Shown: piece after piece, positions 1 to 11,714 of the stretch
Numbering within the stretch: the first letter of the stretch is position 1
How the letters are laid out: every line of letters starts with the position of its first letter
Virus genome (UHGV): UHGV-0097019
Origin: a virus
Length of the DNA: 11,714 bases
Reading direction: 5' to 3' (one strand)
The notes under the pieces: model-generated
The model's database searches: none
Told to the model about the DNA's origin: nothing
Seen by the model: the letters and a program-made list of their open reading frames with translations, nothing else
Position numbers and translations under genes: made by a program

Positions 1-1
1 C

Positions 2-44
2 TTTGTGTACACTTTTGTGTACCCAAAAACAAAAATGTGTACCC
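2..44. repeat. Three direct repeats of TGTGTAC (TTTGTGTAC at 2-10 and 14-22, TGTGTACCC at 36-44) immediately upstream of and overlapping the integrase start; candidate integrase-binding or att-proximal sites
   Basis: Seen directly in the sequence. The functional assignment is inference from position at the prophage end next to int. Confidence 0.35.
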
Positions 45-49
45 ATTCA

Positions 50-1243
50 ATGATCACCGACACAAAGCTCAGGAAGGCGCTCGGCAAGAAAAGAGATGAT
101 ATCGAGATTATTTCTGATTCGCACGGGCTCAACGCCAGAATCAGCCAGGCCGGAAAAATATCATTTTTCTATCGGTATCGCTGGGCCGGTAAAGCGGTAA
201 AACTCAATGTTGGTGATTATCCTGCAATGAGTATCACCCAGGCAAGAGAGCGTCGCCAACAATTCAGAAACTGGTTAACTGAGGGACTGGATCCGCGAGA
301 GCAGGTGAAGCTGGATAAGCAGACCCGACAGGAAGCGATGTCCGTTGCCGAAGCGTTCAATTACTGGATTGAAAGGCACTGTATCGCTAACGGGCTAGTT
401 AAAGTCGATTACTATCGCCAGGTGTTTGAGAAACATATCGCCGAACCGATGAAGAATGTCAAAGTCGATAACACAGCGAAAATGCACTGGATCAACGTCT
501 TCGATTCTATAGAAAGCAGGGTGATGGCTCATTACATGCTTTCGCTGTGCAAACGGGCCTTTAGGTTCTGCGTTAACAGAAGTGTGATCGCCTCAAACCC
601 ACTCGAGGGATTACTGCCATCTGATGTCGGGCAAAAGCCTAAAAAGAGAACTCGCAGGATGGACGATGACGATCTGCGCAAAATCTATCAGTGGTTGAAA
701 AGCCATATGTCGATAGAGTCCGTTTTCCTGGTGAAATTTATTATGCTTACCGGATGCCGTACGGCTGAGATTCGACTTAGTGAGAGATCATGGTTTCGAT
801 TGGATGATAATGAGTGGGTCGTGCCTGCGGGCAGTTATAAAACTCGGGTACATATTAGAAGGGGACTCTCAGACGCCGCCGTTAACCTGGTCAGAAATCA
901 CCTCAAGAAAATAAACACCAATCACCTGGTGACTTCACAACGTAAAATTGATGGCGGGATCAAAGATTCGCCCGTTCATTCACCTGTGGCATCCAATTAC
1001 GCCCGTTCTATTTGGAATGGAACAGGTATGGCAGAGTGGTCGCTTCATGATATGAGGCGGACGATAGCCACAAATCTCTCTGAGTTAGGTTGCCCGCCGC
1101 ACGTAATTGAAAAGCTGCTCGGGCATCAGATGGTGGGGGTTATGGCGCATTACAACCTTCATGACTATATCGATGATCAGAAACACTGGCTCCGCGTTTG
1201 GCAGAGCCATCTTGAAGAGATCATCGGAGAGCCCTTCAGTTAA
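50..1243 (+). CDS. int: Tyrosine recombinase / phage integrase, P4-like family
   Basis: 412-codon ORF. The N-terminus ([33 protein letters not shown]) matches the DUF4102 arm-binding domain of P4-type integrases. The C-terminus carries the catalytic signature HDMRRT...[18 protein letters not shown] (R, H, Y). Start is uncertain: GTG 5, ATG 35 and ATG 50 are all in frame and none has a clear Shine-Dalgarno; ATG 50 ([10 protein letters not shown]) was chosen by analogy with family N-termini. Confidence 0.9.
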
Positions 1244-1437
1244 TTTATCTTCTTTTTATCCTCCCACTCTTTGATTGACTCAGAGCGCCAGCGGTTAGGG
1301 TTGCCGGGCCAGTCAGGGGGTGGGAACGGGCATACGAAGCCCCGAGGCATTGTGTCTGCACTTTGCCATGACCAAAGGGTTTTGCGTGAAATTTTGTAGC
1401 GACTGGTCAGGTCTGACGTTACCAAAATATCATCCAT
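1240..1437 (-). CDS. xis: Excisionase-like DNA-binding protein (lambda Xis-like)
   Basis: 65 aa from ATG 1435-1437, with GGAAGAG upstream as Shine-Dalgarno. The pattern [17 protein letters not shown]...[12 protein letters not shown] recalls lambda Xis (RRWVRECRIFPPPVKDG), compared from memory. The ORF track extends it to a TTG at 1485, which would overlap the upstream gene. Convergent with int; the two stop codons overlap in TTAA at 1240-1243. Confidence 0.6.
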
Positions 1438-1477
1438 AGCTCTTCCAGTTGCCCGTTCGGGCCATTCAAAATCTTTT

Positions 1478-1720
1478 TCAACCAACCTGCCCGGGCAGGG
1501 AGCGGAGACGGCGCATGCCGGTCATCGCTGTGGCCACGTAGCTCGCCTTTCGGTTCACCACCTCCACCCAGACTTTCACGCCTTCAACCTTCACCGTATA
1601 AGTCTCTTTCATCTTGCTTCGCCCATAGTCGCCATATGTTTGCAAGTGAGCTGCCAGCGCGATGTCGCATGCTTGGCGAGCTAAAGGTGATTGCTTACTT
1701 CCTCGATTGATCAGTCGCAT
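1478..1720 (-). CDS. Hypothetical small prophage early protein
   Basis: 80-aa ORF with a strong Shine-Dalgarno (AAGGAG, 6 nt before ATG 1718-1720). Co-oriented with recT/recE. No family recognised. Confidence 0.55.
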   Translation of the reverse strand: MRLINRGSKQSPLARQACDIALAAHLQTYGDYGRSKMKETYTVKVEGVKVWVEVVNRKASYVATAMTGMRRLRSLPGQVG

Positions 1721-1733
1721 ATAATCTCCTTGA

Positions 1734-1751
1734 GGGAGGGTTACCCCTCCC
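1734..1751 (-). other. GC-rich hairpin (GGGAGGG-TTAC-CCCTCCC, 7-bp stem) between the recT-like stop and the Shine-Dalgarno of the next gene
   Basis: Perfect inverted repeat seen in the sequence. No U-run follows on the transcribed (-) strand, so it is not a classic intrinsic terminator. Possibly an RNA processing or translational structure. Confidence 0.3.
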
Positions 1752-1758
1752 GGTCTCG

Positions 1759-2877
1759 TCAGGCCACGTATTCCGGTTTCATATCCGCCAGGGTGATGCT
1801 GAATTGATCGTGCAGTTCATCGCCTAAGTGACGCTTTGAAGATGCAAGCATGCGCTCGGCTTCAGCGAACCGTTCGGATGCATGCGGCTCGTCGGGCTGG
1901 GGCAGGGATTTAATAGCCTCCTCAACCTTGTTGCGTGCATCCACTAGGTAATAACGCTTTACGGCTTTGTTTTTCAGCTCGGTGAATAGTGCGGATCCCA
2001 GCGTAGCTTTCGCCGTTTCAATGTCGGCACGCAGCGATTTGGCGCTATCCACGTCCTGAGCAGATTCGATGCGTTCGCGGAAATCATCGGCAAGAGAGTC
2101 GACATTTACCGACGATTCCTGTGCGCTTTGCGTGGTTGTGACGGTGTCACCTGAGATATCAGCCAGGCTAACGCGTTGCGGCGTTGGGTTGATCTCTTTT
2201 TCTGTGCGCTGTTCAATCTCATCAGGGGTGTACACACCAAGAACAACTGCAGGGCAATACAGGCGCGCCCAGTATTTGAGTGCCAGATAAGCGATCTGCT
2301 GTTTCGGGTTTGATACCCAAAGTGGAGAATTACGTGTGATTACGCTGGAGAGGAAAACAGGCTCTCCCCAGGTGATATCACTTTCACCGCGAATAACGGC
2401 ACCTACCCGTACCGACAGTCCTTGTTCATCAGCACTTTCCCAACCGCGTACCATTTCTTTCTTGTCGTACGTCCCGCCACCTTTCGCAGGCTTTTTAACG
2501 GTTATCTCGCGGCTGCTGGCACATTTCGACCAGTCGCCCTCGTACTCATAGTGAAAGCGGCCAACGATGGCGTTTGAGCTGGAGATCACCGCATTAACCA
2601 GTTGCGCTTCGTATCCCAGGACACCGTTAACCAGGTGCGTCTTTTGCGCCACGGCGTAAGGGTTCATACCCCACTGCATCGCCTGCATGATGATGGCCAT
2701 GCAGTCTGCCGGATTGCCGCGGAGGTGCTCAGGCACCGTTACGACTGCCTGTGCCATCAACCCGGCGACAGACTGAAGCTGGGTTAAAGCCTGCACGTTG
2801 AAAATGGCATTGCTGGCTGAGATCGTGTTTGGAGTCTGCTGTTCAGCGGTTACGATATTCGTGTTTTCCATCATCAT
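1759..2877 (-). CDS. recT: RecT/Red-beta-family single-strand annealing protein (recombinase)
   Basis: 372-aa ORF immediately downstream of the RecE-like gene (5-nt gap), same strand. The segment HLVNGVLGYEAQLVNAVISSSNAI resembles the RecT core (IIGYRGMIDLARRSGQI, recalled from memory). Three consecutive ATGs at 2869-2877 preceded by AAGGGGA; exact start among them is uncertain. Confidence 0.65.
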   Translation of the reverse strand: MMMENTNIVTAEQQTPNTISASNAIFNVQALTQLQSVAGLMAQAVVTVPEHLRGNPADCMAIIMQAMQWGMNPYAVAQKTHLVNGVLGYEAQLVNAVISSSNAIVGRFHYEYEGDWSKCASSREITVKKPAKGGGTYDKKEMVRGWESADEQGLSVRVGAVIRGESDITWGEPVFLSSVITRNSPLWVSNPKQQIAYLALKYWARLYCPAVVLGVYTPDEIEQRTEKEINPTPQRVSLADISGDTVTTTQSAQESSVNVDSLADDFRERIESAQDVDSAKSLRADIETAKATLGSALFTELKNKAVKRYYLVDARNKVEEAIKSLPQPDEPHASERFAEAERMLASSKRHLGDELHDQFSITLADMKPEYVA

Positions 2878-2882
2878 TCCCC

Positions 2883-4703
2883 TTATGCCTGAGTACGCAG
2901 CGCTTCAAGGCGGCGCAGGTCGAAGTCGTTCAGTTCGTCGGTGTAGTCAGCAGTGATTGGCGCTGGCCATTCACCTGTGTCGAATCCGGTTGCGATATTG
3001 CGCATCGCTTTGCGGTACTCGAGCATACCCAGCTCCAGTAGTTCAGCGGATGCCTCGATGATGGCGATCCAGTGGTAGTTCTCGTCTTTGTTGACGAAAA
3101 TCCAGAAGAACTGATCCAGCGCTGCGGTTTCGCAGTACATAGCCGCGCTCAGGTGATAATCACGTTCAATAATTTCCCGGTGTAGCCTGGCGCGCAGGCT
3201 TTCCTGCTTAACATTCCACATGCTGATGGTTTTCAGGTCAGCACCGATACGCACGCCGTCTAGGTCGATCTCAAGGTCAGGGCGCACACGAACTTCCAGT
3301 CCCGTCTCCTCGTCAAAGCCAAAGTAGCTCACCTCAACGGCGCGGCTCGGGTGGGTTAGCAGCATGCCTGCGGTCGGGTGCGAGAGCAGTGCTGACTGAA
3401 TTGCCTGCGCGGTGGCAAGTTGCTGGTGGGTAACCAGCACTTTCCCTTCCGGGTTGTTGCGCCACGCATCGAGCAGCTCGTCGGCGAACACTGCATCTGG
3501 TTTGACTGCCTTCACGGCCTGAATCAGATCGGCCTTCGTGCCAGAGACTTTCAGCGGTTGCAGCTTCTGAGCTTCCTGCGCGACCAGGTCAGGATTGATA
3601 ATCGCAAGTTGTTCGAGTAGTGCGTCGCGGCTGCCGCTGGTTTTAATCTGCGCTGGCAGGGTGGCGTTGTACTCTTTGATGCACGCCTTCATTGCTGTTG
3701 CTGTCTTCTTCTGATCTGCATCGATACGTTGGAATTCAGCTGGCAGCGCCATATAGTTCTGCGCCGTTTCATCCAGGCTAGCGCCCAGCGGCACCAGCGC
3801 TGGCAGGGTGGCGTTGTATTCATCCAGCAAAGCTTTGATATCGTCTGCGCTCAGTTGCGCTGGCAGGCTGGCGTTGTACTCATCAATAAACGCGCGGATC
3901 GTTGCCGTGGTGGTAAATGCACCTTCCGGAATTACGGGTTCAACGCTAAATTCTTCATCGAGCTGTTCTGGCTGCAACGCCAGCGCATGTACCAGGTTTC
4001 CCATGTCCAGCACTGAGGAGCGCTCTTTGACGATGGTTTTCTCAACGTGGCGCGCATTGAAGTACATCAGCGAAACGCGCGCATCTTTTACCTGGGTGGA
4101 ACTGATGCCGTTGGCAGCGTGGTAAACCTCGTTCGGCAGACCTTCATAGCGCCCAGGCTCGAAGTAATCGGGGTAAAAAACAGCTTGTTCGTCAGATTGC
4201 GCCTCTGGCTCGACGTGTGCCAAAACTGGTTCAGTCTGGTTTACAGAATCGCTATTTTGAGCGACAGATTCCGTATTTTGGTTTACATCGGCCTGCTGGC
4301 CGGGATGTGACTCTTCACCAGTTTCCAGACTGCTTTCGCCTGACTGCATTTCATTACCAACATTTTTTTCATCACTGACAGTTTCTTGAACCTGCACATT
4401 GCTGGTGGTTTCCGTAGCCTGTTTCGTGCCATGAGTTGCTGAGTTCTGCAGTAAAGCCGTAACATCGAATATTCCGTTGCCGACATTTTTAACCAGTTCT
4501 TGTTCGGCTTTATGTGGTTGTGCTGTCGCTTCCTCTGCGCGGCGGCGTGCTTCTTCTTCACGTACGCGTTGCAGGTTCTCTTCGTGAGTGCAGAAGGGTT
4601 TGCGTGGAGACTCCTTACTTTCAGGTTGGGGAATTTCCTGTGTTGCGGGCTCAGCTTCATGCAATGGCAATAACTCAACAGCAGCATTAAACGCAGCAGT
4701 CAT
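2883..4703 (-). CDS. recE: RecE-like exonuclease VIII (PD-(D/E)XK nuclease) with acidic/Q-rich N-terminal region and internal repeats
   Basis: 606-aa ORF. C-terminal half contains ...ETGLEVRVRPDLEIDLDGVRIGADLKT..., consistent with a PD-(D/E)XK motif, and an upstream YHAANGISSTQVK segment. Gene order with the recT-like gene matches Rac-type recET. N-terminal ~170 aa is low-complexity (E/Q/S/T-rich). Confidence 0.6.
   Translation of the reverse strand: MTAAFNAAVELLPLHEAEPATQEIPQPESKESPRKPFCTHEENLQRVREEEARRRAEEATAQPHKAEQELVKNVGNGIFDVTALLQNSATHGTKQATETTSNVQVQETVSDEKNVGNEMQSGESSLETGEESHPGQQADVNQNTESVAQNSDSVNQTEPVLAHVEPEAQSDEQAVFYPDYFEPGRYEGLPNEVYHAANGISSTQVKDARVSLMYFNARHVEKTIVKERSSVLDMGNLVHALALQPEQLDEEFSVEPVIPEGAFTTTATIRAFIDEYNASLPAQLSADDIKALLDEYNATLPALVPLGASLDETAQNYMALPAEFQRIDADQKKTATAMKACIKEYNATLPAQIKTSGSRDALLEQLAIINPDLVAQEAQKLQPLKVSGTKADLIQAVKAVKPDAVFADELLDAWRNNPEGKVLVTHQQLATAQAIQSALLSHPTAGMLLTHPSRAVEVSYFGFDEETGLEVRVRPDLEIDLDGVRIGADLKTISMWNVKQESLRARLHREIIERDYHLSAAMYCETAALDQFFWIFVNKDENYHWIAIIEASAELLELGMLEYRKAMRNIATGFDTGEWPAPITADYTDELNDFDLRRLEALRTQA
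3651..3882. repeat. Three near-identical 24-bp intragenic direct repeats (CGCTGGCAGG[G/C]TGGCGTTGTA[C/T]TC at 3651, 3799, 3859), each encoding EYNA(S/T)LPA in the RecE-like protein
   Basis: Seen directly. Reverse complement GAGTACAACGCCACCCTGCCAGCG translates to EYNATLPA. Protein context: IDEYNASLPAQ, LDEYNATLPAL, IKEYNATLPAQ. Confidence 0.8.
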
Positions 4704-4888
4704 GGTCCGGTTACTGTCTGTGTACCGTAGTGCTGATGAACCATGATGTTCTCCACTATTGCTGAGTGAACTTCGCTGGTGGTGCCGTGACGCTGATCTT
4801 CACAGTTGAGCGTTTTAACTCTGCAATTCACCACCGCGAAGCTCACTTCTGTGTTTGCCCTTGTCGCCAGGCTGGCGGAACGTTTCAA
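4700..4888 (-). CDS. Small upstream ORF translationally coupled to recE (62 aa from TTG, or only the last 14 codons from ATG 4742-4744)
   Basis: The stop codon overlaps the recE ATG (ATGA at 4700-4703). recE itself lacks a Shine-Dalgarno, whereas ATG 4744 has GGAG 6 nt upstream. The 62-aa version needs a TTG start; no recognisable family. Confidence 0.25.
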   Translation of the reverse strand: MKRSASLATRANTEVSFAVVNCRVKTLNCEDQRHGTTSEVHSAIVENIMVHQHYGTQTVTGP

Positions 4889-4996
4889 ACCTACTGCGCG
4901 TTAATATCACCACCTCATTCCGGTTTTCGTATGCCCCGGACGGCTACTTCGTGGGCTCCATGCCTGGGTGGTTCGTGGTGCGTCTTGGTGAGTTAG

Positions 4997-5025
4997 ATTA
5001 AATCACTGGTTTATATATATGTCAA
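4997..5025 (-). promoter_or_regulatory. pL-like early-left promoter: -35 TTGACA (5025..5020), 17-bp spacer, -10 TTTAAT (5002..4997) with upstream TG (extended -10)
   Basis: Consensus -35 read on the minus strand. Located just past the terminator of the repressor operon and directed into the recE/recT operon. Overlapped by a repressor-operator-like repeat. Confidence 0.4.
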
Positions 5026-5061
5026 CTTAAGGTTAGTGTTAATTGTAAATCTGAGGTTTAT
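4999..5061. promoter_or_regulatory. Candidate left operators: two copies of a 16-bp motif (TAAATCACTGGTTTAT at 4999-5014; TAAATCTGAGGTTTAT at 5046-5061), 47 bp apart
   Basis: The same motif recurs twice at 47-bp spacing in the repressor-cro intergenic region (6474-6489, 6521-6536). ATTGTAAATCTGAGGTTTAT (5042-5061) and ATTGTAAATATTTGGTTTAT (6470-6489) share 17 of 20 positions. Confidence 0.45.
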
Positions 5062-5099
5062 GTGGCTGGGTTTTGTGACACGTCTGCAGAATCGCAGGC

Positions 5100-5127
5100 A
5101 AAAAAAATCCCGACGCGTGGTCGGGAT
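5100..5127 (-). terminator. Rho-independent terminator ending the repressor operon
   Basis: On the minus strand the RNA reads AUCCCGAC-CACGC-GUCGGGAU followed by seven U (8-bp stem, 5-nt loop), about 70 nt after the stop of the 5200-5721 gene. Confidence 0.75.
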
Positions 5128-5199
5128 GAGAAGGTTCGGGGAAGGCGACAGAGTTAGTAGCTGAGAGCCTTATAACTCAGGCGTATTGACCAAATCTGA

Positions 5200-5721
5200 C
5201 TAAAAGAAGTGCATAAAAGCTTTGTACAGCCCTGTACCAATGGCGATAATCGCAGGGACACCTAAGAGAATCGCCAATTTAGCATCAGAGATTTTCTTGT
5301 CCACTGTGTCTGATGAGGGCTTTTTGTCTACAGACTCTTTGATACTAGACAGCCTCTCCAAAACTACAGCCATATTTTTGTCCAGTGAATTCACTGTCGT
5401 ATCAACTTTTGAAACTGTGTTTTTTATCTCGGCAACATCTTTCTTGATGTGGGCAACTTCAACCTCAAGAATAGCCAATCTCTTTTCCATGTCGTCACCT
5501 CCATCTTCAGTTGACGTATGAATGATTTCAGTATCATCCATAGCAACTGATGTGACAATCCGTTTTTGTTTATCCGAAGCGGCAAAACTACAAGCACCCA
5601 TAAGGAAGGTTGCTTGGCTCGAAGCTACTGATGAAAACTCTAAGCCTACTGTAGCTCCGCTATGGTCTGAATATGCAATCAATAACTTCCCTTCACCAAG
5701 AGATGATTGAGCCGCATCCAT
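5200..5721 (-). CDS. Uncharacterised tail-anchored membrane protein: N-terminal globular region, acidic linker, coiled-coil, C-terminal transmembrane helix
   Basis: 173 aa from ATG 5719-5721 (the track starts at the adjacent TTG). Coiled-coil-like segment MEKRLAILEVEVAHIKKDVAEIKNTVSKVDTTVNSLDKNMAVVLERLSSIKESV. C-terminal hydrophobic stretch LAILLGVPAIIAIGTGLYKAFMHFF. AT-rich codon usage distinct from flanking phage genes. Second gene of the repressor operon. Confidence 0.65.
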   Translation of the reverse strand: MDAAQSSLGEGKLLIAYSDHSGATVGLEFSSVASSQATFLMGACSFAASDKQKRIVTSVAMDDTEIIHTSTEDGGDDMEKRLAILEVEVAHIKKDVAEIKNTVSKVDTTVNSLDKNMAVVLERLSSIKESVDKKPSSDTVDKKISDAKLAILLGVPAIIAIGTGLYKAFMHFF

Positions 5722-5727
5722 CAATTA

Positions 5728-6009
5728 TTATTCCTCAAACATACTTTTTAAGGATTGATAAAAATCATAAGCCTTTTGTTTGCTTAAAGTCACAGACACA
5801 ACTTTGGTTCGCTGCATGCCCTTGACGACTATATCCGCATTATCCGTACCGATGATCGGGCTGCTATTCAGGAACACAAAATTGTAAACTTCGTAACCGG
5901 CATTTTGTGTGCCGATTGTTACGACACCGTCAGCATTGGTCTCGATGAAATTTTTCGCTTCGATTACATCATTAAGATGCATAAGTTCGACGGTTGTTTC
6001 TTTAGACAC
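5728..6009 (-). CDS. Uncharacterised small soluble protein (93 aa), first gene downstream of the repressor
   Basis: GTG start at 6007-6009 with GGAGG Shine-Dalgarno 5 nt upstream. Ends with a double stop (TAA TAA) 6 nt before the next gene's ATG. AT-rich. No family recognised. Confidence 0.65.
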   Translation of the reverse strand: MSKETTVELMHLNDVIEAKNFIETNADGVVTIGTQNAGYEVYNFVFLNSSPIIGTDNADIVVKGMQRTKVVSVTLSKQKAYDFYQSLKSMFEE

Positions 6010-6073
6010 CGAATCCTCCAGAAGATATTAAATCTTGAAATATTTTTATTACATGGAATTAGATACTACTGGT

Positions 6074-6463
6074 TTAGGTTTGCTCACCTTGCGATCGAAT
6101 CCGACCCTTCATGTACTTCTCGTACAGCTCATCTAACTCTTTCAGGCGAAGCGCAAAAATGCGGAGCATGTTCTGCTGCTCTTCTTCCGGTAACTGGCGG
6201 TAGAGCTCGAGCAAACGCTGTTCGTCCGGTTTGAGACCGTCTTTCTCCCCAACGTCTTCACCGAGTAGCCAGGCGACAGAAATACCAACAGCGTCGGCTA
6301 TGGCCAGTGCCGATTTCTTACTAATCACGCCTTTTTTGAACCAGCCGTTTACGGCCTGAGGGGTGACTCCAGCTATTCTTGCCATGTCTGCTTTGGTAAC
6401 GCCGCGATCAGTGATCTCAGTAAGGCGCTCCACCAGAACGAGGTTGGGTTCTTCTTTTCTCAT
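6074..6463 (-). CDS. Prophage repressor, XRE-type HTH, DicA/RacR-like
   Basis: 130 aa from ATG 6461-6463. N-terminal HTH (VTKADMARIAGVTPQAVNGWFKKGVISKKSALAIADAVGISVAWL). C-terminal LKPDEQRLLELYRQLPEEEQQNMLRIFALRL resembles the DicA tail (LSPKELELLELFNALPESEQ, from memory). No LexA-type S24 peptidase motif. The 219-aa ORF in the track is an upstream extension across the divergent promoter region and is rejected. Confidence 0.8.
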   Translation of the reverse strand: MRKEEPNLVLVERLTEITDRGVTKADMARIAGVTPQAVNGWFKKGVISKKSALAIADAVGISVAWLLGEDVGEKDGLKPDEQRLLELYRQLPEEEQQNMLRIFALRLKELDELYEKYMKGRIRSQGEQT

Positions 6464-6469
6464 ATGGTC

Positions 6470-6536
6470 ATTGTAAATATTTGGTTTATGCACGCAATAA
6501 ATCCAAAGTTTGCATGAAGTATAAATCTGTGGTTTA
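6470..6536. promoter_or_regulatory. Divergent immunity control region: PRM-like promoter for the repressor (-35 TTGCGT 6497..6492, 16-bp spacer, -10 TACAAT 6475..6470, minus strand) plus operator-like repeats (6474-6489, 6521-6536, and an inverted partner at about 6497-6507)
   Basis: The -10 ends about 6 nt before the repressor ATG and no Shine-Dalgarno is present, implying a leaderless transcript as for lambda cI from PRM. Repeat motif shared with the pL region. The rightward promoter for the cro-like gene is not cleanly resolved (candidate TTGCAT 6510-6515). Confidence 0.4.
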
Positions 6537-6565
6537 CTTCTGCTATCAATAAGCAGGAGAAGCAC

Positions 6566-6784
6566 ATGTCCGCACTCGATAAAGCAATTAAAGCCGCTGG
6601 CTCTGCCAGAAAGCTCAGCATCGCGCTTGGTGTGACGAGTATGTCTGTAAGTCATTGGAAGAATCGTGACCAAGGGATCGTCCCGCCAAGCTATATCTTC
6701 CCGATTTTCAAAATGACAGGCGTAACCCCCCACGAGCTGCGCCCTGATCTCTATCCAAATCCCACTGACGGATTACCAAAGTAG
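6566..6784 (+). CDS. ydaS: Cro-like HTH protein, YdaS family
   Basis: 72 aa, AGGAG Shine-Dalgarno. Divergent from the repressor. LSIALGVTSMSVSHWKNRDQGIVPPSYIFPIFKMTGVTPHELRPDLY parallels E. coli YdaS (LLGVSPPSVNQW...ELRPDI, recalled from memory). Confidence 0.75.
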   Translation: MSALDKAIKAAGSARKLSIALGVTSMSVSHWKNRDQGIVPPSYIFPIFKMTGVTPHELRPDLYPNPTDGLPK

Positions 6785-6795
6785 GAGCACTGACA

Positions 6796-7353
6796 ATGCA
6801 AACACTTTCTTTTCAACAGAATAACAGAGCGCCATCAGAGCACCTGAAATTCCAGTATCAACACAGTGAGGCTGAAGGCCAGCCGGTCGATCACCGGGCT
6901 ATCTGTTCTGCCGTCCGCGCCTGGGCGGCGGCAGAGGGCCGCGTGGCGGTCGCTCTGGCGATTAAAGAGGCTGCCGAACAGGCCGAGCTTGACAGCATTG
7001 ACATGACCGGCAGCGCCGATGTGTGGAACGTGAAGCTGTTTCGCTGGCTGGACAACCACGAGAAATCACCGGCCTACCGGGCGAACGTCGAGCAGCTGGC
7101 GCCGGTAATAATTTCGGTTCTGCCGCTGGCGTACCGGGATCGCGTGATTAAGCACGACTGCTTTGCGGTTCGTGTCGCCAGGTCGGTGAAAGAAGACGCT
7201 GAGGCGATACAGGCTGTCGTCCTCAAAGCCCCCAGACACGAACGGATGAAGGAAATCAGCGAGAGCATCGTAGCCAAGCTCTACCTGGACGGACCTGATT
7301 CTGTGGCGCCCATTATGGCGATGGTTACAACGATGCTGGGTGGTGCGCTATGA
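6796..7353 (+). CDS. YdaT-like / CII-like regulatory protein
   Basis: 185 aa, AGGAG Shine-Dalgarno 9 nt upstream, 11 nt after the ydaS-like stop. Assignment rests mainly on synteny (racR-ydaS-ydaT arrangement) plus loose similarity; not verified. Confidence 0.5.
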   Translation: MQTLSFQQNNRAPSEHLKFQYQHSEAEGQPVDHRAICSAVRAWAAAEGRVAVALAIKEAAEQAELDSIDMTGSADVWNVKLFRWLDNHEKSPAYRANVEQLAPVIISVLPLAYRDRVIKHDCFAVRVARSVKEDAEAIQAVVLKAPRHERMKEISESIVAKLYLDGPDSVAPIMAMVTTMLGGAL

Positions 7354-7437
7354 CGGGCTCAGAAATGGCGAAAGCCGCGGTGCTCGAACACCAACGGCTT
7401 TCAGGTGCAAAAACTGTGCGTAATTGCGGAGAACAGT

Positions 7438-8349
7438 ATGTCAAATACCGCTGAAATATTCAAATTCCCCACACAGCAGGGGAAACAGGAGAGCAGCATG
7501 GCTGAACTGGAGAAAGGCTATTTGCGCCTGGCCAACCAGATTCAGGATGCCCTGTGTATCGTCGAACTATCCGGGCGCGAGTTCCGGGTGCTGAATGCTA
7601 TCGTTCGTCTGACCTATGGCTGGTCTAAGAGTTCTGACCGCATCGCCAATAGCCTCATTGCAGATAAAACGACGCTGAAGGTGAAACACGTCTCTGAAGC
7701 CGTGTTGAGCCTTGCCTATCGGAACATCATCATCCTGCGCCGCATTGGGCAAACCAGATACATAGGGATTAATACCAGCCTGGATAAATGGGCGTATACC
7801 AAGCCAAATTGCATGAAGTGTCCAGCGGTGTTTCCTGCTGCTGAAGTTGTCACATGGGTTATTACCATCCCTGAATTCAGGGATAGCAATTTTACCCCTT
7901 CAATCATCCCTGAAAACGGGGATAACCATCCCCAAAAACAGGGAGAGGTATCCCTGAAAACAGGGAACACCAAAGACATTCTTCCAAATACAAATATAAA
8001 TACAGATCTAACCCCCTCTAATCCCCCAAAGGGGAAGGGTAAGTTTGACCCGCTGACGATTCCCGTTCCTGAGTGGCTTGATTCTGTGTCCTGGAGTGAG
8101 TGGGTGGCCTACCGCCAACAGTCTGGCAAAGCCATCAAGACCGAAATGACGGTCACCAAAGCATTCAAGTTGCTCAAGGCTTGCCTGGACGCTGGGCATG
8201 ACCCCGTTGATGTGATCAACACCAGTATCGCCAACGGGTACCAGGGACTGTTTAAACCGAAGTTCGCTCTCAACGCTCGCAAAACGGGCAGGGATGTGAA
8301 CCGCATTTCTGAGCCAGACAAAACAATCCCACCCGGATTCAGGGGGTAA
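7438..8349 (+). CDS. Replication initiator with lambda O-like N-terminal domain
   Basis: 303 aa from ATG 7438 (GGAGAA Shine-Dalgarno; the track starts at GTG 7405). N-terminus NTAEIFKFP...LSGREFRVLNAIVRLTYGWSKSSDRIANSLIADKTTL matches the Phage_rep_O N-terminal pattern. Iterons lie in the linker-coding part, as in lambda O. Confidence 0.8.
   Translation: MSNTAEIFKFPTQQGKQESSMAELEKGYLRLANQIQDALCIVELSGREFRVLNAIVRLTYGWSKSSDRIANSLIADKTTLKVKHVSEAVLSLAYRNIIILRRIGQTRYIGINTSLDKWAYTKPNCMKCPAVFPAAEVVTWVITIPEFRDSNFTPSIIPENGDNHPQKQGEVSLKTGNTKDILPNTNINTDLTPSNPPKGKGKFDPLTIPVPEWLDSVSWSEWVAYRQQSGKAIKTEMTVTKAFKLLKACLDAGHDPVDVINTSIANGYQGLFKPKFALNARKTGRDVNRISEPDKTIPPGFRG
7867..7967. repeat. Lambda-type replication origin iterons inside the O-like gene: four 18-bp dyad-symmetric repeats, followed by a moderately AT-rich stretch to about 8010
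   Basis: ATCCCTGAATTCAGGGAT (7867-7884), ATCCCTGAAAACGGGGAT (7906-7923), ATCCCCAAAAACAGGGAG (7928-7945), ATCCCTGAAAACAGGGAA (7950-7967); the last three are spaced 22 bp. Close to the lambda ori iteron consensus TCCCTCAAAACGAGGGA (from memory). Confidence 0.65.
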
Positions 8350-8351
8350 GC

Positions 8352-8690
8352 ATGCCAAGACCAAATACACCAGAAGAGCAGGCGGCACTTATCCGGGTGA
8401 TCATCGAAGAGGTGAAAATCCGTGGACGCTTAACCGTTAGCGAGGCATCACAGATGTTGTCGCTGCATCGTCAGACTGCTGAGAAGTATTTCCGCGTAGC
8501 AGCCGAACGCGGCGAACTCATTCGTTACGGTCGTCTAGATTTGTTCAGGGACCCAAAGGCTGTAATTGATTTCGATCTCCAACGATTCTCATACGGTTCG
8601 AGTAAGCCTCTGATTGAGTTACCAGCAGATTTTCGGGGAAGTGCGGTTATGCGTCGGGTTATAGATATCGTGGGGAGGATGCCAGCATGA
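8352..8690 (+). CDS. Hypothetical protein with HTH-like segment, immediately after the O-like gene
   Basis: 112 aa; ATG 2 nt after the O-like stop with a G-rich Shine-Dalgarno. LTVSEASQMLSLHRQTAEKYF looks like a helix-turn-helix. Not a recognisable P/DnaC-type helicase loader. Confidence 0.55.
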   Translation: MPRPNTPEEQAALIRVIIEEVKIRGRLTVSEASQMLSLHRQTAEKYFRVAAERGELIRYGRLDLFRDPKAVIDFDLQRFSYGSSKPLIELPADFRGSAVMRRVIDIVGRMPA

Positions 8691-8881
8691 CAACCGAAAA
8701 ACTGGCGTTGAATTATGACCCAGCCGATCCCGACAAGATGCGATTACCGGCTGGCATAACATGTGGTAATTGCCACCATATCCATCGTTGTAAAGCAATT
8801 TTTGGACACACGGAGTCGAACACATATTGCGATTGGTCACCGTCGCGATTTACTGCTGGCATTGGCGTGAAGGGGGTGTGA
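8687..8881 (+). CDS. Small Cys/His-rich protein (putative zinc-binding)
   Basis: 64 aa; ATGA start/stop overlap with the previous gene. Contains CGNCHHIHRC...C. Confidence 0.5.
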   Translation: MTTEKLALNYDPADPDKMRLPAGITCGNCHHIHRCKAIFGHTESNTYCDWSPSRFTAGIGVKGV

Positions 8882-8885
8882 GTCA

Positions 8886-9086
8886 GTGGAAAAATGTAAT
8901 CGCTGTATAGTCGGCCTGATTGGGTCGCAGCCAGTTCTTTCCAGTGACTGGGCTAATGCGGTCGTAAATTTTGAAATCGTAATTGCTGACTGGAACGAGA
9001 AAACCAAACGCTTTGCCGTTCCGCATCCTGGATTCGCCCATAAGTTCAATTACTGCCCGCATTGCGGAAACAAGGTAGAGGACTAA
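8886..9086 (+). CDS. Small zinc-ribbon protein (CxxC...CxxC)
   Basis: 66 aa; GTG start 5 nt after the previous stop with AGGGGG upstream. CNRC near the N-terminus and CPHC near the C-terminus. Confidence 0.5.
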   Translation: MEKCNRCIVGLIGSQPVLSSDWANAVVNFEIVIADWNEKTKRFAVPHPGFAHKFNYCPHCGNKVED

Positions 9087-9089
9087 CCC

Positions 9090-9647
9090 ATGACAACTAA
9101 CAACCACCCGGCGCACGGTCCTGTATCACTTGATCGCTTGCACCAGATACGCGAAATACTCAGCAAAGCAGCAGCACAAAGCGACGGCGGTAATCTCGGC
9201 TACGCAATGGCTGATGCAGTGAAGGTGATTGATGGGGTTCTGGAGTCGATAGCCCGTGAGCAGGTACGCTGTGAACATGCAGCATGGTCAGATGAAACAT
9301 TCGGCGATGTCGGTCCAGTTGGTCCGCTGAAGCACCTTTCCAAAGAAGCTATCGAGGCTGCTGCGGAACCAGACGAGATGAGCGAATGGGCTGACATGCA
9401 ATTCCTGTTATGGGATGCGCAACGTCGTGCCGGTATCAGTGATAAGCAGATTACCCTGGCGATGGTAGAAAAGCTGGCGGTTAACAAAAACCGCCAGTGG
9501 CCAGAGCCGAAAGACGGTGAACCGCGACTGCATATCAAAGCGCAGTCAGAATCGGTGCTTCCTGGAATTGAATGCGATATCTGCGGACATGTATCTACTG
9601 ACCCAGAGGGACGGCACTACTACTGCGAGGATAACAGTAATGATTGA
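9090..9647 (+). CDS. DUF550-like protein (MazG-like nucleotide pyrophosphohydrolase family, predicted)
   Basis: 185 aa with GAGGA Shine-Dalgarno. The segment SEWADMQFLLWDAQRRAGISDKQITLAMVEKLAVNKNRQWPEPKDGEPRLHIK resembles DUF550 proteins common in lambdoid nin regions (from memory, unverified). Confidence 0.6.
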   Translation: MTTNNHPAHGPVSLDRLHQIREILSKAAAQSDGGNLGYAMADAVKVIDGVLESIAREQVRCEHAAWSDETFGDVGPVGPLKHLSKEAIEAAAEPDEMSEWADMQFLLWDAQRRAGISDKQITLAMVEKLAVNKNRQWPEPKDGEPRLHIKAQSESVLPGIECDICGHVSTDPEGRHYYCEDNSND

Positions 9648-9819
9648 TAAATACCGTTTGGAGAATATGCGACGCGAAAGCGGCGAAAAGGGAGAACTCG
9701 GGACATGCCGTTTGAAGGTGACATGCATAATGCCCTAGTCGATGCGAAACATCAGGCTATGTATGTCTCAGCCATCTGGAAGCTGCTAATCATCACCCCA
9801 GATAACAGCGAGGCATAAC

Positions 9820-10021
9820 ATGACTGAGCAACCTGATGATCTCCTCACTCCGGGCGAGGTATGCCAGAAGCTGGGAATTACGCAAAAAACATTATGTAAA
9901 TGGAATACAGAACACCGACACCGGTCTACATTGGCCCCGTGTAAAGTTCAGCGCTAAGATTGTTCGCTATGAGCGCCGTAGCATAGAAGCTTTTATCCAG
10001 AAATGCCGGAGCCAATATTGA
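9820..10021 (+). pseudogene. Frameshifted AlpA/excisionase-type HTH gene
   Basis: Frame A from ATG 9820 gives MTEQPDDLLTPGEVCQKLGITQKTLCKWNTEH..., then stops at 9955-9957. Frame +2 gives TPVYIGP around 9922-9940. Frame +1 gives PRVKFSAKIVRYERRSIEAFIQKCRSQY through 10021. Joined, they make a canonical ~68-aa HTH protein, implying two 1-nt frame changes near 9920-9930 and in the C-run at 9935-9938. Confidence 0.45.
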
Positions 10022-10029
10022 TCTAATGT

Positions 10030-10072
10030 GGGGCTATTGTTTTTTAACAAATGCCCCTCATTTAACTTTTTT
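10030..10072 (+). terminator. Possible intrinsic terminator after the HTH pseudogene
   Basis: Interrupted hairpin GGGGC-TA-TTGTT-TTTT-AACAA-AT-GCCCC (10030-10057) followed by a T-rich stretch TCATTTAACTTTTTT. The stem is bulged and the U-run is not contiguous. Confidence 0.35.
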
Positions 10073-10448
10073 GTGTGTTAAGTCCAATTCTGACCCCACA
10101 CATAAAATCACCAATACCTGCGCCAACACTGTTCCCATCAGCAACATAATCACCTTTGAAAGCTAATTTCCCATCCATATAGAAGAATCTTATCTCCCCA
10201 TATCCACTATCACAGTCGGCATCTTTAATACTAACTTTGTAGTACTCTACTTTTTTATTTTTTGTTTGATACATGAACAAGGCAGATGAATCACCTTTTA
10301 CATTTCTAAATGTGCCTTTTTTTGCTGAAAAAATGCCATCATCAGCTGTAGTAACCTCAACCCAGTTACTTGTCGTTTCAGCAAAAGCAACACTTGCAAC
10401 AAAAAGAGCAGAAAAGCCCAGTAATGCGATTTTCTTAGCCATAAACAA
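10062..10448 (-). CDS. Small secreted/periplasmic protein with N-terminal signal peptide
   Basis: 128 aa. MFMAKKIALLGFSALFVASVAFA-ETTS reads as a Sec signal peptide with an AxA cleavage site. Two Cys in the mature part. Strongly AT-rich. Confidence 0.6.
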   Translation of the reverse strand: MFMAKKIALLGFSALFVASVAFAETTSNWVEVTTADDGIFSAKKGTFRNVKGDSSALFMYQTKNKKVEYYKVSIKDADCDSGYGEIRFFYMDGKLAFKGDYVADGNSVGAGIGDFMCGVRIGLNTQKS

Positions 10449-10721
10449 TATTCCATTTATTTAGGATTTTTCTTGATTCTATCTGTGTTTTAAATAACGT
10501 TCAACTACACACCGCATGCCTTCTTAAATGGGCATGGAGAGCCATTCAACCCCGTAGCTTTAGCAACGCAACTTGCGCGAGAATGTTCCGCTTTTAAGTC
10601 GCAGCGAGACAAGACTCATGAGTAACATAAAGTTAACCCGCTACGTCGGTTTTTCACTCTCTATTGTATATGCTATTTTTTATGCAATAAGAGCGATTCG
10701 TAGGACTCTTCTGGGGAAGGT

Positions 10722-10919
10722 ATGGATTCAACAATCGACGAAGAAAAACGCATAGAATTTGAAAAATTCATCATTGAAAGGTTTGGTGATGCAGTTAATC
10801 TCCGCAGAGCGAAAAATGGCGGTAATGGATATATATCATGGGAGGCGGCTGTCGCATGGATTGTCTGGAGGGAGCGCTCATCCCATCATGAAGCAACGCC
10901 TACCTCTGACGGGAACTGA
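10722..10919 (+). CDS. Hypothetical small protein; coding status uncertain
   Basis: 65-aa ORF, MDSTIDEEKRIEFEKFIIERFGDAVNL..., with GGGGAAGG just upstream. Overlaps ORFs in another frame (10573-10755, 10759-11103), so it may be part of a decayed gene. Confidence 0.25.
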   Translation: MDSTIDEEKRIEFEKFIIERFGDAVNLRRAKNGGNGYISWEAAVAWIVWRERSSHHEATPTSDGN

Positions 10920-11142
10920 ATTAGTATGGTGCTGCCCGGAGCATCCTGTCATTCACTATGTACTCCCGCTTAGCCACGTCATTTTAGATTTGATTTTGGT
11001 CCACCATGAGCGAGAAGCGGACCTAGAGAGGCGTTGGTACCGCGAACATGGTCACAGCAAAGCCAGAGCTATTTGGTTGCTCCGAACAGAATATTTTAGT
11101 TAGGGCTCGAAACGAGACTGTCGTGAAAACCTTATGTCTCTT

Positions 11143-11714
11143 CTATCCTGCATCTTCTTCGACATTGTATTTTCGTTGCTCAATATCCCATGGAAGCGCA
11201 GGTTGTTTGCGAACTAGTTTTCTTTTGCCGTTTGAGAAAAAATAAGTTCTGAGTTCTAAAAAATGGCGGCGTTTTTTCGTTTGAGGCTCATAGGTGATAA
11301 GAAAAAAAATCAAAGGCCTGCTTGCTTCACTCCATATTCTACTTGCTTTTTCAATAACAATATTGATGTTTTCATGCTGACAATATGAGATGAATGTGGA
11401 GAAATAGCACTTGTCGTTTTTTTCAAGCAGTTTGTCTAACTCGTTAACGCTATCTCTGTCTGCCTGATTATACTCCCACTCAACATAGGTTAAAATTTGA
11501 TTGTCTGGATATTGTAGGACCGCATCGGTACGCCCGCCTTGTTCAAAAAATGTTCTTGCGCCCATTAACTTTGCACACTCGCGCATGACCAGGCCAACAT
11601 GAATGGTCCAGTTGGAACGGTTGATATATTCACCTTTGAACACAGGGAAATCTTGATACCACACACAATTAAACAGACAGATAAAATCGCGCTCTACTCG
11701 CTTCAACGCCTCCC
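11143..11714 (-). CDS. Hypothetical protein, probably 5'-truncated by the window edge
   Basis: ORF of at least 187 aa on the minus strand, still open at the window end (only a TTG at 11704-11706 inside the window). AT-rich. No family recognised. Confidence 0.45.
   Translation of the reverse strand, partial: EALKRVERDFICLFNCVWYQDFPVFKGEYINRSNWTIHVGLVMRECAKLMGARTFFEQGGRTDAVLQYPDNQILTYVEWEYNQADRDSVNELDKLLEKNDKCYFSTFISYCQHENINIVIEKASRIWSEASRPLIFFLITYEPQTKKRRHFLELRTYFFSNGKRKLVRKQPALPWDIEQRKYNVEEDAG

Follow-up and report, generated by a model that had tools for sequence, protein, structure and literature searches.

Described immunity switches and the gene layout of the locus

The PaaR2/YdaS/YdaT switch of CP-933P, a cryptic prophage of E. 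coli O157:H7, provides one experimental precedent for the gene layout considered here (PMC8630535), the repressors of the Gifsy prophages provide a second (PMC3121763), and paaR2 has been found by experiment to be leaderless (PMC8630535). Elsewhere among lambdoid prophages, GfoR and GfhR, repressors of Gifsy-1 and Gifsy-3, are countered by LexA-controlled antirepressors (PMC3121763, which does not give the GfoR and GfhR operator sequences), and DicA is likewise relieved by an antirepressor (PMC10448788). RacR operators have the form (T/A)TAGGC-N3-GCCTA(T/A) (PMC9638921). For phage lambda, we drew on established knowledge and the summary in PMC8630535.

We examined the immunity region of virus genome UHGV-0097019, an E. 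coli prophage, within a stretch of 11,714 nucleotides (the window). The repressor gene occupies 6463..6074 on the minus strand, and a 102-bp gap separates it from the divergent cro-like gene, at 6566..6784 on the plus strand. The following genes and terminator make up the region:

6074-6463, minus strand: repressor gene, 129 aa, with an N-terminal five-helix HTH and a C-terminal helical domain
6566-6784, plus strand: cro-like gene of the YdaS family, 72 aa (Pfam YdaS_toxin, E = 1.4e-13)
6796-7353, plus strand: cII-like gene of the YdaT family (Pfam YdaT_toxin; PHROG "CII-like transcriptional activator," E = 3e-40)
5200-6009, minus strand: two cargo genes downstream of the repressor, in the position of lambda rexAB
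5728-6009, minus strand: the first of these cargo genes, 93 aa
5200-5721, minus strand: the second cargo gene, ~173 aa, with a coiled coil and a C-terminal membrane segment
5107-5127, minus strand: intrinsic terminator of the repressor operon, an 8-bp stem followed by a T run

Searches of the cargo genes against PADLOC, Pfam, and PHROGs found no function, and other relatives carry different cargo at the same position (HicAB, DUF6932, fumD).

As in lambda, divergent repressor and cro genes flank an intergenic region of ~100 bp that holds three pseudo-palindromic sites of ~17 bp, set in steps of 23 to 24 bp with the outer sites 47 to 48 bp apart, and a second triple site lies 1.5 kb away at the putative pL; O1 sites lie at the presumed lytic promoters and O3 at the presumed repressor promoter, and the repressor mRNA is apparently leaderless. 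Unlike lambda, the operator sequence is unrelated, the middle sites are far weaker than the outer ones, and the 129-aa repressor lacks a cleavage domain of the LexA type, its C-terminal domain being helical and of a different kind. The gene order matches that of CP-933P, with a short repressor, cargo, and pL on one side and a YdaS-type Cro and a YdaT-type cII on the other; the intergenic regions are 97 bp in CP-933P versus 102 bp here, and CP-933P combines OR and OL triplets with a leaderless repressor and with -10 elements drawn from operator half-sites, features that this region appears to share. This likeness is one of function and architecture only: the YdaS proteins are 27% identical, and the CP-933P repeats (TTTAGT-N4-ACTAAA and GTTTAGTAA; PMC8630535) have half-sites of opposite polarity to those described here. 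Membership in the PaaR2 type is ruled out by these different repeats together with an identity to PaaR2 of only 19% over 81 aa (pairwise E of 5e-4), limited to the C-terminal part.

By homology and domain content, the repressor is of the DicA/GfoR-like short, noncleavable type: it has an HTH, a length within about 125 to 160 aa, and homology over both domains, and its Pfam content is HTH_3 only, with no S24 or LexA-type peptidase domain. The earlier note had called it DicA/RacR-like, and the first half of that description stands. DicA of the Qin prophage of E. coli K-12 is a full-length homologue (E = 5e-12, 28% identity over 111 aa, residues 23 to 124) that shares the C-terminal LLEL..LPE.EQ motif, although the dicA-dicC intergenic repeats are of a different type (TTGTTAGTTATGACTAACAA). 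RacR does not fit, since its match is confined to 27 HTH residues and its operators are unlike the TAAAT-N4-GGTTTAY sites here; the Rac prophage of E. coli K-12 does share the recE/recT and ydaS/ydaT gene layout. GfoR and GfhR are also short, noncleavable HTH repressors of recE/recT-type lambdoid prophages, and in a comparison of short primer-derived peptides the GfoR N terminus (KEKTHQIN, primer le144) resembles KNTHQSDN of family member L010. In an AlphaFold model (pLDDT of 85), a linker joins five helices to two C-terminal ones, and the modeled N-terminal domain is like those of the P22 c2 and 434 repressors. A PDB sequence search with the repressor gave only spurious summed polyubiquitin matches, which were discarded.

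Operator-like sites and putative promoters

The motif TAAATNNNNGGTTTAY (TAAAT-N4-GGTTTAY) has exactly four matches in the 11.7-kb window, all on the plus strand, and none of 200 dinucleotide-preserving shuffled controls contained a match. Two copies (4999 and 5046) lie at the putative leftward promoter and two (6474 and 6522) between the divergent repressor and cro-like genes, which bears out the earlier observation of pairs at both ends of the immunity region. Across ~498 kb of related loci, no copy of the strict motif lies off the operator positions; the lone extra match is an unpaired O_L1. With the two middle sites, the region contains:

4999-5014, plus strand: O_L1, strong site TAAATCACTGGTTTAT, exact match with a PWM score of 24.0; in the putative pL spacer, overlapping the pL -10
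5022-5036, plus strand: O_L2, weak middle site TCAACTTAAGGTTAG, PWM rank 27 of 23,392 positions; overlaps the putative pL -35
5046-5061, plus strand: O_L3, strong site TAAATCTGAGGTTTAT, found by exact motif match and PWM
6474-6489, plus strand: O_R3, strong site TAAATATTTGGTTTAT, found by exact match and PWM; overlaps the putative pRM -10 and spacer
6498-6513, strand ambiguous: O_R2, degenerate middle site TAAATCCAAAGTTTGC with 2 mismatches; abuts the putative pRM -35 and overlaps the putative pR -35
6522-6537, plus strand: O_R1, strong site TAAATCTGTGGTTTAC, found by exact match and PWM; overlaps the putative pR -10

Each site is a pseudo-palindrome of 15 to 17 bp, (R)TAAAT-N4-GGTTTA(Y), whose half-sites TAAA and TTTA are separated by one helical turn and thus fit a dimeric HTH protein. 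All four strong sites point in the same direction; in class B, O_L1 and O_R1 are exact reverse complements of each other, the class A comparison is ambiguous, and we gave site orientation no weight. The fourth copy, previously placed at 6521-6536, runs from 6522 to 6537 and ends in C, and the spacing described as an identical 47 bp measures 47 bp in the left pair but 48 bp in the right one. The shorter core GGTTTAC does occur in recE, as had been cautioned, at 4238-4244, 4280-4286, and 4122-4128 (minus strand) rather than at 4239 and 4270, and none of these copies scores as an operator by PWM.

Both operators are tripartite and spaced like those of lambda, with strong outer sites and a weak middle site: the oL sites start at 4999, 5022, and 5046 and the oR sites at 6474, 6498, and 6522, in steps of 23 to 24 bp. 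O_R2, exactly 24 bp from each outer oR site, is the fifth-best location in the window by PWM (a minus-strand score of 11.3 against 8.8 for the plus strand), and its orientation is ambiguous because the operators are pseudo-palindromic. The inverted copy previously reported at about 6497-6507 is this site, which exists but is degenerate and of ambiguous orientation. It is kept in class A loci and is nearer the consensus in phage PHB10 (TAAAGTTATGGTTTG). O_L2, 23 bp from O_L1 and with a PWM score of only 1.1 bits, is the weakest part of the operator model; its equivalent in locus L002 has just 2 mismatches, and class-specific bases are kept there in other classes. The O_L1 position is likewise kept in class A relatives.

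Three candidate promoters were read from the sequence:

4997-5025, minus strand: putative pL, leftward, TTGACA (5025..5020), 17-bp spacer, TTTAAT (5002..4997)
6470-6497, minus strand: putative pRM, TTGCGT (6497..6492), 16-bp spacer, TACAAT (6475..6470)
6510-6538, plus strand: putative pR, TTGCAT, 17-bp spacer, TTTACT, with TG upstream of the -10

O_L1 and O_R3 overlap the putative -10 elements of pL and pRM, in agreement with the earlier placement of one left and one right copy; neither the three-part structure of the operators nor the right-hand copy over the cro promoter formed part of that reading. An automated consensus promoter scan of the window recovered none of pL, pR, and pRM, so the promoter positions rest on inspection and conservation. 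The -10 hexamers of pL (TTTAAT) and pR (TTTACT) are without the usual A at position 2, and it is because this position is T that the scan did not call pL. At pL, TGTCAA and ATTAAR keep a fixed spacing across all immunity classes; at the pR position, the -35 of other classes is a perfect TTGACA, with the 17-bp spacing unchanged; and in all classes, a TTGACA-like -35 stands at a fixed 17 bp from a half-site-derived hexamer at both promoters. The pL and pR assignments are tentative, and several -10 registers are possible. In every class, exactly 6 nt separate a -10-like hexamer (TACAAT, TAGAAT, TACACT, or TATTCT) from the repressor ATG. This placement implies that the repressor mRNA is leaderless, and no Shine-Dalgarno sequence was found ahead of the repressor start in any class. 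Annotated repressor forms of 137 to 139 aa run across O_R3 and are likely start-codon misannotations, which the present assignment corrects.

The pL leader also encodes a covarying structured RNA (4906-4975, minus strand), for which no Rfam family match was found. We rejected its identification as a put RNA, as its covariance model had no significant match in HK022 or HK639, including the annotated putL-like RNA of HK639.

Covariation of the sites with DNA-binding proteins

We compared the region with 45 related Enterobacterales loci, many of them close relatives of one another. The generic pattern TAAR-N7-YTTA, scanned over 423 kb, matched 201 times in these loci: 86 of the matches lie within the oR window, and 66 belong to oL pairs. 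An oR pair lies 11 to 19 and 58 to 66 bp from the repressor start codon, 47 to 49 bp apart, in 41 of the 45 loci. In 33 of the 45, an oL pair with members 46 to 48 bp apart lies beyond the repressor operon, at a distance of 0.5 to 2.6 kb. This arrangement persists across repressors that are 52 to 100% identical and through repeated replacement of the cargo that separates oL from the repressor; the DNA between sites shows no conservation between oL and oR.

The operators change with the repressor recognition helix: helix TPQAVNGWFKKG occurs with TAAAT..GGTTTA, helix TPQSVNGWFKKG with TAAGY..RCTTA, helix S(S/A)QSVNNWFVRG with TAAAC..GTTTA, and helix SKQAV(S/T)GWF(K/R)TG with TAAAY..GCTTTA. For the first three of these classes, oL and oR change in step; in the fourth, the strict pattern recovered no paired oL. 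This covariation rests on about four independent immunity classes, at least three of which are heteroimmune to judge from their sequences. TAAAT..GGTTTA and TAAGY..RCTTA repressors are 86% identical and differ within the HTH domain by V22M, A25S, A37S (a recognition-helix change), I55V, V59A, and A64P. In their operators, the fourth position of each half-site changes from A to G; the repressor C-terminal domain is almost invariant between classes. It is conceivable, and we suggest it tentatively, that the family forms a natural allelic series of orthogonal repressor/Cro/operator sets on one scaffold. Such a series would account for how a single GfoA-type antirepressor might induce heteroimmune prophages at the same time, and if a few HTH residues suffice, it would offer a simple recognition code for engineering orthogonal switches.

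Divergent genes, dyad-like oR sites about two helical turns apart, and a matching distant oL are all present, and we consider it very probable that the motif copies are operators of a lambda-type immunity switch, predicted to be sites for the repressor and its Cro-like partner. Site position and covariation both favor the oL/oR reading of the earlier note.

Operator class is tracked as tightly by the Cro-like HTH as by that of the repressor, and because the two proteins covary together, sequence alone cannot assign a protein to a site. The same tracking is what could be said for a reading in which the Cro-like YdaS protein (or the cII-like YdaT) is the main or sole user of the sites and the 129-aa HTH protein acts elsewhere. 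We consider this improbable: every characterized switch of the same gene layout (lambda; CP-933P footprints, PMC8630535) has shared operators, the sites over the -10 and beside the -35 of the repressor promoter fit autoregulation, and YdaT of CP-933P recognizes an unrelated TTGATT-N6-AATCAA repeat (PMC9986795).

It is less probable still that the motif is a host-factor site, for example for IHF, or reflects a shared promoter architecture with no phage-specific recognition. AATCAC-N4-TTA does resemble the IHF pattern WATCAR-N4-TTR, and O_L1 is one mismatch from the IHF core, but no operator copy matches WATCARNNNNTTR, and at oL and oR alike the sites differ between classes along with the recognition helix of the repressor, which is not expected of a host-factor site; on these two grounds we rejected an IHF site. 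Half-sites that double as parts of putative -10 hexamers would suit a purely architectural origin, whereas O_L3 and O_R3/O_R2 lie off the pL and pR -10s. A functionless duplication or recombination remnant, or chance, is very unlikely indeed: the two strongest shared stretches share flanks as well (ATTGTAAAT....GGTTTATG at 5043 and 6470), but the likeness of oL and oR is limited to the sites while the DNA between them differs, the shuffled controls yielded no match, and the arrangement outlasts both repressor divergence and cargo turnover.

Proposed switch, induction, and distribution

As operators of a lambda-type switch, the sites would allow the repressor to block the leftward promoter of the recE/recT operon from O_L1 and the rightward promoter of the cro-like, cII-like, and replication genes from O_R1. 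By analogy with lambda, the site beside the pRM -35 could activate the repressor promoter, and O_R3, over the pRM -10, could switch it off at high repressor concentration; the Cro-like YdaS protein would be expected to compete for the same sites. We infer that binding may be cooperative and may involve looping. The DNA specificity of these operators has not been described before, and the switch itself is an ordinary lambda-style one that leaves the understanding of lambdoid switches unchanged. What the analysis defines is the immunity specificity (operator sequence, site layout, and probable promoters) of a prophage type widespread in Enterobacterales, and it supplies naturally heteroimmune operator/repressor classes for tests of HTH specificity.

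Since the repressor has no self-cleavage domain, induction is expected to proceed via a LexA-controlled GfoA-type antirepressor, a prediction that extends to such prophages generally. The candidate antirepressor module lies outside the window: no LexA box or dinI was found inside the window, and the candidate gene was located from the prophage of strain ES7, which is 99.97% identical. That prophage carries, ~450 bp past the right end of the window, a perfect LexA box (TACTGTATAAAAACACAGTA), dinI, and a gene for a GfoA-like protein of 82 aa, and the N-terminal SDSALQ and near-C-terminal VTQPSD of the encoded protein match the GfoA ends encoded by primers pp866 and pp867. Locus L001 likewise has a LexA box, dinI, and a GfoA-like gene. 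Repressors at least 85% identical to this one occur in Salmonella, Klebsiella, Enterobacter, Citrobacter, and E. coli, and the exact immunity region is present in 13 of 5,426 complete E. coli genomes.

Operator-like sites in the immunity region

Within the 11,714-bp window, a pattern search with TAAATNNNNGGTTTAY returned exactly four matches, all on the plus strand, while none of 200 dinucleotide-preserving shuffles contained any. The four motif copies in a left and a right pair described by the earlier note are thus borne out, with corrections: the fourth copy lies at 6522-6537 and ends in C rather than occupying 6521-6536, and the spacings, said to be identical, measure 47 bp and 48 bp.

Strong operator-like sites (exact TAAATNNNNGGTTTAY matches)
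4999-5014, plus strand: O_L1
5046-5061, plus strand: O_L3
6474-6489, plus strand: O_R3
6522-6537, plus strand: O_R1, last base C

Each site is a pseudo-palindrome of 15 to 17 bp, (R)TAAAT-N4-GGTTTA(Y), with one helical turn between the TAAA and TTTA half-sites. Allowing up to two mismatches added a site at 6498-6513 (O_R2), exactly 24 bp from each right-hand strong site. A weight matrix built from 39 distinct sites in related loci ranked the four strong sites at the top of the window (23 to 25 bits), followed by the 6498 site (11.3 bits on the minus strand, 8.8 on the plus). This is the "inverted copy" previously placed at about 6497-6507; a site is indeed present, but its two-mismatch match and its scores on both strands mark it as a degenerate middle site whose orientation is ambiguous. 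On the left, the site at 5022 (O_L2), 23 bp from 4999, ranked 27th of 23,392 positions. Both middle sites are weak, and both regions look like triple sites. The core GGTTTAC does occur inside recE, as had been cautioned, although in three copies at slightly different coordinates, none of which scores as an operator site with the matrix. The best operator-like sequence beyond the operators, CGTAAACGGCTGGTTCAAA (8.1 bits, 6337-6355, within the repressor gene), is probably a chance occurrence.

The window belongs to an E. coli prophage whose integration site adjoins kch, and its genes are laid out as in lambdoid immunity regions of the Rac/Gifsy type.

Gene map (genes from ORF and domain searches)
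5-1243: integrase
before the left sites, minus strand: DUF4060, RecT, and RecE-type nuclease genes
5107-5127, minus strand: intrinsic terminator
5200-6009, minus strand: two cargo genes, function not assigned by searches, co-transcribed with the repressor
6074-6463, minus strand: 129-aa helix-turn-helix (HTH) protein, the repressor
6566-6784, right of the right sites: YdaS-family (Cro-like) gene, 72 aa
right of the YdaS-family gene: YdaT/cII-like gene, then replication O gene

Putative promoters (read from the sequence)
TTGACA 5025..5020, 17-bp spacer, TTTAAT 5002..4997, minus strand: leftward early promoter pL
TTGCAT 6510-6515, 17-bp spacer, TTTACT 6533-6538, plus strand: rightward early promoter pR
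TACAAT 6475..6470, minus strand: -10 of the repressor promoter pRM, 6 nt before the repressor ATG

O_L1 occupies the pL spacer and part of its -10, and the weak O_L2 has TCAA in common with the pL -35. O_R1 covers the pR spacer and -10, O_R2 overlaps the pR -35 and adjoins a weak pRM -35 (TTGCGT), and O_R3 overlaps the pRM -10. The positions and registers of all three promoters are tentative and rest on conservation, because a consensus promoter scan reported none of them and the -10 hexamers of pL and pR do not have the usual A at position 2. By analogy, the arrangement would work like OL and OR of lambda.

Covariation of sites and repressors among relatives

We compared the window with a diverged set (phages PHB10, SW-37, SEN34, and mEp237 and three Klebsiella phages; repressors 62 to 97% identical to that of the window) and with 43 further loci from a scan of one genome per species. 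The deliberately permissive pattern TAAR-N7-YTTA gave 201 matches in 45 loci (423 kb), of which 86 lay 5 to 70 bp from the repressor start codon and 66 formed pairs beyond the other end of the repressor operon. Two oR (right) sites 47 to 49 bp apart were found in 41 of the 45 loci, and an oL (left) pair 46 to 48 bp apart, 0.5 to 2.6 kb from oR, in 33. The strict motif of the window's class never occurred away from operator positions in ~498 kb of related loci.

Site sequence classes track the recognition helix of the repressor.

Recognition helices and operator classes
TPQAVNGWFKKG: TAAAT..GGTTTA (class A, that of the window)
TPQSVNGWFKKG: TAAGY..RCTTA (class B)
S(S/A)QSVNNWFVRG: TAAAC..GTTTA
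SKQAV(S/T)GWF(K/R)TG: TAAAY..GCTTTA

In the first three classes oL sites change jointly with oR, and the Cro-like HTH also changes in step with operator class; the covariation amounts to about four independent classes, in which sequence analysis cannot separate repressor from Cro. Conservation also extends to a TTGACA-like -35 at a 17-bp distance from the half-site-derived hexamer and to the -10-like hexamer that precedes the repressor ATG by 6 nt. The alternatives of a host-factor site or a duplication relic are disfavoured: the sites covary by class, the inter-site DNA shows no conservation between oL and oR, contrary to what either would predict, and no operator site matches the IHF core consensus. 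The operator reading is well supported by comparison, and the finding is real and functionally ordinary.

Class A and class B repressors are 86% identical, with very few HTH substitutions between them, of which A37S, located in the recognition helix, is the foremost candidate for the difference between TAAAT..GGTTTA and TAAGY..RCTTA. With so few substitutions separating the classes, the repressor/operator series could amount to a natural code of specificity that is amenable to study. Among experimentally studied systems, the nearest one to share this gene order is PaaR2/YdaS/YdaT of CP-933P. That switch has been footprinted and is bistable, with a leaderless repressor and triplets at both OR and OL (PMC8630535). 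Its operator repeats, GTTTAGTAA / ACTAAA (PMC8630535), differ from the window's sites, as do the RacR operators, TAGGC-N3-GCCTA (PMC9638921), and the TTGTTAG..CTAACAA carried by the dicA-dicC region. In the literature searched, we found no published description of a TAAAT..GGTTTA operator specificity.

The repressor and its likely route of induction

The repressor matches only HTH_3 in Pfam. In its AlphaFold model (pLDDT 85), a linker joins a five-helix domain (residues 8 to 66) to two C-terminal helices, and the N-terminal domain superposes on the DNA-binding domains of the P22 c2 and 434 repressors at ~2 Å. Identity to DicA is 28% over 111 residues, C-terminal motif included, compared with likeness to RacR in 27 HTH residues only and 19% identity to PaaR2 over 81 residues; by protein family, it groups with DicA and GfoR of the Gifsy prophages rather than with RacR or PaaR2. 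The family is common: 945 homologues were returned, and the best 120 of these, at least 85% identical, span Salmonella, Klebsiella, Enterobacter, and Citrobacter. Many homologues are annotated as 137 to 139 aa, with gene callers using an upstream in-frame GTG or TTG. That extension (6464-6493 in the window) would cross O_R3, and because the upstream start would fall within the operator region, the shorter form is likelier. A start at the ATG at 6463 is more plausible; this ATG lacks a Shine-Dalgarno sequence and follows the -10-like hexamer by 6 nt, which predicts a leaderless mRNA. In several relatives a second HTH gene, 47 to 55% identical to the repressor, lies directly downstream of it (4561-4953, 4891-5292, and 4877-5269 in related loci L001, L005, and L006, respectively); the window has no such paralog.

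The repressor does not have a LexA-type cleavage domain. In Gifsy prophages, repressors of this size undergo no cleavage; small LexA-controlled antirepressors inactivate them (Lemire et al., PMC3121763), and the antirepressor genes sit beside a dinI homologue, rightward of the replication genes (PMC3121763). Neither a LexA box nor dinI was found within the window. The E. coli ES7 prophage (L058) and the window are 99.97% identical in all the sequence they share. At 14361-14998, equivalent to ~450 to 1,080 bp beyond the right end of the window, the ES7 prophage carries such a module, in which a perfect LexA box, TACTGTATAAAAACACAGTA, precedes a dinI homologue by 19 bp and an 82-aa ORF comes next. 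The same module occurs in the class A prophage L001 (8865-9500). The 82-aa product, with the N-terminus SDSALQ and a near-C-terminal segment VTQPSD, resembles at its ends GfoA of Gifsy-1, as judged from published cloning primers (MSNSALQ, VTPPSD; PMC3121763). The ES7 module is likely the prophage's induction module, and given the non-cleavable repressor type and the GfoA-like modules in ES7 and L001, we infer that induction via an antirepressor is the likely route.

Leader RNA, cargo genes, and a deletion

A structured RNA (4906-4975, minus strand) lies in the transcribed leader directly downstream of pL, and another small hairpin lies at 4865-4877 (minus strand). The structured RNA is conserved in all immunity classes; its outer helix pairs CCACC with GGUGG, and it also has a GGC/GCC hairpin and an inner hairpin whose loop, GGCAUACGAA, is conserved. 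Covariation is strong: standard pairs fill 96% of cells, against 23 to 42% with partners slid by 1 to 3 columns, compensatory changes occur in 9 of 17 pairs, and all of 500 shuffles fell short of the observed covariation score. A covariance model found exactly one copy per locus at constant position in 46 loci, and no match downstream of pR or in CP-933P, Rac, Qin, HK022, or HK639. The leader RNA holds the position of putL in HK022 and HK639, but the put RNAs of these phages do not match it, nor does any Rfam family. A blastn search located its core, without annotation, in SfV, SfII, ST64B, phiNP, SPN3UB, and other phages. It may be a different, new cis-acting leader RNA, serving antitermination or as a Rho/NusG target.

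The two cargo genes hold the position of rexAB in lambda. The 93-aa product of one (5728-6009, minus strand) falls in PHROG 12039, and the ~173-aa product of the other (5200-5724, minus strand), which has a coiled coil and a hydrophobic segment at its C-terminal end, falls in PHROG 12602; both PHROGs are of unknown function, and PADLOC returned nothing convincing for either gene. In E. coli relatives with the same repressor class, HicAB, DUF6932, or fumD stands in for these genes between oL and the repressor, and the same four sites recur in equivalent positions.

Compared with the ES7 prophage, the window has lost 1,559 bp (junction at ~4708-4713; L058 5349-6907 missing). The deletion takes away ydaE entirely and a kil-like gene for the most part; recE loses its 5' third, which leaves a RecE ORF of 606 aa that starts at an internal ATG. 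The deletion looks like the loss of a toxic kil function in a resident prophage.

Follow-up and report, generated by a model that had tools for sequence, protein, structure and literature searches.

A two-gene cassette behind a prophage repressor, with predicted nested expression signals in its membrane-protein gene, as a candidate phage-exclusion module

Based on the sequence, profile and comparative evidence presented here, two small genes lying directly behind a prophage repressor, A and B, can be described as an accessory cassette that belongs to the immunity region of the prophage and is horizontally mobile; within the second of them, a nested promoter and ribosome-binding site are predicted to give rise to a second product of 96 aa, comprising a coiled coil and a transmembrane (TM) segment. 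The DNA analysed (hereafter the window) is a stretch of 11,714 nt from UHGV virus genome UHGV-0097019. We propose, at slightly less than an even chance, that the pair acts as a phage-exclusion module working like lambda RexAB or P22 SieB/Esc. It is behind a prophage repressor that rexAB is classically located, and most of the cargo found in this slot in natural prophages is unannotated. The features of the region are the following:

4997..5025, minus strand: pL-like early leftward promoter, read from the sequence (-35 TTGACA at 5025-5020, 17-nt spacer, -10 TTTAAT at 5002-4997)
4999-5014 and 5046-5061 (span 4999..5061), no strand assigned: two operator-like 16-nt repeats, putative oL (TAAATCnnnnGGTTTAT)
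5099..5127, minus strand: intrinsic terminator closing the repressor-A-B unit (stem 5127-5107, hairpin -10.9 kcal/mol, then T8)
5200..5721, minus strand: gene B, 173 aa (ATG at 5721, stop at 5200), starting 6 nt past the stop of gene A
5200..5490, minus strand: shorter in-frame product predicted for B, M78-F173 (96 aa), with the coiled coil and TM only (ATG at 5490-5488)
5498..5502, minus strand: internal Shine-Dalgarno sequence GGAGG in gene B, 7 nt upstream of the M78 ATG
5530..5558, minus strand: promoter-like element within gene B, TTGTCA-N17-GATACT, 38 nt before the M78 ATG
5728..6009, minus strand: gene A, coding for a soluble protein of 93 aa predicted to be rich in beta structure and to have a helix at its C-terminus (GTG start at 6009-6007)
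6015..6019, minus strand: Shine-Dalgarno sequence GGAGG of gene A, 5 nt upstream of the start (duplex -9.3 kcal/mol)
6074..6463, minus strand: prophage repressor, HTH_3, DicA/RacR-like, 129 aa (ATG at 6463; PGAP calls a GTG at 6493)
6474-6489 and 6522-6537 (span 6474..6537), no strand assigned: two operator-like repeats, putative oR, between the repressor and cro-like genes
6566..6784, plus strand: Cro-like YdaS-family regulator, divergent from the repressor (Pfam YdaS_toxin, E 1.4e-13)

On the minus strand the order is thus HTH repressor, gene A, gene B, intrinsic terminator and pL-like promoter, and the repressor-A-B unit is bracketed by two pairs of operator-like repeats. These four copies of a single repeat family (D2) are spaced by 47 nt on the pL side, where they flank and overlap the promoter, and by 48 nt on the repressor/cro intergenic side. 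The repressor matches Pfam HTH_3 (E 1.5e-6) and the NCBIfam DicA subfamily (E 1.9e-8); no Shine-Dalgarno sequence was found before its ATG, which suggests a leaderless or short-leader message. The pL-like promoter is missing from the output of the promoter scan because the scan accepts only -10 hexamers with A as their second base. The original prediction had placed a terminator at about 5100-5127, just ahead of a pL-like promoter, and had likened the whole to the cI-rexA-rexB-tL-pL layout of lambda. The stem with its T8 run and the TTGACA-N17-TTTAAT element bear out the first point; the second is borne out by phage HK544 and VT1-Sakai, in which the same pair lies between cI and pL and the layout is identical, pRM, Timm and pL being annotated; the HK544 counterpart of the terminator is the annotated Timm. 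Of 15 representative loci, 12 have an equivalent terminator downstream of their B homologue, and the terminator scan returned no terminator-like site between the repressor stop (6074) and gene A. From this layout we infer that A and B would be co-transcribed with the repressor in the lysogen, up to their own terminator before pL. Expression in the lysogen also fits the detection by iTRAQ of ECs2991, the Sakai homologue of A, in uninduced O157 cultures; this protein is among only 394 O157 proteins quantified, and is listed as up-regulated when unfiltered rumen fluid is compared with LB. Scanning the window for Rfam families and tRNAs gave no matches.

The reading of the coding region as a 93-aa soluble protein with a GGAGG at 6019-6015, followed 6 nt later by a 173-aa protein, agrees with our coordinates. 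Both are real genes evolving under purifying selection (dN/dS about 0.1), with pN of 0.07-0.18 against pS of 0.41-0.86 for the two ORFs, codons 1-77 of B included; the dN/dS analysis rules out that A and B are spurious ORFs. No TM segment is predicted in the product of gene A, whose best profile match is phrog_12039 (unknown function, E 1.6e-47). Its RefSeq entry (WP_001472165.1) is annotated from an internal ATG, giving 84 aa, and the invariance of residues 2 and 9 in the family favours the GTG start over this one. A kinship between A and the N-terminal region of B, suspected from short shared motifs, did not survive closer comparison: BLASTP aligned an unrelated stretch (E 0.86), hhalign gave a probability below 1% with shallow and deeper profiles alike, and the predicted order of secondary-structure elements is unlike in the two.

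Gene B (RefSeq WP_023568813.1, 'hypothetical protein') has an alternative TTG start one codon upstream of its ATG, and its product matches two profiles of unknown function, phrog_12602 (E 2.7e-54) and phrog_3556 (E 3.2e-28). The architecture anticipated for it, with a globular N-terminus, an acidic linker, a heptad coil and a single C-terminal TM, is recovered by TM and coiled-coil analysis. An N-terminal beta-hairpin-plus-helix (residues 1-50) is followed by an acidic Gly-rich linker (net charge -7 across residues 59-78), a coiled coil (78-131), a KKPS motif and one TM segment at residues about 147-167 (KD19 1.96). From M78 to V131 the coil runs through seven uninterrupted heptads in a single register, with L, I, V or M in 16 of 17 a/d positions. 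Across the family, KKPS is invariant, the coil carries indels of 7, 7 and 20 residues, and the type-1 TM is more conserved than the coil. The C-terminal TM occurs as three swapped modules, differing in sequence between subtypes. B is thus predicted to be a tail-anchored inner-membrane protein, with a coiled-coil stalk holding a small N-terminal domain in the cytoplasm; only about 5 residues would be periplasmic.

Conserved at the nucleotide level inside gene B, the nested promoter-like element and GGAGG-N7-ATG are a predicted feature absent from the original prediction. The promoter-like element is kept in 8/8 lineages with a full-length B despite different encoded residues, and across the four most diverged lineages identity is 83% and 92% in its two hexamers but 36-41% in the spacer and flanks. 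The internal GGAGG is exact in 15 of 18 distinct DNA contexts, with the 7-nt spacing in 13 of these; at position -4, GGA encodes the Gly in 15/18 contexts, as compared with 9/54 at other Gly positions (Fisher p 5.7e-7). Its duplex with the 16S tail is calculated at -10.6 kcal/mol, versus -6.2 at the full-length B start, and the M78 ATG itself is invariant in the B family. This conservation of promoter and ribosome-binding site explains the conflicting lengths annotated for gene B: in many genomes the short form alone is annotated, as P0107 (on 280 contigs) and as entries of 90-93 aa.

Whether the pair recurs behind repressors of other prophages, and whether the slot varies between related prophages, were the natural checks on a cargo interpretation, and both came out in its favour. 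The pair occupies the cI-to-pL slot not only in HK544 and VT1-Sakai but also in many prophages of Enterobacterales. The repressors ahead of it belong to at least 7 types, and a sibling prophage that shares repressor and cro has the slot filled by different cargo of the same theme. In 31 of 31 IMG/VR viral contigs a B homologue directly follows A, with a gap of 3-6 nt or, at one locus, an 11-nt overlap. Distant A proteins (about 30-35% identity) are still paired with B in Salmonella and Pantoea, and distant A-like proteins paired with the coil-TM module are linked to the A family by hhalign (probability 92.6%, E 4.5e-7). The module is also found with other N-termini and other partners (87/88/101, 139-151 and 119 aa), and it is the coil-TM half that stays constant across this larger, modular superfamily, a point beyond the original prediction. 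Every family locus examined lies in a prophage; most of the neighbourhoods are immunity regions, and two IMG/VR loci are tail-region moron clusters. A profile search of genome contigs with A returned only a 541-bp fragment on a Kocuria scaffold, probably contamination. The genes had been described as AT-rich relative to their flanks and moron-like. GC content is indeed 0.40-0.41 over 5251-6150, versus 0.52-0.60 in the left arm and 0.51-0.62 in the right, and this low GC together with the cargo differences between siblings fits a moron. The variety of repressors, the swapping of TM modules, the shuffling of partners and N-termini and the change of cargo between siblings are, at the level of sequence, typical of defence cargo.

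Neither protein had been recognised at the outset, and no assignment from Pfam, NCBIfam, PADLOC, the PDB or the literature emerged for either. Pfam and NCBIfam searches yielded nothing beyond sub-threshold coiled-coil noise (SlyX, LPP and FlaC, for example), and PADLOC likewise gave coiled-coil noise only, which matched no defence model to the cassette, BstA included. The RexA, RexB and SieB families are absent among the Pfam and PHROG matches, and Rex is also absent from those of PADLOC (E up to 1). A sequence search of the PDB returned nothing for A and generic coiled coils only for B. Both AlphaFold models are of low confidence (pLDDT 57 and 47) because the alignments are shallow, and provide no fold-level support for a role in defence. 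Foldseek found nothing significant with the A model; its best matches are PC4/Sub1-like beta-sheet-plus-helix folds (E 0.28-0.7, TM 0.35-0.39), which are at most a lead. In the literature, queries with locus tags, accession numbers, phage names and the topic turned up no functional report, only a CGH table and a proteomics table.

What favours phage exclusion is the position between oL/pL and the repressor, the 31/31 linkage, the mobility of the cassette, the effector-like character of B, the nested signals and the detection of the A homologue ECs2991 in uninduced cultures; against it stands the lack of homology to known defence proteins, RexA, RexB or SieB. In such a module, A and/or the N-terminal domain of B would be the specificity or sensor parts, and the coil-TM module would oligomerise in the membrane as the effector. 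This effector might make the membrane permeable, depolarise it, or put the infected cell out of action in some other way, and the ratio of long to short B could set or restrain its activity. Since the TM sequences differ between B subtypes, the TM could be a mere anchor rather than a pore.

The closest parallel in organisation is lambda RexAB, with two genes right behind the repressor on the same strand and a terminator before pL, an arrangement found here as well, and with a soluble protein paired with a membrane protein. The two systems differ in that RexA and RexB have no sequence similarity to A or B, that B, with its single C-terminal TM and long coiled coil, is unlike the polytopic RexB, and that here a nested promoter and ribosome-binding site within the membrane-protein gene would give an N-terminally truncated isoform. 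In lambda, the pLit promoter inside rexA can express the membrane component, RexB, alone. The mycobacteriophage pairs Butters gp30/gp31 and Sbash gp30/gp31 likewise consist of one cytoplasmic and one membrane protein, encoded close to the immunity region; they are expressed in the lysogen and defend against heterotypic phages, but the proteins and hosts are unrelated and their membrane partners are polytopic. BstA, unlike this cassette of two small genes, is a single large protein. The mechanism of Rex, its position downstream of cI and its sensitivity to stoichiometry are documented (PMC12894663). The prophage exclusion protein encoded by sieB of P22 is membrane-associated, and the gene yields two in-frame peptides through a translational switch, their balance being critical for exclusion (PMC13397905). 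Gene B would resemble it in encoding two in-frame products, a likeness seen in the DNA alone, whereas neither A nor B matches the SieB family in Pfam or PHROGs, and sieB stands alone, with no partner resembling A, and maps to the pL operon region instead of following the repressor.

A rather unlikely alternative is that the pair, expressed with the repressor, serves lysogenic conversion or prophage housekeeping and has no anti-phage role, for instance as a tail-anchored membrane stress or ribosome-associated factor, or by modulating induction or the switch between lysis and lysogeny. The host tail-anchored proteins ElaB and YqjD have the same topology as B, and the increase of ECs2991 in rumen fluid could mean a role in host physiology. 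RexA, too, modulates the lambda switch (PMC12894663). However, A and B have no sequence match to any such family, the shuffling of partners and domains and the replacement of cargo between siblings are more typical of arms-race genes, and the prophage context of every locus examined speaks in the same direction.

An entry-step superinfection exclusion is improbable to a somewhat greater degree: A-B at the cytoplasmic face of the inner membrane would block genome translocation without killing the cell, and could do so by occupying or modifying a host inner-membrane component used by incoming phages. It shares the positional, linkage and diversification evidence with the favoured reading, and the strong conservation of the type-1 TM could reflect binding of a host membrane protein. 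One sub-lineage is located among tail-region genes, and the exclusion gene gp15 of HK97 occupies a comparable moron position. Known injection blockers, however, usually expose their functional part to the periplasm, whereas B is almost wholly cytoplasmic, so that no classical periplasmic block of injection can be read from its sequence; the nested short isoform also fits the regulation of an effector more easily than a static block.

Predicted short B resembles XhlA (PF10779) of the Bacillus prophage PBSX in its size, about 90 aa, and in the order of an N-terminal coiled coil followed by a C-terminal TM. XhlA is a membrane protein that PBSX needs, along with the holin XhlB, for lysis (PMC5589764). 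That B is a misplaced or co-opted lysis protein of this type, a coiled-coil tail-anchored holin partner, is nevertheless highly improbable, for the weak full-length matches to PHROG 'hemolysin' profiles (phrog_937, E 1.4e-5 for B and 1e-6 for P0010; phrog_1193) and one UniRef name reading 'Hemolysin XhlA' are set against the lack of a Pfam XhlA match for B at E up to 1 (the relative P0199 reaching 15.8 bits against a cut-off of 34.7), the lack of an adjoining holin or endolysin gene in any locus examined, such genes accompanying xhlA in its lysis cassette, and the location of B in the immunity region of Gram-negative lambdoid prophages, in a repressor operon that is on while lysis genes are off.

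Returning to phage exclusion, a wider and more speculative proposal, which we consider clearly less likely than not, is that the cassette belongs to an undescribed superfamily of immunity-region exclusion systems. A tail-anchored coiled-coil effector would form an oligomeric membrane lesion; its two isoforms, a sensor-coupled long one and a bare coil-TM short one, would put timing in the style of holin and antiholin to use for defence, and interchangeable partners (A-like, 140-150-aa beta, Zn-ribbon-like) would set which phages are sensed. If the pair does exclude phages, a widespread modular family would be added to the known repertoire, its effector would be a single-pass tail-anchored coiled coil, unlike RexB, and gene B would join sieB/esc as the second natural case in which a defence gene is controlled via an internal truncated isoform. 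The pair is present in 106 of 5426 complete E. coli genomes (about 2%), and is found, among others, in the laboratory phage HK544 and in the Stx1 prophage that O157:H7 Sakai carries, which makes it directly testable with existing strains.

The window corresponds to the early region of a lambdoid, Rac-like E. coli prophage, in which a two-gene cassette (genes A and B) occupies the slot between the HTH repressor gene and the pL-like promoter. For this cassette we have established a position in the immunity region, tight coupling of the two genes, a terminator past gene B, purifying selection, exchange of parts and conserved nested signals; we infer that it functions as a repressor-linked prophage accessory or exclusion cassette. 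The features concerned are as follows.

5-1243, integrase
DUF4060 protein
1759-2877, RecT
2883-4703, RecE-like PDDEXK protein
5025-4997, pL-like promoter (TTGACA-17-TTTAAT)
4999-5014, 5046-5061, 6474-6489 and 6522-6537, partially palindromic 16-nt operator-like repeat TAAATCnnnnGGTTTAT
5127-5099, hairpin and T8 terminator, directly before the pL-like promoter
5721-5200, minus strand, gene B (173 aa), ATG at 5721, 6 nt past the stop of A
5558-5530, promoter-like TTGTCA-N17-GATACT inside gene B (promoter scan), 38 nt upstream of the M78 ATG
6009-5728, minus strand, gene A (93 aa), GTG start at 6009
6074-6463, minus strand, HTH repressor
6566-6784, YdaS-type Cro, divergent from the repressor
6796-7353, YdaT/CII-like protein
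7405-8349, replication protein O, followed by further genes

The four copies of TAAATCnnnnGGTTTAT, the only ones in the window, form two pairs (spacing 47 and 48 nt), one flanking the pL-like promoter and the other in the repressor/cro intergenic region; from these positions they are probably the operators of this prophage's immunity type, and they put the cassette inside the immunity region, with putative oL on one side and putative oR on the other. A sequence scan found no terminator-like site between the repressor gene and A. The repressor ATG (6463) has no Shine-Dalgarno (SD) sequence and is 11 nt from an operator copy, which suggests a leaderless, pRM-type message; RefSeq begins this gene at GTG 6493, overlapping the operator. 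The original prediction had described the 6-nt coupling with a GGAGG before A, the terminator and pL-like promoter after B and a cassette more AT-rich than its surroundings (GC 0.40-0.41 vs 0.51-0.62 in the flanks), and all of its structural statements stand; the one exception is its hint that A and the N-terminus of B are related, which our comparisons do not support.

Both ORFs evolve as protein-coding sequences, with pN of 0.07-0.18 against pS of 0.41-0.86 relative to homologues and a dN/dS of 0.12-0.14 for codons 1-77 of B. By sequence analysis, we count among the established features a soluble A, in which hydrophobicity analysis finds no hydrophobic segment, and a tail-anchored B with a long, heptad-perfect coil. 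The layout foreseen for B is indeed present: an acidic linker (net charge -7), a coiled coil with L/I/V/M at 16 of 17 a/d positions in a single unbroken register from M78 to V131, and one C-terminal transmembrane (TM) helix, its only hydrophobic segment (residues ~147-167). By general coiled-coil rules, the beta-branched a/d core of B would suggest a trimer or higher oligomer. RefSeq starts A (window 5728-6009) at an internal ATG, giving 84 aa; the 93-aa form is the better call, because S2 and L9 are invariant across the family and GGAGG lies 5 nt upstream of GTG 6009. A matches phrog_12039, B phrog_12602 and the C-terminal half of B phrog_3556, all function-unknown families. Sequence searches of Pfam, NCBIfam, PADLOC and PDB with A and B returned coiled-coil noise only, the family is absent from Pfam and PADLOC 2023, and its relatives are named 'hypothetical protein' in every case; within an incomplete coverage of the literature, no function-assigning paper was found.

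The pair recurs behind other prophage repressors, a possibility raised by the original prediction. In phage HK544 (HK544_041/040) and VT1-Sakai (ECs2991/ECs2992), with A at ~74% identity, it lies precisely in the interval with cI on one side and the annotated Timm terminator and pL on the other. At IMG/VR loci found with the A profile, pairing holds in 31/31; the B homologue begins 3-6 nt past A (at one locus, L043, it overlaps A by 11 nt), and upstream of A there is a repressor gene; across the loci these repressors fall into at least seven sequence types. Of 5426 complete E. coli genomes, 12 contain segment 5100-6080 at 100% identity and a thirteenth matches at 100% over 73% of the query, and the IMG/VR copies of the segment sit on ~40 kb prophage contigs; any A allele occurs in 106 of the 5426, mostly O157:H7. 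The family is common, and is present in medically relevant Stx1 prophages and a lab phage. An exhaustive search of 1.84 billion representatives with the A profile gave only 19 matches, some of them 85-103 aa long and 28-34% identical, and in Salmonella and Pantoea prophages proteins like these stand behind cI, next to B homologues. The sole match in the species-representative genome collection, an A fragment on a 541-bp scaffold of the actinobacterium Kocuria sabuli (locus L012), is most likely contamination. An iTRAQ study of anaerobic O157 cultures with no inducer quantified 394 proteins, among them ECs2991, the Sakai homologue of A, which also belongs to the 155 up in unfiltered rumen fluid; its detection fits lysogen expression, short of proving co-transcription with cI.

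The constant element of the wider superfamily is the second half of B (G-rich linker, Met, coiled coil, KKPS, TM helix), whose profile recovers 203 proteins; they all come from Enterobacterales and lack any Pfam domain. Coil indels in the family alignment (7, 7 and 20 residues) fit a coiled coil. Full-length B proteins carry three different C-terminal TM modules, and the type-1 coil-TM module is also joined to unrelated short N-termini, in proteins with a different upstream partner than A: a protein of 87, 88 or 101 aa, a beta-rich one of 139-151 aa or, in a tail-region moron cluster, a Cys-rich one of 119 aa. Profile comparison identifies the partners of 87, 88 and 101 aa as distant homologues of A (singly, hhalign P-values from 5e-4 to 2e-3, with co-linear alignment over ~73 columns; profile against profile, 92.6% probability, E 4.5e-7), and the theme of an A-like protein with a tail-anchored coiled-coil protein returns in diverged forms. 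All repressor-linked versions examined lie in the repressor-to-pL slot, the content of which varies between related prophages, a point that the original prediction asked to have checked: in a sibling prophage of strain 1368KP, with Cro and YdaT identical and a repressor near-identical to the window's, the slot contains an additional HTH gene together with an A-like protein of 101 aa and a coil-TM protein of 211 aa that has a (PA)n tail, which makes the slot a cargo-exchange site.

At the 1368KP locus (L068, 4143-4971), two tandem HTH repressor paralogues lie upstream of the pair, and the second differs by one residue over 131 aa from the repressor of L062, a locus of another immunity type, which suggests that the cassette moved together with a repressor. 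At loci L058 and L059 (2056-2800), the gene for a 137-aa coil-TM homologue overlaps that for a Cys-rich protein of 119 aa; the two belong to a moron cluster beside tail genes, outside the immunity region. A family of small ORFs (63-74 aa, motif ...RLEAKRRSVGNVIHKG..RDAAE..RKG), conserved in other prophages, lies on the strand opposite to the cassette, convergent to the coil-TM gene and between it and pL (L009 6403-6627; L044 4055-4246; L045 3794-4000); the window lacks this family and has a 73-nt spacer ahead of the terminator.

A new observation of the present analysis is that gene B appears to contain nested promoter and ribosome-binding signals. The B linker is otherwise variable, yet V56, T64, G74, G75 and M78 are invariant in the family alignment, and the DNA behind these residues is a predicted promoter and ribosome-binding site. 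Across 18 distinct sequence contexts compared at the coil-start ATG, including linkers wholly different in length and sequence, an exact GGAGG precedes the ATG in 15 (7-nt spacing in 13, 10-nt in two), and GGGAG or GGGGG in the remaining three. The Gly codon at -4 is GGA in 15/18 contexts, whereas GGA accounts for 9/54 of the Gly codons elsewhere in these linkers (Fisher p 5.7e-7), and the predicted SD duplex is stronger at the internal site (-9.3 to -10.6 kcal/mol) than at the full-length start of B (-6.2 kcal/mol). All eight full-length-B lineages examined retain the internal promoter (GATAAT in one, TTGTGT in another), although the residues encoded under it vary (IVT, VVS, LVT, LVS; DT, DN) and the 17-nt spacer is free; hexamer identity among the four most diverged lineages is 83% and 92%, vs 36-41% for spacer and flanks. 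In several short-N variants a -10-like hexamer lies 36-39 nt ahead of the ATG, and gene callers often give the short ORF alone (96 aa on 280 contigs; many 90-93-aa entries). Gene B very probably yields two products, the long 173-aa form and a short 96-aa form (coil plus TM), and the latter would have its own transcript. On the plus strand, a promoter-like TGTACA-16-GATAAT (5223-5250) is antisense to the 3' end of B and could matter, given the antisense sas RNA of P22 sieB.

We infer that the lysogen expresses the A-B unit and that its action, at the inner membrane, is directed against other phages. In this proposal, recognition would fall to A and the N-domain of B, and the effector would be the coil-TM oligomer, which the short isoform may tune or restrain via mixed coiled-coil oligomers. 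A pore is made less likely by the differing TM sequences among B subtypes and by the lack of structural support from low-confidence models of A and B and a fold comparison with the A model; on the other side, conservation of the type-1 TM across genera exceeds that of the coil, pointing to a role beyond passive anchoring. In lambda, the promoter pLit inside rexA additionally drives rexB by itself. The two closest working models are lambda RexAB, a stoichiometry-sensitive system whose membrane effector is switched on by a sensor (PMC12894663), and P22 sieB, in which exclusion is controlled by a switch between two peptides of one gene (PMC13397905). A-B is like Rex and SieB in position and logic but a member of neither in sequence and architecture, since neither homology nor a polytopic effector was found. 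Alternatively, the cassette might block phage entry as superinfection exclusion, or serve outside defence, in lysogenic conversion or modulation of the switch. A further alternative, an XhlA-like lysis accessory (for the role of XhlA, PMC5589764), has weak PHROG 'hemolysin' matches, but the location of the cassette speaks against it and the Pfam threshold is not reached. The exclusion cassette proposed here gives sharp, cheap experimental predictions.

Elsewhere in the window, its most AT-rich part (GC 0.33-0.36) encodes a 128-aa protein (10062-10448, minus strand) with a signal-peptide-like N-terminal segment and no match in Pfam or PADLOC, which looks like a second moron. A 187-aa ORF (11143-11706, minus strand), likewise without a match in Pfam or PADLOC, lies in another AT-rich stretch (GC 0.38).

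Follow-up and report, generated by a model that had tools for sequence, protein, structure and literature searches.

A probable ori-lambda-type replication origin within the O-like initiator gene of a Gifsy/Rac-like E. coli prophage

Does the O-like gene of UHGV-0097019 carry a replication origin on the plan of ori-lambda, and can the prophage still use it? The gene lies at 7438–8349 (plus strand) of the window, by which we mean the whole 11,714-nucleotide stretch that was analysed, and encodes 303 amino acids plus the stop codon. The mechanically derived open reading frame (314 aa) begins at GTG 7405. ATG 7438 is the likely start, given that a GGAG lies 8 nt upstream of it, that the identical gene in RefSeq, called 'replication protein', starts there, and that it aligns with Met1 of lambda O. 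The N-terminal Phage_rep_O domain, the inferred iteron binder, is encoded at 7498–7791 (plus strand; aa 21–118, or aa 32–129 of the 314-aa frame). It matches Pfam PF04492 with E 1.3e-27 (96.6 bits, cut-off 28.7) and NCBIfam phage_O_Nterm TIGR01610 with E 1.9e-26 (92.3 bits, cut-off 45.5), and the protein also matches PHROG 678, 'replication initiation O-like', with E 3e-81. By BLASTP, the N-terminus is 40% identical to aa 1–115 of lambda O, and no similarity to lambda O was found beyond aa 115. The original prediction of an O-like gene therefore holds for the N-terminal half, while the C-terminal half departs from lambda O and ends in a DnaT-type tail. The full-length AF2 model was poor (mean pLDDT 45, and below 50 in the N-terminal domain), so the N-terminal DNA-binding fold is assigned from sequence homology alone.

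The linker-coding part of the gene, between the Phage_rep_O domain and the C-terminal domain, contains four dyad repeats of 17–18 bp with the consensus ATCCCYNAAAACNGGGA. The distal repeat, iteron 1 (7867–7884, ATCCCTGAATTCAGGGAT), is palindromic at all 18 positions and has an EcoRI site (GAATTC) inside. A 21-bp spacer (7885–7905) separates it from iteron 2 (7906–7923, ATCCCTGAAAACGGGGAT), which is followed by iteron 3 (7928–7945, ATCCCCAAAAACAGGGAG) and iteron 4 (7950–7967, ATCCCTGAAAACAGGGAA). The start-to-start distances are thus 39, 22 and 22 bp. The array covers codons 144–177 of the 303, at nt 430–530 of 912, in the middle of the gene. The four repeats, the 22-bp phasing of three of them, their place in the linker and the palindromic first iteron had all been claimed beforehand, and each was found as described. 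When the 11.7-kb window was searched with ATCCCTGAAAACAGGGA, allowing up to 3 mismatches, the four iterons were the only sites; they gave 5 matches on both strands, versus 0.04 expected from dinucleotide-preserving shuffles, and none of 200 such shuffles attained 5. Iterons 2, 3 and 4 fall in frames 0, +1 and +2 and encode the unrelated peptides IPENGD, HPQKQGE and VSLKTGN, respectively, indicating that it is the DNA, rather than the protein, that is repetitive. The spacer was considered as a degenerate iteron and rejected, because the CCC..GGG core is absent from it in every relative and its sequence is unconstrained. Its length is kept among the relatives, but its sequence is not, with a column identity of 0.55–0.70 at all three codon positions.

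Iteron 4 adjoins an AT-rich tract, the presumed DNA-unwinding element (7968–8010, 43 bp), with 21 A against 10 T on its A-rich top strand. The GC content of the tract is 28%, as compared to 50% for the O-like gene. By nearest-neighbour energy, no 40-step stretch of the gene is less stable than 7972–8012 (z = 2.8 relative to the whole window), in agreement with the AT-rich stretch that had been predicted to follow the repeats. The tract is nearly invariant among the relatives (third-position identity 0.93–0.99), and it includes a conserved GATC at 8005–8008. It is followed by a conserved right-hand element (8011–8037), in which a GC-rich dyad, ATCCCCCAAAGGGGA, occupies 8021–8035. The third-position identity is 0.97 over 8005–8034 and falls to 0.56 from 8035. 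Of the span 7867–8010 that was first proposed for the origin, the start is thus retained, while the right end has to be moved, as the constraint continues for about 27 bp more, to about 8037. The right-hand dyad does not qualify as a canonical iteron, with a TCCC-to-GGGA gap of 6 nt versus 9 in the iterons. The role of this element is doubtful, given that a natural variant with an insertion replaces it with another dyad, TTCCCTGCCGGAAGGGAT. Neither a DnaA box closer than 1 mismatch nor an IHF consensus is present in or near the origin.

Comparison with 15 related prophages revealed where the DNA itself is constrained. The third-codon identity is 0.94 in 7906–8037 versus 0.64 elsewhere (Mann-Whitney p = 1e-13), and 80% of the third positions are invariant within this interval as compared to 19% outside, indicating that selection acts on the DNA. 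The frozen synonymous sites start at iteron 2 and continue through iterons 3 and 4 and the AT-rich tract, ending about 27 bp to the right of it. In the Phage_rep_O domain, codon positions 1 and 2 are 0.96–0.99 identical among the relatives and the third is 0.66 identical.

A profile of 66 distinct iteron copies from 20 loci has invariant A1 T2 C3 C4 C5 and G14 G15 G16 A17, together with A9. These invariant outer positions would suit a symmetric dimer site. The centre of iteron 1 differs among the relatives, being AATTC, AAAAC, AAATC or AATCC. All of the close relatives examined have in common a layout of N repeats, a fixed 39-bp gap and three further repeats, where N is 1 or 3–4. The gap measures 39 bp in 19 related loci, and only the divergent locus L019 deviates, with 26 bp. 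Two decaying relatives, L018 and L020, carry frameshifts within the iteron array, whereas the window copy has none. In the wider initiator family, protein-length variants point to longer and shorter arrays, and one variant has an insertion of about 120 aa beside the AT-rich tract.

All of the features of the ori-lambda layout that can be tested at the sequence level are therefore present: an O-type N-terminal domain, iterons in the linker, a junction that aligns with that of lambda (see below) and frozen synonymous sites. We conclude that 7867–8037 is very probably the replication origin of a Gifsy/Rac-like lambdoid E. coli prophage, built on the ori-lambda plan inside its initiator gene.

The C-terminal part of the initiator is unrelated to that of lambda O. 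The C-terminal domain (8041–8289, plus strand) is predicted to form a three-helix bundle, with an AF2 pLDDT of 81–92 for the three helices. PHROG 6451, 'primosomal protein', matched aa 176–303 of the full protein with E 1.9e-20, and the C-terminal domain as a separate query with E 1.5e-19. A Pfam search with this domain gave no match, and Foldseek gave none in the PDB at E<1, DnaT (2ru8) being at rank 13 with E = 7.7. A word-indexed homologue search with the domain alone returned 11 near-identical fragments, which were useless for a deep profile. The domain is followed by a tail, RDVNRISEPDKTIPPGFRG (8290–8346, plus strand), which is the motif of the extreme C-terminus of host DnaT: 15 of its 19 residues are identical to aa 161–179 of E. 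coli DnaT (RDVNTVSEPDSQIPPGFRG), and it is C-terminal in both proteins. The hhalign probability of this match is 96%, and positions 154–179 of the 179 in the NCBIfam DnaT model were matched. The tail is conserved in all of the initiator-family members seen. When a profile of 89 C-terminal domains was compared with DnaT, only the final 21 residues aligned, and for the rest of the domain, homology to the three-helix, ssDNA-binding bundle of DnaT was not demonstrable by profile alignment or fold searches.

The upstream immunity region contains a repressor-like HTH gene (6074–6493, minus strand; Pfam HTH_3, and so annotated in RefSeq for the identical locus), followed by the YdaS (Cro-like) and YdaT genes (6566–7353, plus strand; Pfam YdaS_toxin and YdaT_toxin), with the same strand and order as in the relatives. 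Given this gene order, in which YdaS, YdaT and O all point rightward, the YdaS and YdaT genes would head a rightward operon reading into O, and early transcription would cross the origin. A consensus promoter scan of 5900–8800 gave matches at or below chance. One promoter match inside the array and a minus-strand 'terminator' at 7956–7939 were dismissed as by-products of the iteron dyads.

Downstream, a DUF977 gene (8352–8690, plus strand; Pfam DUF977) begins 2 nt downstream of the O stop codon, in the slot of the relatives' helicase loader. Every relative has a gene of about 250 aa directly after O, which is IstB/DnaC-like in the loci where it was scanned (L003, L004 and L037). In contrast, no DnaC-like or P-like loader was found in the window, nor among the genes from int to lysis in the identical 19-kb E. 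coli locus. The exact O protein is followed by DUF977 in all 10 places shown, among the 19 contigs read, and the DNA homology to the relatives ends at 8349–8354. The loader gene has thus been lost in this E. coli prophage lineage, whereas the relatives carry a DnaC homologue after O. The host-like proline in the tail (IPPGFRG) could be taken for an adaptation to this loss, but IPPGFRG also occurs in tail variants that differ elsewhere (RDVNQISEPDTTIPPGFRG and RDVNHISEPDNTIPPGFRG), and this idea was abandoned. The window copy has another lesion in the recE-kilR region, where a deletion of 1.56 kb removed the 5' part of recE, ydaE and kilR, consistent with a decaying prophage.

The absence of the loader gene makes the present activity of the origin uncertain. 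The strongest alternative is accordingly that the origin sequence is intact but is a relic, from which the prophage has been unable to replicate since the loader gene was lost; the repeats would then survive only owing to the youth of the lineage, or as coding sequence for a needed part of a protein that is retained on other grounds. We consider this a serious possibility, somewhat short of an even chance. Besides the missing loader, which every relative retains, and the loss of recE sequence, ydaE and kilR, it is favored by the truncation of neighbouring genes in some copies. On the other hand, the O protein is full length and 100% conserved on the 19 contigs read (its cluster has 146 member sequences), and the array is free of the frameshifts that mark the truly decaying L018 and L020. 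Moreover, the phage DnaC homologue of the relatives shares 49% identity with host DnaC over the full length of the latter, and the initiator tail mimics host DnaT, which makes the use of host factors plausible. This alternative bears on the present activity of the element and not on its identity.

A different identity is proposed by the view that the dyads work at the RNA level, forming hairpins or an antisense terminator in the O transcript by which translation or transcription is regulated. Each repeat can be folded into a stem of 5–6 bp, and the minus-strand hairpin with a T-run at 7956–7939 was flagged by the terminator scan. This hairpin is composed of halves of neighbouring iterons, and the terminator-like matches in the region arise from the dyads themselves. 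Among the 66 distinct iterons, positions 6 and 13 are C and A in 29 and T and G in 17, and the complementary pairs T/A and C/G together make up just 20; pairing within the stem has therefore not been preserved. The conservation also extends over the unstructured AT-rich tract, and the whole window gave no match in scans for Rfam families or tRNAs. We therefore regard a role as RNA structure as very improbable. Even less credible is a tandem repeat of the protein, a repetitive linker with no role for the DNA, for although the linker is of low complexity and rich in Pro, Gly and Asn, and IPE..D is encoded by iterons 1 and 2 alike, the 22-bp period is no multiple of 3 and places iterons 2–4 in three frames, the third codon positions are here better conserved than the first, the reverse of selection on protein, and the lambda iterons, which are known to be bound by O, have the same core (PMC7466680).

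With the array read as an origin, its mode of action may be proposed by homology to lambda. Dimers of the O-like protein would use the N-terminal Phage_rep_O domain to bind the dyad iterons, by analogy with lambda O, and the three 22-bp-phased iterons, together with the distal iteron 39 bp upstream, could build an O-some-like complex. Such a complex would strain and open the adjacent 43-bp AT-rich tract, where the replicative helicase DnaB would then be loaded. The recruiting end of the initiator would be the small helical domain with the DnaT tail motif, instead of the P-binding domain of lambda O. In the relatives, the DnaT-tailed initiator presumably pairs with the phage DnaC homologue, the gene for which starts 2 nt further on, as in the host dnaT-dnaC operon. 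According to PMC4132743 and PMC13377028, the means of DnaB/DnaC recruitment has yet to be established. A term search of PMC13377028 found no mention of the DnaT tail, and the DopC paper (PMC5509034) was the only literature found on DnaT with a prophage O protein and DnaC.

In the present prophage, firing would be possible only if host DnaC substitutes for the phage homologue. With origin and initiator intact, and with the host DnaT tail at the end of the initiator, the origin may fire by direct use of host primosome factors, through DnaB-DnaC or PriA-dependent loading, and the prophage would be a loader-independent lambdoid replicon. We consider this unlikely, although far from negligible. If true, it would point to the DnaT tail as a portable docking peptide, common to phage initiators and the restart proteins of the host. 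The loader-less lineage with its DnaT-tailed initiator offers a ready test of what the conserved tail binds. The consensus ATCCCYNAAAACNGGGA, the 22-bp phasing and the fixed 39-bp gap allow origins to be annotated throughout the Gifsy/Rac-like group. In addition, the family constitutes a natural origin series, with 1+3 and 3–4+3 arrays, frameshifted arrays and an insertion variant, for questions of iteron number and geometry.

As an origin, the element is of the ordinary lambda-style kind and adds little to the knowledge of lambdoid phages. The lambda origin (NC_001416, 39034–39168) likewise consists of four dyad iterons with an ATCCC...GGGA core inside the initiator gene, annotated in the middle of O at about nt 349–433 of 900. 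The spacing is close to two helical turns in both, with 20, 24 and 23 bp in lambda and 22 and 22 bp here, and the CCC-to-GGG distance is 8 nt in all copies here and 8–9 in lambda. The alignment with the lambda iterons, proposed as a check of the original prediction, supports it in the core and also at the junction of the last iteron and the AT-rich tract, which aligns base for base (GGGAACACCAAAGACAT here, GGGGACACAAAAGACAC in lambda). The junction segment GGGRACACMAAAGACA aligns with lambda, and the first ~20 bp of the A-rich, AT-rich tract match. Unlike lambda, the array is split 1+3 by the fixed 39-bp gap, the C-terminal half of the initiator is unrelated and a P gene is not next to O. In lambda and phi80, a palindrome lies to the right of the AT-rich tract; here its position is taken by the right-hand element 8011–8037, the sequence of which differs from that of the lambda palindrome.

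Among other lambdoid phages, the Stx phages P27 and 933W have ori-lambda-type origins with 6 iterons versus 4 in lambda; their extra distal iterons are weakly bound and yet needed in vivo, while the iterons nearest the AT-rich tract are sufficient in vitro (PMC7466680). Variable iteron number, and a distal iteron like that at 7867–7884, have a precedent in these phages, although, unlike the present prophage, they retain O and P proteins of the lambda type, and their iteron sequences are lambda-type as well. Gene 15 of phi80 also carries mid-gene iterons, to which an AT-rich tract with AGATCT is joined on the downstream side, and its N-terminal domain is 40% identical to that of the O-like protein. 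However, its iterons (TTCCCGAAAACGGGAA) are spaced by 21 bp with 6 nt between TCCC and GGGA, its right arm is nearly identical to that of lambda and its partner, gene 14, is P-like.

The closest phage relatives are Gifsy-1, Gifsy-2 and SPN3UB of Salmonella, the initiators of which ('PrpO') are 74% identical to ours over the full length. They have the same iteron consensus, 39-bp gap, three proximal iterons and DnaT-type tail, and their AT-rich tract and right element are nearly identical to those in the window. No description of a Gifsy-type origin was found in the literature. Gifsy-2 differs in having 4+3 iterons and an initiator about 22 aa longer, and its gene order is O, the DnaC homologue and then DUF977, while in the window O is followed directly by DUF977.

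The combination of an O-like N-terminus with a DnaT C-terminal motif (PDB 2ru8), replacing the C-terminal domain of lambda O, is also found in DopC, a domesticated O-like protein of Cellvibrionales and Oceanospirillales (Brezellec et al. 2017, PMC5509034). In contrast to the present initiator, which belongs to a prophage and has iterons in its gene, DopC is chromosomal, has a P-like partner and is encoded by a gene without iterons. Host DnaT differs from the initiator in lacking both an O-type DNA-binding domain and an origin, but the E. coli dnaT-dnaC pair has the same arrangement as the phage relatives, with a 2-nt interval between the stop codon of the gene for the DnaT-tailed protein and the start of a DnaC-type gene.

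The four dyad repeats claimed in the original prediction are present inside the O-like initiator gene. Iteron 1 (7867-7884, ATCCCTGAATTCAGGGAT) is a perfect 18-bp palindrome containing the predicted EcoRI site, and is followed by iteron 2 (7906-7923, ATCCCTGAAAACGGGGAT), iteron 3 (7928-7945, ATCCCCAAAAACAGGGAG) and iteron 4 (7950-7967, ATCCCTGAAAACAGGGAA), with start-to-start distances of 39, 22 and 22 bp. When up to three mismatches to the consensus are allowed, these sites are the only matches in the whole 11.7-kb window, whereas 0.04 matches are expected by chance from shuffled sequences. The iterons occupy codons 144-177, between the N-terminal and C-terminal domains, as expected for the linker-coding part of the gene. 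The stretch predicted to be moderately AT-rich is a 43-bp tract directly after iteron 4 (7968-8010), with 28% GC as compared to 50% for the gene; its top strand is A-rich, and it contains the least stable 40-step stretch of the gene. A single GATC (8005-8008, in AGATCT), possibly a Dam/SeqA site, lies at the right end of the tract and is kept in 17 of the 19 relatives. The corresponding position also reads AGATCT in phi80, but not in lambda.

The gene itself is listed as an ORF at 7405-8349 on the plus strand. Its true start is almost certainly ATG 7438 rather than 7405, given the upstream GGAG, the RefSeq start in an identical E. coli locus and the alignment with Met1 of lambda O. The 303-aa product contains the phage O N-terminal domain (Pfam PF04492, E 1.3e-27; TIGR01610, E 1.9e-26) and is 40% identical to residues 1-115 of lambda O. 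The gene order, with integrase, RecT, RecE, an HTH repressor, YdaS (Cro-like) and YdaT leading to O, is that of a Rac/Gifsy-like prophage early region. The O gene is 100% identical to that of three complete E. coli chromosomes, and the nearest phages by O protein are Gifsy-1, Gifsy-2 and SPN3UB (74% identity). The listed ORF opens, at 7405, with ~65 nt that match the O genes of many otherwise unrelated E. coli prophages at 94-100%; this 5' match occurs in 51 genomes, and in phage mEp237 too, with the remainder of the O gene unmatched there. This places a sharp mosaic boundary at 7405-7437, where the replication module begins on its 5' side.

To compare the element among relatives, we gathered 20 related loci from other Enterobacteriaceae and one further E. 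coli locus, and aligned the 15 intact genes. At third codon positions, the mean pairwise identity was 0.64 outside the origin, with 19% invariant, as compared to 0.94 inside 7906-8037, with 80% invariant (Mann-Whitney p = 1e-13). The first and second codon positions showed no such rise and lay below the third positions across the repeat segment, indicating selection on the DNA itself. As a period of 22 bp is not divisible by three, the frame shifts from one phased iteron to the next: iterons 2, 3 and 4 fall in frames 0, +1 and +2, and are translated as IPENGD, HPQKQGE and VSLKTGN, respectively. A repeat at the protein level is contradicted by these three frames, together with the third-position conservation. 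Across 20 loci, 66 distinct iterons gave a profile that is invariant at A1 T2 C3 C4 C5, A9 and G14 G15 G16 A17, and fits a symmetric protein site rather than a hairpin. The hairpin reading of the dyads is argued against by the variable pair 6/13 (C/A 29, T/G 17, T/A 16 and C/G 4), which is mostly non-complementary. No Rfam match was found within the window.

The constrained block consists of iterons 2-4, the AT-rich tract and ~27 bp more (8011-8037), which hold a GC-rich dyad, ATCCCCCAAAGGGGA; third-position conservation is back to 0.56 from 8035. Thus, the contents of the predicted interval, 7867-8010, were borne out, but its right end was not, as the constraint reaches ~8037 and the element is longer. 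The 424-446-aa forms of the protein (3076-3470 in the related locus L037, protein P0077 and similar) carry a ~120-aa insertion, without a Pfam match, immediately behind the AT-rich tract. It puts other sequence in place of the right-hand element, with a different, iteron-core-like dyad, TTCCCTGCCGGAAGGGAT, which in L037 lies near the AT-rich tract, 76 bp from where the last iteron starts. The necessity of 8011-8037 is therefore uncertain.

The layout of the array is shared by 19 related loci, in which three iterons at 22-bp spacing beside the AT-rich tract are separated from further iterons by a 39-bp gap, with the divergent locus L019 (26 bp) as the sole exception. Upstream of the gap, a single iteron is present in the window and in nine further loci, and ten others, Gifsy-2 among them, have three or four. 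The gap is fixed in length but free in sequence (identity 0.55-0.70 at all codon positions), which points to a spatial constraint. The proteins of the family fall into length classes of ~303-307 and ~323-328 aa, as expected if the 22-bp units change three at a time (66 bp, or 22 codons) with the frame kept. The iteron block is duplicated in a 360-aa form, and iterons are fewer in the shorter forms. In two Leclercia loci (L018, 3571-3614; L020, 3490-3660), 1-bp indels in or beside the array, for example one resulting in a spacing of 21 bp in place of 22 bp, break the O frame; these look like decaying copies, in contrast to the intact copy of the window. Overall, the element very probably acts in cis as a genuine origin in this phage group.

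In its C-terminal half, the initiator does not resemble lambda O. The final 19 residues (RDVNRISEPDKTIPPGFRG, 8290-8346) are identical at 15 of 19 positions to the very end of DnaT from E. coli (RDVNTVSEPDSQIPPGFRG; hhalign probability 96%), and this motif is kept in every family member seen. Term searches of a 2026 paper on the preprimosome structure (PMC13377028) yielded no reference to the DnaT tail. In all of the relatives, a ~250-aa gene begins 2 nt after the O stop codon, or overlaps it, and is DnaC/IstB-like in the loci scanned (L003, L004 and L037); the junction or loader lies at 3511-4274 in L003, 4942-5694 in L024 and 2476-2479 in L026. Over its full length, the Gifsy-2 loader protein shares 49% identity with E. 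coli DnaC. The stop-2 nt-ATG junction of the relatives copies that of the host dnaT-dnaC operon, and hints at a common ancestry of the two modules.

In the window, the DUF977 gene (8352-8690) directly follows O in the loader's place, and the DNA homology with the relatives ends at 8349-8354. The regions 3' of O (8352-8881 and 9090-9647) hold the DUF977 gene, a 64-aa ORF and a dATP/dGTP pyrophosphohydrolase (DUF550) gene; the DUF977 product is classed in PHROG as 'DNA binding protein' and weakly resembles Ren-like exclusion proteins. The loader-less arrangement occurs in 10 of the 10 places shown, among the 19 contigs examined with the exact O protein, and in the identical E. coli locus the annotation between int and the lysis genes includes no loader. 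In Gifsy-2 and an E. coli prophage with a 95% identical DUF977, the DUF977 gene comes after the loader. In the simplest reading, the loader would have been lost at the module junction. The prophage of E. coli PSJ-22 (L001) is 99.9% identical to the window apart from ~1.56 kb, L001 4744-6302, that the window lacks at a junction at 4708-4713. This deletion takes away ydaE, most of a kilR-like gene and the 5' third of recE; a 606-aa RecE C-terminal ORF is left (2883-4703, minus strand). The loss of kil-type genes is a frequent step in prophage domestication. The origin and initiator are both intact, but the phage loader is missing and this copy also has the recE-kilR deletion; it is possible, though somewhat less likely than not, that the origin is inert in this prophage at present. 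It is unlikely that host factors by themselves suffice for the DnaT-tailed initiator.

The literature search found no published description of a Gifsy-type origin. In lambda, four iterons are annotated in gene O (39034-39118), with spacings of 20, 24 and 23 bp, and the AT-rich tract then follows. The proposed alignment with these iterons revealed an ATCCC...GGGA core common to lambda (ATCCCTCAAAACGAGGGA and variants) and the window, and the two sequences also line up directly where the last iteron meets the AT-rich tract (GGGAACACCAAAGACATTCTTCCAAA in the window; GGGGACACAAAAGACACTATTACAAA in lambda). In gene 15 of phi80, the iterons (TTCCCGAAAACGGGAA) are spaced 21 bp apart and precede an AT-rich tract, and the right arm is nearly identical to that of lambda. 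The half-sites of the window are common to lambda and phi80, whereas its inner spacing and right arm are peculiar to it, which would make it a third specificity type within this common layout. Lambda and Stx phages share this architecture, with four or six iterons; strong binding occurs solely at the four iterons nearest the AT-rich tract, and the distal iterons are nonetheless required in vivo (PMC7466680). From the homology, the frame analysis and the strong DNA-level conservation, the predicted ori-lambda layout stands, and the element would be a further member of the well-known class of lambda-type iteron origins inside the initiator gene.

What the first reader, a model, noticed from the sequence alone, without database searches (positions are those of the whole stretch)
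9820..10021. AlpA/excisionase-type HTH gene disrupted by two closely spaced frame changes
A convincing HTH N-terminus in one frame (LLTPGEVCQKLGITQKTLCKW) and a convincing C-terminus in another (PRVKFSAKIVRYERRSIEAFI) are bridged by a short stretch in the third frame (TPVYIGP). Two single-base indels, one near 9920-9930 and one in the C-run at 9935-9938, would restore a typical ~68-aa protein. It is either a genuine pseudogene, marking decay of the prophage, or a sequencing error in homopolymer context. Programmed frameshifting is unlikely.
Basis: seen in the sequence. Interest (0 to 1): 0.45.

Follow-up and report, generated by a model that had tools for sequence, protein, structure and literature searches.

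The report
Frameshifted orphan excisionase-like gene relic
This is a dead copy of a small phage DNA-binding (excisionase-like) gene, broken by one extra base and left without its partner integrase inside an E. coli prophage, so it is an ordinary pseudogene.

Summary
It has one frame change, not two. Intact 66-aa orthologues (Citrobacter, Shimwellia, Kluyvera, 160 complete E. coli genomes, Serratia phage OS31) read ...CKWNTEHRHRSTLAP-VKFSAKVVRYERR... So frame 1 is genuine through Pro40, and the frame-3 'TPVYIGP' is a chance look-alike. One extra base at 9939/9940, just 3' of the C-run, causes the shift. Removing it gives a protein 92% identical to the Citrobacter orthologue.

Intact orthologues usually lie between a 3'-5' exoribonuclease gene and a convergent 465-aa tyrosine integrase at a prophage end. 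In the window the exonuclease is a 37-codon stub, and only the last ~15 codons of the integrase remain. The whole ~0.9-kb piece sits in the middle of a Rac-like lambdoid prophage that has its own integrase.

The exact 45-aa frame-1 product occurs on 273 contigs, always in this cassette and never beside an integrase. It is therefore not a sequencing error. The family is Pfam HTH_17 (MerR/Xis/BldC-type winged helix), not Phage_AlpA. Some genomes carry a second indel (A6 to A5) that reopens a 66-aa ORF with 17 scrambled residues.

The parts
9699..9818 (+). 3' remnant (last ~37-39 codons) of an Rv2179c-like 3'-5' exoribonuclease gene. This is the left-hand neighbour of xis in intact modules.
   Evidence: tblastn to residues 153-189 of the 190-aa Citrobacter exonuclease, 84% identity. 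PGAP annotates it as a pseudogene missing its N-terminus. Homology to the intact module starts at 9699.
9810..9813 (+). Shine-Dalgarno-like GAGG, 6 nt upstream of the ATG at 9820
   Evidence: Read directly from the sequence. Conserved in the Citrobacter orthologue.
9820..9939 (+). xis-like gene, codons 1-40, in frame 1 (MTEQPDDLLTPGEVCQKLGITQKTLCKWNTEHRHRSTLAP). It holds the helix-turn-helix and the invariant HRHR..LAP motif.
   Evidence: Colinear with intact orthologues P0001-P0007 and OS31 p02. phrog_4745 E=7e-13 for the frame-1 product.
9884..9889 (+). A6 homopolymer inside the gene. It has the ancestral length here; it is A5 in the 'compensated' alleles and A7 in strain NCTC11023.
   Evidence: Alignments and pattern count over 10 loci.
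9939..9940 (+). Site of the single extra base that causes the frameshift (G9939 or T9940, depending on which orthologue is the reference)
   Evidence: The window reads GCCCCGTGTAAAG. Orthologues read GCCCC-TGTAAA (L004, L017, L018) or GCCCCG-GTAAAG (L019).
9941..10021 (+). xis-like gene, codons 41-66 plus stop, now in frame 2 (VKFSAKIVRYERRSIEAFIQKCRSQY*)
   Evidence: tblastn to residues 41-66 of P0001, 88% identity. Frame-2 ORF listed.
10062..10442 (-). Intact 126-aa gene with a signal-peptide-like N-terminus. It is a cargo gene that lies between xis and int in the Citrobacter and Kluyvera modules.
   Evidence: 82% identical to the 126-aa ORF of L004 and 75% to that of L019. No Pfam or PHROG family.
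10546..10593 (-). 3' remnant (last ~15 codons plus stop) of the cognate 465-aa tyrosine integrase gene
   Evidence: The minus-strand translation KRNILAQVALLKLRG* matches the integrase C-terminus ...RSILAQVALLRRRG*. Nucleotide homology to L004 ends at 10590.

Best explanation
The feature is a pseudogene of a 66-aa HTH_17 (MerR/Xis/BldC-type winged-helix) DNA-binding protein. In intact elements that protein is encoded at a prophage end, next to a convergent 465-aa tyrosine integrase, and is most likely its excisionase (recombination directionality factor).

A fragment of such a module, exo-xis-orf126 plus the last ~15 codons of int, has been recombined into the early-right region of Rac-like/lambdoid prophages. 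It lies between the replication genes and the nin/DinI region. Without its integrase the xis copy had no job to do. A single-base insertion at 9939/9940 moved codons 41-66 into another frame. Translation from the intact start now gives a 45-aa product that keeps the helix-turn-helix but lacks the beta-wing and C-terminal helix.

Shown: the single insertion, the intact orthologues, the truncated neighbours and the wide occurrence of the allele. Inferred: the excisionase role of the intact protein, and that the truncated product has no function.
For: One extra base:
- It is seen relative to all intact orthologues at DNA level.
- The restored protein is 92% identical to P0001.
- It reaches the Pfam HTH_17 gathering score over the full domain (27.1 vs 27.0 bits, residues 8-63).
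- It scores 147 bits on the orthologue profile, against 115-122 bits for a two-shift model.

Context of intact copies:
- exo-xis-(orf126)-int(-)-host genes in Citrobacter.
- A full-length integrase homologue within about 0.75 kb downstream of an uninterrupted xis in 9 of the 13 orthologue loci examined (OS31, L004, and 7 of the 11 uninterrupted genome-contig loci). A 10th int-linked copy, L028, is itself frameshifted.
- 160 complete E. coli genomes carry the integrase homologue. In the one inspected, an intact 66-aa gene overlaps the integrase 3' end by 4 bp beside yfhL/acpS.
- OS31 is a mitomycin-inducible phage whose p02 is annotated as a putative excisionase with PF12728 (PMC7556043).

Fold: an AF2 model of P0001 gives beta-alpha-alpha-beta-beta-alpha. 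The best PDB matches are BldC, Pukovnik Xis and RdfS excisionase.

Relic status:
- Window 9699-10590 is 85% identical to the Citrobacter module, with only exo residues 153-189 and the last ~15 integrase codons present.
- The prophage has its own, different integrase beside kch.
- An intermediate form (L040) has a full-length exo with a W104* nonsense codon, the same xis insertion and the same int stub.

Not an error:
- The sequence is identical in PSJ-22 and ES7 and also present in NCTC11023.
- The exact 45-aa product is on 273 contigs and listed in 464 blocks of the collection.
- It sits in at least 10 different lambdoid mosaics and is never beside an integrase.
Against: - No experiment shows that any member of this family is an excisionase. 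TIGR01764 'excise' scores only 14-16 bits against a 28.8-bit cut-off.
- Three orthologue loci (L023-L025) are not next to the 465-aa integrase, so a plain regulator role is possible.
- The 45-aa ORF keeps its start, Shine-Dalgarno sequence and HTH, and is widespread. A residual function cannot be excluded.
- Diversity within the relic population is too low (one SNP plus A-run indels in 20 loci) to test for relaxed selection.
- Whether the insertion came before or after loss of the integrase is not resolved.
Confidence: 0.88

Rival explanations
1. One reading: two single-base indels (about 9920-9930 and 9935-9938), with a short genuine stretch in frame 3 (TPVYIGP, resembling the P-x-P..IG motif of AlpA-type proteins).
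For: Frame 3 does read TPTPVYIGP. A two-shift reconstruction still matches phrog_4745 and HTH_17, because both ends are genuine.
Against: Every intact orthologue reads N-x-x-HRHR-x-x-LAP at this point, exactly as frame 1 of the window encodes it. DNA alignment shows no indel between 9890 and 9938. The two-shift versions score 25-32 bits below the one-shift restoration on the orthologue profile. There is no Phage_AlpA hit.
Confidence: 0.02
2. Sequencing or assembly error in a homopolymer context, with the real gene intact.
For: The extra base abuts a C4 run. NCTC11023, a long-read assembly by my recollection, shows A7 instead of A6, which could be a homopolymer error.
Against: The extra base is not in the homopolymer itself. 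It is present in all relic copies examined (10 loci matched by a strict pattern; 20 loci compared), from NCBI, ENA, JGI and Logan. The exact 45-aa product is on 273 contigs. It also occurs in diverged copies such as L040.
Confidence: 0.01
3. Programmed +1 ribosomal frameshifting, or transcriptional slippage, produces the full-length protein from the interrupted gene.
For: The start, Shine-Dalgarno sequence and both halves are well preserved. The allele is widespread.
Against: Orthologues achieve the same protein with a single ORF. Frame-1 codons at the site are GCC CCG UGU, so a P-site tRNA-Pro on CCG cannot re-pair on CGU. The C-run is not in the CCC-N register, and no stop or rare codon follows (sequence; mechanism from general knowledge of +1 sites such as prfB). 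The A6 run is shorter than the roughly 9 or more A/T bases I recall as needed for efficient transcriptional slippage, and slipping there would give the scrambled P0010-type protein, not the native one. Neighbouring module genes are truncated, which fits decay.
Confidence: 0.02
4. The interrupted gene is retained for a new function. Either the 45-aa HTH-only peptide acts as a small regulator, or the A-run works as a slippage-prone switch between a 45-aa and a 66-aa (scrambled-middle) product.
For: The cassette DUF550-exo stub-xis(fs)-orf126-orf187-DinI is conserved across many lambdoid mosaics. A5, A6 and A7 alleles all exist. A5 occurs on both the I47 and V47 backgrounds (P0010, P0030), which suggests recurrence.
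Against: The scrambled 17 residues replace the recognition helix and the invariant HRHR..LAP motif, and P0010 drops to 92 bits on the profile and loses the HTH_17 domain call. A 17-codon stop-free run in an alternative frame is expected by chance about 40% of the time (my estimate, (61/64)^17). Single-residue variants of the 45-aa product hit positions that are invariant in intact orthologues (L9V, T24K, R33L). Conservation of the cassette can be explained by hitch-hiking with the intact neighbours and by recent spread.
Confidence: 0.06

Closest known systems
PhiOS31_p02, putative excisionase of Serratia phage vB_SspS_OS31 (QNO00970.1; PMC7556043)
   Same: Same family. It is about 60% identical over residues 7-67 of the reconstructed query, with the same LLTP-EVC, HRHR..LAP and KCRS-Y motifs and the same left neighbour, a 3'-5' exoribonuclease. 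Pfam HTH_17.
   Different: The OS31 gene is an intact 71-aa ORF that overlaps a convergent, intact 465-aa integrase next to the attachment site of an inducible phage. The window copy is frameshifted and has only stubs of both neighbours.
WP_001291430.1, the 66-aa 'helix-turn-helix transcriptional regulator' of E. coli prophages integrated beside yfhL/acpS
   Same: Orthologous 66-aa protein (MSEKPDDLLTPDEVCQKLGITQKTLCEWNIKHRHRAILAPIRFSAKVVRYERRNVDAFIQKCRSQY), same length and same motifs. About 77% identical to the restored window protein, judged from the near-identical P0004.
   Different: It is intact and paired with its integrase by a 4-bp convergent overlap; that integrase is present in 160 of 5426 complete E. 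coli genomes. The window copy is an orphan in a different prophage type.
Structurally characterised Xis/MerR-type winged-helix proteins: BldC (6AMK/6AMA), mycobacteriophage Pukovnik Xis (4J2N), RdfS excisionase (8DGL)
   Same: The predicted fold of the intact orthologue (beta-alpha-alpha-beta-beta-alpha) superposes with TM 0.63-0.70 normalised to the query and rmsd 1.5-2.4 A. There is weak sequence similarity to BldC over the HTH (E 0.035).
   Different: Only 17-26% identity. Foldseek E-values are modest (3.6e-3 at best) and the model has pLDDT 73 from a shallow alignment. The HRHR motif and C-terminal KCRSQY are specific to this family. The window copy cannot form the wing or the last helix.
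   Same: A small prophage-encoded HTH protein of about 60-70 aa in the same broad HTH superfamily, associated with integrase genes (general knowledge).
   Different: No PF05930 match at E<=1 for the restored protein or any intact orthologue. The AlpA-like 'P-x-P..IG' resemblance exists only in the unused frame 3.

Membership tests
Pfam HTH_17 (PF12728), excisionase/MerR-like helix-turn-helix | Sequence score at or above the Pfam gathering cut-off (27.0 bits) over the whole domain | tested here: met
   Restored 66-aa protein 27.1 bits, residues 8-63 on profile positions 1-51 of 51. Orthologue P0001 scores 27.9 bits. As actually encoded, the 45-aa frame-1 product scores only 15.9 bits over profile positions 1-21, so only the ancestral gene is a member.
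Pfam HTH_17 (PF12728), excisionase/MerR-like helix-turn-helix | Winged-helix fold (beta-alpha-alpha-beta-beta-alpha) like Xis, BldC and MerR N-domains | tested here: met
   AF2 model of orthologue P0001 (pLDDT 73): E8-9, H11-18, H22-32, E40-42, E48-51, H52-65. Top PDB matches are BldC, Pukovnik Xis and RdfS at probability 1.00. Tested on the orthologue, not on the window product.
Phage_AlpA (PF05930) | Match to the family profile | tested here: not met
   No hit at E<=1 for the frame-1 product, the frame-2 ORF, either reconstruction or five intact orthologues.
Excisionase / recombination directionality factor | Encoded next to its cognate integrase at the end of an integrated element | tested here: not met
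   In the window only the last ~15 integrase codons remain (10546-10593) and the locus is internal to the prophage. Intact orthologues do meet it: 9 of the 13 uninterrupted orthologue loci examined, and the one inspected of 160 E. coli genomes that carry the integrase.
Excisionase / recombination directionality factor | Match to the curated excisionase model TIGR01764 at its cut-off (28.8 bits) | tested here: not met
   14.1-16.4 bits, covering only the first half of the model. The PHROG excisionase families phrog_1553 and phrog_66 match at E 1e-5 to 1e-6, and the best PHROG is phrog_4745 'DNA binding protein'.
Excisionase / recombination directionality factor | Stimulates integrase-mediated excision | not testable with these tools
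   No experimental data exist for any family member. The OS31 paper calls p02 a 'putative' excisionase on domain content alone.
Pseudogene (frameshifted relic) | Reading frame interrupted relative to several intact orthologues, by a defined lesion | tested here: met
   One extra base at 9939/9940 compared with L004, L017, L018, L019, L039 and OS31.
Pseudogene (frameshifted relic) | Signs of relaxed selection (dN/dS near 1, further lesions) | tested here: inconclusive
   Further lesions exist in the module: exo truncation, exo W104* in L040, int loss, and A5/A7 variants. Nucleotide diversity in the xis relic itself is too low for a dN/dS test.
Programmed ribosomal frameshift site | Frameshift conserved in orthologues, with a slippery sequence in the right register | tested here: not met
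   The closest orthologues and most others are single ORFs. The only other interrupted copies, L028 and the Logan variants P0008/P0012/P0013, carry unrelated lesions. Codons at the site are GCC CCG TGT, with no re-pairing possible after a +1 slip.

The most novel reading that the evidence does not exclude
The interrupted gene is not inert. The A-run at 9884-9889 (A5/A6/A7 alleles, with A5 arising on two backgrounds) might act as a slippage-prone switch between a 45-aa HTH-only peptide and a 66-aa protein with a new 17-residue middle. Either product might have been co-opted as a small regulator, which would help explain why this cassette is kept in many lambdoid prophages.
Probability: 0.05. 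Interest if true: 0.35.

Novelty: already known. Interest (0 to 1): 0.1.

Why it matters
It matters little beyond annotation. RefSeq leaves 9820-10021 unannotated in all three complete genomes that carry it, and other pipelines call a 45-aa or a 61-aa 'hypothetical protein'. The correct label is a frameshifted pseudogene of an HTH_17 excisionase-like gene.

The locus is a clear small example of lambdoid mosaicism followed by stepwise decay: integrase lost, exonuclease first hit by a nonsense codon and then truncated, xis frameshifted, and the cargo gene kept. It also shows that a plausible motif in a third frame can mislead a reading made from sequence alone.

The intact family (HRHR..LAP motif, convergent 4-bp overlap with a 465-aa integrase at yfhL/acpS) has no experimental characterisation and could be tested as a recombination directionality factor.

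Tried and rejected
- A nucleotide search of the phage collection with 9700-10100 matched only the exonuclease stub and found nothing for xis. A protein-mode search was needed to find OS31.
- NCBIfam gave only sub-threshold hits (BldC, excise, MADS1, Gifsy-1 Xis).
- A PDB sequence search gave only a weak BldC hit.
- The terminator scan of 9500-10800 found none, and only one promoter-like site (10504-10476, minus strand, upstream of orf126), below shuffle expectation.
- Rfam found no family in the whole window.
- Considered and rejected: the A7 allele of NCTC11023 as a 'repair'. It puts the ribosome into frame 3 and stops at TAA two codons after the run (and direct reading).
- Considered: restoring the frame by deleting a C from the run, which gives LARVKF. 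It scores 5 bits lower than LAPVKF and no orthologue has Arg there.
- A dN/dS test within the relic population was abandoned for lack of variation.

Full report
**1. The observation**

The window matches a Rac-like lambdoid prophage beside kch. It is 100% identical over 9700-10100 to E. coli PSJ-22 and ES7, and 99.5% identical to NCTC11023. At 9820 an ATG follows a GAGG (9810-9813) and the TAA of the upstream ORF.
- Frame 1 reads MTEQPDDLLTPGEVCQKLGITQKTLCKWNTEHRHRSTLAPCKVQR* (9820-9957).
- Frame 2 carries ...PRVKFSAKIVRYERRSIEAFIQKCRSQY* and ends at 10021.
- Frame 3 reads ...TPTPVYIGPV*.

PGAP annotates nothing between the exonuclease pseudogene and the next gene in any of the three RefSeq genomes.

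**2. How many frame changes**

PHROG family 4745 matched residues 1-43 of the 45-aa frame-1 product (E 7e-13). It matched the frame-2 ORF only from residue 36 on. That was the first sign that frame 1 is genuine well past 'CKW'.

A tblastn search of the phage collection found one relative, the 71-aa 'excisionase' of Serratia phage vB_SspS_OS31. Its sequence is ...LLTPEEVCKLIGGVTTKTLRDWNNNHRHRQILAPIRFTHKVVRYERKNVLAFIAKCRSAY.

A search of the large protein collection returned intact 66-aa orthologues. The closest is P0001 from Citrobacter freundii, 92% identical to the restored window protein: MIEQPDDLLTPEEVCQKLGITQKTLCKWNTEHRHRSTLAPVKFSAKVVRYERRNVEAFIQKCRSQY. In the family alignment N29, H32, R33, L38, A39 and P40 are invariant, and the window encodes all of them in frame 1.

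DNA alignment shows exactly one length difference inside the gene. The window reads GCCCCGTGTAAAG. Citrobacter and Shimwellia read GCCCC-TGTAAA, and Kluyvera reads GCCCCG-GTAAAG. The lesion is therefore one extra base at 9939/9940, next to the C-run 9935-9938 but not within it. Removing it yields ...STLAPVKFSAKIVRY....

Scores on a profile built only from intact orthologues:

| Sequence | Bits |
|---|---|
| One-shift restoration | 147 |
| Frame-1 product alone | 84 |
| Frame-2 ORF alone | 52 |

The frame-3 'TPVYIGP' is a coincidence, and there is no indel at 9920-9930.

**3. What the intact gene is**

*Sequence family.* The restored protein and P0001 reach the Pfam HTH_17 gathering score over the full domain (27.1 and 27.9 bits against 27.0). 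Phage_AlpA (PF05930) does not appear even at E<=1. NCBIfam 'excise' (TIGR01764), BldC and Gifsy-1 Xis models give only sub-threshold hits.

*Fold.* An AlphaFold2 model of P0001 has mean pLDDT 73 from an 8-sequence alignment. It shows the beta-alpha-alpha-beta-beta-alpha winged helix. Its best PDB matches are BldC, mycobacteriophage Pukovnik Xis and the RdfS excisionase, followed by MerR-family N-domains.

*Gene context.*
- In the Citrobacter prophage the order is DUF550-like, exoribonuclease (190 aa), this gene (66 aa), a 126-aa gene on the opposite strand, a 465-aa tyrosine integrase on the opposite strand, then the host genes acpS-pdxJ-recO-era-rnc.
- In OS31 the gene overlaps the convergent integrase next to the attachment site.
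- Of 12 species-representative genome loci, 8 have a homologue of this integrase within about 0.75 kb downstream, directly abutting the gene in most.
- 160 of 5426 complete E. coli genomes carry the integrase homologue. In the one inspected, an intact 66-aa gene (WP_001291430.1) overlaps the integrase 3' end by 4 bp beside yfhL/acpS.

OS31 is mitomycin-inducible. Its authors called p02 a putative excisionase from its PF12728 domain and did not test it (PMC7556043). The excisionase role is therefore a well-supported inference, not a demonstrated fact. Three loci (L023-L025) carry family members away from this integrase, in islands with AlpA-like and XRE/ImmA-like genes.

**4. Why it is broken here**

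Window 9699-10590 is 85% identical to the Citrobacter module. Only these parts of the module survive:
- the last ~37 codons of the exonuclease (9705-9818; PGAP pseudogene 9699-9818);
- the xis-like gene with the extra base;
- the intact 126-aa gene (10062-10442, minus strand);
- the last ~15 codons of the integrase (10546-10593, minus strand), KRNILAQVALLKLRG* against ...RSILAQVALLRRRG*.

The piece lies between the replication genes and the DinI/nin region of a prophage whose own, unrelated integrase sits at the kch end. An unannotated 80-aa Xis-like ORF lies next to that integrase, outside the window.

No genome had more than one place matching the xis-orf126-int query. The three relic genomes should appear in that search through the relic itself, although they were not in the rows shown. 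I therefore infer that they have no cognate integrase elsewhere.

A diverged copy, L040, is an intermediate. Its exonuclease is full length but carries a W104* nonsense codon, while the extra base in xis and the integrase stub are the same as in the window. Integrase loss and the xis insertion are therefore shared by all relic copies. The exonuclease decayed later, and by different routes in different lineages.

**5. Not an error and not recoding**

The exact 45-aa frame-1 product is on 273 contigs from NCBI, JGI, ENA and Logan, and is listed in 464 blocks of the collection. Ten different neighbourhoods were inspected. The replication modules were O/P-type, DnaT/P-type or IstB-like, and the downstream genes were RusA, NinG or DUF968. 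All contain the same cassette, DUF550, exo stub, xis(fs), orf126, orf187, DinI, and none has an integrase.

The closest orthologues, and most of the others, encode the protein in a single frame. The site GCC CCG UGU offers no re-pairing after a +1 slip. Programmed frameshifting is therefore very unlikely.

**6. A secondary twist**

About 16 contigs carry A5 instead of A6 at 9884-9889 in addition to the insertion. The second indel restores a 66-aa ORF, P0010. Its residues 24-40 are read in the wrong frame (HYVNGIQNTDTGLHWPR in place of TLCKWNTEHRHRSTLAP). This destroys the recognition helix and the invariant motif, so P0010 scores 92 bits and loses the HTH_17 domain call.

A5 occurs on both the V47 and I47 backgrounds (P0010 and P0030). 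A6+V47, the presumed ancestral relic state, also exists (L030 and others). NCTC11023 has A7, which leads to an early stop. I read this as neutral homopolymer drift in a dead gene. A stop-free run of 17 codons is expected by chance about 40% of the time, by my estimate. Phase variation or co-option is not excluded, but I give it about 5%.

**7. Verdict**

This is an ordinary pseudogene. It has a single frameshift, derives from an HTH_17 excisionase-like gene, and sits orphaned in a transplanted and decaying exo-xis-int module fragment. Interest is low.

Noticed in passing
window 9884-9889; loci L010-L016 and L002: The A-run inside the pseudogene is polymorphic: A5, A6 and A7. Together with the 9939/9940 insertion, the A5 allele reopens a 66-aa ORF (P0010, P0030) with 17 scrambled residues. 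It occurs on two SNP backgrounds.
   Followed up: partly
window 9699-9818 (+); L040 3427-3999: The upstream Rv2179c-like 3'-5' exoribonuclease is a 37-codon stub in the window. In the diverged relic L040 it is full length but carries a W104* nonsense codon. The module's genes decayed stepwise and independently.
   Followed up: yes
window 10546-10593 (-): An unannotated remnant of the last ~15 codons of a 465-aa tyrosine integrase (KRNILAQVALLKLRG*) marks the right-hand recombination junction of the transplanted module.
   Followed up: yes
window 10062-10442 (-): An intact 126-aa ORF with a signal-peptide-like N-terminus (MAKKIALLGFSALFVASVAFA/ETT...) and no Pfam or PHROG family. It lies between xis and int in Citrobacter and Kluyvera prophages and is the only module gene kept intact in the relic. 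The one promoter-like site found in the region (10504-10476, minus strand) lies just upstream of it.
   Followed up: partly
window 8886-9086 (+): A 66-aa ORF with two CxxC pairs (CNRC...CPHC), zinc-ribbon-like. PGAP does not annotate it in the three RefSeq genomes, but it is called as a gene in a metagenome contig (L029 3067-3267). No Pfam or PHROG match.
   Followed up: partly
L001 1974-2216 (-), outside the window: An unannotated 80-aa ORF directly beside the resident prophage's own integrase. Its sequence looks Xis-like (...[22 protein letters not shown]...). It is probably the prophage's real excisionase, missed by PGAP.
   Followed up: no
L028 3986-4187 (Morganella psychrotolerans DSM 17886), compared with L026: An orthologue next to an intact integrase has an independent frameshift in an A-run (A7 against A6 in strain DI-3). 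This is either a draft-assembly homopolymer error or a second, independent inactivation in this family.
   Followed up: partly
L039 3991-4191 (+) and 4188-5585 (-); L003 2971-3186 and 3183-4580: In intact modules the xis-like gene and the integrase are convergent and their 3' ends overlap by 4 bp. This differs from the co-directional xis-int arrangement of lambda and P22. The integrase is unusually long at 465 aa.
   Followed up: no
L023-L025 about 3970-4200: Family members occur away from the 465-aa integrase, in islands with AlpA-like HTH genes and XRE/ImmA-like pairs. L024 has lost the invariant Trp28, and L025 has no ORF of 60 aa or more at the site.
   Followed up: partly
proteins P0008, P0012 and P0013: Several Logan and NCBI copies of the E. 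coli-type orthologue are frameshifted or altered around the same ...AILAP... codons. This could be a mutational or sequencing hotspot at the GC-rich Ala-Pro codons; their DNA was not examined.
   Followed up: no
(E. coli genomes): Three of the 167 matches to the xis-orf126-int query are on plasmids. They were not examined.
   Followed up: no
window 11143-11706 (-) and 10722-10919 (+): A 187-aa and a 65-aa ORF travel with the relic in every mosaic seen, upstream of DinI. The 187-aa ORF has no family match. The 65-aa ORF weakly matches phrog_660, of unknown function.
   Followed up: partly

What the first reader, a model, noticed from the sequence alone, without database searches (positions are those of the whole stretch)
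10022..11714. AT-rich right-hand segment with atypical genes, likely cargo or a decayed region
After the HTH pseudogene the composition becomes AT-rich and gene organisation changes. It contains a minus-strand signal-peptide protein, a stretch of mutually overlapping plus-strand ORFs, and a minus-strand ORF of at least 187 aa that runs off the window. No helicase loader (P/DnaC-like), Q antiterminator, lysis or structural genes appear after the O-like gene. Either the prophage is cryptic or truncated here, or foreign cargo is inserted. The protein of at least 187 aa is unrecognised and could belong to an accessory system continuing beyond the window.
Basis: partly seen in the sequence, partly recalled or inferred. 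Interest (0 to 1): 0.45.

Follow-up and report, generated by a model that had tools for sequence, protein, structure and literature searches.

The report
Prophage cargo slot with orphan nuclease
The AT-rich end of the window is a patchwork of foreign "cargo" genes in an E. coli prophage whose genome continues normally to the right, and one cargo gene belongs to a small unnamed protein family that is predicted to fold like the restriction enzyme BamHI.

Summary
Window 10022-11714 has GC 0.41 against 0.505 to its left, and gene orientation changes there.

The "truncated or cryptic prophage" reading fails. In a 99.96%-identical E. coli locus the phage continues directly with DinI, DUF1367, DUF1364, RusA, YlcG, Q antiterminator, lysis, terminase and structural genes.

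The segment is a variable cargo slot between the DUF550 gene and the DinI-to-Q module. More than 100 related prophages share the right-hand module, and the three examined that also share the left flank carry different cargo there. It is built from at least three pieces:
- **Piece 1 (9699-10592):** an inverted copy (93.6% identical) of the integrase-proximal end of a Citrobacter prophage. It holds an exonuclease fragment, an HTH gene broken by one extra G, an intact 126-aa periplasmic protein, and about 47 bp of integrase 3' end.
- **Piece 2 (10593-10997):** a stretch of unknown origin with a 65-aa gene resembling SfV orf28.
- **Piece 3 (10998 to about 200 bp past the window):** a single-gene cassette of about 0.9 kb.

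The cassette's 187-aa ORF is complete and does not run off the window. It has no Pfam, NCBIfam, PHROG, PADLOC or PDB sequence match. Its confident model resembles BamHI, BstYI and OkrAI, and E55, D61 and E76-x-E78 are conserved. It is probably a solitary nuclease, and a defence role is plausible but unproven.

The parts
9699..9818 (+). C-terminal fragment of an Rv2179c-like 3'-5' exoribonuclease gene. It marks the left edge of the block copied from a Citrobacter-type prophage.
   Evidence: PGAP marks it 'incomplete, missing N-terminus' in the identical locus. Homology to L011 begins at 9699. The intact L011 gene has the PF16473 domain.
9820..10021 (+). HTH_17 / phrog_4745 DNA-binding gene, inactivated by a +1 frameshift (extra G at 9939).
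   Evidence: The two reading frames each match half of phrog_4745. The alignment with the intact 66-aa Citrobacter gene shows a single inserted G.
10025..10062 (.). Strong hairpin between the convergent HTH pseudogene and the 126-aa gene. On the + strand it is followed by a T-rich run, so it is a likely terminator.
   Evidence: dG is -17 kcal/mol on both strands, z = -4.7 and -5.0, and 0 of 200 shuffles fold as well. It is 100% conserved in the Citrobacter locus.
10062..10442 (-). Intact 126-aa secreted (Sec signal peptide, no lipobox) protein with a beta-sheet plus C-terminal-helix fold and conserved Cys77/Cys115. It is a moron gene usually found next to prophage integrases.
10476..10504 (-). 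Sigma-70-like promoter match (TTGAAC-17-TAGAAT), 34 nt upstream of the 126-aa start codon.
   Evidence: Consensus scan, L001 20805-20777, which equals window 10504-10476. This is a consensus match only.
10546..10592 (-). Relic of the last ~47 bp of a foreign integrase gene. It marks the right edge of the Citrobacter-type block.
   Evidence: BLASTN homology to L011 runs to L011 7853, inside the int gene (6502-7899). Identity drops to roughly 75% here.
10722..10919 (+). 65-aa small phage gene, related to the C-terminal domain of SfV orf28-type proteins that precede xis/int. It is the only supported gene among the overlapping + strand ORFs.
   Evidence: Annotated by PGAP. phrog_660 E 7e-5. tblastn hits in 35 phages. 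44% identity over 55 aa to SfV orf28.
10998..11142 (-). 3' flank of the nuclease cassette. It is shared with the chromosomal copies in other enterics and in Pantoea.
   Evidence: Homology to L008 and L024 starts at 10998 and 11004 respectively.
11143..11706 (-). Complete 187-aa gene of an unclassified family with a predicted PD-(D/E)XK (BamHI-like) fold and conserved E55, D61, E76-x-E78. It is a probable solitary Mg2+-dependent endonuclease. Its ~200-bp upstream region lies beyond the window.

Best explanation
Window 10022-11714, with its true left edge at about 9699, is an accessory-gene ("moron") slot in a Rac-like lambdoid prophage whose genome otherwise continues normally to the right.

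Shown:
- The slot lies between the replication/DUF550 genes and the conserved DinI-NinG/RusA-Q module.
- Relatives carry different cargo in the same slot.
- Here it was filled by at least three recombination events. The first brought an inverted copy of the integrase-proximal end of a Citrobacter-type prophage. The second brought a piece of unknown origin with a small orf28-like gene. The third brought a ~0.9-kb single-gene cassette whose chromosomal copies are bracketed by REP-like palindromes.
- Two intact low-GC genes point leftward, antisense to the early-right operon.

Inferred:
- Each leftward gene is transcribed from its own promoter in the lysogen.
- The 126-aa product is exported to the periplasm, where it acts as a binding or exclusion factor.
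- The 187-aa product is a metal-dependent endonuclease of the PD-(D/E)XK superfamily. D61, E76 and E78 (with E55) would coordinate Mg2+ as D94, E111 and E113 (with E77) do in BamHI.
- It acts without a partner methyltransferase, most likely against incoming foreign DNA (superinfection exclusion or defence). How it spares host DNA is unknown.
For: Normal continuation of the prophage.

Variable slot: the right-hand module starting at L001 22332 is found in more than 100 E. coli genomes, while only 3 of 5,426 genomes carry this cargo. Three relatives hold other cargo: an HTH protein with hypotheticals, YdcA with a methyltransferase remnant, and tRNA-Ile.

Mosaic joints: 9699-10592 is 93.6% identical to L011 in inverted orientation. 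10998 to window-equivalent 11911 is 83-86% identical to L008 and L024.

Composition.

Nuclease evidence:
- AF2 model with pLDDT 85.9 and pTM 0.84.
- Foldseek's top hit is YaeQ, which is also a PD-(D/E)XK superfamily member (PMC3424549).
- In 75 members down to 20% identity the only invariant columns are E55, E76 and E78. D61, H36 and K92 are at least 90% conserved.
- D61 sits at the start of a strand, and E76/E78 alternate on the next strand.
- BamHI and OkrAI use the rare ExE variant (PMC3025578).

Mobile or defence association: the gene lies between the HNH and terS genes of Pseudomonas prophages, in an ICE near a SIR2 gene, 2 kb from a Gabija-like pair, and with DarTG and Mrr among neighbours.
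Against: - No sequence-level link to any nuclease family was found. hhalign against BamHI gives probability 1%. There is no PDB sequence hit at E<=10 and no Pfam hit in 75 members.
- Foldseek TM-scores are only about 0.4, and nitrilase-fold proteins also appear among its hits.
- I could not inspect model coordinates to confirm that the four acidic residues cluster in space.
- Many family members sit in ordinary metabolic neighbourhoods.
- PADLOC has no model for the protein.
- No promoter-like site passed the scan upstream of the nuclease gene.
- A solitary sequence-specific endonuclease without a methyltransferase should be toxic, and the mechanism that avoids this is unknown.
Confidence: 0.6

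Rival explanations
1. The segment is simply a decaying, non-functional part of a cryptic prophage.
For: - It contains three gene relics: an exonuclease fragment, a frameshifted HTH gene and an integrase 3' end.
- The inserted block places a strong hairpin in the path from the early promoter to Q.
- Far to the right, the annotation of the identical locus lacks a tape-measure gene and has partial genes. The prophage as a whole may therefore be defective.
Against: - The Q, lysis, terminase and head modules follow normally.
- The 126-aa and 187-aa ORFs are intact, full-length relative to all homologs, and keep their conserved residues.
- The same arrangement recurs at 97-99.9% identity in several IMG/VR contigs and in 3 E. 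coli genomes.
Confidence: 0.1
2. The 187-aa gene is a selfish, free-standing homing-type endonuclease cassette that spreads by cutting empty sites. It would not be a defence gene.
For: - It travels as a discrete single-gene unit of about 0.9 kb with reproducible edges.
- It occurs in unrelated intergenic sites, including between the HNH and small-terminase genes of Pseudomonas phages on the opposite strand.
- Its phyletic distribution is patchy: Pseudomonas, Pantoea, enterics, Dehalococcoidia and one archaeal MAG.
- PD-(D/E)XK homing endonucleases exist (my own knowledge).
Against: - Synteny is stable in fluorescens-group Pseudomonas (SDR, then the gene, then cytochrome c).
- The catalytic residues are strictly conserved across phyla.
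- The flanking palindromes are a common REP-like repeat, not element-specific ends.
- No conserved target gene is evident.
Confidence: 0.2
3. The 187-aa protein is an orphan or remote-partner Type II restriction endonuclease of the BamHI group, protected by a methyltransferase encoded elsewhere.
For: - The top structural hits are BamHI, BstYI and OkrAI.
- It has the ExE catalytic variant typical of BamHI and OkrAI.
- Its size (187 aa) is similar to OkrAI (194 aa).
Against: - No methyltransferase lies beside it in any annotated context.
- No neighbour is conserved across the 44 loci compared.
- There is no detectable sequence homology to BamHI.
- The gene moves alone between genomes, which would be lethal for a classical restriction enzyme.
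Confidence: 0.1
4. The 187-aa protein is not a nuclease. The fold similarity is generic, or the PD-(D/E)XK scaffold has been put to another use as in YaeQ-like proteins of unknown role. The conserved acidic residues would then serve another function.
For: - Foldseek ranks YaeQ and nitrilase-superfamily proteins first, with TM about 0.4.
- No sequence-profile link to any nuclease was found.
- Several members have housekeeping-type contexts.
Against: - The invariant E, D and ExE residues fall on the canonical strands of an alpha-beta-beta-beta-alpha-beta core.
- The gene is repeatedly associated with mobile elements.
Confidence: 0.15

Closest known systems
Moron / accessory-gene slots of lambdoid prophages, such as variable loci between the replication genes and the nin/Q region, and prophage defence hotspots (PMC9122126 for P2/P4)
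   Same: - The position lies between conserved modules.
- The content varies among relatives.
- GC is low.
- The genes are antisense to the phage operon, with a promoter-like site and a hairpin.
- The mosaic joints are sharp.
   Different: - The cargo here includes relics of another prophage's integrase end, inverted.
- None of the cargo genes matches a described lysogenic-conversion or defence gene.
BamHI / OkrAI / BstYI / BglII group of Type II restriction endonucleases (PD-(D/E)XK superfamily)
   Same: - The proteins are of similar size and single-domain.
- The acidic motif is D...E-x-E, with a fourth conserved Glu, as in BamHI (E77, D94, E111, E113) and OkrAI.
   Different: - No detectable sequence or profile similarity.
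- No methyltransferase partner.
- The spacing of the first Glu differs (E55 to D61 is 6 residues, against 17 in BamHI).
- The gene moves as a solitary cassette.
Defence-associated PD-(D/E)XK effectors NucC (CBASS / type III CRISPR) and HamA (Hachiman)
   Same: - Association with mobile elements and defence islands.
   Different: - Those effectors depend on partner proteins or cyclic-nucleotide signals.
- No CD-NTase, helicase or other partner is linked to this family.
YaeQ family (PF07152)
   Same: - Foldseek top hit.
- Similar length (about 180 aa).
- A compact PD-(D/E)XK-variant fold.
   Different: - The Pfam YaeQ model does not match any of 75 family members.
- TM-scores are about 0.4.
- YaeQ is a conserved chromosomal gene, not mobile cargo.
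Haemophilus influenzae Protein E (for the 126-aa protein)
   Same: - A small exported protein with a conserved Cys pair.
   Different: - 3% identity and no Pfam match.
- It has a Sec (SPase I) signal peptide rather than a lipoprotein signal.
- It is found at prophage ends in Enterobacteriaceae.
- No evidence of adhesin function.

Membership tests
PD-(D/E)XK phosphodiesterase superfamily (187-aa protein) | alpha-beta-beta-beta-alpha-beta core fold | tested here: met
   [not shown]
PD-(D/E)XK phosphodiesterase superfamily (187-aa protein) | Conserved acidic residue at the start of the second strand, and (D/E)-x-(K/E/Q) on the third strand | tested here: met
   D61 is at least 90% conserved. E76 and E78 are invariant in 75 sequences down to 20% identity. 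Spatial clustering was not checked because no coordinates were available.
PD-(D/E)XK phosphodiesterase superfamily (187-aa protein) | Significant sequence or profile match to a member family | tested here: not met
   No hit in Pfam, NCBIfam, PHROGs or PADLOC. The PDB profile search found nothing at E<=10.
PD-(D/E)XK phosphodiesterase superfamily (187-aa protein) | Divalent-metal-dependent phosphodiester cleavage | not testable with these tools
   Needs biochemistry.
BamHI-like Type II restriction endonuclease | Homology to BamHI or OkrAI | tested here: not met
   hhalign of the family profile against BamHI gives probability 1.25%. The BamHI sequence used was verified as identical to 1bam_A.
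BamHI-like Type II restriction endonuclease | Glu at the last catalytic position (E-x-E) | tested here: met
   E76-W-E78 is invariant. The BamHI and OkrAI residues come from PMC3025578.
BamHI-like Type II restriction endonuclease | Adjacent cognate DNA methyltransferase | tested here: not met
   None is present in the annotated contexts. No neighbour is conserved across lineages.
Known anti-phage defence systems (PADLOC-DB v2.0.0) | Match to a defence-protein model | tested here: not met
   No hit at E<=1 for any of the five ORFs of the segment.
Known anti-phage defence systems (PADLOC-DB v2.0.0) | Enrichment next to known defence genes | tested here: inconclusive
   Some loci have Gabija-like, SIR2, DarTG or Mrr neighbours. 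Others have purely metabolic neighbours. No statistics against a background were computed.
YaeQ (PF07152) | Match to the Pfam model | tested here: not met
   None of 75 members matches at E<=0.1.
Protein E-type surface adhesin (126-aa protein) | Fold: beta-sheet plus C-terminal helix | tested here: inconclusive
   [not shown]
Protein E-type surface adhesin (126-aa protein) | Lipoprotein signal (lipobox Cys), with sequence family match | tested here: not met
   The signal peptide ends in AFA|E with no Cys. There is no Pfam match at E<=1. That Protein E is a lipoprotein is my own knowledge.
Phage moron / cargo slot | Lies between conserved modules and varies among related phages | tested here: met
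Phage moron / cargo slot | Composition deviates from the phage backbone | tested here: met
Phage moron / cargo slot | Own promoter and terminator, with expression from the repressed prophage | tested here: inconclusive
   There is a consensus-like promoter before the 126-aa gene and a strong hairpin after it. No promoter was found by the scan for the nuclease gene. Expression cannot be tested here.

The most novel reading that the evidence does not exclude
The 187-aa protein founds an unclassified family: about 180 cluster representatives among 1.84 billion proteins, with no Pfam, NCBIfam or PADLOC model. Its members would be solitary BamHI-fold 'ExE' endonucleases that act as a single-gene, methyltransferase-independent anti-phage or anti-plasmid defence. 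They might be modification-dependent or otherwise restricted to foreign DNA. The family would be spread by prophages, ICEs and defence islands from Pseudomonas to Enterobacteriaceae, with distant relatives in Dehalococcoidia.
Probability: 0.3. Interest if true: 0.6.

Novelty: new member of a known kind. Interest (0 to 1): 0.4.

Why it matters
For annotation, the result shows the prophage is not truncated at this point, and it gives exact mosaic boundaries.

Biologically, the segment is a small, well-delimited example of how lambdoid prophages assemble cargo from other prophages' ends and from chromosomal cassettes.

The most useful product is a testable candidate. It is a tiny, unannotated family predicted to be a stand-alone restriction-endonuclease-fold enzyme with the rare BamHI-type ExE site, and it is carried by several kinds of mobile element. 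If it proves to be a single-gene defence or a new specificity class of nuclease, it would add to the defence-system catalogue and possibly to the enzyme toolbox. If not, the region is ordinary.

Tried and rejected
- **Sequence-family searches.** Pfam, PHROGs, PADLOC and NCBIfam found nothing for the 126-aa and 187-aa proteins.
- **Phage genome searches.** Megablast and tblastn against 50,697 phage genomes found no match for either protein.
- **PDB sequence-profile search.** Nothing at E<=10.
- **hhalign against BamHI.** Not significant. The only aligned stretch was the WYxDFP motif against BamHI WYREKP, which contains E77. I treat it as a curiosity, not evidence.
- **AFDB Foldseek library.** Unavailable.
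- **Frameshifted-gene idea.** I tested whether the overlapping + strand ORFs are pieces of one frameshifted gene. tblastn with SfV orf28 matched only the single 65-aa frame, so this was rejected.
- **Partner-gene idea.** I looked for a conserved partner, such as a methyltransferase, immunity or helicase gene, beside the nuclease. All-against-all clustering of neighbours in 44 loci found none shared across lineages.
- **Element-specific palindromes.** I tested whether the 24-nt palindromes flanking the cassette are element-specific ends.
- **Terminal repeats.** I looked for terminal direct or inverted repeats of the cassette in the prophage copy and found only short chance-level matches.
- **Literature.** Searches for the RefSeq accessions and for a BamHI-like solitary defence nuclease found nothing.
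- **Alignment A3 as a locus-search query.** It was too diverse for locus searching, so A1 was used instead.
Full report
**1. Setting**

The window is the left 11.7 kb of a Rac-like lambdoid prophage. Its genes are:
- integrase (5-1243)
- DUF4060
- RecT (1759-2877)
- a RecE-type PDDEXK exonuclease (2883-4703)
- an HTH_3 repressor, then Cro and YdaT
- a Phage_rep_O replication protein (7438-8349)
- DUF977
- two small ORFs
- a DUF550 / dATP-dGTP pyrophosphohydrolase gene (9090-9647)

Window 1-4713 and 4711-11714 are 99.9% and 99.96% identical to E. coli PSJ-22 (locus L001). L001 has an extra 1.56 kb in the RecE region. In L001 the element sits between kch and yciI/tonB.

**2. Checking the observation**

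- **Composition.** GC is 0.411 in 10022-11714 and 0.505 to the left. No 1693-nt stretch to the left falls below 0.434. GC3 is 0.27 for the 126-aa gene and 0.40 for the 187-aa gene, against 0.47-0.67 for the core genes.
- **Signal-peptide protein.** It is real, at 10062-10442 on the minus strand, 126 aa from the ATG that every homolog uses.
- **HTH pseudogene.** It is real. Two frames each match half of phrog_4745. The alignment with the intact Citrobacter gene shows one extra G at 9939.
- **Overlapping plus-strand ORFs.** They exist, but only 10722-10919 (65 aa) has support. It is annotated by PGAP, matches phrog_660, and is 44% identical over 55 aa to the C-terminal domain of SfV orf28. ORF 10759-11103 crosses a mosaic junction, and ORF 11048-11245 is antisense to the nuclease gene.
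- **The 187-aa ORF.** It does not run off the window. It starts at a TTG (11706) behind GGGGGGGAGG. In L001 an in-frame TGA lies six codons upstream with no start codon between. Residue 1 aligns with M1 of 33 homologs of 185-191 aa.

**3. Is the prophage truncated here?**

No. In L001 the sequence to the right reads: DinI (with a LexA box), a 249-bp ORF (about 82 aa), DUF1367, DUF1364, RusA, YlcG, Q-type antiterminator, holin, lysozyme, Rz1, terminase small and large subunits, portal, head, neck, tail, tail-fibre genes and an invertase. One caveat applies. The extension is by proxy from a 99.96%-identical locus, and several IMG/VR contigs show the same order.

**4. A variable slot**

The right-hand module begins at L001 22332, which is window-equivalent 12031. 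It is shared with more than 100 E. coli genomes, yet only 3 of 5,426 complete genomes carry this cargo. Relatives hold other things between the same flanks:
- KL53: three hypotheticals, a 367-aa HTH protein and a methyltransferase remnant.
- ES8: YdcA and a methyltransferase remnant.
- ECCWS199: tRNA-Ile and hypotheticals.

**5. Mosaic anatomy**

- **Piece 1, window 9699-10592.** It is 93.6% identical, in inverted orientation, to the integrase-proximal end of Citrobacter prophages. There the order is int(+), 126-aa(+), HTH_17(-), Rv2179c-like exonuclease(-). The copy carries the last 120 bp of the exonuclease gene, the HTH gene, a 100%-conserved hairpin, the 126-aa gene with its promoter-like site, and about 47 bp of the integrase 3' end. 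In Klebsiella aerogenes the same gene again lies at a prophage/chromosome junction beside a recombinase.
- **Shared gene start, window 9088-9237.** The first 150 bp of the DUF550 gene are 95% identical to the start of the neighbouring Citrobacter gene. This marks a shared recombination module.
- **Piece 2, window 10593-10997.** It has no relative outside this prophage lineage at the DNA level. It carries the 65-aa orf28-like gene.
- **Piece 3, window 10998 to window-equivalent 11904-11911.** It is 83-86% identical to chromosomal loci of another enteric bacterium (L008) and of Pantoea wallisii (L024). The edges are the same in both. The unit is 145 bp of 3' flank, the 564-bp gene and about 200 bp upstream.

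In the chromosomal copies of piece 3 the unit is bracketed by a 24-nt palindrome, GTCCGCT-NN-TGGCA-NNN-AGCGGAC. This turned out to be a widespread REP-like repeat. The prophage keeps only a decayed right-hand copy, which suggests capture from a chromosome.

**6. The 187-aa protein**

- **Family size.** The word-indexed search found 34 clusters, all unnamed. The exhaustive profile search of 1.84 billion representatives found 183 at E<=0.001, nearly all single-domain proteins of 185-235 aa.
- **No sequence classification.** No Pfam, NCBIfam, PHROG, PADLOC or PDB sequence match was found, even when all 75 diverse members were scanned.
- **Model.** The AF2 model is confident (pLDDT 85.9, pTM 0.84). 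Its core order is helix 30-47, then strands 51-53, 62-65 and 71-81, then helix 89-95, then strand 102-110.
- **Foldseek.** It is weaker (TM about 0.4). Its best hits are YaeQ proteins and it also finds EcoRV. YaeQ is itself a PD-(D/E)XK superfamily member (PMC3424549).
- **Conserved residues.** Across 75 members down to 20% identity the only invariant columns are E55, E76 and E78. D61, H36, T34, W77, E89, K92, Y108 and W125 are at least 90% conserved. D61 precedes the second core strand. E76 and E78 alternate on the third strand, which is the canonical position of the (D/E)xK motif.
- **The ExE variant.** BamHI uses E77, D94, E111 and E113, and OkrAI uses E71, D86, E99 and E101. A Glu at the last position is rare among restriction enzymes (PMC3025578).
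- **Limit of the link.** The profile-sequence comparison with BamHI is not significant. The relationship is therefore at the level of fold and motif, not demonstrable homology.

**7. Contexts of the family**

No neighbour is shared across lineages. The contexts found are:
- The cargo slot of this E. coli prophage.
- Pseudomonas prophages, between the HNH endonuclease and small-terminase genes and on the opposite strand.
- An ICE (TraG, TraU), 3.6 kb from a SIR2 gene.
- P. atacamensis, 2 kb from a pair that looks like Gabija GajA/GajB: an AAA_15/OLD-TOPRIM protein followed by a UvrD-family helicase.
- Near an AAA_15/AAA_21 ATPase, or near a P4-like satellite with HsdR.
- Plain metabolic surroundings in fluorescens-group Pseudomonas and elsewhere.
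- Dehalococcoidia MAGs and one Bathyarchaeia MAG, at 31-37% identity.

A scan of 132 neighbouring ORFs hit DarT/DarG, an Mrr-type enzyme, PDC-M53A/B and HEC-01A. The commonest Pfam families, however, were MFS, LysR and SDR. No methyltransferase lies beside the gene in any annotated context.

I read this as moderate support for a role in inter-element conflict. It is not proof.

**8. The 126-aa protein**

- **Family.** 38 clusters, all Enterobacteriaceae and all unnamed.
- **Export signal.** The N-terminus has two lysines, a hydrophobic core and AFA|E. This fits a Sec signal peptide without a lipobox.
- **Model.** The mature part is modelled confidently as seven strands plus a C-terminal helix. 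Cys115 is invariant and Cys77 is conserved in at least 90% of sequences.
- **Position.** It is constantly found at prophage ends, which fits a lysogen-expressed moron. I infer a periplasmic binding or exclusion function with low confidence.

**9. Mechanism and confidence**

| Claim | Status | Confidence |
|---|---|---|
| The segment is mosaic cargo in a normally continuing prophage | shown | about 0.85-0.9 |
| The 187-aa protein is an active metal-dependent PD-(D/E)XK nuclease | inferred from fold and invariant acidic residues | about 0.65-0.7 |
| It serves defence or superinfection exclusion rather than selfish spread or another role | inferred from context | about 0.35-0.4 |

How a solitary endonuclease avoids host DNA is unknown.

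**10. Novelty**

The kind of locus is well known (phage morons and prophage cargo hotspots; for example PMC9122126). The nuclease family is unclassified at the sequence level, but it fits a known superfamily. I therefore rate the finding as a new member of a known kind, of moderate interest.

Noticed in passing
window 5000-6050: A second AT-rich patch (GC 0.41) lies between the recombination genes and the repressor. It has two minus-strand ORFs. The 174-aa ORF (5200-5724) has a weak SlyX coiled-coil match and a hydrophobic C-terminus. The 93-aa ORF (5728-6009) has no family match. This looks like another moron slot.
   Followed up: partly
window ~4711-4713 (corresponds to L001 13448-15012): Relative to E. 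coli PSJ-22 the window lacks 1.56 kb. This removes the N-terminal part of RecE (969 aa there, a 606-aa ORF here) and the YdaE gene. The window therefore comes from a deletion variant of the same prophage.
   Followed up: partly
L008 9792-9814 and 10726-10748; L024 5729-5751; decayed copy at L001 ~22193-22216: In chromosomal copies the nuclease cassette is bracketed by a 24-nt palindrome, GTCCGCT-NN-TGGCA-NNN-AGCGGAC. The motif (extended consensus ATGTCCGCTnnTGGCACAAAGCGGACA) is very widespread in metagenomic and viral contigs. In many prophage contigs it is followed by one of two conserved sequences, possibly IS ends inserted at REP-like sites.
   Followed up: partly
L001 22371-22388 and 22461-22480 (beyond the window): An intrinsic-terminator-like hairpin is followed by a perfect LexA box (TACTGTATAAAAACACAGTA) in front of the prophage dinI gene. 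The conserved right-hand module therefore starts with an SOS-regulated gene.
   Followed up: no
window 10025-10062: The imported block places a strong hairpin (-17 kcal/mol, followed by a T-rich tail on the + strand) in the path of rightward early transcription toward Q. Whether this impairs late-gene expression is unknown.
   Followed up: partly
L001 36738-37845 (beyond the window): No tape-measure gene is annotated between the tail assembly chaperone and the DUF2612 baseplate gene. Partial genes lie there instead. The prophage may be defective in tail genes even though it is not truncated at the flagged segment.
   Followed up: no
187-aa protein residues 16-21 vs BamHI residues 74-79: The nearly invariant family motif W-Y-x-D-F-P resembles BamHI W-Y-R-E77-K-P, which contains catalytic Glu77. 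It was the only stretch hhalign aligned (E 0.042, probability 1%). It may be coincidence.
   Followed up: partly
L043-L055 (Dehalococcoidia MAGs), L052 (Bathyarchaeia MAG): Distant members of the nuclease family (31-37% identity) occur in Dehalococcoidia and in one archaeal MAG, next to housekeeping genes such as gltX and a radical-SAM gene. This is an unexpectedly disjunct distribution for such a small family.
   Followed up: partly
L012 14258-15331, L013 14258-15367 (Citrobacter prophages): The Citrobacter prophages that donated the 126-aa block also carry a 357-369-aa RelA_SpoT-domain gene in their early region. It is possibly a toxSAS/CapRel-type defence gene.
   Followed up: no
L021 2590-4324 (E. 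coli KL53, same slot): A related prophage carries, in the same slot, an overlapping pair of genes: a 216-aa hypothetical and a 367-aa HTH-domain protein. This could be a different two-gene accessory system.
   Followed up: no
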